From assembly GCA_963810095.1 (NCBI GenBank), contig CAWEMM010000002.1, positions 64,001-128,000 on the forward strand: 64,000 nt of DNA. Direction: 5' to 3'. Positions 1 through 64,000 of this stretch are shown one piece after another. The stretch comes from an uncultured Chloroflexia bacterium. GTDB lineage: Bacteria; Chloroflexota; Anaerolineae; CG2-30-64-16. Under the pieces are notes generated by a model. The model ran no database searches, was not told the DNA's origin, and saw only the letters and a list, made by a program, of their open reading frames with translations. The first letter of the stretch is position 1; each line of letters opens with the position of its first letter. The translations under genes were made by a program, and so were the position numbers.

Positions 1-629
1 GCCTGGAGCTGCAGCAGGTCGAACGTGCCGCCTTGGGCATAGAGCACCAGGATGGCGACCAGCATCAGCGCGCTGGCGGCGAACGTGTACAGGAAGAACT
101 TGAGCGCGGCATAGATGCGCCATGACATCGTGCGCCCGAGGAAGGTATACGTGCCGTGTGCGTCGCCCCAGCCGCCAATCAGGAAGTACATGGGGATCAG
201 CGTGAGCTCCCAGAAGACGTAGAACAACACCAGGTCGAGCGAGACGAACACGCCGATCATCCCCGCTTCGAGCGCCAGGATGAGGAACAGGTAGGTTTTG
301 ACCTGTTTGTCGACGCCTTCCCACGAGAAGAGGATGACCAAGGCCGTGATGAGCGTGGTCAGCAGCACGAGAAACAGGCTCAGTCCGTCGACGCCGACGA
401 AATACTGGATGTTGAACTGGGGCACCCAGGGCAGCCGTTCGACAAACTGCATGCCCGGCTCGCCCGTCTTCCACCATGCAAAGAGCAAGCAGGATACGGC
501 GAACGTGAGCAGGCTGACTGCCAGCGCAAACCATTTAGGCGCGCGCTTGCCGGGCAGGAGCAGCAGCACCAGCCCGCCCACCAGTGGGAGGAAGGTGATA
601 ATGGATAGCAACGGGATATTGAGGTTCAT
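1..629 (-). CDS. nuoM: NADH-quinone oxidoreductase subunit M (5' part; runs off window)
   Basis: Manual translation from ATG at 629: MNLNIPLLSIITFLPLVGG...VGVDGLSL...LDLVLFYVFWELTLIPMYFLIGGWG...YAALKFFLYT; follows nuoL. Confidence 0.93.
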   Translation of the reverse strand, partial: MNLNIPLLSIITFLPLVGGLVLLLLPGKRAPKWFALAVSLLTFAVSCLLFAWWKTGEPGMQFVERLPWVPQFNIQYFVGVDGLSLFLVLLTTLITALVILFSWEGVDKQVKTYLFLILALEAGMIGVFVSLDLVLFYVFWELTLIPMYFLIGGWGDAHGTYTFLGRTMSWRIYAALKFFLYTFAASALMLVAILVLYAQGGTFDLLQLQ

Positions 630-677
630 AACCGCTCGTTTCGCTTGGGTCGCCAGGCCGAATGGTCGCCCGATCGA

Positions 678-2576
678 CTACCGGATAGCCAGCCAGGCCA
701 ACAGTGCCACCGCGCCGAACAGCATCGCCAGCGCGTAGAGCCCCACCATGCCGCTCTGCAGGCGGCGCACCTGCGAACCCAGCCAGCCGGTTGCGCCGGC
801 CAGGCCGTTCACCGCACCGTCGATGCCGCCCCGGTCAAAGACCCGGGCCAGCCAGTCGCCGATCGCCCGCAGCGGGTTGACGATGATCATGTTGTAGAGT
901 TCGTCGACGTAGTACTTGCGGTCCACCCACTCGGCCACGGGGCCGAGCGCGGCGCGGAAGCGCTTGGGCAGGCTCGTGTCGACGATGTAGGCGCGGTAAG
1001 CGAGATAGGCGCCGGCAATCGCAATCAAACCTGATACGGCCAACAGGATCAGCTCGACGACGAGGTTCGGATGAACCGCGGGGGCAGCCGCACCCGCGGC
1101 CTCGAAGGCGGGCTCGAGCGCCGGGTCGATGATTGACAGGCTGGGCAGGCCAAGATAACCGGTCAGGAGCGCGCCGGCAGCCAGGAGGATGAGCGGGATG
1201 GTCATCACCCGGGGCGATTCGTGCGCCGAATTGAACAGCTTCTTGTCCCGCTCCTGGCCCCAGAAGGCCATGAAGAGCATGCGGAACGAATAGACGGCGG
1301 TCATAAAGGCGGTGACCGCACCGACGGCCCACAGCGGGATCGAATACTCAAACGCGTTGAAGAGAATGGCGTCCTTGCTGAAGAAGCCGGACAGCAGCGG
1401 GATGCCCGCGAGTGCGCCCACACCCACAACGAAGGTCCAGTAGGTCGTCGGCATCTTGACGCGCAGGTTGCCCATCTTCCGAATATCCAGCTCGCCGTGC
1501 AGGCCGTGCATCACGCTGCCCGCGCCGAGGAACAGCAGGGCCTTGAAGAACGCGTGCGTGACCAGGTGAAAGATGGCGGCCGGATAGGCGCCGACGCCCA
1601 CTGCGATGAACATAAAGCCGAGCTGCGAGACGGTCGAATAGGCCAGGATGCGCTTCATATCGGTTTGCGCGAGGGCAATGGTGGCTGCGATGAACGCAGT
1701 CGCCACGCCGATCCAGGCCACCCAGTTGCCCGTCGTCGGCGCCAATTCGAACAGCGGGGCCGAACGAGCGATCATGTACACGCCGGCGGTCACCATGGTC
1801 GCGGCATGAATCAGGGCGGAAACCGGTGTCGGACCTTCCATGGCGTCGGGGAGCCAGACGTAGAGGGGGATCTGCGCGCTCTTGCCCGTCGCTGCCAACA
1901 GCATGAGCATAGTGGCTGCGACCACCGCGGCGCTGCCCACGGCCCACACTTGCGGCGCTTTCGCAAACACCTCCGTGAACTGCAGCGAGCCAAGCCCCGT
2001 AAAGATAATCATGATAGCGAGCAGCAGGCCGAAGTCGCCGATGCGGTTGACGATAAAGGCTTTCTTGCCTGCGTCCGCCGCGGAGGGCTTTTCGAACCAG
2101 AAACCGATCAGCAGGTATGAGGCCAGGCCCACGCCTTCCCAGCCGACGAACATCAGCAGGTAGTTGTTCGCCAGGATCAGCGTCAACATCATGAGGATGA
2201 AGAGGTTGAGATAGGCGAAGAAGCGCGGGAAGCGCGGATCGTCGTGCATGTAGCCGGTAGAATAGACGTGGATCAGGAAGCCGACGCCCGTGACCACCAG
2301 GGCCATCACAACCGAGAGCTGGTCGATGAGCAGGGCCGCATCGACCTTGAAGTTGCCGACGAGCATCCACTGCCACAGGAAGACCTGGTGCTTGCGCTCT
2401 TCGCCGGGCAGGCTGAACAACTGTACGGCAACCGCGACGGCCACTGCAAAGCTCAGGAAGACCATGGCCGGCGCGATCCAGCCGACCGCCTTGCGCCCCA
2501 GCCGCCTGCCGAAGAGCGAAATGACCAGCGCGCCCAGCGCCGGAAAAACGAGCATCAACCAGGCATAATCAAGCAT
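678..2576 (-). CDS. nuoL: NADH-quinone oxidoreductase subunit L (standard-length lateral helix)
   Basis: 632 aa; GWEGVGLASYLLIGFW, KSAQIPLYVWLPDAMEGPTPVSALIHAATMV, HAFFKALLFL motifs. Confidence 0.97.
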   Translation of the reverse strand: MLDYAWLMLVFPALGALVISLFGRRLGRKAVGWIAPAMVFLSFAVAVAVAVQLFSLPGEERKHQVFLWQWMLVGNFKVDAALLIDQLSVVMALVVTGVGFLIHVYSTGYMHDDPRFPRFFAYLNLFILMMLTLILANNYLLMFVGWEGVGLASYLLIGFWFEKPSAADAGKKAFIVNRIGDFGLLLAIMIIFTGLGSLQFTEVFAKAPQVWAVGSAAVVAATMLMLLAATGKSAQIPLYVWLPDAMEGPTPVSALIHAATMVTAGVYMIARSAPLFELAPTTGNWVAWIGVATAFIAATIALAQTDMKRILAYSTVSQLGFMFIAVGVGAYPAAIFHLVTHAFFKALLFLGAGSVMHGLHGELDIRKMGNLRVKMPTTYWTFVVGVGALAGIPLLSGFFSKDAILFNAFEYSIPLWAVGAVTAFMTAVYSFRMLFMAFWGQERDKKLFNSAHESPRVMTIPLILLAAGALLTGYLGLPSLSIIDPALEPAFEAAGAAAPAVHPNLVVELILLAVSGLIAIAGAYLAYRAYIVDTSLPKRFRAALGPVAEWVDRKYYVDELYNMIIVNPLRAIGDWLARVFDRGGIDGAVNGLAGATGWLGSQVRRLQSGMVGLYALAMLFGAVALLAWLAIR

Positions 2577-2611
2577 GCTGTCACCTTTCGGGTGTTAGCC
2601 CGACCGCTTCT

Positions 2612-2914
2612 TTATCCCTTCAACAGGTTCATGTCTTCGATGTTGGTCGTATCTTTGTGCCGGATTACGGCCATGACGATCGCCAGGCCGATGGCAACTT
2701 CGGCGGCCGCGACGACCATGACCATCAGCACGAAGATCTGGCCGTGGATCTGGAGGAAATGGCGCGCGAGCGCGGCGAACGTCAGGTTCACCGCGTTGAG
2801 CATCATTTCCACCGACATGAAGATGATCAGCACGTTGCGCCGGAGCAGCACGCCCAGCGCGCCGATGGTAAACAGGACGGCGCTGAGCACCAGGTAGTAG
2901 GTGGTCGGGACCAT
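2612..2914 (-). CDS. nuoK: NADH-quinone oxidoreductase subunit K
   Basis: 100 aa, 3 TM; EMMLNAVN and AAAEVAIGLA motifs. Confidence 0.96.
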   Translation of the reverse strand: MVPTTYYLVLSAVLFTIGALGVLLRRNVLIIFMSVEMMLNAVNLTFAALARHFLQIHGQIFVLMVMVVAAAEVAIGLAIVMAVIRHKDTTNIEDMNLLKG

Positions 2915-2936
2915 AGACGGTTACTCTCTCGTATCT

Positions 2937-2983
2937 GTAGTGGCGACCCATGGTCGCCGCGGGCGAGCGCGGCTCACCCCTGC
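2937..2983. repeat. REP-like double hairpin (GTAG-type)
   Basis: GTAGTGGCGACCCATGGTCGCC followed by GGGCGAGCGCGGCTCACCCCTGC in the nuoJ-nuoK gap; a related half-site GGGCGAGCTATAGCTCGCCCCT lies near 60519. Confidence 0.55.
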
Positions 2984-3003
2984 CAGGCTTGGCGCCACCG
3001 GTT

Positions 3004-3522
3004 TTACTTCTCCGGCGGCCGTGCCAGCACCACCGCGCCGATCATGCCGACCAGCAGCAGCACCGAGGCCAACTCGAACGGCAGGATGTAGTCGGTGTAG
3101 AGCACCGACCCGATGGCTTGCACGGTGCCCATGCCGAACGCGGCCACGTCGCCCGTCTGCGGGTAGAGTTGGCCCGACACGATTCCGTAGCCGACGCCCG
3201 CCAGCAGCAGCAGGCCCAGCACGACGGCCAGGATGCGCGACCAACCCAGGCGCTTCATGAACGGGCGGTTTGGATCGCGGATGTCGTTCAAGTCGCCGCC
3301 GCCCAGGAGCATGACGACGAAGAGGAACAGCACCACGATCGCGCCGGCGTAGACGATGACCTGCACCGCGGCCAGGAACTGTGCCTGGAGCATGACGTAC
3401 ATCGCGGCCAGGGACGCGAAGTTCGTCAGCAAGAACAGGGCGCTGTAGATCGGCCGCCTGCTGACGATCACGCCCACGGCTGCCACGATGGCGATGAGAC
3501 TGAACACGATGAATAAGAACAT
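3004..3522 (-). CDS. nuoJ: NADH-quinone oxidoreductase subunit J
   Basis: Start taken at ATG 3522 (MFLFIVFS); AQFLAAVQVIVYAGAIVVLFLFVVML and PFELASVLLLVGMIGA motifs. Confidence 0.95.
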   Translation of the reverse strand: MFLFIVFSLIAIVAAVGVIVSRRPIYSALFLLTNFASLAAMYVMLQAQFLAAVQVIVYAGAIVVLFLFVVMLLGGGDLNDIRDPNRPFMKRLGWSRILAVVLGLLLLAGVGYGIVSGQLYPQTGDVAAFGMGTVQAIGSVLYTDYILPFELASVLLLVGMIGAVVLARPPEK

Positions 3523-3544
3523 TCCTGCCTCCGGAAAGCCGTTC

Positions 3545-3596
3545 AACACAAAGGCACGAAGACACAACGCCTGATAGAACTTCGTGTCTTTGTGTT
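3545..3596. repeat. CACRRAG-type inverted repeat
   Basis: AACACAAAGGCACGAAG...CTTCGTGTCTTTGTGTT (17-bp arms, 1 mismatch); relatives near 10556, 45207 and 58873. Confidence 0.7.
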
Positions 3597-3616
3597 AAGG
3601 GCTGCCGCTCGTGATG

Positions 3617-4087
3617 CTATTCTGCTCGCACAACCACGTTGGGCTGGGTGGGCTTAAGCAGCTCTTCTTTCGTCCACAGGAACCCTTCGCGGGTGTACGA
3701 AGCCGTCTCGAACTCGTGGCCGAGTACCACTGCCTCGACCGGGCAGGCCGTCTCGCAGTCGCCGCAGTAGATGCAGCGCAGGAGGTTCACTTCCCAGATC
3801 ATGGCGTAGCGTTCGCCCGGGCTCACAGGATGCTCGGGGTCGTTCTCCGCGGCTTCCACGTGAATGGCGTTCGTGGGGCAGGCCGCCTCGCACAACATGC
3901 AACCGATACACCGTTCCAGCCCGTTCTCGTAACGCCGTAGCTCATGCCGTCCCCGAAAGCGCGGGTACATGGGCACAGGCTGTTCGGGATATTGCCACGT
4001 CACCGGGCCCTTTACCAGGTTCTTGAAGGTGATGCCGAAACCCCTGACGATTTCGAAGACACCCCTAAAGGAATCGCTTACAGCCAT
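3617..4087 (-). CDS. nuoI: NADH-quinone oxidoreductase subunit I
   Basis: Two ferredoxin motifs CIGCMLCEAACP and CIYCGDCETACP; TWQYPE; RFRGRH. Confidence 0.96.
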   Translation of the reverse strand: MAVSDSFRGVFEIVRGFGITFKNLVKGPVTWQYPEQPVPMYPRFRGRHELRRYENGLERCIGCMLCEAACPTNAIHVEAAENDPEHPVSPGERYAMIWEVNLLRCIYCGDCETACPVEAVVLGHEFETASYTREGFLWTKEELLKPTQPNVVVRAE

Positions 4088-4109
4088 TACAGCACCTCAA
4101 ACAGTGCGC

Positions 4110-5135
4110 TCAGACGAGCGTCACAATCACGGCAGTCACGGCCAGGTAGACCAGCGCCACCGGGAAGAGCCAGGTCCAGCAGAACTTGAGCAGCTGATCG
4201 TACCGCGGGCGAGGCACAGCGGCGCTCGTCCAGATGAACAGGAAGATCAGGGCAATGACCTTGGCGACGAAGTACAGCGGGCCCAGGAACGGCAGTTGAT
4301 CGACGAACGGGCCGCGCCAGCCGCCGAAGAACACCGACACCGCGACGCCGCAGGCGCCGATAATGTGCAGGTACTCGGTCATGTAGAACAGGGCGAACTT
4401 GATGCTGCCGTACTCCGTCTGGAAGCCGGCCACCAACTCGTTCTCCGTTTCCGGGAAGTCGAACGGCTTGCGGCTGGTTTCGGCCAGCATGGTGATGAAG
4501 AAGAACGGGAACGCGATCCAGATCCACAGCCACAGCCAGATGGGCCGGTTCATTTCGACGATCTGGTTGAGGCTGAGCGTGCCGTAGCCGTCCTTCGTGC
4601 CCAGCGTCGTGGTCAGGACCAGCGCCAGCAGCAGCATGCCCATCGGCAGTTCGTAGGAGAGCATCTGCGCACTGGTGCGCAGCGCGCCGAGCAGCGAGTA
4701 CTTGTTGTTGCTGGCGTAACCGCCCAGGATGACGCCGTAGACGCCCACGCTCGCAACGGCCAACACCCACAGGAATCCGATGTTGACGTCGGCCACCTGC
4801 AGCGAGATCTGCCGGCCGAAGAGCGTAAAGCCGGGCCCCACCGGAACCACCGCAAAGATCAGGAGCGCCGGCGCGATGGCGAGTGCGGGCGCGATCACGT
4901 AAAGCAGCTTGTCGGCGCGGGCGGGGATGATCTCTTCCTTGAAAATCATCTTGAGCGCATCGGCGATAGGGTGACCCAGGCCGAACAGCCAGGCCCGGTT
5001 GGGCCCGATCCGCAGCTGAAAGCGGCCGATGAGCTTGCGCTCGAACCAGGTGGCGTATGCGAACCCGGTGAGCAGGATCACTACCAGGATGATTGACTTG
5101 ATCGCCGGGATCAGAATCAGGGTAATCCAGTCCAT
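4110..5135 (-). CDS. nuoH: NADH-quinone oxidoreductase subunit H
   Basis: ERKLIGRFQLRIGPNR, ADALKMIFKE, AETSRKPFDFPETENELVAGFQTEY motifs. Confidence 0.96.
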   Translation of the reverse strand: MDWITLILIPAIKSIILVVILLTGFAYATWFERKLIGRFQLRIGPNRAWLFGLGHPIADALKMIFKEEIIPARADKLLYVIAPALAIAPALLIFAVVPVGPGFTLFGRQISLQVADVNIGFLWVLAVASVGVYGVILGGYASNNKYSLLGALRTSAQMLSYELPMGMLLLALVLTTTLGTKDGYGTLSLNQIVEMNRPIWLWLWIWIAFPFFFITMLAETSRKPFDFPETENELVAGFQTEYGSIKFALFYMTEYLHIIGACGVAVSVFFGGWRGPFVDQLPFLGPLYFVAKVIALIFLFIWTSAAVPRPRYDQLLKFCWTWLFPVALVYLAVTAVIVTLV

Positions 5136-5139
5136 GCCG

Positions 5140-7876
5140 CTACTCCGACGCCAAGCTGGCGAGTGGTGCGTGGTCGGCCGCTGTCACAGCGGGTGAAAGG
5201 GCTACGGAGACGCTCTCTCCGCGGCCGGCGCCGAGGGTTTCTGCGGGAAGCCCGGGCAACCCGAACGGGATCCAGGCCGTACCCGCCTGCACGGAAGCAT
5301 CGGCGCGCAGCGCAACGCTGACGCTGCCCAGCGCGGAGGTGATCGTCACCTGGCTGCCTTCAGCCAACCGCACTGCAGCGAGGTCACCCGGGTTCAGGGC
5401 CACGAACGGCGCCGGCAGCCGGTCACGCAGCTGGGCTGCGGCGTGCTGCATGAGCGTTCCGCCGTCCCACAGCCACGGACCGCCGGTTAGTGTGAACTGC
5501 CCGGCTGGCGCGGCTGCGACCGGCTGCACGTCGAGCGGCTCGAACCGCCGCGGGGGGCGAACCAGCGCGCTCGCCGGCCATTGCAGGCCCTGATCGGTCA
5601 GGTTCTCCCAACGCAGCGCGCCGTAGACGGGCACGGCCTTGCTGATCTCTTCCAGCACGGCCTGGGCCGTCTGGTAGCTCCACGGCTTCGGCGCGGGCGC
5701 GCCCTTGGCGGCCGTTCGCGCGCGTTTCTTGCGCTTCCAGTCGGGCACACCGTCGGCCGGAGCCTGCGGACAGCGTGCGCCGTGGCCTGCACGGCGATCC
5801 AGCGCTCCGCGAGCAGCGTCATCACGGCCCAGCCGGGCAGGGAGTTCTGGATCGAATCGATGGCGTCGGGCGCGCGCTGCACCCTTCGCTCGAGGTTGGT
5901 ATACGTGCCGTTCGTCTCGGCCCAGGTCGTTGCGGGCAGGACGACGTGCGCCAGTTTCGCGGTCTCGGTGAGGAACAGGTCTTGCACGACGAGAAAGTCG
6001 AGCTGACGCAACGCCTCGGCCGTCTTCGGCGACGCTGCCGGGTCGGCTTCCATTACGAACAGCCCGCGCACGCCGCCGTCCAGCATCTGCTGGTACGTCT
6101 GGCCCGGCTCGGCCGGCGGCTGCACGCCCCACAGCTTGCCCAAGCCGGTCGCGCACGCCGGCCTCGCCCACCGGCAGGTGGCCCGGCAAGCTATCGGCCA
6201 CGACGCCCATGTCGCGCAGGCCCTGCCCGTTCGCCTCGTGCCCGACGTAGGCGAGCTTGTCGCCCGCGCCGAGCAGCACCGCCACGTTACCCAGGGCCGC
6301 CAGGGTTTGCCGGCCGCGCTCGCCCCGGGCCGCGTCGGGCCCGTAGATGAAGAGCGGCGCCTTGGCGGCGAGCAAGGTATCGACCGCCGCGGCGATGTCG
6401 GGCCGTGGCGCGCAGCGTCAGCGCCACCGCGCCCGCGGGCTGAGCCGGCCGGCTCGTCGCGGCGGGCTGGGGTCTAGGTCCGCGGGCCGCGCCCGGCTCG
6501 GGCTTCTGAGCCTGTGCCTGGCTGGCTTTCTTCGTCTGCAGGGCCGCGGCCAGCTCGCTCAACGCCAGTGCTTCGTCGCCGGGCCGGGCTGAGATGAAAA
6601 CGCTGCCGCTCACCCGCGGGTCGTCGACATAGCGTGCCGCCTCGATCTTGCGAGGGTTGATGATGACCAGTTTCGCGCTCTTGCGGCGCACCGCCCGCTT
6701 GATATGCAGATCGAGCACCGGTGCGGCCTCGCTGGGGTCGAACCCTACGAGCACAATCACGTCGCTCTTGGCGATGTCGGCGATGGCGGGCAGCCCGGTT
6801 GGCAGCGCCGCCACCGACGCGCCCTCGGAGAAGTCCACGTTGTTCGTGCCCACGAGGGTGCGGAAGAATTTCTGGAGCAGGTAGCCCGACTCGTTCGAGA
6901 CGCGGCCGGCCGCAATGCCGCCTACGGCGTTGGGCCCCTTCTGTTCTGCGAGCGCTTCAAAGCCTTCGACGACTGCCGCAATCGCTTCCTGCCAGGTGGC
7001 CTCGCGCAGTTGGCCGCCTTGCCGGATCATCGGCGACTTCAGGCGCCCCGGATGGTCCACGTGCTGGTGCAGGAACCGGCCCTTGTCGCAGATCCACTCG
7101 TCGTTGACGGCCATGTTCTCGCGTGCGACGATCCGGCGCAGCGTGTGCACACGTTCGTCAAGCCGTACGTTGCAGCCGACCGGGCAGTGCGTGCAGACAC
7201 TTGGCGTCCGGCGCAGCTCCCACGGCCGGTAGCGGAAACGGGCCACCCGGTTGGTCAGCGCGCCCACGGGGCAGATGTCGATGATGCTGCCCGACGTCTT
7301 CGCATCGACCGGCTTGCCGGGGAACACGTCGATGATCGTCTCGCCCCCGCGCTCGAACAGGCCGATCTGGGGCTTATCTTCCCACTCTTCCAGGTAACGG
7401 ATGCAGCGCCAGCACAGAATGCAGCGCTCCTGGTCCAACATGATCAGGTCGCTGATCGGGTAGTGCTTCTGCTTGCGCCGCTTGACCTCTACGAACTTGC
7501 TCGCGCCGGGACCGTACTCCATCGTATTGTCCTGTAGCGGGCACTCGCCGCCCTTGTCGCAAATGGGGCAGTCGAGCGGGTGATTGATCAGGATGAAGCC
7601 CAGCACGGCTTCGCGCGCCTGCTGGACCTGCTCGCTGTCCGTCCGGACCGCCATCCCCTCGTTGACGCGCACGGTGCAGGCGGTGTCGAGGCGGCTGCCG
7701 CGCGGGCCCGGAAACTCGACCAGGCACATGCGGCACGCACCGAGCGGGTCCAGCTTAGGATGCGAGCAGAAGATCGGGATGTCGACGCCGGCGGCTTTGG
7801 CCGCGTCGATCACCAGCGTCCCTGCCGGGACCTGGACCTTGATGTCATTGATGGTCACGTTGACCAAATCAGCCAT
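5140..7876 (-). CDS. nuoG: NADH-quinone oxidoreductase subunit G (split by about 3 frameshifts)
   Basis: ORF 6287-7876 has CSHP..ACRMC, HPLDCPICDKGGECPLQ, CILCWRCIR, CTHCPVGC..WICDKGR Fe-S motifs; the molybdopterin-oxidoreductase-like C-terminus continues in ORFs 5140-6375 and 5598-6143 (VQDLFLTETAKLAHVVLPA..GTYTNLERRVQ). Confidence 0.92.
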
Positions 7877-7916
7877 AGAAAACCTCAGTTGCTCAATGCG
7901 CTAGCGTTTGCACTGG

Positions 7917-8318
7917 CTAGTACGGTTGAATCACCTGTAAGCCGGAAACCGGTTCGAAATGACGCACGTTGCGCGTGTACACGACGAGGTCATGTTCGAT
8001 AGCCGTAGCCGCGATGAGGGCGTCCGGTATGGCAAGGCCGTGGCCCAGGAACAGCGCCTCGATGAGACGGTATGCGGTCTGAGATGCCGGGCCACTAACC
8101 GGCAGCACCATCACCTCATTCAGCATCCGTTGAACCTGGCGCAACTCGCCCGTAGCGCGGCATCCCCGGATGAGCTCCATGGCGGAAATGATGCTGATGC
8201 GGACGGCATCGGCAGCATATCGCTCGGTCAGGAACTGCTTTGCTTCTGCGACGCCACGGGCGCTGTCTACCAGGACGTCAGTGTCGATCAGTCCTGCCGG
8301 TCTGAGCGTGTCTCCCAT
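7917..8318 (-). CDS. PIN-domain (VapC-like) toxin
   Basis: LIDTDVLVD, ISAMELIRG, IPDALIAATA, TRNVRHF acidic PIN motifs; start overlaps 3' end of upstream small ORF. Confidence 0.9.
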   Translation of the reverse strand: MGDTLRPAGLIDTDVLVDSARGVAEAKQFLTERYAADAVRISIISAMELIRGCRATGELRQVQRMLNEVMVLPVSGPASQTAYRLIEALFLGHGLAIPDALIAATAIEHDLVVYTRNVRHFEPVSGLQVIQPY

Positions 8319-8548
8319 TTGACTCTTTCCTCGCGAACCCATGCCGCCCCGTCGCGCATATCGGTTCGATCGGCCCACATGCCGAAGAACGCCAGATTTG
8401 AGAACGCCTCGCCGGCTTCGCGCTGAGATCGCTCTGCATCTTCGACCGTTTCGACCCGCACGTAAACCTCAGTGCCGTCCGGATAACCCAGGTTCTTCGG
8501 AAAGATGATGCTCTTGCCTTTGATCTTCCCTCGCTCTATCGCCGTCAT
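8288..8548 (-). CDS. Putative antitoxin partner of the PIN toxin
   Basis: 86 aa; N-terminal beta-rich segment (GKIKGKSIIFP...PDGTEVYVRV) and FFGMWADR tail; overlaps the PIN gene; GGAGAG RBS upstream. Confidence 0.75.
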   Translation of the reverse strand: MTAIERGKIKGKSIIFPKNLGYPDGTEVYVRVETVEDAERSQREAGEAFSNLAFFGMWADRTDMRDGAAWVREERVKWETRSDRQD

Positions 8549-8580
8549 CGCTCGCTCTCCCTACCACTCCACACCGGTCC

Positions 8581-10521
8581 TTATCGCTTCACCGTCGGCT
8601 GGTTGAACTTCTCTTCCTGGGGCAGCGCCGGCGACGTCACGCCCGACGGCACGCCGGGATCGGGCCGGTAGACCGGCCGGATCGGGATGACGGGCTGCTG
8701 GTGGGCGCCGGCAATCGCCTGTTCGAACTCGGGCCGGAACTTGGCCAGGTTACTCTGCAGGCCCCAGACCGCCGCGAACGAGAACGGGCAGAAGCTCTTG
8801 CCGGCGATCATATCCGCGATGTAGAGCATCAGCCCGATGTCGTCGGTCTTGCCCTCGCCGCGCTCCACCCGCTCCAGGATATCCTCCAGCCAGCCCGTGC
8901 CCTCGCGACACGGCGTGCACTTGCCGCAGCTCTCTTCCCGGTAGAACGACAAGGTCCGCCGGGCCACTTCCACCATGCTCTGGTTCTTGCCGATGACGAT
9001 GACCGCGGCCGCGCCCAGGCTCGAGCCCTGCTTGGCGACGGCGTCGAAGTCCATCGGCGTATCGATCTGGTTCTCGTCAAGCAACTGCATGGACAGGCCA
9101 CCCGGCACCACCGCCTTCAGGCCCTCGGCCTCATCCGTCAGGCCACCGCCCCACTCGTAAATCAGCTCGCGCAGTGTGACGCCGTGCGGCAGTTCATACA
9201 GGCCGGGCTTCTGCACCTGTCCGCTCACGCAGTAGATGCGGAAGCCGGTGCTGTTGGGGGTGCCCCACTGCTTGTACCAGTCCGCGCCGCTCTTCAGCAC
9301 GTGCGGCACGTTGCTGATGGTCTCGACGTTGTTGACGATGGTCGGCTTGCTGTACAGGCCGGCGACCGCGGGGAAGGGCGGCTTGAGCCGCGGATGGCCG
9401 CGGTAGCCTTCGAGCGAGGTCAACTCCGCGGTCTCTTCGCCGCACTCGTATGCGCCCGCGCCCCGGTGCACCACGATCTTGAGCTTCTTTCCGGTCCCGC
9501 CCGCGCCGCGGTCGGCGAATAGGTTGTCGCCCAGGATGCCGCGGGCCTCGGCCTCCGCGATGGCGCCCATCAGGCGCTCGGCCGCAAAGTAATACTCGCC
9601 GCGCACGTAGATGAACGCGCGCTCGGCCTCGATCGCATAGCACGCCAGGATGATCCCCTCGAGGAGCTGGTGGGGGTCGTATTCCATGATCATGCGGTCT
9701 TTGAACGTGCCCGGCTCGGACTCGTCCGCGTTGACGACCAGGTAGCGGGGGTACACGCCCTGCGGGATGAAGCTCCACTTTTGCCCTGCGGAGAAGCCGG
9801 CGCCGCCGCGCCCGCGCACGTTCGCCGCCTTCATCTCGTCGATGACCTGGGCCGGCGTCTTGCCGCCGCTGAGCACCGCCCGAGCGGTCTCGTAGCCGCC
9901 GTCCTCGAGGTAGGAGTCGAGCGTGTGCGAGTTCGGTTTGTCCACCCGCCCCAGCAGGAAGTTCGTGTCGGGCCGGCCACCATGCCGGTAGGGACCGGTG
10001 GGCCAGCGCTCCGTCGTGTCAAACCCCTGGCCCGAGCCGATCAGCGCCAGCGCCTCGTCCAGCTTTTCGGGCGTGTCCAGTTCCTCGAAGTACCGGATCT
10101 TCTGCGTCTTCTTCTCGGTGCACATGAACATGGGCGCGGTCGCGCAGGCGCCCAGGCATTCGACGTGGCCTAGCGTGAACTTGCCGTCCGGGGTGGTTTC
10201 CCCGAAGGGAATCCCGAGCCGCTCCTCGAGCATCTTCGTGAGCTTGCTCGACCCGCGCAGCATGCACGGGACGTTGTCGCAGACTTCGATCGTGTATTCG
10301 CCCGGCTCGTGATGGACGTTATACATATGGTAGAAGCTGGCGAATTCGCCCACTTCCGCCTCGTCCAGCCCAAAGAGCGCGCCCACCTCGGCCATGACCC
10401 CCGACGGCAGCCAGCCGTTCTCCCGCTGGGCGACGTAAAGTGCCGGCCCCAGCGCGGAGCGGGGAACGGGATAACGGGCCTGAAGCGCCCGGATTTCAGC
10501 AATAGCGTTTTCCGATAGCAC
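8581..10521 (-). CDS. nuoEF: Fused NADH-quinone oxidoreductase subunits E and F
   Basis: N-terminal NuoE (CDNVPC..CLGAC) joined in frame to NuoF (RGRGGAGF, VNADESEPGTFKDR, GAGAYECGEETA, CGKCTPCREG..CPF). Confidence 0.94.
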   Translation of the reverse strand: MLSENAIAEIRALQARYPVPRSALGPALYVAQRENGWLPSGVMAEVGALFGLDEAEVGEFASFYHMYNVHHEPGEYTIEVCDNVPCMLRGSSKLTKMLEERLGIPFGETTPDGKFTLGHVECLGACATAPMFMCTEKKTQKIRYFEELDTPEKLDEALALIGSGQGFDTTERWPTGPYRHGGRPDTNFLLGRVDKPNSHTLDSYLEDGGYETARAVLSGGKTPAQVIDEMKAANVRGRGGAGFSAGQKWSFIPQGVYPRYLVVNADESEPGTFKDRMIMEYDPHQLLEGIILACYAIEAERAFIYVRGEYYFAAERLMGAIAEAEARGILGDNLFADRGAGGTGKKLKIVVHRGAGAYECGEETAELTSLEGYRGHPRLKPPFPAVAGLYSKPTIVNNVETISNVPHVLKSGADWYKQWGTPNSTGFRIYCVSGQVQKPGLYELPHGVTLRELIYEWGGGLTDEAEGLKAVVPGGLSMQLLDENQIDTPMDFDAVAKQGSSLGAAAVIVIGKNQSMVEVARRTLSFYREESCGKCTPCREGTGWLEDILERVERGEGKTDDIGLMLYIADMIAGKSFCPFSFAAVWGLQSNLAKFRPEFEQAIAGAHQQPVIPIRPVYRPDPGVPSGVTSPALPQEEKFNQPTVKR

Positions 10522-10555
10522 GTAGTCCTCCGTGGGACCGGGGTCAGCTTACATG

Positions 10556-10615
10556 AAGAACCAAAGAACTCACTCGGCACGAAGGTTTGCGGACTTCGTG
10601 AACCTCTGGTTCTTT
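10556..10615. repeat. Imperfect inverted repeat, CACGAAG type
   Basis: AAGAACCAAAG..CACGAAG...CTTCGTG..CTCTGGTTCTT between nuoCD and nuoEF. Confidence 0.5.
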
Positions 10616-10638
10616 GATGCTTCCTGTAGAAGCGGCCC

Positions 10639-12450
<1,812 letters not shown>

Positions 12451-12453
12451 GCT

Positions 12454-13041
12454 TTACCTCGCAGCCCCGCGCGGCGCGCCGTTGGCCGGCTCCGCCAGCT
12501 TGACATCCACCGGGCTCGCGACCGGCTCGCGCAGCGGATTCACCGCGTCGATGCGGCTGTACTTGCGATCGCGGAACCGTTCCTTCTGGATCTTCTGCTG
12601 CAGCAGTGTCAGGCCGTACAGCAGCGCCTCGGGCCGCGGCGGGCAGCCGGGGATGTAGACGTCGACCGGCAGGATCTTGTCTACGCCCTGCACGATAGCA
12701 TAATTATTGAAGGGCCCGCCCGCGCTGGCGCAGATGCCCATCGCAATGACCCACTTGGGCTCGAGCATCTGGTCGTAAATGCGCTTGATGACCGGGGCCA
12801 TTTTCTGGCTTACTCGGCCGGAGACAATCAGCAAATCGGCCTGCCGCGGCGAAGCACGGAAAACCTCGGAGCCGAACCGGGCAATATCGAAACGGCTCCC
12901 GCCGGCCGCGATCTGTTCGATCGCACAGCAGGCGAGGCCGAATGTCAGCGGAAAGATGGACCACTTGCGGCCCCAATTGACCGCGTTTTCCAGAGTCGTC
13001 GTAACAAAGCCCTCATCGGGCAGTTTTTCTTCCAGACCCAT
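12454..13041 (-). CDS. nuoB: NADH-quinone oxidoreductase subunit B
   Basis: [33 protein letters not shown] (N2 cluster ligands). Confidence 0.97.
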
Positions 13042-13081
13042 TACTCACACTCCGCCAATGTGGCTGCGCCGAACCCGCACC

Positions 13082-13438
13082 TTACTGCCACTTGAACGCG
13101 TCGTTCTTCCACGCGTAGACAAACCCAACGAGCAGAATCACGACGAAAATCGCCATTTCGATGAGCCCAAACAATCCGAGCTTGCGGGCGGCCACGGCCC
13201 ACGGATACATCAGGATGACCTCGACATCGAACAGGATGAAGAGGACCGCCACCAGGTAGAACTGGACCGGGAAGCGGCGCTGGGCGTCGCCGAAGGGCAG
13301 GATGCCCGACTCGTACGGCTCGTCCTTCGCCGAGTTGCGGCGACGAGGGCCCAATAGAGCCGACACCCCGAGCGCGATGGCGGCAAAGCCAAACGCGACG
13401 ACGACCATGACGAGGATCGGGAGATAGCCTTCTGGCAT
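13082..13438 (-). CDS. nuoA: NADH-quinone oxidoreductase subunit A (copy 1)
   Basis: PYESG, FYLVAVLFILFDVE, YPWA, 3 TM; ATG at 13438 behind GGAG (start may be a few codons earlier). Confidence 0.95.
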   Translation of the reverse strand: MPEGYLPILVMVVVAFGFAAIALGVSALLGPRRRNSAKDEPYESGILPFGDAQRRFPVQFYLVAVLFILFDVEVILMYPWAVAARKLGLFGLIEMAIFVVILLVGFVYAWKNDAFKWQ

Positions 13439-13540
13439 GACGGACTCCGCAAAAATCGGATTGCTCGACAACCACCTCAGCCGGCAGCGCGCGGGTCATG
13501 CCGGCGTCAACGACTCAACCCGGCGGGCGCGCGTTGGCGA

Positions 13541-13570
13541 AGTCTATCACGAACGGCGTTTCGTTGTCAA
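13541..13570 (-). promoter_or_regulatory. sigma70-type promoter of the full nuo operon
   Basis: Minus strand TTGACA-18 nt-TAGACT with TG extended -10. Confidence 0.6.
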
Positions 13571-13709
13571 AAGAGTCCCGCAAAAGCCCCCTCCGTTGAT
13601 ACCAAAGGCCACATTTTGTGTGTGACGTCCGGTACAGTATAATGGCGCAGGCCGCAGCGGCCCGGATCCCTCTGGGAGCCGCGCGGATACATTCACTGAA
13701 TCGCTGGCT

Positions 13710-13752
13710 TTGCGTTCTATATGCCGTCGTGCTACAATGCCGCGGCATTGTA
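13710..13752 (+). promoter_or_regulatory. sigma70-type promoter of the second nuo cluster overlapped by a perfect 20-bp palindrome
   Basis: TTGCGT-17 nt-TACAAT (TG extended); TACAATGCCGCGGCATTGTA at 13733-13752 is its own reverse complement. Confidence 0.55.
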
Positions 13753-13904
13753 CGATGCTGTGGCATCTAGGGGTGCCGAAGTATCATCTGATGCGGTTGC
13801 ATTGCACCGGGGTTTCTCCTAAAACCTCTTCCCGGCGCGACTACTGATAGAACGGCCATCACCGCAGCGCTCCCGTAGCTGGGCGCGCGCGGCCCAAAGG
13901 AGGG

Positions 13905-14267
13905 TTGACCGTGCTCTCGCAGTACGCTTTTATCGCCATTTTCGCTGTTATCGCCTTCGCGCTGCCCGTCATTGGCCTCGTCATGTCCTGGCTGATCCGC
14001 CCCAAAAAGCCCAATCCCGCAAAGAACGCTACTTACGAATGCGGCATGGAAACCATCGGCGACACCTGGGTCCAGTTTAAGGCGCAGTATTATCTTTACG
14101 CGCTCGTCTTTGTCGTCTTTGACGTCGAAGCGATTTTCGTCTTTCCCTGGGCGGTTGCCTACAACAAGCTCGGGTTGTACGCGCTGGTGGAGATGGTGCT
14201 CTTCGTCGCGATTCTGCTTGGCGGCCTGCTCTATGCGTGGCAGAAGAAAGCGCTGGAGTGGCATTGA
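13905..14267 (+). CDS. nuoA: NADH-quinone oxidoreductase subunit A (copy 2)
   Basis: AAGGAGG RBS; [32 protein letters not shown]. Confidence 0.95.
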
Positions 14268-14268
14268 T

Positions 14269-15451
14269 ATGAACTACATCCTGGACTTCTTTGTGAATCT
14301 CGGCAATTCGTGGACGGCCTGGCTGAGCACGTTTCTGCCTGCCTGGGGCGTGACCGCGGTCAACTATCTGCTCGTGGGCATCATCCTGGTGATGATGCCG
14401 GTGATTGCGACCCTCACACTGACGTGGATGGAGCGCAAGGTTATCGGCCGGATTCAGAACCGGATTGGACCCAACCGCGTGGGCCCGTGGGGCATCTTCC
14501 AGGCCATCGCCGACGCGGTCAAGATGCTCGATTAAGGAAGACATCGTACCCTCCGGGGCCGATCGTCCCGTGTTCAACCTGTCGCCTATCCTGATCGCCG
14601 GCGCGGCCGCGCTGCTCTGGGCCGTCATCCCGTTCGGCAAGGGCATGATCGGGCAGGACTTGAACGTGGGCGTGCTCTACCTGGTCGCCATCGGCTCGAT
14701 CACGACCGTTTCAGTCGTGATGGCAGGCTGGGCGTCCAACAACAAGTTCGCGCTGATCGGTGCATTCCGCGTCGTGGCGCAACTGCTGAGCTACGAAGTG
14801 CCGATGATCCTGTCGATCGCCACCGTCGTGCTGTTAGCCGGCACAATGAGCACGATGGGCATCGTGGAGGCGCAGCAAGTGCCCTTCATCTTCGTCCTGC
14901 CCATGGCCGCCCTCGCGTACTTCGTCGCCGGCTCGGCCGAGGTGGGCCGCGCGCCCTTCGATTTGCTCGAAGCGGACTCGGAAATCGTCGCGGGCTATTT
15001 CATCGAGTACAGCGGCCTCAAGTTCGGCTGGTTCTACATCGCCGAGTACGGCAACCTCTTCGCGATCTCGGCCATCACGGCCACCCTGTTCCTGGGCGGT
15101 TGGCGTGGCCCCTTCGCCCACGAGGCGCCGGTGCTGGGTCCCGTTTACTTCATTCTGAAAACCTTGCTGGTCGTCTTCCTGCTCATGTGGATTCGCGGCA
15201 CGTGGCCCCGGTTCCGCATCGACCAGATGCTGGCGTTTGCCTGGAAGGTTCTCGTGCCCGCGTCCCTGGCGAACCTGCTCTGGGTGGCAATCGTCCTGAA
15301 GCTGCCCGTGCCGACGTTCGCGCAGTGGGTCCTGGTGTTAGGCGGCAACCTGATCATTCTGGCCGTGGCTGCAACCATGCTCGGCCGGGCCGCCAGGCGT
15401 TACGCTGACCAGCACAAAGTCGCCACCGCATCTGCGGCGGCGTCTGCCTGA
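14269..15451 (+). CDS. nuoH: NADH-quinone oxidoreductase subunit H (copy 2; frameshift near 14530)
   Basis: ATG 14269 gives [28 protein letters not shown]; continues in another frame as [41 protein letters not shown]. Confidence 0.93.
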
Positions 15452-15602
15452 CATTCCGTACAGCAGCGCGGCGCCCACCCAGGCCTGCGCGGGCGCGAGT
15501 CGTTGACCACGCTAGCCTTTGCCTGCGCTGCTGTGTCTCTTGACCGCCTATTCCGCCAATCCGTCGCTGAACGGGAACGCACTCATGCAAGGGGTTGCAG
15601 CC

Positions 15603-16094
15603 ATGCAACAGGTCATGTTCTTTGTCCTCAGCGCAGTTACGCTGATCTCCGGTGCCCTGGTGGTCACCACGCGCAGCCTCTTCCGCTCCGCGCTCTGGCT
15701 CGTCCTGGCCTTCTTCGGCATCGCGGGGCTGTTCATCCTCCTCAACGCCGAGTTTCTGGCCGTTGCGCAGGTGCTCATCTACGTTGGCGCAATCTCGACC
15801 CTGATCATTTTCGCGATCATGCTGAGCCGCGGCGTCATGGACCCCGACGCCCGGCGCTTCAACAGCCAGTGGGGGCTCGTCGCGGGCTTCGGCGCAGTGT
15901 TCTTCGTGCTCCTGGCCGCCATCCTCACCCGCGTGCAGTGGCCCATCACGATGGGTGCGGTGCCCCCCGATGCCATCCAGCAGCTGGGTTCTGACTTCGT
16001 GGGGCCTTTTGTGGTCCCCTTCGAAGTGGCGTCGGTATTACTCGTCGTCGCCATGATTGGCGCCATCATCATCGCGCGTGAGCGGGAGAACTAG
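15603..16094 (+). CDS. nuoJ: NADH-quinone oxidoreductase subunit J (copy 2)
   Basis: [42 protein letters not shown]. Confidence 0.94.
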
Positions 16095-16095
16095 C

Positions 16096-16419
16096 ATGGT
16101 TCCACTCACCTGGTACCTCCTTGTTGCGGCCGCGCTGTTCTGCATCGGTGCGTTCGGCGCGCTCGCCCGGCGCAATGCCGTGGCCGTCCTGATGGGCATC
16201 GAGCTGATGCTCAACGCGGTCAACATTAACCTGGTTGCCTTCTGGCGCTATGTCAGCGCGGGGGCGAGCGCGGCCGCGAACATGACGGGGCAGTTGTTCG
16301 CCATCTTCGTCATCACCGTTGCGGCGGCAGAAGCTGCGGTTGGCCTGGCGCTGATCATCGCGATCTACCGCCAACGCAGCACCGTCGTCGTCGAAGACAT
16401 CGACACGATGAAGGGATAG
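16096..16419 (+). CDS. nuoK: NADH-quinone oxidoreductase subunit K (copy 2)
   Basis: [22 protein letters not shown]. Confidence 0.95.
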
Positions 16420-16423
16420 CGGC

Positions 16424-18722
16424 ATGAGCGAAGCCACCACCTACCCGGCCGTCTTCAACCTGACGCCGATCATCCCGTTCCTGCCGCTCGCGGCCTTCGT
16501 GCTCATCGTGCTCTGGGCCAATCGCAGCAAGAAGCTCAGCGCCGCACTCGCGATTGCAGGCATCGCGCTCTCCTGGGTCATTAGTTGGGCGGTTGCCTTC
16601 ACCACCTTCGGGATGGAGCGGTTCGGCGAGAACCCCGTCACATTCGTCGCGCAACTGGCTGCCCACGGGCTCGACCTGGCAGGCGTTCGGCTTCCGGGTC
16701 GATCCGCTTTCTGCCGCCATGCTCTTCATGGTTCCGTTCGTTTGCTTCCTTATTTTTGTGTACGCAGTCGGCTACATGGGTGTGGGCAAAGAGGAGAGCG
16801 CAATTGAGGCCGGTGGGCACGACGAGCGCGGCAAGCCGGCCGAGCCCGGCCATGTCGACCGCCTCGCCAGTCGCTTCTTCGCCTACATCGCCCTCTTCGC
16901 ATCGGGCATGCTCGGCTTTGTCCTCTCCGACAACTGGGTCATGGCGTTCATCTTTTGGGAACTCATGGGCCTTTGCTCGTACCTCCTGATTGGCTTCTGG
17001 TTCGCCCGCAAGTATCCGAACCCGAAACAGATTACGCCCAAGGAGGCCGGGCTGAAGGCTTTCCTGACCACCCGGGTCGGCGACACGATCATGCTGGTCG
17101 GGTTCCTGATCCTCTTCGGCATCACCGGCTCGATCACGTTCTCTCAGATCCTGTCGCCCCAGACGCTGGAGCAGCTGACGACCCTGACGTTCAACCTGCC
17201 GGTCTTCGGCCCGGTCCCGGCGGCGACCGTCATCGCGATCCTGATCTTCTTCGGCGCCATCGGTAAGAGCGCCCAATTCCCCCTGCACGTCTGGCTGCCC
17301 GACGCGATGGAGGGCCCGACGCCCGTTTCCGCCCTGATCCACGCGGCCACCATGGTGTCGGCGGGCGTGTACCTGATCATTCGCCTCTTCCCGCTCATGG
17401 CGGCCGTGGAGCACGGCGGGGCGCTGCGCTTCATCGGCTTCATCGGCTCGTTCACCGCGCTGTTTGCGGCCACGATCGCCGTGGCGCAGAACGACATCAA
17501 GAAGGTGCTGGCGTACTCCACCATTTCCCAGCTCGGGTTTATGTTTGCCGCACTTGGCATCGGCGCGTACGTCGCCGCGACCTTCCACCTGCTGATGCAC
17601 GCCTTCTTCAAGGCCCTGCTGTTCCTCGGCTCGGGCAGCGTGATTCACGGCATGGAGCATGGACACCACGAGGCCGCGCACGTTCACACCCCCGCGGTGG
17701 CGCACGCGGACGAAGTGAGCAGCATCGCTCGTGACTCGCACACGGCGGAGACCAGCCCGCGCGAGGAGCACGGCTTCGATCCGCAGGACATGCGCAACAT
17801 GGGCGGCCTGTTCCGACGGATGCCCCGCACGGCCTGGACCTTCATTATCGGCGGCCTGGCGCTCAGTGGATTCCCGCTTGTGACTGCGGGCTTCTGGAGC
17901 AAGGACGAAATCCTGGCGGATGCTTGGTACAACCAGCACCACGTGGTCTTCTTCGTGCTGGCCCTGGCCGCGCTGCTCACCGCGTTCTACACCGGGCGCC
18001 AGATCATGATGACGTTCTTCGGCAAGCCGCGCACCGAGGCCGCGATGCACGCCTCGGAGCACGACAGCATCTTTGCCTGGATGACCATTCCGCTCATGGT
18101 GCTGGCCGTCTTCGCCGTTGTTGCGGGTTGGGTGGGTATCCCGACCACCTTCCCGGCGCTGGGCGCCCTGTCCACCAATCCCTTCCACGAATACATTGGC
18201 GGCCTCGCCGAGGCGCTCCACGTGGAGGCCGCGGAACTGCCGTTTACACCCGTGCCGCTCGTGACGTCGATGATTGTGGCGCTGGGCGGCCTGCTGCTCG
18301 GCTACCTGGTGTACCGGGGCTACGCGGCGAGGGCGCAGAGCGAGACCCGTGACCCGCTCTCCCGGCCGCTCGGCGGGCTGTACCGTGTGCTGCAGAACAA
18401 GTACTACGTGGACGAGCTTTATTACAAGGTGTTCGTGCGGGGCACTCAGCGGCTGTCCAACTGGCTCTTCAAGTTCGACGATGCGTGGGTAATCGACCCG
18501 ATCGTCGACGGGGTGGGCAAGGTGGGCCGGCGGCTTTCAGAGGCGGGTCACTGGTTCGATGTGCACGTCGTGGACGCCATCGTGAACGGCATCGGCAAGG
18601 CGGCCGACGCCTTCGGCGGCGCCCTGCGAGCCCTGCAAACCGGCCGGGCGCAGAACTACCTGTTTACGATCCTGGTCGTGTTGTCGGTAGCGCTGGGCTT
18701 GTACCTGCTGCTGCCCAAGTGA
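16424..18722 (+). CDS. nuoL: NADH-quinone oxidoreductase subunit L (copy 2; extended lateral helix; frameshift near 16650)
   Basis: ORFs 16424-16807 and 16554-18722 join; WELMGLCSYLLIGFW, KSAQFPLHVWLPDAMEGPTPVSALIHAATMV; His-rich loop; duplicated FD..VID.IVDG/VNG segment near the C-terminus. Confidence 0.94.
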
Positions 18723-18779
18723 TTTCGACCTTACGTTATTCCGTTCGATCTTATCGCAACCGGTCCATCGGAGGGCTCT

Positions 18780-20366
18780 TTGATGAATAACCTGCTGCTG
18801 ACCATTATTACCTTCGTCCCGCTTGTCGGCGCCATCCTCGTGCTGCTGCCGTGGGGTAGATGGTTCAGGCTAGACAAGGCGCGCGAGGAAAGGCTGATCA
18901 AGACGGGCGCGATCGCGATCAGCACGCTGCCCTTGGGCCTCGCGATCATGCTGTGGTTCGCCTACGATCGGGCGGCCGGCGGCATGCAGTTCCAGGCGAT
19001 GGTGCCGTGGATTCCGGCGATCAACGTGAGCTTCCACGTCGGCGTGGATGGCTTGAGCGTCCCGTTTATCTTTCTGACGACGTTCCTGACCACCCTCGGC
19101 CTGTGGTACTCGGCGCGCACGATCAAGGTGCGCGTGCGGGAATTCTTCTTCCTTTTCCTGCTGCTCGAAATGGGCATGTTGGGCGTCTTCATCTCGCTCG
19201 ACCTCGTGCTCTTCTACGTGTTCTGGGAGATCGGCCTCGTCCCGATGTACTTCCTGATCGGCATCTGGGGGCAGGCGAAGGACCGGCCGCAGTATTCGGC
19301 GATCAAGTTCTTCCTCTATACCATGGCCGGTTCGGTCTTCATGCTGCTGGCAATCCTGGCGATCTACTTTGCCACCGGCAGCTTCGACCTCCTCGTGGCG
19401 CAACGGGTGCATCCCTACGCGAATAATGCCCTGTTATCCGGCTTGTTTTTCTTCGCCTTCTTCCTGGCGTTTGCGATCAAGGTCCCGAGTTGGCCGTTCC
19501 ACACCTGGCTGCCCGACGCGCACACTGCCGCGCCCACCGCTGGCTCTGTCATCCTGGCCGGCATCCTGTTGAAGCTTGGCGCGTACGGCATCATCCGCAT
19601 CGCGCTGCCGGTCTTTCCGACCGCGGCCAACCGGTTCGCCGTGGTGCTCGTCGCGCTCGGCGTGATCTCAATCATCTACGGCGCGCTCGTGTCGATGGCC
19701 CAATGGGATCTAAAACGCCTGATCGCGTACTCTTCTGTGAGCCACATGGGGTACATCCTGCTCGGTGTGGGCGCGGCTGCCTACATGTTCGGGCGGCCCG
19801 AGTATATCGATGCGGGCGCGATGGCGCTGAGCGGCGCCACCTTGCAGATGTTTACGCACGGGCTCAGCACCGGCGCCTTGTTCTTCCTCGTCGGCGTGAT
19901 CTACGAACGCTCGCACGTGCGTGACTTGAAAATGTTCGGCGGCCTGAGCAGCAAGCTCCCGTACTACTACGGCCTTTTCGCTCTCGCAGCCTTCACATCG
20001 CTCGGGCTGCCCGGCCTGGCCGGCTTCTGGAGCGAGCTCTTCGTCTTCCGAGGCGTGTTCGCGGTGCCGGCGCTGGCCATCTGGGCGGTGATCGGCGTGA
20101 TCGGCATCGTCCTGACCGCGGCGTACATCCTCTGGAAGATCGTGCAGTACACCTTCCTGGGCCAGTATGATCCGCACAAGATCGCGCACTGGACCGACGT
20201 GGAGACCGGCGCCGAGCTGCACGAGCCCAAGGACATGGCGCTGTTCGAGAAGATCACGCTGTGGCCCCTGGCGATCTTTATGATCCTCTTCGGCGTGGCC
20301 CCGGCCCTGATCCTGACGTTCTTCAACGGAACGTTCACGACCTTCATGACCTCGCTCGCCAGGTGA
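18780..20366 (+). CDS. nuoM: NADH-quinone oxidoreductase subunit M (copy 2)
   Basis: GVDGLS, FYVFWEIGLVPMYFLIGIWG, IKVPSWPFHTWLPDAH, LIAYSSVSHMG. Confidence 0.96.
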   Translation: MMNNLLLTIITFVPLVGAILVLLPWGRWFRLDKAREERLIKTGAIAISTLPLGLAIMLWFAYDRAAGGMQFQAMVPWIPAINVSFHVGVDGLSVPFIFLTTFLTTLGLWYSARTIKVRVREFFFLFLLLEMGMLGVFISLDLVLFYVFWEIGLVPMYFLIGIWGQAKDRPQYSAIKFFLYTMAGSVFMLLAILAIYFATGSFDLLVAQRVHPYANNALLSGLFFFAFFLAFAIKVPSWPFHTWLPDAHTAAPTAGSVILAGILLKLGAYGIIRIALPVFPTAANRFAVVLVALGVISIIYGALVSMAQWDLKRLIAYSSVSHMGYILLGVGAAAYMFGRPEYIDAGAMALSGATLQMFTHGLSTGALFFLVGVIYERSHVRDLKMFGGLSSKLPYYYGLFALAAFTSLGLPGLAGFWSELFVFRGVFAVPALAIWAVIGVIGIVLTAAYILWKIVQYTFLGQYDPHKIAHWTDVETGAELHEPKDMALFEKITLWPLAIFMILFGVAPALILTFFNGTFTTFMTSLAR

Positions 20367-20390
20367 TGATCCAGGACGGGAGGCAGACTC

Positions 20391-21902
20391 TTGAAACTCT
20401 CTGACATTACCTACCTGCTGCCCGAGCTGGTGCTCCTCGTGGGCGCGGCGTTGGTCTTCCTGCTCGACATCCTTTGGCTGCGCCCCAAGATGTCTGGCGA
20501 CCCGAGATCGCAGGACCGGCGTTTCTCCTGGCTGCCCGGCATCGCAATTGTCGTGTTGCTCGTGGCGGCGGTGGCCATTATTCCCAGCCAGGCGCGTCCG
20601 GCCACCATCGTGGCGACGATGCTCACGATCGACGGGTTTGCCCTGTTCTTCAAGGCGCTGGCGCTCATGGGCGTTGGCCTCGTGATCCTGACCGCGATGC
20701 CCTATCTCAAGGGCCGCACGCCGTTCGGCGGCGAGTTCTACGCGCTCCTGCTGATCACCGCACTGGCGATTTGCCTGGCCGTTTCCGCCAACAACCTGAT
20801 CATGATCTACCTGGCGATGGAGTTCCTCAGCATAACGAGCTACGTGCTGGCGGGCTACCTGCGCAACGATCGGAAGTCGGGCGAGGCGGCGCTGAAGTAC
20901 TTCCTCTACGGCGCGACTGCGTCGGGTGTGATGCTCTACGGCATGTCGCTGCTCTATGGCGCGACGGGCACCACCGTGCTGTCGGAATTGGCGCAGGTTC
21001 TCTCGGCCCGGCCACAAGGCGACCTGGTGTATCTGATCGTGCCCGCCATCGTCATGCTGCTGGCCGGTTTCGGCTTCAAGGCCAGCCTGGTGCCCTTCCA
21101 TCAGTGGGCGCCCGATACGTACGAAGGTGCGCCAACGCCCATCACCGCGTTCCTTTCGACCGCTTCCAAGGCCACCGGGTTCGCGATCCTGATGCGGGTT
21201 TTCGTCACTGCGTTTGGGTTCCTGCCGGTTGCAGGGCAGTGGGTCACCATCCTGGTCGGGATTTCGGTCCTGACGATGACCCTCGGCAACCTGACCGCCC
21301 TGCGGCAGACCAATATCAAACGGCTGCTGGCCTACTCGTCTATCGCACAGGCCGGCTACATGCTGATTGGCGTCGCGGCCGTGGCCGTTACGCCCGGACT
21401 GACTTTCAACGGCATCAACGGCGTGCTCCTCTACCTGTTCGCCTACCTGTTCACCAATCTGGGTGCGTTCGCGGTGGTCATCGCCATCGAGACCAGCACG
21501 GGCAAGGTCGAGCTGAAGGACTACAGCGGGATGGTGCGCCGCTCGCCGTGGTTGGCCGTGCTCCTGGCCATCTTCCTGTTGTCGCTCGCGGGCATTCCGC
21601 CCACGGGCGGCTTCCTGGGTAAGCTCTACGTGTTTGGTGCGGCCGTGTACCGGGAGATGTGGGTGCTTCTGGCCATTGCAGCGATCAACACCGTCATCGC
21701 GGCGTTTTACTACCTGAATATCGTCCGTTACATGTTCTTCGTGCCCAGCGAAGAGCCTGTCGAACGCGTCCCCGTCGCGCCGGCCTTCGGGGCCGTCCTG
21801 GCGATCACTGCCACTGTGACCCTGGCGCTCGGCATCGTGCCGGGGCCGTTCATTGCGTGGGCGTCAGTCTCGGCACGCTCCCTGCTATCCGTACTTAGGT
21901 AG
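20391..21902 (+). CDS. nuoN: NADH-quinone oxidoreductase subunit N
   Basis: EAALKYFLYG, FKASLVPFHQWAPDTYEGAP, KRLLAYSSIAQAGY, SLAGIPPTGGFLGK. Confidence 0.96.
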   Translation: MKLSDITYLLPELVLLVGAALVFLLDILWLRPKMSGDPRSQDRRFSWLPGIAIVVLLVAAVAIIPSQARPATIVATMLTIDGFALFFKALALMGVGLVILTAMPYLKGRTPFGGEFYALLLITALAICLAVSANNLIMIYLAMEFLSITSYVLAGYLRNDRKSGEAALKYFLYGATASGVMLYGMSLLYGATGTTVLSELAQVLSARPQGDLVYLIVPAIVMLLAGFGFKASLVPFHQWAPDTYEGAPTPITAFLSTASKATGFAILMRVFVTAFGFLPVAGQWVTILVGISVLTMTLGNLTALRQTNIKRLLAYSSIAQAGYMLIGVAAVAVTPGLTFNGINGVLLYLFAYLFTNLGAFAVVIAIETSTGKVELKDYSGMVRRSPWLAVLLAIFLLSLAGIPPTGGFLGKLYVFGAAVYREMWVLLAIAAINTVIAAFYYLNIVRYMFFVPSEEPVERVPVAPAFGAVLAITATVTLALGIVPGPFIAWASVSARSLLSVLR

Positions 21903-21918
21903 ACGTTCCGGAGCCGGT

Positions 21919-22461
21919 GTGAACGACGACAAACCGGTCAGACAAAAGCACAGACATCAGCGGGAACCGATTCGTACGGTTCCCGCCTGGCGCAAGTATG
22001 GCGTTGAGCTGGCCGGTCTTGTCGTGGTCGGGGTGGGCCTGTTCCTGGTGCTCGAGCGGATGACCCTGCGCGAGACGCTCTCCACCTGGTTTCGTGACAC
22101 GGCTCGTTCGCTCATGGGCCGGTTCCAGCAGGCCGGCAGCGCCTTCGACGCGTTTCTCGACCAGGTCTCGGTTTCGGATGTCGTCGGCTTCACCCTGATC
22201 GTGGGCGCGCTGGCCGCGATCCTGCTGCGGATTCGCTGGCGCCTGCTGAACAATCCGAAGCTCACGGCCGTGGTGTGTCCCAAGTGCGGGGGCGTGATCC
22301 ACCGGGCTCATCGCACCAAGACCGACCACGTGGTCGCAGCGTTTGTGCCGGTCCGCCGCTACCGCTGCGCGAGTATCAGTTGCGGATGGCGCGGGCTGCG
22401 GGTGGGTGAACAACACGGGTCGTCACATCACCACGCGCGACCCTCAAACGTAGGAGAGTAG
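21919..22461 (+). CDS. Hypothetical 2-TM membrane protein with C-terminal zinc-ribbon-like motif
   Basis: Two hydrophobic segments, then CPKC...RYRCASISC; fills the nuoN-murE gap with 16 and 9 nt spacers (GTG start inferred). Confidence 0.7.
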   Translation: MNDDKPVRQKHRHQREPIRTVPAWRKYGVELAGLVVVGVGLFLVLERMTLRETLSTWFRDTARSLMGRFQQAGSAFDAFLDQVSVSDVVGFTLIVGALAAILLRIRWRLLNNPKLTAVVCPKCGGVIHRAHRTKTDHVVAAFVPVRRYRCASISCGWRGLRVGEQHGSSHHHARPSNVGE

Positions 22462-22470
22462 AAGCGGTCC

Positions 22471-24117
22471 ATGCGACTTGGGTTGCTCCTCGAGGCGGTG
22501 CCGGGCATCCTGTCGGCGCCGCCTGACCTCGACATCGAGATTGCTTCGATCACTTCCGATTCGCGCCAGGTTACCCCTGGCGCTCTGTTTGTTGCGTACG
22601 CGGGCGTAGGTGCGGACGGGCACCGCTATATCGGCGACGCGCTGGCCCGCGGCGCGGCCGCCATTGTGGGTGAGCAAACGGCGGCGGACTTGCTCCCCGG
22701 GCTGGCCGTTCCGTATGTCAGGGTTGCGGATGGCCGGTCTGCCCTGGCCTGGCTGCATGCCGGGTGGTACGGTCACCCGAGCCGCAGCATGGTTGTGATC
22801 GGTGTGACCGGGACCGACGGCAAGACCACGACCTGCAATCTCCTCTTCAGCATCCTGAAGGCGGCGGGGCTTCGGGCCAGCATGATCAGCACGGTCAACG
22901 CGGTCATTGGCGACACGGCTTACGACACGGGCTTGCACACGACCACGCCCGACGCCGCCGACGTTCAGCGATATCTCGCCCAAATGCGAGATGCGCGAAC
23001 CGAGGTCGCCGTGCTCGAAACCACTTCCCACGGGCTGGCGCAACACCGCGTCACCGGGGTCGACTACGATGTGGCGGTCGTCACGAACATCACCCACGAG
23101 CACCTTGACTTTCACGGCAGTTACGAGGCCTACCGGGATGCGAAGGCGATGCTCTTCCGGTCGTTGCTGGCTGCGGGCCGCGATACGAAAGCAATGTCAT
23201 TTGGGAAACCGGGTTTCTTGAGCGCGAACCCAAAGACCGCGGTCCTTAACCTGGACGACAGCTCGTTCGCATACCTGGCGCAGATTCCCGCGCCGCGCAC
23301 CGTGGTCTACAGCGCAGGGGCCTCGGGTCCTGACCTTCCGCACGGAGTCACGGCGCTGCGGGCGAGCGGCGCGCGGCAGGGTCCCGCTGGCATGTCGTTC
23401 GACGTGGAGGTGACAGAGAACACGAGGGTGGCCGCGGCCTTCCACCTCAGCACTCCTCTCGTCGGGCGCTTCAACGTGTCGAATGTGCTCGCCGCGGCCG
23501 GCGCCGCCGTCGCGCTCGGGCTGCCGGCGGAGCACATCGTCGCAGGCGTGGCGGGCCTCAAGGGCATTCCGGGCCGGATGGAACGGATCGACCGTGGCCA
23601 GCCGTTTACCGCGGTCGTCGACTTCGCCCACACACCGAATGCCCTGGCGCAGGCCCTGGCAGCGGCGCGGGACGGCGTCGAAATGGGCGGGCGAGTGATC
23701 GTCGTCTTCGGCAGCGCGGGGCTGCGTGACCGCGAGAAACGCCGCCTCATGGGCGAGGTTGCGGCGAAGCACGCCGACTATACGGTGATTACCGCGGAGG
23801 ATCCCCGCACTGAAGACCTCGCCGCGATCCTGGCCGAAACCGCGGGCGCTATGACGCAGGCTGGCCGGGTGGAAGGGGTTGACTTCGAGCGTGTGCCCGA
23901 CCGTCAGACCGCTATTCTGGCGGGGGTGCGCAACGCGCGGGCCGGCGACATCGTACTGGTGTGTGGCAAGGGCCACGAGCAGTCAATGTGCTTTGGGGTG
24001 GTCGAGCATCCGTGGCGTGACCAGGCCGCGTTGGCGTGGGCGCTCGACAAGCTGCTGGGCAGGGGACCGGCCGAGCCACCCTTCGTCCTGCCGACGTGGC
24101 CCGGCGCACGCGCCTGA
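22471..24117 (+). CDS. murE: UDP-MurNAc-L-Ala-D-Glu:diamino acid ligase
   Basis: DSRQV, GVTGTDGKTTT, TTPD, ETTSHGL, TNITHEHLDFHG, DFAHTP, EDPR, GKGHE. Confidence 0.93.
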   Translation: MRLGLLLEAVPGILSAPPDLDIEIASITSDSRQVTPGALFVAYAGVGADGHRYIGDALARGAAAIVGEQTAADLLPGLAVPYVRVADGRSALAWLHAGWYGHPSRSMVVIGVTGTDGKTTTCNLLFSILKAAGLRASMISTVNAVIGDTAYDTGLHTTTPDAADVQRYLAQMRDARTEVAVLETTSHGLAQHRVTGVDYDVAVVTNITHEHLDFHGSYEAYRDAKAMLFRSLLAAGRDTKAMSFGKPGFLSANPKTAVLNLDDSSFAYLAQIPAPRTVVYSAGASGPDLPHGVTALRASGARQGPAGMSFDVEVTENTRVAAAFHLSTPLVGRFNVSNVLAAAGAAVALGLPAEHIVAGVAGLKGIPGRMERIDRGQPFTAVVDFAHTPNALAQALAAARDGVEMGGRVIVVFGSAGLRDREKRRLMGEVAAKHADYTVITAEDPRTEDLAAILAETAGAMTQAGRVEGVDFERVPDRQTAILAGVRNARAGDIVLVCGKGHEQSMCFGVVEHPWRDQAALAWALDKLLGRGPAEPPFVLPTWPGARA

Positions 24118-24576
24118 GTCCGAAGACGGTCGTCCCTTGTGCGCGGTTTTGCGCATAGGGGCACAAAGATTAGAATGCTTGGGCGGGCGCGCACTCAGCT
24201 CGCCGCCGGCTGCCATTCATTGCGGTTGCATCGATGGGTGGGGAGAGTGATCTCCTAAGGATTTACCGAACGGTTTATGGGACCAAAAACGAAACCTGGT
24301 AGTACCAGCGGTGCTGATGACGGTATCAGTCTGAGCGTCAGCACCTCGAAGCACCGGCAGACGGCCTGCCGCCGGCCCCTCGCAGTGATGCCGCCCCGGG
24401 TTTAGCGACCCCGCCGGGCCATCCCTGTGTGGCCACCGGCGTCTCCAGTACCTTCCTGCTGCAAAATCAAGCCGACACTTTATCCGGACGTCGCGGTTCC
24501 ACGCGTCGCCGGGTTGTCCGCGTTCCCCTGCGCGGTGCACCGGCGCCGAGCGCCGACTCTGGGGCGGGAGGAGTCG

Positions 24577-25507
24577 ATGATCACATTCTACAAGACCGGC
24601 GAGCAAGGTATCGAGGTCCTGGACGAAATCACTAAGGGCTGCTGGATCAACGTGGTGGACCCCAGCCCCGAGGAACTTGCCGCGGCTGCGCGAGCTGTCC
24701 GTGCCGCCCGAATTCACCACTTACCCGCTGGACCTGGACGAACGGCCGCGCGTCGAGCGCGAGGACGCGGACACGATGATCCTGCTGCGCGTCCCCTATT
24801 ATGACGGCGCAAGCGAGGATGCTCCGTTCACCACCATCCCCCTCGGCATCGTGCTTAACGGGCAATGGATCATGACCGTGTGCCGCCATGATCACGATTT
24901 GCTCCGCGAGATGGCGGCCGGCAAAATGCGCGGGCTGTCTACGGCGAAGCGAAACCGCTTCATCCTCCACGTGCTGCTGGCGGCGGCCGGCAAATATCTG
25001 CTCTACCTGCGGGAAATCAACCGGACGGTCGAGGGGATTGAAGATCAGCTGCAGATGTCGATGCAGAACCGCGAGCTGCTGGCGCTCCTGCGTTACCAGA
25101 AGAGCCTGGTCTACTTCACCACCGCGCTCAAGGCGAACGAGTTGATGATGGAGCGGCTGCACCGCTCGGGCTTCTTCCGCACGTATCCCGACGACGAGGA
25201 CTTGCTGGAGGATGTCATCACCGAGAACCAGCAGGCAATCGAGATGACCAACATCGCGAGCAACATTCTCACGACCATGATGGACACGTTCGCGTCGATC
25301 ATCAACAATAACATGAACGTCGTGATGAAGTTCCTGGCCGCAACCACCATCGTGATCGCGCTGCCCACGCTGATTGCCAGCCTGTATGGCATGAACGTCC
25401 GGCTGCCGTTCCAGGATCATGCGCTGGCATTTGTCTTCGTGGTGGCCGCAGCCATCGGCATTGCGCTTGTCGTCATACGGATTTTTGCGAAGCGCAACTG
25501 GTTCTGA
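24577..25507 (+). CDS. corA: CorA-family Mg2+/Co2+ transporter (frameshift near 24675)
   Basis: GGAGGAG RBS, ATG 24577 (MITFYK..CWINVVDP); continues as LDLDERPRVE..NNMNVVMKFL..YGMNV (GMN signature). Confidence 0.9.
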
Positions 25508-25614
25508 TCTGAACGGGGACGCTGATGCAACTGGCTGAAGCGATCAGCAGCGCGGGGTGGCGTCTGGACTGGCTGGCCGAGGCCCAAGAAATCCGACCGC
25601 CGCGGGGTTGCCTG

Positions 25615-26961
25615 CTAGGCCGTCCCCAGCGCGGCGTCGAGTTGGGCGAGCCGCTGCCCGACGAGTTCCAGCCCTTGCTCGGCCACCTGCCGCACCTCGG
25701 GCCGCGGATGCGCCAGGTGGGCCCGGTAGGCCTCCCCCGCCTGTTCGGTCGCGGCGCGCCACGCCTTCAAAGTGGCACGATCGGCCAACTGCCAATCATC
25801 GCCGGCTTGCAGGCTGGCCTGCAGCGACGCGGTCAGGCCCAGGAGCCGCTGTCGCTGCGCGAGGGGGTCGAGCGCGCCGCCCGCCCGCACCCGTGCGGGA
25901 ACGGTGAAGATCACGCCATCCGCCGCGTTTGTGAACAGCACCGGCGCGGCCCAACTTCGGTCGCCCGGGTGCAGCACCGACAGCATGCTTCGCGCATATG
26001 CGACGGCGACGTCGACCTGTCCGGCCTCGTCGCCCACGCACAGCCGCTTGTAAAACTCCCGGGCGAACGTTGCGGCGGCCTTGTCCGTGATGGGAAACTG
26101 CATCGCGATGACGGCCGGGATGCCGGCCGCGACCAGCTGGGGGGCCAGCCCGGCGAAGGCCCGGCCGTCGTCCGTCTGCCCACTGTCACATGCGTTCAAC
26201 ACCGCCAAGCGAATGGAGCGGTAGTTGTTAACCAGCCGTGCCAGGGCCTCGCCGTCCAGCCAGTCGGCGCCGCCGTCCGGCTCATTCAGGCCCAGCAGCC
26301 CTCTGCCCTCGACGAAGCCGCCGTGGCCGCCAAAGTGCAGGATGCGATAGTCGCCCAGCAGTAGCGCGTCGGCCAGGTCCGAACGGGTCACCCCGCCCTC
26401 GAGCACTCGCACCCGCAGCGCGCCTTCAGTTGCCGCGGCCACGGCCTCCACGTTGCTTCTTTCGCGGGCGAGGTCGAGGTCGGCGGCGGTGGGCAAGACG
26501 AGGAGCAGCTCGATGGGGAGCTCGGTGCCAGGGTCTGCCGGTGCGCCGAAACGATCCGTCTGGTCGTAGCACCGCACGAGGGGGGTGGCCGCCGAAGTTG
26601 CGAAGGTGCGGCCGGCCTCTGAGTCGTGCAATAGCTCCCACGGCCAGGCGGCCAGTTCTGGCGGCTCCACCGCCAGCCGCAAGCGCAGTCCTTCACCGGC
26701 CTGCTGCGTCCGGTCGAGGGCCAAGCGCAGCTGGGTGCGGATGGAGGGGGGAAAGGCCCATTCGAACAGCAGCGCGCCCGCTTTCGTGAGGGCTTCTGCC
26801 GCGGCCTTTCGCCCCGCGGCTCGGGCGAGCGCCGCCGTCAGCCCAACGGGCGGAGGCGGCAGCGCGGCGCTGGCCCGGCCGAGGCCCGTCGCAAGTGCGG
26901 TCGCAGTGAAGCCCCCGGCCCCCCTGTCACCGATTGTCAGGGTGAAATCGGCGAAGCGCAC
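25615..26961 (-). CDS. Stand-alone CHAT-domain (caspase-like) protein
   Basis: LRLRL..LAAWPWELL, ILHFGGHG (catalytic His), VLNACDSG (catalytic Cys), PAVIAMQFPI, WAAPVLF. Confidence 0.88.
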   Translation of the reverse strand: MRFADFTLTIGDRGAGGFTATALATGLGRASAALPPPPVGLTAALARAAGRKAAAEALTKAGALLFEWAFPPSIRTQLRLALDRTQQAGEGLRLRLAVEPPELAAWPWELLHDSEAGRTFATSAATPLVRCYDQTDRFGAPADPGTELPIELLLVLPTAADLDLARERSNVEAVAAATEGALRVRVLEGGVTRSDLADALLLGDYRILHFGGHGGFVEGRGLLGLNEPDGGADWLDGEALARLVNNYRSIRLAVLNACDSGQTDDGRAFAGLAPQLVAAGIPAVIAMQFPITDKAAATFAREFYKRLCVGDEAGQVDVAVAYARSMLSVLHPGDRSWAAPVLFTNAADGVIFTVPARVRAGGALDPLAQRQRLLGLTASLQASLQAGDDWQLADRATLKAWRAATEQAGEAYRAHLAHPRPEVRQVAEQGLELVGQRLAQLDAALGTA

Positions 26962-26964
26962 GCC

Positions 26965-27444
26965 TCACTCCCCCTTTCGGACCATGACCATGCCTCGTTG
27001 TTCCAGGCCGAACACCCGCCCCACCGCCTGGACCCCATTGATGAGCCGCACCATCCGGCGGAAGTACGGCGGGGCGCCGTGCGGGTCGGTCAGACGACAG
27101 AAGCCGAACCGTTCGTAGAACTTTTCGTTGTGCGAGCGGCACGTCAGGTAGAGCGGACCTGCGCTTGCGCTCGCATTCGTTTTCAGTAATGCCTCGACGA
27201 TCGCCGTGGCGATACCTTCACCCCGGCGGTCGGGCACGGTCGCGATGGAGGCAAGCTCCCGGCTGCGGTCGCCGTGCACCTTGATTTGCCCGATGCCCAC
27301 GATCCGCCGGCCCTCGGGCAAACCGTCTTCGGCAACGATGAACCGCCCCCACTCGATGCCGAGGGGATTCAGCCCCTCCGCCCGCACCAGTCGTTTGATG
27401 GCGGACGCATCTTGCTCGGTCGCCCAGCGCAGTGCGAACGGCAT
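26965..27444 (-). CDS. GNAT-family N-acetyltransferase (ArgA-like)
   Basis: RELASIATVPDRRGEGIA (acetyl-CoA motif A), FYERFGF. Confidence 0.88.
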   Translation of the reverse strand: MPFALRWATEQDASAIKRLVRAEGLNPLGIEWGRFIVAEDGLPEGRRIVGIGQIKVHGDRSRELASIATVPDRRGEGIATAIVEALLKTNASASAGPLYLTCRSHNEKFYERFGFCRLTDPHGAPPYFRRMVRLINGVQAVGRVFGLEQRGMVMVRKGE

Positions 27445-27450
27445 GGCGGC

Positions 27451-28230
27451 CTACGCGACCAACTCGTAGCCGCCATCCATGATGATGGTCTGGCCCATGA
27501 TCATGCGGGCGTCGTCGGTGCACAGCCATGCCACCAGCTTCGCCACTTCCTCGGGGGTGACAAAGCGCCCCGCAGGGGTGCGCCGTAACCCTTCGGAAAG
27601 GATGGCCTGCTTGCTCGGGAAGAAGTCCAACGCTTCGGTCTCGACTACGCCGGGACTGACCGTATTGCAGCTGATCCCCAACGGGGCATACTCGACCGCG
27701 AGATAGCGGATCAGGGCTTCGATCGCTGCTTTGCTCACGCCCACCACGCTGTACTCGGGCAGGACGCGGCGGGAACCGAAGCTGCTGATGCCGATCACCC
27801 GACCCCAGCGCTGCTTGGTCATGTACCGCGCCGCAGCCTGAGCGCCGAAGAGGATCGAGCGGGCGTTGATGTTCAGCGTCCACTCCCAGCCCTTGAGTTC
27901 TTGCTCCGCCACCGGCTTGAGAACGCCCGAAGCCGCATTGCCCACGAAGATGTCGACGGAGCCGAATGCCTCTGCCGCCGTTTCGACCAGACGCTGCACT
28001 CCTTCCACCTCGCCCACGTGGGCCTTGACCACGATGGCCCGGGCGCCGCGCGCCTCGACCTCCGCGGCGGTTTCTTCGGCATGCACCCTGTGCCGGAAGT
28101 AGTTCACCGCGATATTCACCCCGTGTCCCGCCAACTCCAGCGCAATGGCGCGGCCGATGCCGCGGCCGCTGCCCGTGATGACTGCGGCTTTGCCCCCCAG
28201 AATGTCGTAAGCGCTCGCAGGCGGTGTCAT
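27451..28230 (-). CDS. fabL: Enoyl-ACP reductase, FabL-like SDR
   Basis: [39 protein letters not shown] (Y-x6-K). Confidence 0.78.
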
Positions 28231-29054
28231 CAGCCGACGACGTCCTCGCCACCGTCGACGAAGATCACCGACCCGCTGACAAACTGCACTGCGGGGTTGC
28301 TGAACGCTGCAATGGTTGCGGCCACGTCTTCCGGTCGGGTCATGCGGCCGCCCGGGTTCCGCCGCAGCGTGGTCTCGATCATGATTTCGTTGCCCGGGAT
28401 CTTGCGCAGCGCGGGCGTGTCGGTCACACCGGCCTGGATGCAGTTCACCAGCACCCCTCGCGGCCCCAACTCCATCGCCAACTGCCGGGTATGCGCCTCT
28501 AGCGCTGCCTTGGCCGCGCCGACGGCGCCATAGTTAGGCACTACCCGGTGACTGCCCTCACTGGTCATGCTAAAGACGCGGCTGCCCCGCCGCAGCATGC
28601 CGCGCGTCACCAGGTCCTGCACCCAATAGACGAGGCTGTGCGCCATCACATTGAAGGTCATCTCCATCTGCGCCGGTTCCAGCGCAGCATCTGCCGGGCC
28701 AGGCGTGCCGTCTTCGGCCAGTGGGGGGATGAACGGCTTGAGCGTGCCGAACGCCAGCGAGTGCATGAAGACGTGAACGTACTCGTCTGGCCCCATCGCA
28801 TCCTGCAGCCCCTGCAGGATCTTGCTGCGGCGGTCGGGGTCGACCGCGTTGGTGTTGAAGAAGAGCGCCTTGACGCCTTGTGCTTCGATATCGGCGATCA
28901 CGGCTTTCGCGTTCGGCAGCGTGGCCCGCAGGTCCAGGTGGACGCCCGCAATGTTCATGCCCTGTGTGGCCAGCGCCCGGCCCGTAGCCGCGCCGAATCC
29001 GCTGGATGCACCGAGGATCAAAGCCCACCGGCCTTCGAGAGGTCGTTCAGACAT
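28230..29054 (-). CDS. Enoyl-reductase-type SDR oxidoreductase
   Basis: [22 protein letters not shown] (Y-x6-K), GVTDTPAL; stop overlaps start of the fabL-like gene. Confidence 0.85.
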
Positions 29055-29160
29055 GATGACTCCTTCGTTGGGAGGGGTAGTTTGTGACGTGTTCGTGCTG
29101 TGCGCTTAACCCGCCCGCGAGAATAAGGTCGCGTGGCTGCGCCCGGAGAAACCCGGTTTC

Positions 29161-30097
29161 TTAATTCCCCACGAGCGCGCGCAGGAAAAAGAGCATGTTT
29201 GCGGGCCGCTCGGCAAGGCGGCGCATGAAATACGGGTACCAGTGTGTTCCATAGGGCACGTAGATGCGCATCTTGTGCCCTTTAGCGACGAGGTCGGCCT
29301 GCAGCTCGCGGCGAATCCCGTACAGCATCTGGAACTCGACTTCGCCGGGCGCCAGGCCGTGCTGATAGGTGTAGGCACGCGCGAAGTTGATCACGTCTTC
29401 GTCATGCGACGCAATGGCAGCGTACGCGCCCTGCGCCCGCGCCTCAGGCGAGAAAGAGGTGCGGATCAACTCCTGCATCGACTGCGTGACCCGGCTGCGT
29501 TCCCGGTAGGCGATGGTGGCCGGCTCATCATAGGCGCCTTTGCACAGCCGGAAGTGCCCCATCCCGTCCGCGATCAGCGACTCGACGTCGGCCTGCGTCC
29601 GGTGCAGGTAGGCCTGGACGACCAGCCCCACATTCGAGTACTCCCCGCGCAGCCGCCGGTAGAGCCCGATGGTCCGCTCGGTGTACTCCGAGCCCTCCAT
29701 GTCCACCCGGACGAAGTTGTTTAGCTCTGCGGCGCGGTCGACGATGCGGCTCACATTGTCATAACAGAAATCGTCGCCGAGGTCCATGCCCATCTGCGTC
29801 AGCTTCAGCGATACGTTCGAATCTACCCCCGACTCGGCCAGCGCGTCGAGTGCAATCAGGTACTCGTCTCCGGCCGTGATCGCTTCCTCGCGGCGTCGCA
29901 ACGTTTTCCCCCAGGTGGTCCAGGGTCGCCAACATGCCCTGGCGGTTTAGCTCCCGCACCGCCTCGATCGCCTCGTCGAGCGTCTCACCCGCGACGAACC
30001 GGCGCGCCATCTTCCTGGAGACGGGAACATCGACGATCAGGTCTTGCAGGGCCTTATTTCGGGAAAGTGCGATGAGGGCGGTTCGCATGACTGGCAT
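29161..30097 (-). CDS. putB: Monofunctional proline dehydrogenase (frameshift near 29900)
   Basis: RRFVAGET, TLDHLGEN in 29759-30097; SLKLTQMG, VDME, QAYL, RLCKGAY, ASHD, EFQMLYGIR, YFMRRLAERP in 29161-29901. Confidence 0.92.
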
Positions 30098-30285
30098 AGT
30101 CGTCTCCTGGGCAGCTTCGATTCAATCGCCGCTTATTGTGCCGCGCGGTGCGAGGGTTGTCAAGCAGTTGCCTTATTTTTGGTGCTTGTGCGCTCGGGAG
30201 GCTTCGTGATAAAATTGCACGCGTATTGTAGGCAGACTCGTCCCCCGTTCTCGTCTGCCTTCTCCGCCCACTCAGGAGGTGCCTC

Positions 30286-32040
30286 ATGCAGACGTTCTTT
30301 GCCGGTTTGGCGCTCGCAGTCGTCGGCCTTGTCAGTGCGTTCTTTGGCTACCGCCTCTTCCGTATCCTCCTGCCGATCTACGGCGCGATCACAGGATTCG
30401 TCTTCGCCTGGGGGTGGTTGGGCTCCGACCAGTGGCTGTTGGCCCTGATCGTGGGTGTGGGCCTCGGACTTATCCTCGGCATCCTGGCTTACGGGATCTG
30501 GAGCGTGCTCGTCGGGGTCAGCGGCGCAATCCTGGGCTTAGCTCTTGCTGCCCTGATTTCGAGTTCACTCAGCCTGTGGACCTGGCTGGCCGTGGTCCTG
30601 GCGGTGGTTTTTGCGGTGGGGTTTGGCCTCCTGTTCGTGAAGATCAGGAACGAGATGGTGATCGTGCTGACCGCCGTCGTAGGCGCCTCCGCGGTCGCGC
30701 GGGGCATCGGCCAGTGGCTGGGTGTAAGCGGGCAGTTTGACGCGACCAACCCGGTTCCCGTGCTTCTGATCCTGGTCATGGCCGCGATCCTGGTCGCTGT
30801 CGCCATCCTGGGCATCCGGTACCAGTGGGGCCGCTACCTGAAGCTGAACCTGTACGGCAAGAAGGCCCCGGCCCAACAGGCGCAGCCTGCGCCGGCCGCC
30901 ACGCGCGCTGCCGCCGAGGTTCCGGTCGCCCAAGCGGCAGTGGTGGCGGGCGCCGCAGCCGCTGGGGTCGCAGTTGCCGAGCAGCAGCCCGCAGCGGCCG
31001 TCGAAGAGCCGGTTGTCGAGGCGCCGGTGGCCGAAGCAGCAGTCGTCGCGGGCGCAGTGGCCGCCGTGGAAGAAGAGCGAACGGAAGCACCCGCCGAGGA
31101 GCCGGCAGCCGTCATCGAAGCGCCGGTTGTCGAGGCGCCGGTGGCCAAAGCGGCAGTCGCCGCGGGCGCGGTGGCCGCCGCGGAAGAAGAGCGAGCGGAA
31201 GCACCCGCCGAGGAGCCGGCAGCCGTCATCGAAGCGCCGGTTGTCGAGGCGCCGGTGGCCAAAGCGGCAGTCGCCGCGGGCGCGGTGGCCGCCGCGGAAG
31301 AAGCGCGAGCGGAAGCACCCGCCGAGGAGCCGGCAGCGGTTATCGAAGAGCCGGTTGTCGAGGCGCCGGTGGCCGAAGCGGCAGTCGTAGCGGGCGCGGT
31401 GGCCGCGGCAGACGAGCGAACGGAAGCGCCCGCCGAGGATCCGGTTGTCGAGGCGCCGGTGGCTGAAGCCGCAGTCGAGGCTGCCGTGGTCGCTGCTGCC
31501 GCGGACAACAAATTAACAGAAACGATTCCTTCTGACGAGGCTGCGCCTGCCGCCGACGATGCCAATATGAACGTCGTGGAAGAGGTGGTCAAGCAGATCG
31601 AGGAAACTTACTCGCTCGACGATATCGCGAAGTTCAAGGAGAAACTGGAGTACGTCGAAGGCATCGGCGCAGCTTACGCCGAGAAGCTGCGGGGCGCGGG
31701 TCTCAACACGGTGCTCGACCTGCTGCAGCGCGGCGCAACCCGAAAGGGTCGGGCTGAGCTGGTCGAAGTGACCGGAATTACGGGCAAGCTCATCCTGAAG
31801 TGGGTCAACCACGCCGACCTGTACCGGATCAAGGGGGTCGGCTCAGAGTACGCCGACCTGCTCGAGGCGGCGGGCGTGGATACGGTGGTCGAGCTGGCGC
31901 ACCGCAACCCGGCCAACCTGCTTAGCGCCGTGGTCGAAACGAACAAGGTCAAGAACCTGGTTCGGAAGGAGCCGGTCGCTTCGCAGGTCGAGGATTGGGT
32001 CTCCCAGGCAAAGACGCTGCCCCGGATGATCCAGTACTAA
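30286..32040 (+). CDS. Multi-TM (DUF4203-like) + Ala/Glu/Val/Pro repeat linker + DUF4332 (HhH) protein
   Basis: About 6 N-terminal TM segments starting FFGYRLFR; C-terminal VEGIGAAYAEKL..WVNHADLYRIKGVGSEYADLLEAAGVDTV; AGGAGG RBS. Confidence 0.82.
   Translation: MQTFFAGLALAVVGLVSAFFGYRLFRILLPIYGAITGFVFAWGWLGSDQWLLALIVGVGLGLILGILAYGIWSVLVGVSGAILGLALAALISSSLSLWTWLAVVLAVVFAVGFGLLFVKIRNEMVIVLTAVVGASAVARGIGQWLGVSGQFDATNPVPVLLILVMAAILVAVAILGIRYQWGRYLKLNLYGKKAPAQQAQPAPAATRAAAEVPVAQAAVVAGAAAAGVAVAEQQPAAAVEEPVVEAPVAEAAVVAGAVAAVEEERTEAPAEEPAAVIEAPVVEAPVAKAAVAAGAVAAAEEERAEAPAEEPAAVIEAPVVEAPVAKAAVAAGAVAAAEEARAEAPAEEPAAVIEEPVVEAPVAEAAVVAGAVAAADERTEAPAEDPVVEAPVAEAAVEAAVVAAAADNKLTETIPSDEAAPAADDANMNVVEEVVKQIEETYSLDDIAKFKEKLEYVEGIGAAYAEKLRGAGLNTVLDLLQRGATRKGRAELVEVTGITGKLILKWVNHADLYRIKGVGSEYADLLEAAGVDTVVELAHRNPANLLSAVVETNKVKNLVRKEPVASQVEDWVSQAKTLPRMIQY
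30995..31475 (+). repeat. Coding tandem repeat, 114-bp (38-aa) unit, about 4 copies
   Basis: GGAAGC(A/G)CCCGCCGAGGA recurs at 31083, 31197, 31311, 31422. Confidence 0.9.
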
Positions 32041-32066
32041 GCGAAGCGCGTGATGCGAATGTCCGC

Positions 32067-32107
32067 TGTGGCGTGCCCGGCACGTTGGAAGTGCCGGGCA
32101 CGCCACA
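32067..32107. repeat. Perfect 17-bp inverted repeat between convergent genes (terminator or REP-like)
   Basis: TGTGGCGTGCCCGGCAC-gttggaa-GTGCCGGGCACGCCACA. Confidence 0.75.
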
Positions 32108-32199
32108 CAAGCTCACTGTGCGACCGGTCGAGCGCCGCGGCCGTGGCCGGCTAATTCGATAGGGACCGTCCGAGAAGCAATCGGGCGCTCCCTCTTTCA

Positions 32200-33849
32200 T
32201 TAAACCTCGAGCACCAGGGGGAAGATCAGCGGGCGCCTCCCGGTCCGGTTGTAGCAGTACTGGCTCAACACGTCCTTGATCTTGTTCCGCGTCGAAGAAG
32301 CGGCGCCTCCCGGCCCGCGCAGCACCTGCCACATGCGGTCCTTGGCCCCCTCGATCAACTCGTCCGACTCGGCCACATAGACGAAGCCCCGCGTCAAGAT
32401 TTCCGGATCGGCGACAACCTCGCCCGTGGCCCGGTCGATGGCAACCAACGCGACGAGGAAGCCGTCGCGCGCCAGGTGCGTGCGATCGCGCAGCACCGCG
32501 GCGCCAATGTCGCCCACGCTCAACCCGTCCACCAGCACGTTCCCACCGCCCACTTCCTCGCCGAGTTTCAGCCGGTCGGCATAGACCTCGATCACCTGGC
32601 CGCTCTCGACAACCGCCATGTTTTCTGCCGGGATGCCGACCTCACGCGCCAGCCGGGAATGCAGCACCAGGTGGCGGTATTCGCCGTGCATGGGGACGAA
32701 GAAGCGCGGGCGCACCAGCGACAGCATCAGCTTAAGGTCCTCCTGGCTGCCGTGGCCCGACACGTGGACGTCGCACAGGTCGGAGTAGATGACGTCGGCG
32801 CCGAGGCGGAACAGGTCGTCGATGATGTGGTTCACCATCTCCTCGTTGCCGGGGATGGGCGTGGCCGACAGCACCACGGTGTCTGATGGCATGATCTGCA
32901 ACTGCTGGTGTTCGTTCGCAGCCAGCCGGGCCAGCACCGCGCTCGGCTCGCCCTGGCTGCCCGTGCAGACGATCACCACCTGCTCGGGCGGCAGGTTGTT
33001 CATCTCGTGCGTGCTGAGCAGTTCTTCGGCCGTGACGTTGAGATAGCCGAGCCCGATGGCCATGCGGGCGTTGTTCACCATGCTGCGCCCGATGACGCCG
33101 ACGCGCCGGCCGTAGAGCCGCGCCGTCTGGATGACCTGGTCGACGCGCGAGATGTTGGACGCAAAGGTGGCGATGATGATGCGGCCCGGCGCGGCCGACA
33201 TGACCTCTTCCAGGGTTTCGTTGACGCTTCGCTCCGAAGGAGTGAAGCCCTTCGAGTCTGCATTGGTCGAGTCGGACAGCAGCAGCAGCGCGCCGGCATC
33301 GCCGATCCGGCGCAGCTTGTCCACGTCGGTCAGCTTCCCATCGACCGGATGCTGGTCGAACTTGTAATCTGTGGCATGGACCACGGTGCCCAGAGGCGTG
33401 TGGATCACGATGCCGACCGCGTCGGGGATGCTGTGGCAGACATGGAAGAACTCGACGCGAAAGACGCCGAGCTCGACGACGCTCTCTGTAGTAACCGTGT
33501 GCAGCTCGCTGTCGGCCAGCAGGCCTGCCTCTTTCAGCTTGATCTCGGCCAGCCCCTGGGTAAGGGCGGTGGCATAAACCGGCACGTCAAGATACTTGAG
33601 CAGGTAGGGCAGCGCGCCAATGTGATCCTCGTGGCCGTGGGTCAGCACAATGGCCAGCACCCGGTCTGCCCGCTCCGTCAGATACTTGATGTCCGGATAA
33701 ACGAGATCGATGCCGGGCATGTCGCTCTCGGGAAACATGAGCCCCGCATCGATCACCAGGATATCTTTGTCGTACTCCAGCGCCAGCAGATTTTTGCCGA
33801 TCTCTCCAAAACCGCCCAGCGGGATCACCCGCAAAGGTAAATCGCTCAC
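32200..33849 (-). CDS. rnj: Ribonuclease J
   Basis: PLGGFGEIGKN, THGHEDHIG, HSIPD, DSTNA, GSQGEP, HVSGH, PMHGE. Confidence 0.97.
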   Translation of the reverse strand: MSDLPLRVIPLGGFGEIGKNLLALEYDKDILVIDAGLMFPESDMPGIDLVYPDIKYLTERADRVLAIVLTHGHEDHIGALPYLLKYLDVPVYATALTQGLAEIKLKEAGLLADSELHTVTTESVVELGVFRVEFFHVCHSIPDAVGIVIHTPLGTVVHATDYKFDQHPVDGKLTDVDKLRRIGDAGALLLLSDSTNADSKGFTPSERSVNETLEEVMSAAPGRIIIATFASNISRVDQVIQTARLYGRRVGVIGRSMVNNARMAIGLGYLNVTAEELLSTHEMNNLPPEQVVIVCTGSQGEPSAVLARLAANEHQQLQIMPSDTVVLSATPIPGNEEMVNHIIDDLFRLGADVIYSDLCDVHVSGHGSQEDLKLMLSLVRPRFFVPMHGEYRHLVLHSRLAREVGIPAENMAVVESGQVIEVYADRLKLGEEVGGGNVLVDGLSVGDIGAAVLRDRTHLARDGFLVALVAIDRATGEVVADPEILTRGFVYVAESDELIEGAKDRMWQVLRGPGGAASSTRNKIKDVLSQYCYNRTGRRPLIFPLVLEV

Positions 33850-33919
33850 AAACCAGACCTCCCTGCTTCACGACAATCCGAAAAATGAGTTCGCAAATAA
33901 GATTCGAGCCGGGCAACGC

Positions 33920-34500
33920 TCACCCGTTCGTTGGTCTCGCGCCCTTCAGCTCTGCAAGCAGCCGCGGAATCGACTGGAAATCTTCTTTCATGGCCGCCCG
34001 CCATGCGTCGTTGCGCAGCGCCGCGGCGGGGTGGAACAACGGCAGGTAGTAGGTGTCGCCCACCCGCTTAGCCTGCCCGTGGATCTTGGTGATCGACGCG
34101 CCCGGGAAATAACGCGCCATCGAGAAGCGTCCGAGGGTCACCACGATGGCGGGCTGCACAAGCGCGATCTGGCGGTCCAGGTAGTCTCGGCAAGCCGCCA
34201 GCTCGGGCGGGAGCGGGTCCCGGTTACCCGGCGGCCGGCACTTCACGACGTTCGTGATGAAGACCTGGCCGCGTTCCAGGCCGATGTCCCTGATCAAGCT
34301 CTCCAGGTACTTGCCCGACGCGCCCGACGAACGGCCGCCCCTGCAGGTCTTCGTTGCGGCCGGGGCCCTCCCCGATGAAGAAGATCCTGCGCGTCTGCGG
34401 GGCCTTCGCCGGGTACGGCTTGCGTGCGGGTCTCGCTCAGCGCGCACTTGACGCAAATCCTGACCTCGGCCGCGACCTTTTCGACGCGAGTCGCCTTGCG
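33920..34500 (-). CDS. udg: Family 4 uracil-DNA glycosylase (several frameshifts in 5' part)
   Basis: Reconstructed C..C.L...R..AVPGEGP..FIGEGPG.NED.QG.PFVG.SG across frames; in-frame ITNVVKCRPPGNRDP and FHPAA. Confidence 0.88.
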
Positions 34501-34511
34501 TGTGTCCTCCG

Positions 34512-35072
34512 CTATGCTGCGCCACTGCGCCGTCCCCTCGCTGCCGAAGCACCGTGCCAGCCGTTCGAGCGCGTCGCCGCGCTGGCCTCGATGCGCGCCT
34601 GGATTTCGGGCTCGGCAAGGGGCGGCGTGGTCATGATCAGGCCGTCCTCGCCATCGCGATAGTATTTGCGCCGCATGCCCACCACATCGAAGCCCAGCTT
34701 GTCATAAAGCTTCTGAGCGGGCAAGTTGCTTGCCCGCACTTCGAGCGTGGCCACCCGTGCGCCACGTTCCTGCGCTTTGTCGAGCAGCGCCACCATGAGC
34801 CATTCGCCCAGGCCGCAGCCGCGATAGTCGGGGTGCGACGCGACGGTCGCAACGTGCGCCTCGTCGACAAGCAGCCAGAAGCCGCCCCAGCCCAAGATCG
34901 GAGGCCAGCGCCCGTCGTCGCCCGAACGGATCACGCGATAGGTGGCGAGCGGGTTGTCTGCCAGGTCGCTCAAGTACATGTGCCGCGTCCACGGGTCGGC
35001 GAACGCCAGGCGCTCGAGCGGCATAATGAGCTCCACGTCCGCGGGGTCCATGGGTGAGACGAACGGCAGCAT
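34512..35072 (-). CDS. rimI: Ribosomal-protein N-acetyltransferase
   Basis: FADPW, DEAHVATVASHPDYRGCGLG, LEVRASN, RRKYY; follows tsaB. Confidence 0.92.
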   Translation of the reverse strand: MLPFVSPMDPADVELIMPLERLAFADPWTRHMYLSDLADNPLATYRVIRSGDDGRWPPILGWGGFWLLVDEAHVATVASHPDYRGCGLGEWLMVALLDKAQERGARVATLEVRASNLPAQKLYDKLGFDVVGMRRKYYRDGEDGLIMTTPPLAEPEIQARIEASAATRSNGWHGASAARGRRSGAA

Positions 35073-35075
35073 GCG

Positions 35076-35786
35076 CTATGGCCTCCCCGTGTGCTCGCCG
35101 GCCGGCGTGACCTTGGCGCCGTCGGGCTGCTGCAGGTAGATGGGGCTGAGGGTGGCCGGGTCGTCGGCGCCGCCTGCCGCCAGGCGCTGCAGCCCCAGCT
35201 CGGCCAGCACGCCGGCCCGGCGCAGCCCAAGCGCGGGCGAGAGGAAGACCGTGCGCTGCTTGCCGGCAGCTCGGGTCAGCGTCTCACGGTCCGCCTCGGT
35301 CAGTTCCCCGGCGAAGGCCACCGGTCGCAGCACGGTATTAGCCACTTCGACCACCGTCGAAAGGGCATACGGTCCTTGCGGGCCCCAACCACTCGGCCCG
35401 TGCGCGTACAGTGCCCAGTACACCCGGCCGCGGCCCGCCTGCGCCACGGCAATGACGGGCAGCGGGTTATCCTGGTGCGGATACGCCGTGATGTCCAGCG
35501 TGGGCACCCCGGTGAGCTTCAGCCCTTGCGCCAGCGCCAGCCCCTTGGCCGCGGCCAGCCCGACCCGGAGCCCCGTGAAGGAGCCAGGACCGATGGCGAT
35601 GGCGACGGACGCCAGGTCCGCTGCGCCCGCGCCTGCCAGCGTGAGCAGGGCGGCGACGGCCGGCATCAGTTCTTCCGTGTGCCGGTTCGCCGAAATCCAG
35701 CTCTGTTCTGCCAGCAGGCCGCGTGCCGGATCATACAGCGCAATGCTCGCCTGCCGTGTGGAGGTGTCGATAGCCAGTAGCATCAT
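35076..35786 (-). CDS. tsaB: tRNA t6A biosynthesis protein TsaB
   Basis: LAIDTST, HTEELMP, GPGSFTGLRVG, PIYL. Confidence 0.95.
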   Translation of the reverse strand: MMLLAIDTSTRQASIALYDPARGLLAEQSWISANRHTEELMPAVAALLTLAGAGAADLASVAIAIGPGSFTGLRVGLAAAKGLALAQGLKLTGVPTLDITAYPHQDNPLPVIAVAQAGRGRVYWALYAHGPSGWGPQGPYALSTVVEVANTVLRPVAFAGELTEADRETLTRAAGKQRTVFLSPALGLRRAGVLAELGLQRLAAGGADDPATLSPIYLQQPDGAKVTPAGEHTGRP

Positions 35787-35791
35787 TTCGC

Positions 35792-36280
35792 TCAGCCGTT
35801 CAGGGCTGCTTCGAGTTGGCGCAGGATTTCGACGTATCGCGGTCCGTGCGGAACGAGCTTGAAGCAGCGGCGGTCACCGTCCCCGTGTTCGATGGTGATT
35901 TCGAGGGTGTCAGGAGGCAAGAGGCCCGGAATGCGGTCGGCCCATTCCACCACGATGACGTCGTCGCTCAGGAACAGGTCTGACAAGCCCGCATCCCACA
36001 TCTCGAGCGGCGCATTCGCGAGCCGGTAGCAGTCGGCGTGCTGCAACTGCCGGCCATCCGGGGTGCGGTAGCGGTTAATCAGCACGAAGGTGGGGCTGGT
36101 GATGGTCGCCGGAACGCCGAGGCCCTGCCCCAGTCCCTGCACGAAGGTTGTCTTCCCCGCGCCCAAGTCCCCGGCAAGCGTCACGATCGCATCCTCCCGG
36201 AGCAACCGGCCGAGGGCCGCGCCCAAGCGCTGCGTCTGCTCTGCGGAGTCAGTATCGATTCTCATTGCTTCCGATTCCAT
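35792..36280 (-). CDS. tsaE: tRNA t6A biosynthesis ATPase TsaE
   Basis: GDLGAGKTTF, TSPTF, HADCYRL, VEWAD. Confidence 0.95.
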   Translation of the reverse strand: MESEAMRIDTDSAEQTQRLGAALGRLLREDAIVTLAGDLGAGKTTFVQGLGQGLGVPATITSPTFVLINRYRTPDGRQLQHADCYRLANAPLEMWDAGLSDLFLSDDVIVVEWADRIPGLLPPDTLEITIEHGDGDRRCFKLVPHGPRYVEILRQLEAALNG

Positions 36281-36495
36281 AGCCACACCACTACGCCCCG
36301 ATCCGGGGCAATTATACCAAGGGTTGCAGGCGCGACAAAACACTTTGAGTCTTTTTCTGCAACCCGATCGCCCATGGTATCATGCATTATCTCTGGAGCC
36401 TATCGCCGGCACGGCACTTCGTGTGAATCGAACAGCCGGCATGCGCCGCCAACGCCAGAAGCGCGACGCGGTGAGTGAGTTTCGACTGAGGTCCT

Positions 36496-37233
36496 ATGCG
36501 TGCCTTGATCGTGTCTGATATTCACGCAAACTTGCCTGCACTCGAGGCCGTGCTCGACGACGCTCGCGGCGGGTACGACGCCGTGTGGTGCCTGGGCGAC
36601 ACGGTGGGGTATGGGCCTTGGCCAGACGAGTGCATCAAGCGGGTGCGGGAGATCAGTGCAGTGACGGTCATCGGCAACCACGACTGGGCTGCATTGGGCC
36701 GCATGGACGTCGAGGATTTCAACCCTGAGGCGCGACGGGCGGTGTTGTGGACCGCAGAGCATCTCTCGCCCGAGTCTACCGAGTGGATGGCCGGGCTGCC
36801 GAGCGTGCCGGTGACTCAGAATGGGTACACCCTGACTCACGCCAGCCCCCGCGACCCGATTTGGGAGTACGTTATTTACCCGTCTGTCGCGCTGGCGAAC
36901 TTCGAGAACTTCGAGACGCGCTGTTGCCTCGTCGGGCACACCCACGTGCCCGCTCTGCACCTGCTCGCTGCGGGAGAGAAGAAGACCTCGGTGCTGGCGC
37001 CCACCTTTGGCCGGGGCATGCCGCTCGACGACAACACCCGCGCAATCCTTAACCCCGGCAGCGTGGGGCAGCCGCGGGATAATGACCGCCGGGCGGCTTA
37101 TGCGATCCTGGACACCCAGAATGGAATCTGGGAGCCGCGGCGGGTGGAGTACAACATCGAACAGACCCAGCGCGGCATGCGCCAGGTCGGCCTCCCCGAG
37201 CGCCTGATCAACCGCCTCGCATTTGGCTGGTAA
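36496..37233 (+). CDS. Metallophosphoesterase (calcineurin-like)
   Basis: SDIHAN, CLGDTVGYG, GNHD, THASP, GHTH, NPGSVGQPRD. Confidence 0.92.
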   Translation: MRALIVSDIHANLPALEAVLDDARGGYDAVWCLGDTVGYGPWPDECIKRVREISAVTVIGNHDWAALGRMDVEDFNPEARRAVLWTAEHLSPESTEWMAGLPSVPVTQNGYTLTHASPRDPIWEYVIYPSVALANFENFETRCCLVGHTHVPALHLLAAGEKKTSVLAPTFGRGMPLDDNTRAILNPGSVGQPRDNDRRAAYAILDTQNGIWEPRRVEYNIEQTQRGMRQVGLPERLINRLAFGW

Positions 37234-37313
37234 CCTCGTCCCCGGCCCTGACCGTCACCGCGAGAGGCGAGGTAAGTGCAGCCGCAGTTAATCTGTGCCT
37301 GCACTGATAAAGG

Positions 37314-39943
37314 TTACTGGAAGCTGTCGGCGCCCGGATTTCCCCGCAACTGGTGGTACACCGACAGCGCCTCGATCAGTTCCTGCTGCCGCTGCGCGGC
37401 CCGGCGGCGCTCGTCTCGCACGCGGAACTGGTTCAACTTCTGGAATATTTCTGACTGGACGATCTGCGGCCTGGGCACCATGATGAAGGTGAAGCCCTCG
37501 TCCGACGCCGCAGTGCTGATGACCACATCGCCATAGCCAAAGACCTTGGCCCAGATGCCGTGCTGTTGGGCCACCACGTTCTGCACCCGCTCCAGTCCAC
37601 CCTCGCGGCGCTTGGAGTCCAACCCCAACGGCTTCATCTCGATGTCGATCACCCGGTCGTCGGTCAGAATGTATACGTCGTTTCGATAATCCGTGACCTC
37701 CCACCACAACCAGAAGCCGGTTGCGCCAAGGATCATCAGCCAGCCCAACACCCAGCCGGCGCCCCCAATTGCAATGCCTGCGATGGCGCCCGAAAAAAGC
37801 AGCAGCCCGCCGAAGAACACCGCGACGAAGGCGAGGAACGCGGGCCCTGCGCGGCCCACCAGGTTGATCCAGTGTTTACGCCAAAGCTTCATGCCGGGCA
37901 ACTCCTTGGGAGCCGCAGGCGCTGGGGTGGTGCCGACGAGCGCCGTGCGCCACGTATCGGGCAGGCGCGAGGAATGCCGCGCCAACCACGCCTGCGTGCT
38001 GGGCGGGGTGGGCACGCGCTGTTTCTTCGGCGTGCGTTGGAAGCTGCGGCGCAGCCAGCCCGGGGCCGGGCCCGTGCGCGGGAGCGGCGCGTCGCCCAGC
38101 GCGCGCTGCCGCTGGGGCACGGGCAGGGCCAGGTGCAGGTCCTTGATGAGCCCTCGTCGCAACTCTTCCTTCTGGCGCCCGCGCTCGTCGGCCTGGGCTT
38201 CCGTCTTCGTCATCTCGAGAAGCTCCTTGACGGAGTACGGTCGCGGGGTCTTCTCAAGCCGAATGGCGCCCCCCTTAGAGGCCGTCCGCACGGTGATGTC
38301 GCCGTAATCGAAGATCCGGCCCCAGAAGTCGTTCAGGATCGTCACATCCTGGATCATCTCGACCGGGGCTTCAGACGCGCGCCTCGAACAGCACGAACTG
38401 GCGGTCTCGCCGGGTGACGCGGCGGTTGGTGATCACGTAGTAGTCGTCGTAATAGTTCAAGACCGCGAAGATCGCGGCGCCGAACAGGATGCCGCCAAGG
38501 ATGAGCAGCGCAACGTCGCCGATGAGCGTCAGCTCGGGAGGCAGCAGGACGACCACGACCAGGAGCGCGACCATCGCCAGCACGATCAGGCTGAGCGGCC
38601 AGAACAACCACAAAATGTGCGGCCGCCCTTTCCATTGCACTTCCTCGTCGGCCTGCATCCAGTCGTAAGGCGGCTTGACTTCCTTCGTCGCCTCCACTTG
38701 CCGGGCCATGGGCTGGTTGCTCCACAGGTCGGGCCTCTCTGCGACCGCATGCAGGAAGTCTCGCCGGTCCAGCGTGATAATGTCTGCCCCCGCCAGCCCC
38801 GGCACCCCCCGAACCGATTCGCCGCGGACGGCCCGGACCGTTACCTCCCGCTGGCCGCCCTTAAACAACGAAGTCTTGCCGTAGGACGCGCGCGGTTGGA
38901 GCCGGCTGCGCGGGCGCTCGCGGCCGTAGTTGTCGTAGGCCGTGATAAGCGCCCCGCCGTCCCGTAGAATCACGTAGGAATGGCCCGCGCTGCCCTGGGT
39001 GGTAACATTCTGTTTCTCGGGCACGAACTCCCAACCGCAGAATTGCGCCAGGTGCTGCATTTGCAGGGCGTTCAGTCCCTGGAACAGCGGCGCCTGCTCG
39101 AGCGACGCGACGATGTTCAAGGGCTCGTGGATGAGCTTCCCGACGTCGGGAAACTGGGCGATCACCCGGTGCGCGTGAACGGCGGGCAAATAGAAGAGAT
39201 GCGTGTCCACGGTCGCGCCGGCATCCTCGGCCGCACAATTGAGCCCGAACTGCATGGCCTTGGCTGGATCGGCCGCCTGGGCCGGGTCGCCGGGGGCGAC
39301 AAGGAAGTTGCCGGCCGTGATGCGCCAGGCTTGCCAGTCGCTCGGGAACGGGTTGAGCGGGCCGCTGACTGCCAGTTGGCCGCGATCCACGATCCAGAAT
39401 CCGGGGTCTTTCTGCAGGTCCGGTTTGACCCCCGCCCGCAGGTCGCGCTCCTCCACCAGTTGTGCCAGCCAGCGCACCTGGTCGTCGGTCAGGTCACGGA
39501 ACAAGGGGATGCGGCGCAGCCGTCCGGCCGCGCGCGTCGTGCAGCAGCTCCTCGCGCAGATCGGGGATGCGTTCGAGGGCGATCCGCAGCGCGCTCGCTT
39601 CGACCAGCAGCAGCGTTGCGGGCAAGCCGTTCATTCCCGCCCGGGCGGTGGTGCGGTAGGCTTCATCCCACAGCGCCTGTTGGCCGAAGATCTGGCCCGC
39701 CTTCACCTCTTGCTCGAACCATGTGTCGCCGCCTTCTTGCAGCCGGACGAGCACGCTGCCTGCGACCACGATGAAGAGGTAACGTGGCGCGTCGCCCCGC
39801 CTGAACACGAAGTCTCCGGGCGCGTACTGCCTCAACTCCACGTCGGGCAGCACTTGCGTCTGGAACTGCGGCCATTTCTGCATCAACGGAGAGGTCTTCA
39901 GAATTTCCCAGATCTCGGCTTGCTGCCGTTTGTCCGGCTTCAT
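37314..39943 (-). CDS. Membrane protein with three cNMP-binding-like domains and two bacterial PH (bPH_2-like) modules (2 frameshifts)
   Basis: ORFs 39494-39943, 38371-39504, 37314-38357 read as one ~870-aa protein: VFRRGD..LFIVVAGSV..IFGQQAL; LFRDL..WIVDRGQL; PLFQGL..TQG..YVILRDG; then 2x [2 TM, Y.IT.RRV, GRIFDYGDI / AKVFGYGDV]. Confidence 0.75.
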
Positions 39944-39944
39944 G

Positions 39945-41831
39945 TCACAGCCTCTCGCGGATTGCCTGCGCGGCAGCGAGGTTCATCCCCGGCACAGCGG
40001 CCAACTGTTCGACGGACGCGTCCCTGATCGCTTCGAGCGAGCCAAAATGCTTGAGCAATGCCTTGCGACGGGTAGGTCCGATGCCCGGAATGGAATCGAG
40101 CTCGGACGTGATGGACACCTTGGCCCGCTTCTCCCGGTGCGCGGTGATGGCGAAGCGGTGGGCCTCGTCGCGAATGCGCTGCACCAGGAACAAGCCCTGT
40201 GTGCCGGGCGCCAGCAGAACCGGCTCCGAGCGGCCCGGTAGGAACAGCTCCTCGCGCTGCTTGGCGAGGCCGACGACCGGCACGACTTCGGTCAGCTCGT
40301 ACTCAGCCAGCACCTCCACCGCCACACCGAGTTGTCCCTTGCCGCCGTCCACGATGAGCAGATCGGGCAGGATTTTCCACGCCGCGTCGCTGGCCCGGGC
40401 CTTGCTGCCAGGGTCGGCCACGTTCTGTTCGACCGCCCGGCGGAAGCGGCGGCGCAGCACCTCTCGCATCGAGGCGTAATCGTCGGGCTCGCCCTGGCTG
40501 CCGCGGCCCTTGATATTGAAGCGCCGGTAGTCGCTCTTGGCCGGCGCGCCCTTTGCGAAAACGACCATGCTGCCGACGGTGTTGGTGCCTTGCAAGGTCG
40601 AGATGTCGAAGCACTCGATCCGGCTGGGCGGGTCTTCGAGGCCGAGCGCCTCCTGCAGCTCCGTGATCGCCTGCGTCTGCCGGTTGGTGTCGGCCTGCCA
40701 CTGCGCTTGCAGCGACTGCAGCGTAGCAGCGGCATTCTCGGTTGCCAACTGCAGCAGCGCCTGCTTTGGCCCGCGCTTCGGCACGGTCAGGTTGACCTTC
40801 TGGCCCCCGCGCCGGCCGCGCAGCCACTGCTCGATGATCTTGCGCTCGTCGAGGTCCTTCGGCAGCACGATCGTGGGCGGCACAAACGCCGCCTCGTCGT
40901 AGAACTGCTTGACGAACGCGCCGATCAGTTCGCCGTTGGCCTCCGCGGGAACGCCTTCCAGAACGAAGCTCTCGCGGCCGATCAGCTTGCCCCGGCGGAT
41001 GAAGAACACCTGGACGCAGGCCTCGCCCGTTCGCTCGTCCTGTGCGAACGCAATGACGTCCTCGTCCTCTTGTTTGCCGCTGACGATTTTCTGGCGTTCC
41101 ACAATCTGCTGCGCCGCGCGGATCTGGTCGCGCAGTTGTGCGGCCCGTTCGAACTGGAGGTTTTCGGCCGCAAACTTCATCCGCTGGTTGAGTTGCTCCA
41201 GCACACGCTCGCTGTCGCCTTCGAGAAACGCCGCGAGCCCCGCCACCACCTGCCGGTAGCCATCTTTGTCCACGGCACCGATGCAGGGCCCGGCGCAGCG
41301 CTTGATGTGATAGTACAGGCAGGGCTTGGGGTCGTCGCCCGTGATCTCCCGGTTGCAGTCCAGGTAAGGAAATACCCGGCGCAGCACGTCGAGCGTTTGG
41401 CGCACCGCGTAGGCCGAGGTGAACGGCCCATAATAGCGGGCGCCGTCGCGCTCCATGCGCCGCACGATGCTGACTTTCGGGAAATCCTCCTGCCAGTGGA
41501 TCTTGATGTAGGGGTAGGTTTTGTCGTCGCGCAGCCGGACGTTGTACCGGGGATGGTAGCGCTTTATGAGCTCGTTTTCGAGAATCAACGCTTCGAGCTC
41601 GGTGTCCGTCACGATCCATTCGAGGTCCGCGATCTCCGTCACCAGGCGTCGGGTGCGCGGCTCGTGACGGGCGGCTTCGTGGAAATAAGAGCGGACGCGG
41701 TTCTTCAGCACGACCGCCTTGCCCACGTAGATCACCTTGCCGTCGGACGAACGGTAGATGTAGACCCCGGGGCGATCGGGCAGCGTGTCGAGTTTTTGGG
41801 CCAGGTCAGGCGCGACGCGATGGTTGTTCAC
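39945..41831 (-). CDS. uvrC: Excinuclease ABC subunit C
   Basis: PGVY, YVGKA..RVRSYF, RIECFDIS, VDGGKGQL, RDEAHRFA, HhH IPGIG. Confidence 0.98.
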   Translation of the reverse strand: MNNHRVAPDLAQKLDTLPDRPGVYIYRSSDGKVIYVGKAVVLKNRVRSYFHEAARHEPRTRRLVTEIADLEWIVTDTELEALILENELIKRYHPRYNVRLRDDKTYPYIKIHWQEDFPKVSIVRRMERDGARYYGPFTSAYAVRQTLDVLRRVFPYLDCNREITGDDPKPCLYYHIKRCAGPCIGAVDKDGYRQVVAGLAAFLEGDSERVLEQLNQRMKFAAENLQFERAAQLRDQIRAAQQIVERQKIVSGKQEDEDVIAFAQDERTGEACVQVFFIRRGKLIGRESFVLEGVPAEANGELIGAFVKQFYDEAAFVPPTIVLPKDLDERKIIEQWLRGRRGGQKVNLTVPKRGPKQALLQLATENAAATLQSLQAQWQADTNRQTQAITELQEALGLEDPPSRIECFDISTLQGTNTVGSMVVFAKGAPAKSDYRRFNIKGRGSQGEPDDYASMREVLRRRFRRAVEQNVADPGSKARASDAAWKILPDLLIVDGGKGQLGVAVEVLAEYELTEVVPVVGLAKQREELFLPGRSEPVLLAPGTQGLFLVQRIRDEAHRFAITAHREKRAKVSITSELDSIPGIGPTRRKALLKHFGSLEAIRDASVEQLAAVPGMNLAAAQAIRERL

Positions 41832-41883
41832 AAGGAGATATTATACATAAGACGACAAAACGAAACAAGTGTTTTTGGTGGAC

Positions 41884-43533
41884 TTAATATGCGCCGCGCC
41901 CGCCAATTACGGCAGGTATCGTCCGCAGCAGGATTGCGAGGTCCTTCCGCAGCGAGTAATGCTCGATATACCCCAGTTCCAGCGCGAGCCGCTCGTCGAA
42001 AGGCAGGTCGCCCCGCCCGCTCACCTGCATCGGCCCGGTCATGCCCGGCTTGACCGCCAGCCGCCGCCGCTGGTCGTCCGTATAGCGCGCAACCAGTGCG
42101 GCCTCTTCGGGCCGCGGGCCCACCAGGCTCATCTCCCCTCGCAGCACGTTGAACAACTGTGGCAGTTCGTCCAGGCTCCAGCGGCGCAGAGACCGGCCAG
42201 CCCGGGTCACGCGGGGGTCATTGGGGATTTTGAAAGCAGGCGCGGGCAGGTCATCGAGGTTGATCAGCCCCGACAGCGCCTGTTCGGCGTCCGTGGTCAT
42301 GGTGCGAAACTTAAGGATGCGGAAGGACTGGCCCTTCTGTCCCACCCGCACCTGCCGGAAAAGGACCGGTCCGGGCGAATCCAGCTTGATCCAGGCCGCA
42401 ATGACCAGCATGGGCAGCGCCATGGCCGCGAGCGTAAGGGTCGCGAGGACGAGGTCGAGCAGCCGCTTGGCCGCCCGCTGGGCCACGGTCAGCGGGGGAC
42501 GTGGTTCGTCGCTTTCCCGGGGGAAGCGGGCCAGGCCGGCGGCAAATCCGAAGCCCAGGGCCAGGGCACGGGCCCACATGATCGCCAAGCCCGGCAGCAG
42601 CACCGCGGGATCCTTGCGTACGATCTTCGCATAGAAGGGCAGCGCGGTCACGTCGAAAAGCGTGAGCGCGGCGACGAAGGCAATCCAGCCGGGCCACCAG
42701 GGGCTGTGCAGGGCCAGGCTGGCGATGGCGGCCACGGCCAGGAGTCCCAGGCTGGCCGCCGCGATGAGGAGTTGAGCCTTGAGCGCGCCGGGCGTGTGCG
42801 AGTCCTGCACCACCTGGGTGGGATGCTGGCGCGTCACCCGCACCTTCCACATGCCGATCCTGAACTTGCGCCGCATGTACTGGCCCAGGGTGCGGTTGTG
42901 CTGGTGGTACACCTGTGCCGCAGGCGCAAAGACCAGGCGGTAGCCCTTTTCGGCCAGCCGGAACGAAAACTCCTGGTCCTCGACCCACCAAATGCGCGTG
43001 TCGAAGCCGCCGTTTGCGAGGAAAATGTCGCGGCGGTAGGCTGCGCTGTAGGTGTCGACGAAGTCGATGCGCTCGGCCCCTGCCATCCGATCGTAACGAT
43101 CTTCGTACTCGAGTTGGGTGAACCGGGCGACGATGTTGCGCTGGCGCGACAGGTACGTGCCCTTGGCGCCTGCAACTTCCTCGTCCTCGACGGCGGGCTT
43201 TGCGAACGGCGCCGTGATCGCGCCGATCCACCCCGGCACCGGTTCGCAGTCGGCATCGGTGAAGAGCAGCAGGTCGCCCCGCGCGACTGCGGCGCCCGTA
43301 TTGCGGGCAGCTGCGGCGCCGGCATGGGGCTGGGTGATCGTCACCACGCCCGCCCGGCGCGCGATTTCGGCGGTGGCATCGCTCGAGCCGTCGTCGACGA
43401 CGATTACCTCGAAGGCGGCCGGATCGACTTCCTGTCCCGCCAGGGCGGCGAGGCAAGCGGGCAGGGTCGCAGCCGCCTGGTACGCGGGGACGATGACAGA
43501 GTAGCGGCAGTAGGCGTGGTCAGGCTGGGTCAT
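41884..43533 (-). CDS. GT2 glycosyltransferase fused to a monotopic phosphoglycosyl transferase domain
   Basis: SVIVPAY, VVDDGSSD, ARNTG, FTDADC, EDQEF; TM block; KRLLD, KFRTM, DPRVT, SLDELPQLFNVLRGEMSLVGPRP. Confidence 0.9.
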   Translation of the reverse strand: MTQPDHAYCRYSVIVPAYQAAATLPACLAALAGQEVDPAAFEVIVVDDGSSDATAEIARRAGVVTITQPHAGAAAARNTGAAVARGDLLLFTDADCEPVPGWIGAITAPFAKPAVEDEEVAGAKGTYLSRQRNIVARFTQLEYEDRYDRMAGAERIDFVDTYSAAYRRDIFLANGGFDTRIWWVEDQEFSFRLAEKGYRLVFAPAAQVYHQHNRTLGQYMRRKFRIGMWKVRVTRQHPTQVVQDSHTPGALKAQLLIAAASLGLLAVAAIASLALHSPWWPGWIAFVAALTLFDVTALPFYAKIVRKDPAVLLPGLAIMWARALALGFGFAAGLARFPRESDEPRPPLTVAQRAAKRLLDLVLATLTLAAMALPMLVIAAWIKLDSPGPVLFRQVRVGQKGQSFRILKFRTMTTDAEQALSGLINLDDLPAPAFKIPNDPRVTRAGRSLRRWSLDELPQLFNVLRGEMSLVGPRPEEAALVARYTDDQRRRLAVKPGMTGPMQVSGRGDLPFDERLALELGYIEHYSLRKDLAILLRTIPAVIGGRGAY

Positions 43534-44606
43534 GCCCGCCTTCCTTGACCGGATCTTGGGGCGCGCCTCCCGCGCGGACCTGCCAACCCAGCGGCACGGC
43601 GCAGCGCTCCGCCGCTCAGTGCTTCGCCCAGGCGCCAAAAGCTCAGCCCGAGCGCGATGCCCCCCAACAACACGGGCGGGCCCACCAGCACGCCGTTGAG
43701 GACCGTGCCCGCGGCCAGGCCCCGACTCGCTTCGACGCCAAACGCCGAGAGCACGGTCATGGTCACTGCGCCCACTACGCCGATCATTCCCGGCGGCGTC
43801 GGCGCCCAGTTACTCGACGTCAGCGCGAGCATGACGGCCAGCGCGGCGCTCCAGCCCACATCGAGGCGAAACGCAGCCAGCATGATTGCCACGGTGGCGA
43901 GTGAAAGCAGCCACACCGCGGCCGTGATGGCCGAAATGCGCACAAGCTGCTTCCCCCGCAGGCTGGCCATATTCGACAGGGTTGCTTCGAGCGCGTGCCG
44001 CCCCCAATTGACCGTACGGGCCAAGCGGACGGCCTTCGGATTGGGCAGCCGCGCCAGCGCCGCGACGATAGGCCGCTCCAGGTGGCCGAGTGTGAGCAGA
44101 CCTGCCAACAGGATCACGCCCAGAAGCACGCCCGCCGCGCCTGCTTCCATCCGCAGCGATGCCGGAATCAGGGAGAGGGGCAGGCCCGCAAGCACGATGA
44201 AGCCGACGGCCAGCAGGTCAAACGTTTTCTCGACGACGATCGTGCCAAACGTGCGGCCGACCGGGTGCCCTTTTTGGCGCATCAGCCCCAGCCGCGCCAC
44301 TTCGCCAAGGCGGATTGGAAACAGCAGGTTGAGCATCTGGCTGATCATGAGGACGCTGAAGAAAGTTGGATAGCGCAGCTTCGGCTCGGCGCCGGCATAG
44401 AGCCACTGCCAGCGAAGTGCTTTGCCGCCTGCCACCAGCACGACCGACGCTGTGGCAGCCCCCACGAGGGGCAGGGAAAAGGACGCAAACTCGGCGAGGA
44501 AGGCTGTCAGGTTGACCTGGCGCAGCGACACCCACAGGCAGACGGCGCCGACCAACAGGGCGCCCGCGGCCTGCGCCGAGCGGTTATGCAACAGGCGCCG
44601 GACCAT
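43530..44606 (-). CDS. UPF0104 / lysylphosphatidylglycerol-synthase TM-domain (flippase-like) protein
   Basis: ALRWQ, NLLFPIRLGEVAR, TIVVEKTFDL, PTPPGMIG; multi-TM; overlaps the GT2 gene start. Confidence 0.85.
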   Translation of the reverse strand: MVRRLLHNRSAQAAGALLVGAVCLWVSLRQVNLTAFLAEFASFSLPLVGAATASVVLVAGGKALRWQWLYAGAEPKLRYPTFFSVLMISQMLNLLFPIRLGEVARLGLMRQKGHPVGRTFGTIVVEKTFDLLAVGFIVLAGLPLSLIPASLRMEAGAAGVLLGVILLAGLLTLGHLERPIVAALARLPNPKAVRLARTVNWGRHALEATLSNMASLRGKQLVRISAITAAVWLLSLATVAIMLAAFRLDVGWSAALAVMLALTSSNWAPTPPGMIGVVGAVTMTVLSAFGVEASRGLAAGTVLNGVLVGPPVLLGGIALGLSFWRLGEALSGGALRRAAGLAGPRGRRAPRSGQGRRA

Positions 44607-44609
44607 GGG

Positions 44610-45188
44610 CTAGGCTGTCGAGGCGGCGCGGCGCCGCTTCCGCCTGCGCACGAAAAACCAGGTAATCAGGACCGCGACGATGACGACGAAAACCGCGGCG
44701 AGCGCGGGCAGGATGATGGCGACCAATGTCGTAGTTGCGGATACGACGTCTTCCAGGACGCTGACAACGGGATTGGCAACGCCCGCGGTTGTCGCGGTAA
44801 TGATGGGCCGGGCGGTCGCCTTGACGGCGTGCACGCCGCCCGCGACCAGCAAGCCGCAGATCATGGCAACGACGGGGCTCATCTCGCTGATCACGTTGCC
44901 GCTGGCCGCGAACAAGATCGCGCCGGCCGCGGGCCGGATGACTGTCTGGATGACATCGTTGACCGAGTCCACGGCCGGGACCTTATCCGCCACCGTCTCG
45001 ACCACGAGCAGGATGAACAGGAGACCGAGAACCCAGGGACTTTCGAGGGCGTTCCAGGGAGTGTTGAGGGTGATGAGGTCGGTGAAGCGCGCCAGGAGGC
45101 CCACAATCAGCAGCGGTAAGTATGCGTTCAGGCCGGTCGCTCCGGACAGGCCAAAGGCAGCGAGCACTCCGATCACGCCCATACTCAT
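44610..45188 (-). CDS. DUF4126-like membrane protein
   Basis: GLNAYLPLL, ADKVPAVDSVND, RPAAGA, NPVVSVLED. Confidence 0.82.
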   Translation of the reverse strand: MSMGVIGVLAAFGLSGATGLNAYLPLLIVGLLARFTDLITLNTPWNALESPWVLGLLFILLVVETVADKVPAVDSVNDVIQTVIRPAAGAILFAASGNVISEMSPVVAMICGLLVAGGVHAVKATARPIITATTAGVANPVVSVLEDVVSATTTLVAIILPALAAVFVVIVAVLITWFFVRRRKRRRAASTA

Positions 45189-45206
45189 CCTCCACCCATC
45201 AGCACA

Positions 45207-45284
45207 TTTACCACAAAGTCACAAAGACATACGGTTGTACGAAAGAGCCGGCCAGCCATTGTGTCTCGGTGTCTTTGTGGTAAA
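45207..45284. repeat. CACRRAG-type inverted repeat
   Basis: TTTACCACAAAGTCACAAAGACA...TGTCTCGGTGTCTTTGTGGTAAA (12-bp perfect ends). Confidence 0.7.
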
Positions 45285-45304
45285 GCTCCCTCCGGGCAAC
45301 GAGC

Positions 45305-46015
45305 CTACTGCAGCGGCTCGCCGATCGGCGTCACGCTGTTGTGCGCAATTTGGCCGAACAGGTGCGCCTGCACCAGGTACTGCCACAGCGTCGCCAGCGG
45401 AATCGTGATGATGGCGCCGACAAGCAGCAGGATGAAGCCGAGCGAACCCACAATCGCGGCAATGATGCCGGCCACGACGTCGACCAGCAGGATGGCGACG
45501 ATCACGTTGCCCAGGTTGTCGCGCGTGAACTGCCACATCTGGCCGAGCGCGAACGCGGACGTGAACTCGTCTGTCTGGGCAATGCGAATCCAGATTGCGG
45601 GCGTGATCAGCGCCACGAAGAGGATCCAGATCAGAAGGAGACACGACGCGCAGCACAAGATGGCGATACCGATGGCTTCACCACCCTGGCCCTGGTCGGT
45701 CAGCAGCGAGCCGATGACCAGCGGGATGGTCAGCAGGAGTGCGGGCAGCGCCCAGACGAAAGTGGCGGCTGCAACCTTGAACCCGCGGCTCAGGAATCCG
45801 CCCCAATCATCCCACTCGGGCATAGGCCGGGCTTCGCCGTTCATGACGTTGCGCAGGACCACGACGGTATAGCCCATGACGGCCATGAGGGGGATCAGGC
45901 CGATGAGGAACGGCATGAGCACGACCGCCAGCGCGCCCACGCCCGTCCCGATGGCCAGCTTCTTGAGCCACTCGGGATCGTCGAACATATAGGTAAAACC
46001 GCGACCAAAATCCAT
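45305..46015 (-). CDS. DUF4013-like membrane protein
   Basis: AAGGAGG RBS; MDFGRGFTYMFDDPEWLKKL..MGY..MPEWDDWG; multi-TM. Confidence 0.8.
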   Translation of the reverse strand: MDFGRGFTYMFDDPEWLKKLAIGTGVGALAVVLMPFLIGLIPLMAVMGYTVVVLRNVMNGEARPMPEWDDWGGFLSRGFKVAAATFVWALPALLLTIPLVIGSLLTDQGQGGEAIGIAILCCASCLLLIWILFVALITPAIWIRIAQTDEFTSAFALGQMWQFTRDNLGNVIVAILLVDVVAGIIAAIVGSLGFILLLVGAIITIPLATLWQYLVQAHLFGQIAHNSVTPIGEPLQ

Positions 46016-46275
46016 GAGTTCCTCCTTGGGTTTGGAGCGCAATCTCGCGCCGATGAGCTTCCCAGAACACCGCGGGTGGGGCGGTGAAACATGGTCCAAT
46101 GATAAGCCCGCTTCGATTCGCGCGGATGGCAAGCAGCCGACGAAGGGCTGACGCTTGTATGACGCGTCAAAGGCACCGTGGACACGCCGATTGCGTCGCA
46201 TCATACCATAGCTGCCGGCTATCCGGAACACAATCGCTCGTGCCCGTCAGCCGCCATCAGCGACCTGATTTCAAC

Positions 46276-47079
46276 TCAGAACGGGAGCCCGAATCGAGCA
46301 GTCAGGGCATCCCGAGCCGCGCCGATCAGTGCGATCTCGCAGAGCGCCAGCGCCAATCCGACCGTCAGAGGCGACAGCACCTCGCGCCAGTGCCGGGCCT
46401 TGCCGTCGCGCCGGCGCGCGGCCAGGTAGAACATCGTGTTCAGCGCGCCGAGCAGCACAGCCACCATGAGGCCGCTGAGCAGGGCTAGCGGATAGAGCAG
46501 GGGCTCCCACTCGCTGCCGACCCCCACGACGACCACGCCGGCTCCGAGGAGCAGGCACAACAGGTCACGACCGCCCGCGATGCTGCGGGTGTCAGACGGA
46601 GCGCGCCAGAACGTGATGTTGATTGCGGGGACCAGGATGGCCGCAATCGCAATGCCCTCCAGGGAACCGGTGACCAGGCGCAAGAGGTTGCTGGGCGTGT
46701 AGAGATGCGGCAGTTCCAGCAGGGCGAGGAATGAATTGAGGCCGTCGAGCGCCCACAGAAGCATGAAGAGCCCCAGTACGATGAGGTAGGGCCGCGCCGG
46801 GAAGCGGCCGGCCCGCAGCTTCCCTCGAGACGCCAGCACGATCAGGCCGGCCAGGGCCCCCAGGTAGGTGCCGGTGCACCGCGCGCAGAGCGGTAGTTGC
46901 CGGCCCGCGATAAAGAAGCTGTGGTCGCCGATCTGGTGGCACACGGCGTAGCCAGCCCTATCGGCTGCCTGCAACGGGCTGTGGGGGCCGAGAAACAGCA
47001 GCACGGCGATAACGACCAGCGCAAAGACGGCGATGAGGCGCTCGGAAGTCGGCTTGAATCGGGAAGGCGAGGCGGACAT
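46276..47079 (-). CDS. DUF2085-like membrane protein
   Basis: VCHQ..HSF..QLPLCARCTGTYLG, LDG, NLLRLVTG. Confidence 0.8.
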   Translation of the reverse strand: MSASPSRFKPTSERLIAVFALVVIAVLLFLGPHSPLQAADRAGYAVCHQIGDHSFFIAGRQLPLCARCTGTYLGALAGLIVLASRGKLRAGRFPARPYLIVLGLFMLLWALDGLNSFLALLELPHLYTPSNLLRLVTGSLEGIAIAAILVPAINITFWRAPSDTRSIAGGRDLLCLLLGAGVVVVGVGSEWEPLLYPLALLSGLMVAVLLGALNTMFYLAARRRDGKARHWREVLSPLTVGLALALCEIALIGAARDALTARFGLPF

Positions 47080-47505
47080 ATCGCTATTATATGCGACGGC
47101 CTGCGTGGGCCAAACGCGATTTGCGCCGGCAAGCAACGCGTGCTAGACTCGCGGTGTCTACCGCCTCGCATCCACGCGGCCAGGCGTCGATTCCAGGCGG
47201 AACCGGTCCTTGTCTCCCGCCAGGGAGGCTCTAACGCATGCATAGGGAGGCGCCGCTGACCGATACTCCTCACCGATCTCCCGCATTTTGAATTTCATCG
47301 ATTGCCTCGGCAAAGCGGTTATGGCGCTAGCGCCCGAGACGTGCGCACCGGCCCGGTCTTGGCCATTGGATGTGCGGAGGCATGGCCTAGCCTTCCAGTC
47401 GGGAACGGCGGACGCTCGACCGAAAAGTTCTGTTTGCCCTGGCTGCTGCATATACTCCGAAGAGTCGCGCGCCGCGCGATACAGTGCACAAGGAGCAAAA
47501 CACTC

Positions 47506-48615
<1,110 letters not shown>

Positions 48616-48634
48616 AACCCGGACCGGGCGGCTG

Positions 48635-48675
48635 AAAAAGAGACCTGGTTTCTTCAAGAAACCAGGTCTCTTTTT
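48635..48675. terminator. Bidirectional intrinsic terminator built on a GAAACC-type palindrome
   Basis: AAAAAGAGACCTGGTTTCTT-C-AAGAAACCAGGTCTCTTTTT between convergent genes. Confidence 0.85.
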
Positions 48676-48700
48676 ATTCGCTTCGCACGCCTTGCGCCGT

Positions 48701-49246
48701 TTATCCCATGAACGCGGCCGCTTCTGCTGCCTCGCCTGTAGCCGCGGCCGCTTCCTCGGCCGTCAGCCGGTGGATCGTGGCGGGATCGGCCTTATCGATG
48801 AAGAGCACACCCTCCAGGTGATCGATCTCGTGCTGAAAGATGCGCGCCAGGTAATCCTGCGCCTTGATTCGCTGGGGGCGGCCGAATGCATCCTGCCCGC
48901 GTACCACGAGCTCGACGCTCCGCTCTACCTCGCCGACATATCCCGGGATGGACAGGCAGCCTTCTTCGCCCTTTTCAGTGTCGCGCGACGCTTTGACAAT
49001 CTCGGGATTGACGAAGGTGTACAACTCGGCAGGTAAGCCCTCTTCTTCGTCCGCGGGCAGTTCGACCACGATGATGCGCTCGGGGATATTAATCTGTGGG
49101 GCGGCCAGCCCTACGCCGGGCGCAAGCCGCATTGTCTCGACCATGTCGTCAATCAACTGCTGAAGCTCGGGCCCAAACTTGGTGACCTTGCGCGCCTTCT
49201 GGCGCAAGGTAGGATGCCCGAGCGTAATGATCTGCCGAATTGCCAT
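48701..49246 (-). CDS. def: Peptide deformylase
   Basis: GVGLAAPQ, EGCLS, QHEIDHLEG. Confidence 0.97.
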   Translation of the reverse strand: MAIRQIITLGHPTLRQKARKVTKFGPELQQLIDDMVETMRLAPGVGLAAPQINIPERIIVVELPADEEEGLPAELYTFVNPEIVKASRDTEKGEEGCLSIPGYVGEVERSVELVVRGQDAFGRPQRIKAQDYLARIFQHEIDHLEGVLFIDKADPATIHRLTAEEAAAATGEAAEAAAFMG

Positions 49247-49283
49247 CTGCCAGCTCCCCTTAATTTCTCAACAATTCGGTATA

Positions 49284-49311
49284 ATTATACCCTTTGGCCG
49301 GAAACTGTCAA
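49284..49311 (-). promoter_or_regulatory. sigma70 promoter of def
   Basis: Minus strand TTGACA-16 nt-TATAAT. Confidence 0.7.
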
Positions 49312-49525
49312 AGCGCCGTGCTCCACTTGGGGGGTCGTCGGGCCAGGGCTGCTCGCGTGCCAGGGTCCGCTGCGAACATTCCTTGCAAAACTACCCGCTG
49401 CAGTGGTACATTCAACCTTGCCGCACGACCTAATAGGGTATTTGGCTGCCCGTGCGGCGACAATATTAGCTGGACGGCCCCACTGTCATCGCAAGACGCG
49501 GGGCCGCCCCGGAGAGAGGCTCCTT

Positions 49526-50368
49526 TTGAACGAAAAACTCAACCGGCTCCGCGCACTTCTGCGCGGGTTTGACCGGGTTGCGGTCGCATATTCCGGCGGC
49601 GTCGACAGCACGCTTGTGCTCAAGGTGGCTCACGACGAGCTGGGCGTCAACGCCATCGGCCTCACCGCCGTATCGGCCAGCATGCCGCATTACGAGCGCT
49701 CCGCCGCCGACCAGGTGGCCCAACAGATCGGCGCCCGCGTGCTTTACATCCAAACGCATGAAGACGAAGACGACCGCTACCTGGAAAATCCCCCGAACCG
49801 CTGCTACTTCTGCAAGACCGACGTGTACGACGAACTGATCCAGGTCGCGGCCGGGGAAGGGTTTTCGGTATTGCTTGACGGCACGAACGCGGACGATGCG
49901 GGCGATTGGCGGCCGGGGCGCGAAGCCGCGCGCCAGCACGGTGTCCGCAGCCCCCTGCAGGAGATGGGCTTTACGAAAGACGAGATTCGCGCAGCGGCGC
50001 GCGAGTTGGGGCTCGCCAACTGGGATCTGCCATCTGCGCCCTGTCTCTCCTCGCGTGTCCCGTACGGCACCCGCATCACCCCCGAGATGCTCGATCAGAT
50101 CGGGCGAGGTGAGTGGGCGCTGCGCGAAAAGGGCTTCCGTGAGGTCCGCGTGCGCCATCACGGTCCCGTCGCCCGCGTCGAGGTGCCCGTGAGCGAACTG
50201 GAGCGCGCGCTCGCCATGCGCGAAGAGATCGTCGCCGCGTTGAAAGAAGCCGGCTACACGTTCGTTGCCTTAGATCTATCCGGCCTGAAGTCGGGCGGCC
50301 TGAACCTGGCCATCAAGAGCTACGGGAGCGCGAGTGGACGCGGAGAAACTGCGCCAACTGCTGAGTGA
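49526..50368 (+). CDS. larE: Nickel-pincer cofactor sulfur transferase LarE
   Basis: AYSGGVDS PP-loop, RCYFCK, DGTNADD..RPG, PCLSSRVPYG, VRVRHH; TTG start inferred. Confidence 0.92.
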   Translation: MNEKLNRLRALLRGFDRVAVAYSGGVDSTLVLKVAHDELGVNAIGLTAVSASMPHYERSAADQVAQQIGARVLYIQTHEDEDDRYLENPPNRCYFCKTDVYDELIQVAAGEGFSVLLDGTNADDAGDWRPGREAARQHGVRSPLQEMGFTKDEIRAAARELGLANWDLPSAPCLSSRVPYGTRITPEMLDQIGRGEWALREKGFREVRVRHHGPVARVEVPVSELERALAMREEIVAALKEAGYTFVALDLSGLKSGGLNLAIKSYGSASGRGETAPTAE

Positions 50369-51095
50369 GGTCCAAGCCGGCGGTGTAAGCGTGGACGACG
50401 CGCTGGGCCGGCTCCGGACACTGCCTTTCGAGGATCTGGGCTACGCACAGCTCGATCTGCACCGCGCCCTGCGCCAGGGGTTGCCCGAGGTGGTTTTCTG
50501 CCAGGGCAAAACGAACGAGCACGCGGCCGGTATTTTCGAGCGCCTGTGGGCCAACCACGACCGGGTTCTAGGCACCCGGGCGTCGCCCGAGATGGCTGCG
50601 TTCATCCAGGCGCGGCTGCCCGAAGCCCGCTACGACCCGCTCTCCCGGTTGGTGATGTTGGCGCGCGGCGATCAGCCTGAGCCCGGGCCAGACGGGCCAT
50701 ACGCACTCGTCGCCTGCGCGGGCACGGCCGATCTGTCCGTGGCGGAAGAGGCGAGCCAGACACTCTCGTTCTTTAGCGGCCGCGTCAGACGCGCCTACGA
50801 TGTCGGGGTCGCCGGCATCCACCGGCTGCTGGACCGCCGGGAGGACATAGCCGGGGCATCGGTCATCATCAGCGTGGCGGGAATGGAGGGCGCACTCACC
50901 AGCGTCATCGGCGGATTGGCCGGATGCCCCGTCATCGGAGTGCCGACGAGCGTCGGTTATGGTGCGAGTTTCGGCGGGCTAGCCGCGCTGCTCGCCATGC
51001 TGAATTCGTGCGCGTCCGGCGTCTCTGTCGTAAACATCGACAATGGATTCGGCGCGGCCATTACGGCCCACCGGATCCTTGCGCTGGCCAGGTAG
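50334..51095 (+). CDS. larB: Nickel-pincer cofactor carboxylase LarB
   Basis: DLHRALRQGLPEVVFCQGK, AGTADL, DVGVAGIHRL, AGMEGAL, PTSVGYG, VVNIDNGFGA. Confidence 0.95.
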   Translation: MDAEKLRQLLSEVQAGGVSVDDALGRLRTLPFEDLGYAQLDLHRALRQGLPEVVFCQGKTNEHAAGIFERLWANHDRVLGTRASPEMAAFIQARLPEARYDPLSRLVMLARGDQPEPGPDGPYALVACAGTADLSVAEEASQTLSFFSGRVRRAYDVGVAGIHRLLDRREDIAGASVIISVAGMEGALTSVIGGLAGCPVIGVPTSVGYGASFGGLAALLAMLNSCASGVSVVNIDNGFGAAITAHRILALAR

Positions 51096-51129
51096 GCGAG
51101 CCGGCCGGCGCTTTCCAGGAACAATCTAC

Positions 51130-52281
51130 ATGCGAGTGCTCTATTTCGACTGCGTCGCCGGCGCGAGCGGCGACATGATCCTGGCAGCCCTGCTGGCCGC
51201 GGGGTTGGACGAGGGCGCACTGGCCGCGCGGCTGGCACACCTGCACCTGCCCGGCTTCAGGCTCCAGGTCGAGCGCGTCCAGAAGTCCGGCATCGCCGCG
51301 ACGCACGTCGAAGTGCTCGTCGACGACGACGTACCCGAGCGCCATCTCCGGGAGCTGGTTGCCGTCGTCGAAGCGGCCGCGTTGCCGGCCCACGTGATCG
51401 AGAAGTCTATCGCGATCCTGCGCCGGATAGGGGAGGTCGAAGCCGCAATCCATGGCGCACCGGACGCGGAACAGGTTCATCTCCACGAGTTGGGCGGCCT
51501 GGATACACTTGTCGACGTCGTCGGCGCGGTGAGTGGGGTCGACTTGCTGGGGGCAGAAAAGGTCATCTGCTCCCCCATCCCCCTTGGACGCGGCTTTGCG
51601 CGCAGTGCGCACGGCAGGATTCCCGTCCCGGCCCCCGCGACCCTGGCGTTGCTGCAGGGCGCGCCCGTCATGGGCATCGACGTGGAAGGCGAGACGGTTA
51701 CGCCGACAGGGGCGGCCTTGCTCACGTCGCTTGCGTCGGGTTACGGCTCCATCCCGGCCATGACCCTCGAGGCCACCGGCTACGGCGCGGGCCGCAAAGA
51801 TTGGGCGATTCCCAACGTGCTGCGGGTGCTCGTCGGCGAGGCCGAGGCGCAGGGCTTGCAGGAGTCGCTGTCGCTCCTCGAGACAAATATCGACGACTTG
51901 AATCCGGAGACGTACGAATACGTGATGGCCCGTCTGTTTTCAGCGGGCGCGCTGGACGTATTTCTTGCGCCGATCCAGATGAAGAAGAACCGGCCGGCCA
52001 CCTTGCTCTCGGTGCTGTGCCGCCCCACGCTGGTCGACGCGCTTACGCAGATCCTCTTTGCCGAGACCAGTACCTTGGGCATTCGCCGGCAAGACGTTAC
52101 CCGCACTTGCCTTCCGCGCGAAATCCGCACCGTAGAAACACCGTACGGGCCGATCCGGGTGAAACTGGCCCATATGGGAGACCGCCACAAGGCCGCGCCC
52201 GAATACGAGGACTGCCGGCGCGCGGCTGAGGCGCACGGAGTGCCGCTGCGAGACGTCTATTTGGCCGCGCAACAGTTCTGA
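51130..52281 (+). CDS. larC: Nickel-pincer cofactor nickel insertase LarC
   Basis: YFDC.AGASGDM, AAIHG, HLHELGGLD, PVPAPAT, TPTGAA, ETNIDD, MKKNRP, PEYEDC. Confidence 0.94.
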   Translation: MRVLYFDCVAGASGDMILAALLAAGLDEGALAARLAHLHLPGFRLQVERVQKSGIAATHVEVLVDDDVPERHLRELVAVVEAAALPAHVIEKSIAILRRIGEVEAAIHGAPDAEQVHLHELGGLDTLVDVVGAVSGVDLLGAEKVICSPIPLGRGFARSAHGRIPVPAPATLALLQGAPVMGIDVEGETVTPTGAALLTSLASGYGSIPAMTLEATGYGAGRKDWAIPNVLRVLVGEAEAQGLQESLSLLETNIDDLNPETYEYVMARLFSAGALDVFLAPIQMKKNRPATLLSVLCRPTLVDALTQILFAETSTLGIRRQDVTRTCLPREIRTVETPYGPIRVKLAHMGDRHKAAPEYEDCRRAAEAHGVPLRDVYLAAQQF

Positions 52282-52372
52282 GCGTTCTGCTCGGGTTGGC
52301 CCAACATTCATGGTTTGTTCGCTGCCAGACGCCATTCCACTGCTCTGCAAAGGGACAATCGTGAGATGTGAT

Positions 52373-52401
52373 TTGCGGCGCGTCGACAAGCTGCGTATAA
52401 T
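52373..52401 (+). promoter_or_regulatory. sigma70 promoter of the BMP/ABC operon
   Basis: TTGCGG-17 nt-TATAAT, about 320 nt upstream of the start codon. Confidence 0.55.
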
Positions 52402-52729
52402 GTTCTCGGCTACGGCGGGCGCGTCAGAACGGACTGGCGCGGCCAAGCCCCAGGCCTTTCCTGCCGCATTGTGGCTCGTTCTGCCTTCCCTCGGAGGGAA
52501 GCAGCCCACAACGCCAGAACTAACGCATGTTCCTCAGTACAAACCCAGCGCGCGTCTTGCTGGTTGAGTTCTCGTCGAGAGGAGGTGCAATCCATTCGGA
52601 TGGCGGGGGGTTGCCTGTGGTAAAGCTTATCAGCGTCGCGTTCCCTCTGCCAAGCTCCCCTTGCTTCTCGTTCTTTCACAGTTACCCTGTTGGTTCACCT
52701 GTAAACCCTATCAGGAGGAGATTGAAGTG

Positions 52730-54832
52730 ATGCGTACCAAGCTGTTTGGCATCGTCAGCGTGCTCGTTCTGCTGAGCATGCTCCTCGGCGCTTGTGGCGG
52801 CGGAGCTGCCCCTGCGCCCACCCAGGCCCCGGCGCCCACGGCCGCGCCCGAGGCAACTAAGGCGCCAGAGCCCACGAAAGCGCCCGAAGCGACCAAGGCC
52901 CCTGAGCCGACGAAGGCACCCGAAACCGGCGGCTTCAAGATCGGTCTGGTGACTGACGTAGGCCGCGTGAACGACCGCAGCTTCAACCAGTCGGCATGGG
53001 ACGGCGTGCAGCAGGCCGCAAAGGCGCTGGGCGTTGCCGAGACCGACATCAAGTACATCGAGACGCAGGATGCGAAGGACTACGCCGACAACATGCAGCA
53101 GTTCATCGATGCCGGCTACCCGGTCATCGTGACGGTTGGCTTCGCGCTGGGCGAGGCGACGACTGCGGCGGCGAAGGCGAACCCGAAAATCGACTTCATC
53201 GGCGTCGACCAGTTCCAGGGCGAGACGCTGCCGAACCTGACGGGCCTGGTCTTCAACGAGGACCAGTCGGGCTACCTGGCGGGCGTGCTCGCGGCGAGCC
53301 TGACGAAGAGCGGGACGATTGCGGCTGTGCTGGGCACGGACCTGGTGCCGCCGGTCGTGGCGTTCAACGAGGGGTACGTGGCCGGTGCCAAGTCGGTGAA
53401 GCCGGACATCAAGGTGATCTCGACGTACCATCCGGGTGAGATCTCGCAGGCGTTTGTCGACCCCGAGTGGGGTGCGGCGACGGCGAAGCAGGCGATCGAC
53501 CAGGGTGCGGACGTGATCTTCGGCGCCGGCGGCCAGACGGGCAACGGTGCGCTGCAGGAGACGGCGACGCACGCGGGGCTGTACTGCATCGGCGTGGACA
53601 CGGACCAGTGGGAAACGGTGCCCGCGGCGCATCCGTGCCTGGTCTCCAGTGCGATGAAACTGATCACGCCCGGCGTGGTCGGGTTGACAACTGCAGCGAA
53701 GGAAGGCAAGTTCCCGGGCGGCAACTACTTCGGCGGCGCGGGGCTGGCCCCGTTCCACGATTTCGAAGACAAGGTGCCGGCAGACGTCAAGACGCTGCTT
53801 GAAAAGACCGCCGCGGGCCTGGCTGACGGCTCGATCAAGACCGGCTACGTGCCTGGCGGCGCGCCCGCCGAGGAAGCGACGCCGGCCGTCAAGGCGCCGG
53901 AGGGCTTCAAGATCGGTCTGGTGACCGACGTGGGCCGCGTGAACGACCGCAGCTTCAACCAGTCGGCATGGGACGGCGTGCAGCAGGCCGCAAAGGCGCT
54001 GGGCGTTGCCGAGACCGACATCAAGTACATCGAGACGCAGGATGCGAAGGACTATGCCGACAACATGCAGCAGTTCATCGATGCCGGCTACCCGGTCATC
54101 GTGACGGTCGGCTTCGCACTGGGCGAGGCGACGACTGCGGCGGCGAAGGCGAACCCGAAGATCAACTTCATCGGCGTCGACCAGTTCCAGGGCGAGACGC
54201 TGCCGAACCTGACGGGCCTGGTGTTCCACGAGGACCAGTCGGGCTACCTGGCCGGCACGCTGGCCGCGAACCTGACGAAGAGCGGGACGATTGCGGCAGT
54301 GCTGGGCACGGACCTGGTGCCGCCGGTCGTGGCGTTCAACGAGGGGTACGTGGCCGGTGCCAAGGCTGTGAAGCCGGACATCAAGGTCATCTCGACGTAC
54401 CATCCGGGTGAGATTTCGCAGGCGTTTGTCGACCCCGAGTGGGGTGCGGCGACGGCGAAGCAGGCGATCGACCAGGGTGCGGACGTGATCTTCGGCGCCG
54501 GCGGCCAGACGGGCAACGGTGCGCTGCAAGAGACGGCGACGCACGCGGGGCTGTACTGCATCGGCGTGGACTCGGACCAGTGGGAAACGGTGCCCGCGGC
54601 GCATCCGTGCCTGGTCTCCAGCGCGATGAAGATGATCACGCCCGGCGTGATCGAACTCGCGAGCGCGGCTGCGGCCAGCAAGTTCCCGGGCGGCAACTAC
54701 TTCGGCGGCGCGGGGCTGGCCCCGTTCCACGATTTCGAGAGCAAGATCCCGGCCGAGCTGAAGACGACGCTGGAGAAGCTGGCGGGCGACCTGAAGAGCG
54801 GCGCGGTCAAGACCGGCTACAACCCGCAGTAA
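52730..54832 (+). CDS. BMP/PnrA-family nucleoside-binding lipoprotein with two tandem binding domains
   Basis: Lipobox LGAC; PE(A/P)TKA linker; twice GLVTDVGRVNDRSFNQSAW..IGVD..EDQSGYLAG..GADVIFGAGG..IGVD. Confidence 0.92.
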   Translation: MRTKLFGIVSVLVLLSMLLGACGGGAAPAPTQAPAPTAAPEATKAPEPTKAPEATKAPEPTKAPETGGFKIGLVTDVGRVNDRSFNQSAWDGVQQAAKALGVAETDIKYIETQDAKDYADNMQQFIDAGYPVIVTVGFALGEATTAAAKANPKIDFIGVDQFQGETLPNLTGLVFNEDQSGYLAGVLAASLTKSGTIAAVLGTDLVPPVVAFNEGYVAGAKSVKPDIKVISTYHPGEISQAFVDPEWGAATAKQAIDQGADVIFGAGGQTGNGALQETATHAGLYCIGVDTDQWETVPAAHPCLVSSAMKLITPGVVGLTTAAKEGKFPGGNYFGGAGLAPFHDFEDKVPADVKTLLEKTAAGLADGSIKTGYVPGGAPAEEATPAVKAPEGFKIGLVTDVGRVNDRSFNQSAWDGVQQAAKALGVAETDIKYIETQDAKDYADNMQQFIDAGYPVIVTVGFALGEATTAAAKANPKINFIGVDQFQGETLPNLTGLVFHEDQSGYLAGTLAANLTKSGTIAAVLGTDLVPPVVAFNEGYVAGAKAVKPDIKVISTYHPGEISQAFVDPEWGAATAKQAIDQGADVIFGAGGQTGNGALQETATHAGLYCIGVDSDQWETVPAAHPCLVSSAMKMITPGVIELASAAAASKFPGGNYFGGAGLAPFHDFESKIPAELKTTLEKLAGDLKSGAVKTGYNPQ
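52931..54820 (+). repeat. Near-identical intragenic duplication, 972-bp period
   Basis: GGCTTCAAGATCGGTCTGGTGAC starts at 52931 and 53903; copies stay colinear to AAGACCGGCTAC. Confidence 0.95.
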
Positions 54833-54848
54833 CAACCATCCGAAATGA

Positions 54849-55059
54849 GCCGGCAGTGCAGACTGAGGGCGCAGGCCGCAGTCTGCACTGCCGGCAAGGT
54901 GTGCGCCGACGCGACCGGCGCCGAGCGTAAGTGAGCGCGGGGAGTCGGCTGCAATGCCAGTCGGACCCCGGTTGGCTGGGCGCCCTCCGTGCCTGGCCTG
55001 ACCCCCCGCATCGATAGCAGTTGCTTCGGGTGACTGCCACCACGACGGTGGCAGTCACC
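54849..55059. repeat. Two perfect hairpins between binding protein and permease
   Basis: GCCGGCAGTGCAGACTG/CAGTCTGCACTGCCGGC (54849-54895) and GGTGACTGCCACC/GGTGGCAGTCACC (55029-55059). Confidence 0.8.
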
Positions 55060-55111
55060 GTGACTTAATGTCGGGCGGTTGCCCGATCTACTATCGCCCC
55101 AAGGTGGATGA

Positions 55112-56236
55112 ATGAAAGCGACTCAAGTCCTCCGCCGCGCGCTCCAGCCTCTGCTGATACCGTTTCTTGCCCTGGTGACGGCTTTGGCGGTGGGCGCCAT
55201 CGTGATGTGGATCTTTGGCGACCCGCCCCTCAAGGCATATCAGGGCTTGTTCAACGGCGCGTTCGGTAGTCCGGCAGCAATTGCTCGGACGATCCGGAAA
55301 ATCTCGCCGTTCCTGTTGACTGGGCTCTCGGTCGCCGTGGCCTTTAAGGCCGGTCTTTTCAACATCGGCGCCTCGGGGCAGTTCGTCATGGGGACGGTCG
55401 CATCCGTCGCCGTCGGTATCAATTTCAAAGGGTTGCCCGCACCCATTCATCTGCCCCTGGCGCTGCTGGCCGGCATCGCGGCCGGCGCTTTTTGGGGCGC
55501 AATCCCCGGTATGCTGAAAGTATTCACGGGCGCCCATGAAGTCATTGTCACCATCATGCTGAATTATGTCGCAGCGAACTTCGCGGGCTGGCTCGTCTAC
55601 GCGGGCGGCAGCCAGGGGCAAACACCCGGCCCGCTGTGGGATCGCACGGCCCGCGCCATTTCAGAGACCCCCGACGTCCTCGCGAGCGCCCAGATCCCAT
55701 GGATCGTCGGCCCGCCGTTCCGCATACACTACGGCATCGTATTGGCGCTCCTGTCGGCCCTGCTGATCTGGTGGATTATCTATAAGACAGTGATCGGGTT
55801 CGAGATTCGCACCGTCGGCCAGAACATGAAGGCGGCCCAGTACGCCGGTATGCGCGTCAAGTGGTCCATCGTCCTGGCGATGAGCATTGCGGGCGCGCTC
55901 GCCGGGCTGGCCGGCGCGATCGAGACGCTGGGCCTAAATCACAAGTTTGCACCCGAGTTTGGCGGCGCAGTCGGCTTCGACGGGATCACGGTTGCGCTGC
56001 TCGGCCAGACGCACCCCTTAGGGGTCGTGCTCGCCTCAGTCCTTTTCGCGGCGCTGGACTCGGGCGCCGCACAGATGCAGTTCAACTCAGGCGTCGCGGC
56101 CGACATTATCCAGATCATCCAGGCGGTGATCCTGGCATTCGTCGCTGCGCCGACCATCATTCGTGAGCTGTACCATCTGCCTTCCAAGAGCAAAGAAGCC
56201 GAAGGGGCACCGAAGATCAGTTGGGGGGCCCAATGA
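55112..56236 (+). CDS. Nucleoside-type ABC transporter permease 1
   Basis: GLFNIGASGQ, HEVIVTIMLNY, GFEIRTVG.N, GFDGITVALLG. Confidence 0.93.
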   Translation: MKATQVLRRALQPLLIPFLALVTALAVGAIVMWIFGDPPLKAYQGLFNGAFGSPAAIARTIRKISPFLLTGLSVAVAFKAGLFNIGASGQFVMGTVASVAVGINFKGLPAPIHLPLALLAGIAAGAFWGAIPGMLKVFTGAHEVIVTIMLNYVAANFAGWLVYAGGSQGQTPGPLWDRTARAISETPDVLASAQIPWIVGPPFRIHYGIVLALLSALLIWWIIYKTVIGFEIRTVGQNMKAAQYAGMRVKWSIVLAMSIAGALAGLAGAIETLGLNHKFAPEFGGAVGFDGITVALLGQTHPLGVVLASVLFAALDSGAAQMQFNSGVAADIIQIIQAVILAFVAAPTIIRELYHLPSKSKEAEGAPKISWGAQ

Positions 56237-57279
56237 ACGCCAAGTCAATGAACCTCAAGAACATTGGCAAACTCGCCTTGCTGCTGCTCGTGCTGACGCT
56301 CATCATCCTGGTCAACACGACGGCGTTGCGGCAGGTCACCTGGCTGCGGATCCTCTTCGGGATCAGCGCGCTCAACTTTACCCTGCGCGCCACGATCCCG
56401 CTCGTGCTCGGTGCACTGAGCGGCATCCTGTGCGAGCGCACGGGCATCATCAACATCGGTATCGAGGGAATGATGCTGGCAGGGGCGTTCGCGGCTTTTG
56501 TGGCGAAGGTCGCGACGAACAGTTGGCCCTTGCTGGCCAGCCTCCTGTTTGGCATCTTCGTCGCGCTCGTGGTGGGCGCCTTGATGGGGCTGCTGCACGG
56601 CACCTTGTCGATCCGTTACCGGATGGACCAGATCATCTCGGGCACCGTGATCATCATCCTGGCCACCGGCATCACGGCCTACTTGTTTGATCGCAACGCC
56701 ATCGCTGCCGGGAAGTTCTCGCCGATCAGCATCCCGTTGCTGTCGAAGATCCCCGTCATTGGCGACGTTCTCTTCAGCAACCCGCCCATCACGTACGCTG
56801 CGTTGATCCTGGTCTTCGTGCTGCAGATCGCCCTGTTCCGCACCCGCTGGGGGCTGCGGACGCGGGCTTGCGGCGAACATCCCCGGGCGGCCGATACGGT
56901 GGGTATCAAGGTGAACCGGTATCGCTACGTCAATACGATGCTGGGAGGCGCGGTGGCCGCGCTGGGCGGCGCCTACCTTGTGCTGGAAGCAGTTGGGCAG
57001 TTCCAGGAGGGCATGACCGCAGGCCGCGGCTTCATTTCCCTGGCGGCCATGATCTTCGGCAACTGGAATCCCATCGGCGCACTGGCGGCGGCAAGTCTGT
57101 TTGGCTACACCCAGGCGCTCCAGAATGAGCTGCTTCTGGCCGGATTCACCAACATTCCCCGCCAGTTTGTTGCCATGTTGCCTTACCTGGTCACGATCGT
57201 TGCGGTCGCCGGCTTCGTCGGCCGCGTGCGGGCGCCCGCCGCAGAAGGCAAGGTCTACCAGACGGAGGGTGGCGAATGA
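56233..57279 (+). CDS. Nucleoside-type ABC transporter permease 2
   Basis: ERTGIINIGIEG, DQIISG, GLRTRACGEHP, GRGFISLAAMIFGNW, LPYLVT. Confidence 0.93.
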   Translation: MNAKSMNLKNIGKLALLLLVLTLIILVNTTALRQVTWLRILFGISALNFTLRATIPLVLGALSGILCERTGIINIGIEGMMLAGAFAAFVAKVATNSWPLLASLLFGIFVALVVGALMGLLHGTLSIRYRMDQIISGTVIIILATGITAYLFDRNAIAAGKFSPISIPLLSKIPVIGDVLFSNPPITYAALILVFVLQIALFRTRWGLRTRACGEHPRAADTVGIKVNRYRYVNTMLGGAVAALGGAYLVLEAVGQFQEGMTAGRGFISLAAMIFGNWNPIGALAAASLFGYTQALQNELLLAGFTNIPRQFVAMLPYLVTIVAVAGFVGRVRAPAAEGKVYQTEGGE

Positions 57280-58853
57280 GCGACCAGCGCGTTCCCGTTC
57301 TTGAGGCTCGCGGCATCACGAAGAAGTTTCCCGGCGTCACTGCGAACCAGGACGTCAACCTCAAGCTGTTCGCGGGCGAAATCCTGGCGCTGCTCGGCGA
57401 GAACGGCGCCGGCAAGTCCACCCTGATGAATATCATCTACGGCTTGTATCGCCCGACCGAAGGGGAGATCCTCGTGAACGGGCAGGTCGTACGGATGAAC
57501 ACGCCCCGCGATGCGATTGCGCTCGGCATCGGGATGGTGCACCAGCACTTCCAGCTCGTGCCGGTCATGACCGTCGCAGAGAATATCATGCTGGGGAGCG
57601 AGAGCGTTCGCAACGGCCTTCTCGACGTGAAGAAGGTCGCCGAGGAGGTGACGCAGCTGTCGCAGAAGTATCAGCTGGACGTCGATCCGTACGCGATCAT
57701 CGAGGATCTGCCCGTGGGCATGCGGCAGCGGGTCGAGATCATCAAGACGCTGTACCGGAATGCCAACATCCTGATCCTCGACGAGCCAACCGCTGTGTTG
57801 ACGCCGCAGGAGATCGAGGGCTTGTTCCAGGTGATGGAGCTCCTGCGCCAGCAGGGAAAATCGATTATCTTCATCACCCATAAGCTCAAAGAAGTGCTGC
57901 GGATCGCCGACCGGATCAACGTCCTCCGAGGTGGCCGGGTGGTCGGTGAGGCCGATCCCAAGGCGTCGACCCAGGGCCTGCTGGCGTCCATGATGGTCGG
58001 TCGCGAGGTCATCTTGACGGTGGAGAAGGACGAAGCGAAGCCCGCCGGGTGCGTCCTGCAGGTCGAACACTTATCCACCCGTAACGATCTGGGTGGGCCT
58101 GCGCTGAGCGACATATCCTTCGAGGTGTATGCGGGCGAGATCGTTGGCGTCGCGGGTGTGCAGGGCAACGGGCAGACGGAACTCGTCGAGGTGCTGACCG
58201 GGCTGCGAAAAGCCGATCGGGGCCACGTCCGGCTCAACGACACGGACATGACCAACGCTGGCCCGCGCCGCATCACGCAGGAAGGCATGAGCTGCCACAT
58301 CCCGGAAGACCGGCATGCGCACGGGATGGTCGTCTCCTACTCCGTGGCCGACAACCTGGTCCTCAACACGTACAACTTGAAGCCGTTTGCACGCGGCGTC
58401 AATATTAACCAGCCGGCAATCGTCGAGCACGCGAAGGAACTGATCAAGCGGTTTGACGTGCGCACGCCGAGCCCGCAGACGCATGCGGGCAGCCTGTCGG
58501 GCGGCAACCAGCAGAAGATGGTGGTGGCGCGCGAGTTGAGCCGGCCGATCAAGCTGCTCATCGCGTCACAGCCGACCCGCGGCATCGACGTCGGCTCGAT
58601 CGAGTTCATCCATAACCAAATCGTCCGCAAGCGGGACGACGGCGTCGCCGTGCTTCTGGTCAGCTCCGAACTGGACGAGATCATGGCACTTTCCGACCGC
58701 ATCGTCGTCATGTACAAGGGCGAGATCATCGGCACGGTGCCGCGTGCCCAGGCGACCCGCGAAGGGTTGGGCCTCCTGATGGCAGGCGTTCACCCGGAGC
58801 CGGGCAGCGCGGCGGCGAGCGCACCGGCGAGCGCACCGGCGAGCGCCGATTGA
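57276..58853 (+). CDS. CUT2-family double-domain ABC ATPase
   Basis: GENGAGKST, MVHQHF, LDEPTAVL, IPEDR, LSGGNQQK, QPTRGID. Confidence 0.95.
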   Translation: MSDQRVPVLEARGITKKFPGVTANQDVNLKLFAGEILALLGENGAGKSTLMNIIYGLYRPTEGEILVNGQVVRMNTPRDAIALGIGMVHQHFQLVPVMTVAENIMLGSESVRNGLLDVKKVAEEVTQLSQKYQLDVDPYAIIEDLPVGMRQRVEIIKTLYRNANILILDEPTAVLTPQEIEGLFQVMELLRQQGKSIIFITHKLKEVLRIADRINVLRGGRVVGEADPKASTQGLLASMMVGREVILTVEKDEAKPAGCVLQVEHLSTRNDLGGPALSDISFEVYAGEIVGVAGVQGNGQTELVEVLTGLRKADRGHVRLNDTDMTNAGPRRITQEGMSCHIPEDRHAHGMVVSYSVADNLVLNTYNLKPFARGVNINQPAIVEHAKELIKRFDVRTPSPQTHAGSLSGGNQQKMVVARELSRPIKLLIASQPTRGIDVGSIEFIHNQIVRKRDDGVAVLLVSSELDEIMALSDRIVVMYKGEIIGTVPRAQATREGLGLLMAGVHPEPGSAAASAPASAPASAD

Positions 58854-58872
58854 TACAAGACGAATCTAACTT

Positions 58873-58969
58873 GCCACAGAGGGCACCGAGGTCGCAGAGG
58901 GCTTCGAGCGGGAGGTAGGCGCCACCCGCTTTCAGAGAGAACCTCTGGGGCCTCGGTGTCCTTTGCGGC
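58873..58969. repeat. CACRGAG-type inverted repeat (9-nt period)
   Basis: GCCACAGAGGGCACCGAGGTCGCAGAGG...CCTCTGGGGCCTCGGTGTCCTTTGCGGC. Confidence 0.7.
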
Positions 58970-58983
58970 TAGAGGGAAACTGA

Positions 58984-59745
58984 ATGCGTACGGAACGAGC
59001 CAGCTTCGCGGGTGGACAGGGGACGCAGTTGGGCGGCCGGCTGGATCTCCCGGACGACGGTGAGCCGCGGGCCTTCGCCGTCTTCGCACACTGCTTTGGC
59101 TGCACGAAAAACCTCAAGACGATCGGGAACGTGGACCGGGTGCTGACCGAAGCGGGCATCGGGGTGCTGCGTTTCGACTTTACAGGGTTAGGCGACAGCG
59201 AAGGCGACTTTTCAGACACCAACTTCACGTCGAACGTAGAAGACGTTGCCGCGGCCGCCGCGTTTCTTGCCGAAAATCACCAGGCCCCGAGCCTGCTGAT
59301 CGGACATTCGCTGGGGGGCGCGGCCGTCATGCTGGCGGCGCACACAATCCCCTCAGCCCGGGCCGTCGTCACCATTGCCGCGCCTGCCGACCTGAGCCAC
59401 CTCGGCGACACCATCGTCAGCCAGGCACCCGAAATCGAGCAGACCGGCGAAGCCGAAGTGATGCTGATTGGCCGCCGCTTCCACATCAAGAAGCAGTTCC
59501 TCGAGGACCTGGAACAGGGCAGCATGGAGCAGATCGTGGGCGGCCTGCGGCTCCCCTTGCTCATCCTTCACGCGCCGGAAGATGACGTCGTCTCCATCAA
59601 AAGCGCCGAGCGGCTCTATGCGATGGCGCGCCAGCCGAAAAGCCTTGTGGCCCTCGACCGCGCCGACCACCTCCTGCTCGAACGCGACGACGCGGAATAC
59701 GCGGGCCGCATCATCGTCGGCTGGTTTGGGAGGTATCTCCCCTAA
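58984..59745 (+). CDS. Alpha/beta hydrolase (type usually fused to OsmC; no OsmC domain here)
   Basis: FAHCF.C, LRFDFTGLGDSEG, GHSLGG, HAPEDD, ADHLL catalytic triad. Confidence 0.88.
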   Translation: MRTERASFAGGQGTQLGGRLDLPDDGEPRAFAVFAHCFGCTKNLKTIGNVDRVLTEAGIGVLRFDFTGLGDSEGDFSDTNFTSNVEDVAAAAAFLAENHQAPSLLIGHSLGGAAVMLAAHTIPSARAVVTIAAPADLSHLGDTIVSQAPEIEQTGEAEVMLIGRRFHIKKQFLEDLEQGSMEQIVGGLRLPLLILHAPEDDVVSIKSAERLYAMARQPKSLVALDRADHLLLERDDAEYAGRIIVGWFGRYLP

Positions 59746-60303
59746 ATGGCGTTCGTTGAGATCATGTTCATCGCCGTCGGCTTGGCGATGGATGCGTTCG
59801 CAGTCTGCCTCGGCGCGGGGACGACCCGTTTCATCGACGGCCCGCGCCCGGTCTTCCGCCTGTCATTCCATTTCGGGTTGTTCCAGGCGCTCATGCCCGT
59901 CCTCGGCTGGCTCGCCGGCGCTTTCGTCGCTCAGTACATATCCGCCTGGGACCACTGGATCGCATTCGGGCTACTCGCGTTCGTCGGCGTCCGGATGGTG
60001 CGCTCGGGGCTCGACACGAGCGGCGAGTGCCACGAAACGGACCCATCCCGCGGCAGCACGCTGATCATGCTGGCCGTGGCGACAAGCATCGACGCGTTTG
60101 CCGTCGGCCTCACGCTGGCCATGCTCGAGGTGAACATCCTCTATCCGGCCATCGTGATCGGCGTGGTGTGCGCCGCGCTTTCCGTGTTGGGACTGGCGCT
60201 CGGTCACCGGCTGGGGTGCGCGTTCGGCAAGCGGATGGAGGTCGTCGGCGGCTTGATCCTGGTCCTGATCGGCTTAAGGGTGGTGATCTCACACATCATG
60301 TAG
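59746..60303 (+). CDS. mntP: Manganese efflux pump MntP family
   Basis: LAMDAFAV, FGLFQALMP, DHWIAF, ATSIDAFAVG. Confidence 0.92.
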   Translation: MAFVEIMFIAVGLAMDAFAVCLGAGTTRFIDGPRPVFRLSFHFGLFQALMPVLGWLAGAFVAQYISAWDHWIAFGLLAFVGVRMVRSGLDTSGECHETDPSRGSTLIMLAVATSIDAFAVGLTLAMLEVNILYPAIVIGVVCAALSVLGLALGHRLGCAFGKRMEVVGGLILVLIGLRVVISHIM

Positions 60304-60371
60304 GCCGGGTATGGTACAATGTTGTGCTGATACCCCTCGTAGACTAAACGAGTCGCAGCGTGAGAATGTCC

Positions 60372-60424
60372 GCTCTGGCCGGTCTCGTACGCCAGCCAAG
60401 CTGGCGTACGAGACCGGCCAGAGC
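60372..60424. repeat. Perfect 25-bp inverted repeat with 3-nt loop
   Basis: GCTCTGGCCGGTCTCGTACGCCAGC-caa-GCTGGCGTACGAGACCGGCCAGAGC. Confidence 0.9.
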
Positions 60425-60619
60425 AATTTCACCTGGCGCTTGGTTTAGGAATCGATTCGAGACCGGCCCCGGCTAGTTCTCGGATCGATACTAATCGCAA
60501 AGCGGGGTTGGGCATGGAGGGCGAGCTATAGCTCGCCCCTGTTTACGTGTGCAACCCCTCAGGGGTCGTGCACGCCTGGTGACACTGATAACGATGCCCA
60601 CTTTCCTGGAGTCACAAGT

Positions 60620-61651
60620 ATGGTAAGCCGTTTCTCACGTCTGGTCTCGTTCGGCCTGGTGGCGGCGATCTTGATCCTCGCTCTGGCAGCCTGCGCGCCC
60701 GTGCCCGCACCCCCGTCCGGCGGCGCTGCCGGACCGACGACGGCTGGCGCAGTCCCGACTGTTCCTGCGGCCTCGGGCGACGCCACGCTGAAGCTGGCGT
60801 TGATCCCCGTGCTCGACACCATTCCGATTTACATTGCCCTGCAAAACGGCTATTTCAAGGACCAGGGCATCCAGGTGGAGACCGTGCCCGTGAAGAGTCC
60901 GCAGGAGCGGGACGTTCTGCTCCAGACCGGGCAGGTGGACGGGGTGCTGACCGATCTGCAGGGGGTGGGGCTGTTGAATAAGGACGCAGCCAAGGTCAAG
61001 GCCGTCTATACGTCCCGCCGGCCGTTCCCCGATGCGCCGCTCTTCCGCATTCTGGCGAGCCCGAAGTCGAATATCACGAAGCCGGCCGACTTGAAGGGCG
61101 TGCCGATTGGCATCAGCAAGAACACGATCATCGAGTACCTCACGGATCGCATCCTGACGGCGGAGGGCTTGGCCGCGGGCGACATCAATAAGCTCGACGC
61201 AGGCGCGATAACCACGCGCTACGAGCAGTTGATGAACGGCAACCTGCAAGCCGCGGTCCTGCCCGACCCGCTAGCCCAGGGCGCGATTGCCGGCGGCGCA
61301 AAACTCGTCGCCGACGACACGAAGTACCAGGAGCTCTCCCAGTCCGTCCTCGTCTTTCAGGACGCGACGCTGAAGGCCCAGCCGGAGACCGTCACCAAGT
61401 TCCTGGCCGCATGGGAGCGGGCCGTCAAGGAAGTGAACGCCAATCCCGAGAAGTACCGGGCCGTCCTGATGGAGCAGGGCCGCGTACCGAAGGCGATCCA
61501 GGATTCCTACAAGATGCCACCTTTCCCCGAGCGGGGCGTGCCGAGCGAAAAAGAGGTCGCCGACGTCACTGCCTGGCTGAAAGAAAAAGGGCTGGTCAGC
61601 CGGGAGATCCCTTACACCGACATGGTGGACGCGTCATTCCTGCCGAAATAG
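60620..61651 (+). CDS. SsuA/NMT1/MetQ-like substrate-binding lipoprotein
   Basis: Lipobox LAAC; PIYIALQNGYFKDQGI, GQVDG, DLKG..IG, AAVLPDP. Confidence 0.85.
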   Translation: MVSRFSRLVSFGLVAAILILALAACAPVPAPPSGGAAGPTTAGAVPTVPAASGDATLKLALIPVLDTIPIYIALQNGYFKDQGIQVETVPVKSPQERDVLLQTGQVDGVLTDLQGVGLLNKDAAKVKAVYTSRRPFPDAPLFRILASPKSNITKPADLKGVPIGISKNTIIEYLTDRILTAEGLAAGDINKLDAGAITTRYEQLMNGNLQAAVLPDPLAQGAIAGGAKLVADDTKYQELSQSVLVFQDATLKAQPETVTKFLAAWERAVKEVNANPEKYRAVLMEQGRVPKAIQDSYKMPPFPERGVPSEKEVADVTAWLKEKGLVSREIPYTDMVDASFLPK

Positions 61652-61688
61652 CGCGGTGATCCATCTGCCGGCGGGATTGTTCCCGTGC

Positions 61689-61727
61689 TTAAGGAACCAG
61701 GTTTCGCCGCGAAACCTGGTTCCTTAA
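61689..61727. repeat. Perfect GAAACC-type palindrome (19-bp arms)
   Basis: TTAAGGAACCAGGTTTCGC-C-GCGAAACCTGGTTCCTTAA. Confidence 0.85.
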
Positions 61728-61748
61728 CACCGAGAGTTGTTTTCCGTG

Positions 61749-63486
61749 ATGTCCTTGTCCCCCGCCATCCGGGTGCGCGACCTCTATTACGCGTACCCAC
61801 CGCCCATGCCGGACGCGCCCCCGACAGAAGTTCTCAACAATGTAAACTTCGAGATTCAGCCCGGAGAGTTCGTCGCACTGTTGGGCCGCGTCGGCGCCGG
61901 CAAGACGACCCTCTCGCTCGCCCTCAACGGCCTTGCACCCCATGCCACGGGAGGCGTCTTTCGCGGCCACGTGCTGGTGGGCGGGCTGGACACGCGCGAC
62001 CACCCCGTGCCCGATCTTGCGCAGGTTGCCGGCCTGGTCTTTCAGGACCCCGAAACGCAGCTGACGCAGATGCGGGTGGAGGACGAGATCGCTTTCGGGC
62101 CCGAGAATCTTGGGCTCGCGCCGCAGGAGATAGCCCAGCGCGTGGACTGGGCGCTCGATGCGATCGGCCTTAACGGGTATCGCGACCGCAATCCGTCGCT
62201 TTTGTCGGGCGGCGAGAAGCAGCGGGTGGCCATCGCCGCGACCCTTGCCATGCGGCCCCAGGTGCTGGTCCTTGACGAGCCGACTGCGAACCTCGACCCC
62301 GGCGGTAAGGCGGCGGTCTTCGCCGTCCTGCTGCGCCTGGCGGAGGAGCGCCGGATCACGATCCTCCTGGCGACGCAGGACGTGGAGCGCGTGCAGCGCT
62401 ATGCCCGGCGCGTCCTGGTGCTGCATCAAGGGCCGGATCGCGTTGGACGGGCCGCCCCGCGAGGTTTTCGAACGCGAGGTCGAACTGCGGGAGTGGGGCG
62501 TTGGCGTGCCCCAGGTGGTGGAGTTGGCCCACCGGCTGGGCGAGCGGCAAGGCCGGCTTTACCACTTTCACAGCGTCAGCGGCGCCGTGGCCGGCCTGCG
62601 GGCGGAGCTGCGCCGGAGACCTGCGACCGGACGACCGTCGCCGCCTGAGCCGGTGCCGGAGGGGAACAACGAGGCGGAGATCGTCGCCGATCGCCTCACC
62701 TTTGCCTACGACGACGCCACGCCGGCGCTGTGCGACGTGTCGCTCTCGATACCAGGTGGTCAGTTCCTCGCTCTCGCCGGTCCCAACGGCTCGGGCAAAA
62801 CGACCTTCGCCAAGCACCTCAACGGCCTGCTGAAACCCTCCTCGGGCCGGGTGCTCGTCGCAGGCCAGGACACGCGCTCGCTGCGAGTGCCCCAGCTGGC
62901 GCGTATCGTCGGCTACGTATTCCAGAACCCGGATCACCAGATTTTCGCCGCAACCGTGCGCGAGGAGATCGAATTCGGGCTGCGGCTCCAGGGCCTGGCC
63001 GCGCCCGAGGTGGAGCGGCGGGTTGACGAAGCGCTGGAATCCGGTGGATTGGGCTCCGTTGCCGATCAGCCCCCTGCGACGCTCAGCCTGGGCCAGCGGC
63101 GGCAAGTCACGCTGGCGTCCGTGCTCGCCACCCGGCCGGCGATCCTGGTGCTCGACGAGCCCACCGGCGGGCTCGACGCGCGCACCCGGCTGGACCTGAT
63201 GGACCGGGTTGTCCGGTTCAACCGCGACGGCGGGACCGTCGTCCTTATCACCCATGACGTGCGACTGATGGCCGAGTATGCGGGTCGCGTCGTGGTCCTG
63301 CGGTCTGGCCGCGTCCTGTTTGACGGCACGCCGGCGGCACTCTTCGCAAACCGGGCGGTCCTGTCTCAAGCGCGGCTGACCGTGCCCCCCGTGATCCGGG
63401 TGGCGCAGCGTCTCGCGGCGCTCGATCCGTCGCTTGGCCCGCTCGATACTGTGCGCAGCGCAGCGGAGCTCGTGGATGTCCTCTAG
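61749..63486 (+). CDS. ECF transporter fused double ATPase (EcfA-EcfA'; frameshift near 62430)
   Basis: GRVGAGKT, VFQDPETQL, EIAFGPENLG, LSGGEKQR, LDEPTANLDP; second domain GPNGSGKT, VFQNPDHQIF, LSLGQRR, ITHD. Confidence 0.9.
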
Positions 63487-64000
63487 CTTCGACGTTTACG
63501 TCCGGCGCAACACCTGGCTTTACTGCCTGGACCCCCGGGTCAAGCTGGCGTACGTCTTCGTGGCCTCGATTCTCGTGTTCCTGTGGCCGTCGCCGGTCGT
63601 GGCCGTGGCAGTCAGCCTTGTCTCGCTCGCGCTGTTGTTGCTCGCCGGCGTGCCGCGCAGGCGCATCCTCAGCTTCCTGCGCGGGCTTGTCGTCTTGCTG
63701 CTGCTCGTGCTGGTGCTGACCACGCTGTTCACGCGGTGGCGGCAGCACGGTGTGGTTTTCGCTGGGTCCGCTGCAGGTGAGTGCCGAGGGCTTCTGGCAC
63801 GCGCTGCTGCTTACGACCCGGCTGTTGGCGCTGAGCCTCGCGTTCTTTTTCTGGCTGAGCACGACCGACCAAGGCGAGATGACGCGCGGTTTCGTCGCGT
63901 TGGGCCTGCCCTATGAGTGGGGCCTGACGATTGCCCTGGCTCTGCGCTACTTGCCGATCCTGGCCGGGTTGTTCCAGCAGGTGCGCGAGGCGCAGGCGGC
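63476..64000 (+). CDS. ecfT: ECF transporter transmembrane component T (partial; frameshift near 63750)
   Basis: LDPRVKL near N-terminus; later frame LSTTDQGEMTRGFVALGLPYEWGLTIALALRYLP..VREAQA. Confidence 0.88.

Follow-up and report, generated by a model that had tools for sequence, protein, structure and literature searches.

We report that an uncultured Chloroflexota bacterium has a second complex I lacking dedicated nuoEFG genes, that its gene nuoL2 encodes the intact NuoL of this enzyme, and that the lateral helix HL of this NuoL (hereafter the strap), which is 26 residues longer than a standard one, occurs in an operon with exactly one nuoM gene. A long strap accompanied by one nuoM is an old, conserved and common state, which makes this locus an unremarkable representative of an enzyme class that is poorly understood. 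We favour the reading that two copies of the NuoM2 protein would lie side by side under the extra strap, to which we give a probability of about 0.4. Structurally, the case for a fourth pump in the 2M complexes rests mainly on the lengthened strap of NuoL. As such a strap often occurs beside a single nuoM, either four pumps are made from three genes, in which case four-pump enzymes would exist in many bacteria and the estimates of their H+/e- yields would change, or the number of pumps cannot be read reliably from the length of the strap. Taken alone, the window (the whole stretch of 64,000 nucleotides that was analysed) yields a modest result, namely an intact and ordinary member of this class next to a standard complex I.

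Two complex I operons and the lengthened strap of NuoL2

The window comes from a genome of 6.1 Mb in 16 contigs (G000), the nearest named relatives of which are uncultured Anaerolineales/Anaerolineae (Chloroflexota). It harbors two complex I operons arranged head to head, operon 1 on the minus strand and operon 2 on the plus strand. Operon 1 runs from about 13.4 kb to past the left edge of the window and comprises nuoB, fused nuoCD, fused nuoEF, a vapC-like gene, nuoG (nuoG1, in two overlapping frames), nuoH, nuoI, nuoJ, nuoK and nuoL1; the nuoJ and nuoK frames are named from their position alone (the nuoJ frame had no NCBIfam match and the nuoK frame was not scanned). The nuoM1 (C2:63070-64677) and nuoN1 (C2:61606-62919) genes lie just left of the window. 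Operon 2 has the order nuoA2-H2-J2-K2-L2-M2-N2 and encodes membrane subunits only, each of which was named by NCBIfam. The nuoB2 and fused nuoCD2 genes are found together with a gene for a 392-aa NuoI-like ferredoxin on another contig (C6:1556.4-1560 kb). The features considered below are as follows.

678-2576, minus strand: nuoL1, with a standard 56-residue strap (translation; AlphaFold2 helix 556-606, 51 residues)
near 13085-13426, operon 1: nuoA1 homologue, 46% identity to NuoA2 (the 152-aa open reading frame of this region, 13041-13499, matched no family in the scan)
13905-14267, plus strand: nuoA2, first gene of operon 2 (NF005839 NuoA, E 5.8e-44, 149.3 bits, below the 163-bit cut-off)
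14269-15451, plus strand: nuoH2, in two frames, with one extra base near 14529 (NuoH match for 14537-15448)
15585-16094, plus strand: nuoJ2 (NF005163 NuoJ, E 7.8e-38)
16096-16419, plus strand: nuoK2 (NF004322 NuoK, 139 bits, cut-off 128)
16424-18722, plus strand: nuoL2 (NF005141 NuoL, 564.3 bits, cut-off 556; TIGR01974, 551.5 bits, cut-off 407.5; 680-aa fragment scored)
18399-18644, plus strand: lateral helix HL of NuoL2, KYYVDELY to LQTG, 82 codons (translation; one helix in AlphaFold2)
18477-18554, plus strand: extra 26-residue unit of the NuoL2 strap (gap of NuoL1 in the alignment; boundaries arbitrary, as for any tandem repeat)
18645-18719, plus strand: TM16, which anchors the NuoL2 strap at its end (model helix 657-677)
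18780-20366, plus strand: nuoM2, the sole nuoM of operon 2 (TIGR01972, 516.5 bits, cut-off 263.8, profile positions 1-482 of 486)
20391-21902, plus strand: nuoN2 (TIGR01770, 413 bits, cut-off 332.6)

The 680-aa fragment of NuoL2 thus scores above the curated cut-offs of both NuoL families. Within the window nuoL2 is split into two frames, the first one spanning about 74 codons from the ATG at 16424, with a break at 16646/16647. This break is an assembly error, because the contigs of the three public sequencing runs that cover the site (X1, X2 and X3) each omit one base. Once the extra base is dropped, nuoL2 encodes about 765 residues; the full-length NuoL2 orthologs mostly have 755-776 residues (16 of 19 rows), the outliers being of 708, 798, 805 and 895 residues.

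The span from KYYVDELY to LQ[ST]G counts 56 residues in the translation of NuoL1 and 82 in that of NuoL2, exactly as an earlier note on this DNA had it, and an alignment of 21 C-termini contains a single gap of 26-27 columns in NuoL1 versus every NuoL2-type sequence. The same note had regarded the extra 26 residues as a duplication of the FD..(V/I)D..V(D/N)G unit, and two results bear this out. Using HMMER, the one strap unit present in the solved NdhF chain 6hum_F (residues 596-603) was found to align to two successive places of NuoL2, and the two NuoL2 units align with each other (local alignment score of 45, BLOSUM62). Because of this double placement and of the mutual alignment of the units, the insert is a tandem copy of the FD..(I/V)D..VNG unit. 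It is also homologous, column for column, to the NuoL insert of nuoL-M-M-N operons from the same class (L036, L038 and L039).

The hydrophobic moment of the insert, 0.6-0.75 with a dip at each FD motif, shows it to be amphipathic. In the AlphaFold2 model (57-row alignment), residues 576-652 of the 680-aa NuoL2 fragment form the strap as a single 77-residue helix, followed by TM16; the mean pLDDT is 86.8 for the model and 63-85 along the strap (means of 10-residue blocks); in the NuoL1 control (42-row alignment) the strap is one helix of 51 residues. A loop, which the earlier note considered as fatal to its view, was therefore not seen in the model, bearing in mind that AlphaFold2 run on a single chain is expected to draw a straight helix whatever this helix rests on. 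The two modelled straps differ by 26 residues, i.e. about 39 Å at 1.5 Å per residue, which roughly corresponds to the width of one antiporter-like subunit. When a standard strap is taken as a single HL unit forming a helix of about 51 residues, NuoL1 has such a strap and NuoL2 does not. Using Foldseek, the core fold of NuoL2 matched the solved NuoL chains of three-pump enzymes (E 1e-29 to 1e-24, 32-40% identity); the rmsd of the full-length superpositions was 12-13 Å, compared with 5-6 Å for the two chains of the top 50 that aligned over the fewest columns (622 and 603). No solved chain with a doubled strap unit was found by sequence search or among the 50 Foldseek matches listed.

The nuoM genes of the genome and its relatives

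Exactly one nuoM stands between nuoL2 and nuoN2, in agreement with the earlier note. A whole-genome tblastn search with L, M and N returned L1, M1, N1, L2, M2 and N2, together with two Mrp-type genes on contig C8 and a weak match on contig C6, which is a divergent orphan PF00361 protein. The genome-wide count that the earlier note had proposed, including the DNA left of the window, thus gives two nuoM genes, nuoM1 (left of the window) and nuoM2; no third, spare nuoM was found by this search, nor in a chromosome-level relative (G041). Similarly, of the five family genomes with 97-99% completeness, four encode one NuoM-class protein in each of the two operons and no more. The fifth genome adds a full L-M-N set, its third.

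Orthologs of NuoL2 occur in 40 of the 41 genomes searched, including all 24 of the family. Of the 19 relative loci fetched, 14 belong to the family and five to other families of the class. Wherever a family locus extends to nuoN (12 loci), its order is L-M-N with one M; the other two end at a contig edge past the first M. The five loci from other families divide into two L-M-N and three L-M-M-N. In two genomes of the family (G017 and G018) nuoL2 and nuoM2 are separated by 4-5 kb, and the search for an extra M there yielded only beta-helix/NosD-like, HEPN, HNH, DUF3800 and TumE genes. The strap spans 82 residues in 16 of the 19 loci, 83 in one and 82 in L039; one locus was missed by the pattern but has the same 107-residue tail. 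This C-terminal tail of NuoL measures 107 codons, free of any indel, in all 17 family sequences (16 loci and the window). Over these 17 sequences the pooled dN/dS is about 0.24 for the insert, and 0.15, 0.29 and 0.18 for the flanking parts of the strap and TM16, values which indicate that the insert is under purifying selection. That the insert is kept by selection rules out the suggestion, made in the earlier note, of a 2M complex caught in the course of losing its second nuoM; moreover, the one-M order is fixed in the family, and one M with a long strap is the likelier ancestral state on the tree described below.

More generally, an explanation by decay or artefact would have it that a 2M operon is being lost, that operon 2 is a pseudogenised operon, or that an assembler collapsed a second nuoM, a possibility that the earlier note had named. 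The two frameshifts of the window (nuoH2 and nuoL2) could be quoted in its support, but we regard it as most improbable for the following reasons. First, the frameshift in nuoL2 is contradicted by all three runs that cover it. Second, the extra base of nuoH2, located at a site without read cover, is missing from the orthologs of two relatives (G007 and G005), and other genes of the 16-contig assembly are split as well (nuoG1, mrpA and mrpD). Third, a single M is also what all 12 family assemblies reaching nuoN contain. Fourth, an X3 contig spans the L2-M2 junction without any difference, and the insert is under purifying selection. A compensating +1/-1 pair was also noticed in nuoM2 (19488-19493) relative to the run contigs. 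The run pieces listed bridge neither the nuoH2 site near 14529 nor the M2-N2 junction; the runs richest in the sampled words contain a fraction of only 0.23-0.28 of them, always in the form of Logan contigs, whose depth is not convertible to copy number, and the run search returned no RNA run. We read the frame breaks across the assembly as indel noise rather than decay.

Straps and nuoM genes in a wider survey

Species-representative genomes were scanned with the C-terminal alignment, which returned 80 loci and brought the fetched loci to 99 in all. Because a long-strap query was used, long straps are over-represented in this sample and the following proportions are not population frequencies: 42 loci have a long strap and the order L-M-N; 26, a long strap and the order L-M-M-N; 20, a long strap in a cut or broken locus; six, a standard strap, all of them with L-M-N; two (L066 and L068), a third strap unit; and three, no motif that was found. 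The window itself combines the doubled FD..(I/V)DG.VNG unit in HL with the gene order L-M-N. The long-strap L-M-N loci (42 of 88) are spread over Chloroflexota and no fewer than 11 further named phyla. One M is present in 42 of the 68 scorable long-strap loci, so that the long helix does not hold as the 2M signature for which the earlier note had taken it. Conversely, two M genes beside a short strap were seen in none of the six short-strap loci.

A census of PF00361 proteins was carried out to the scale of whole genomes. An Anaerolineales chromosome of the M clade of the window (G041) encodes two L-M-N sets and an orphan, nothing more, and it has no Mrp genes. The chromosome-level genomes G042, G043 and G044 each have two L-M-N sets and no spare M, with an additional Mrp-type pair in G042. 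The whole genome of a Vicinamibacterales (G045) contains one L-M-N set, with a long-strap NuoL, plus an Mrp pair. With its long-strap NuoL and a total of one nuoM, G045 shows that a long strap can exist without a second nuoM; it needs no such gene anywhere in the genome.

These data bear on the possibility that the fourth slot is filled in trans. A hybrid complex could be formed with NuoM1 from the divergent operon 1, given that both operons stand head to head here and in most relatives with enough upstream DNA (oppositely oriented nuoA/nuoB occur beside nuoA2 in L021, L023-L026, L028, L030, L031, L034 and L049), and that a second L-M-N set is present in four of the chromosome-level genomes checked (G041-G044). 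However, G045 combines a long-strap NuoL with only one nuoM, and therefore NuoM1 in trans is not the general answer; furthermore, NuoM1 comes from a distant M clade whose own NuoL has a standard strap. We consider this hybrid unlikely. Another antiporter-like protein might occupy the slot, either the divergent orphan PF00361 protein (G000 C6:380410-381807), which is present in the genome studied and in its closed relative G041, or MrpD, but this seems very unlikely to us. The orphan occurs in 36 of the 41 relatives, including 2M genomes (G033 and G036) as well as G026, which has no NuoL2 match; its phyletic pattern hence does not track the one-M state, and we rejected it as the M acting in trans. 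As for MrpD, G041 has no Mrp genes.

The order in which the long strap and the second nuoM appeared was approached with trees. In the M tree (FastTree, 107 rows, eight near-duplicate family rows being left out), NuoM2 falls within a 17-row clade of M proteins from one-M Chloroflexota loci, which is sister (support 100) to a 27-row clade that groups the L-proximal M proteins of 2M loci. The second M proteins of these loci group separately, in a clade of 24 rows beside the M of a standard-strap Syntrophomonas operon. In the Chloroflexota 2M operons, the second M did not arise by recent copying of the first but belongs to this separate old clade; the recruitment of a foreign M fits this topology better than the duplication of an M already used twice, which counts against the reading with two copies of NuoM2. 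The H+L+N tree (43 rows, 1558 columns; FastTree and a short IQ-TREE LG+G4 search) is limited to the loci with NuoH, NuoL and NuoN, L066 and L072 being among those left out. In this tree the one-M loci of Chloroflexota (15 rows) and the 2M loci (20 rows, SH-aLRT 99) form sister clades, and all eight rows of the outgroup (Bacillota and five other phyla) have one M and a long strap, so that one change of M count is enough. With the outgroup root chosen, the gain of a second M on the 2M stem would be simpler than three or more losses, and one M with a long strap would be the likelier ancestral state; the root of the trees depends on the outgroup chosen, and L066, whose first M lies inside the one-M clade although it also has a second M, is an exception to a single gain of M. 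Together, these data suggest that in Chloroflexota the long strap probably predates the second nuoM.

In the NuoL tree, NuoL1 is closest to L118, where a doubled strap is combined with two nuoM genes that are each other's closest relatives. Therefore, the doubling of the strap and that of nuoM can arise together and recently.

Pumps under the long strap, and known systems

We propose that the long strap arose before the second nuoM gene, and that the membrane arm of the operon 2 enzyme would contain four pump modules, the NuoM2 polypeptide occupying two adjacent places between NuoL2 and NuoN2; in each cycle the enzyme would then pump one proton more than the standard enzyme of operon 1. The two-NuoM2 reading is favoured by the following lines of evidence. 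First, the insert has the width of one subunit and repeats a docking-like unit. Second, a long strap with one M is a stable combination, and a short strap with two M was seen in none of the six short-strap loci. Third, the two units of a strap tend to be more alike in the presence of one M: in the Chloroflexota clade, the median local score between units is 36.5 in one-M loci (n = 16) versus 27 in 2M loci (n = 23), a weak trend that is confounded by descent and has exceptions (19 in the one-M locus L062, and 64 in the 2M locus L118). The structure prediction attempted with two NuoM2 copies (residues 1-500, the last TM helix being cut; 38-row alignment) gave no answer (score of 0.00) and counts neither way. 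In its full form, which we put forward only tentatively, the proposal states that one nuoM would supply two neighbouring pumps of a four-pump arm translocating about 5 H+ per 2 e-, and that this arrangement would be the widespread homotypic ancestor of the 2M complexes, in which a second, different M would later have taken one of the two places. We know of no complex I-type enzyme that uses the product of one antiporter gene twice.

The other arrangement to be weighed is an arm with three pumps only (NuoL2, NuoM2 and NuoN2) and a surplus strap module, hence no extra proton; it is a serious possibility that we nevertheless find doubtful. The extra 26 residues would then run past NuoN over NuoK/J/A, form a bulge, or hold a lipid or a small unrelated subunit, which we find equally doubtful. 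Such an arm requires no unprecedented stoichiometry, and it accords with one-M long-strap operons being common and stable as well as with the third strap unit in L066 and L068. Three points argue against it. The insert copies the unit that is single in standard straps, keeps its motif, and is amphipathic and modelled as a straight helix. In L118 a recent duplication in the strap comes with a recent tandem duplication of nuoM. Finally, the cytoplasmic face past NuoN is crowded by the peripheral arm in the solved complex I structures.

Regarding the known systems, the standard three-pump complex I (8qby_L from Paracoccus, 6hum_F from Thermosynechococcus, 7p64_L from E. coli and 4he8_F from Thermus) shares the core fold of NuoL2 but not its strap, which is 26 residues longer, the strap of NuoL1 being of the standard type.

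The 2M complex I was reportedly described by Chadwick, Hemp, Fischer and Orphan in 2018 (ISME J 12:2668). According to four articles that cite this work, such complexes have a NuoL whose helix HL is about 26 residues longer, a second NuoM and no nuoEFG in their cluster (PMC9040806, PMC6606698, PMC7117926, PMC8004040). When the literature was searched for solved 2M structures and for discussions of long straps with one M, only PMC9040806 and PMC6606698 proved relevant, supplements not being covered (figure S2 of PMC9040806 may show more one-M examples). The mismatch between one M and a long strap has thus been remarked on once in print in the literature searched, in PMC9040806, for the canonical complexes of 'Ca. 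Manganitrophaceae' (Nitrospirota). The Complex_I_1 and Complex_I_2 of these bacteria are reported to have no extra pump subunit and yet a NuoL with the HL insertion (Yu et al. 2022, mBio, PMC9040806), and the authors leave undecided whether such complexes are able to take an extra pump or are in transition. The 'Ca. Manganitrophaceae' complexes share with operon 2 a long-strap NuoL without a second pump; they belong to another phylum and are only remarked on there (PMC9040806).

Closer to the genome studied, Chloroflexus aggregans has a 2M cluster of the order nuoABCDHJKLMMN beside a full 14-gene set, as reported in PMC8004040. The likeness is that of a second complex I set without nuoEFG beside a full set in a Chloroflexota genome; the C. 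aggregans cluster differs from operon 2 in having two nuoM and in keeping nuoBCD inside the operon (PMC8004040). As outlined in PMC7117926, the layout of the Chloroflexi 2M complex comprises nuoL-M-M-N, with nuoBCDI apart and nuoCD fused. In the genome studied, similarly, nuoB, fused nuoCD and nuoI stand apart from the membrane-arm operon and nuoEFG are absent, as in that layout (PMC7117926). Hence the 2M-type assignment made in the earlier note stands for the HL insert and for this layout, and fails for the second nuoM: unlike a 2M complex I, operon 2 lacks the defining second nuoM and the genome has no spare one. The strap of NuoL2, about 26 residues longer, aligns in the columns of the NuoL proteins from L-M-M-N operons, and NuoL2 and NuoM2 form the closest sister lineage of the Anaerolineae 2M subunits. 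Judging from these sequences, the locus is the sister of the Chloroflexi 2M complex I and probably works like it.

Operon 1 and the NuoL2 loop

The minus-strand complex I operon of the window (operon 1) was found to contain a VapC-like PIN toxin gene, which has the fused nuoEF on one side and nuoG on the other. Two of the operon's reading frames are fusions and a third is split, as listed below.

5140-6375 and 6287-7876, minus strand: nuoG1, two overlapping open reading frames
7917-8378, minus strand: vapC-like gene (PIN toxin; NF047959, E 6.4e-11)
8581-10521, minus strand: nuoEF fusion, a single open reading frame of 646 aa
10639-12450, minus strand: nuoCD fusion, a single open reading frame of 603 aa

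The split of nuoG1 is probably a further one-base assembly error, as in nuoL2 and nuoH2.

The long-strap protein NuoL2, encoded by the plus-strand operon, carries a His-rich loop that has no counterpart in NuoL1.

about 17697-17768, plus strand: NuoL2 His-rich loop (residues 340-363 of the modelled 680-aa fragment, pLDDT <50)

At the site of this loop, contigs that belong to related organisms in the public sequencing runs have about 130-160 bases swapped for 13-34 other letters.

Antiporter-like genes in other surroundings

Sequence matches revealed two very divergent antiporter-like genes, side by side on another contig of the same genome and adjoining the genes of HMG-CoA reductase and synthase.

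G000 contig C6, 378008-381811 (= L042:9-3811): the antiporter-like pair

One of them matches PF00361 (E 1.3e-20) and is kept in 36 of the 41 relatives; its partner resembles NuoM only faintly.

In two relatives, G018 and G017, nuoL2 and nuoM2 are separated by 4-5 kb of accessory genes encoding beta-helix/NosD-like, HEPN, HNH endonuclease, DUF3800 and TumE toxin proteins.

L029:1650-6982 and L030:6212-9882: the accessory genes

Three Acidobacteriota loci (L086, L096 and L098) pair a long-strap nuoL with nuoM; in L086 and L096 the pair has no further nuo genes around it, to a distance of about 20 kb, and the L098 locus runs out at its contig end.

Strap units and nuoM number

A two-nuoM operon of the Chloroflexota type was found on L090, a contig labelled as a cyanobacterial (Pleurocapsa) MAG. 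Trees placed this operon within the Chloroflexota clade, and the label is possibly a binning error.

Three further loci bear on the strap units, the FD..(I/V)D..VNG modules of the NuoL lateral helix.

L066:1573-3771 (also L068): NuoL with three strap units and a 132-residue tail
L118:7370-12500: nuoEF-to-nuoN stretch of an Anaerolineae MAG, seen as far as its 14.3-kb contig extends

The L066 gene order is L-M-M-A-B-CD, and its NuoL has one strap module more than its two-nuoM relatives. The L118 stretch is the closest relative of operon 1 of the window; its strap unit was doubled recently, and its two nuoM are each other's closest relatives.
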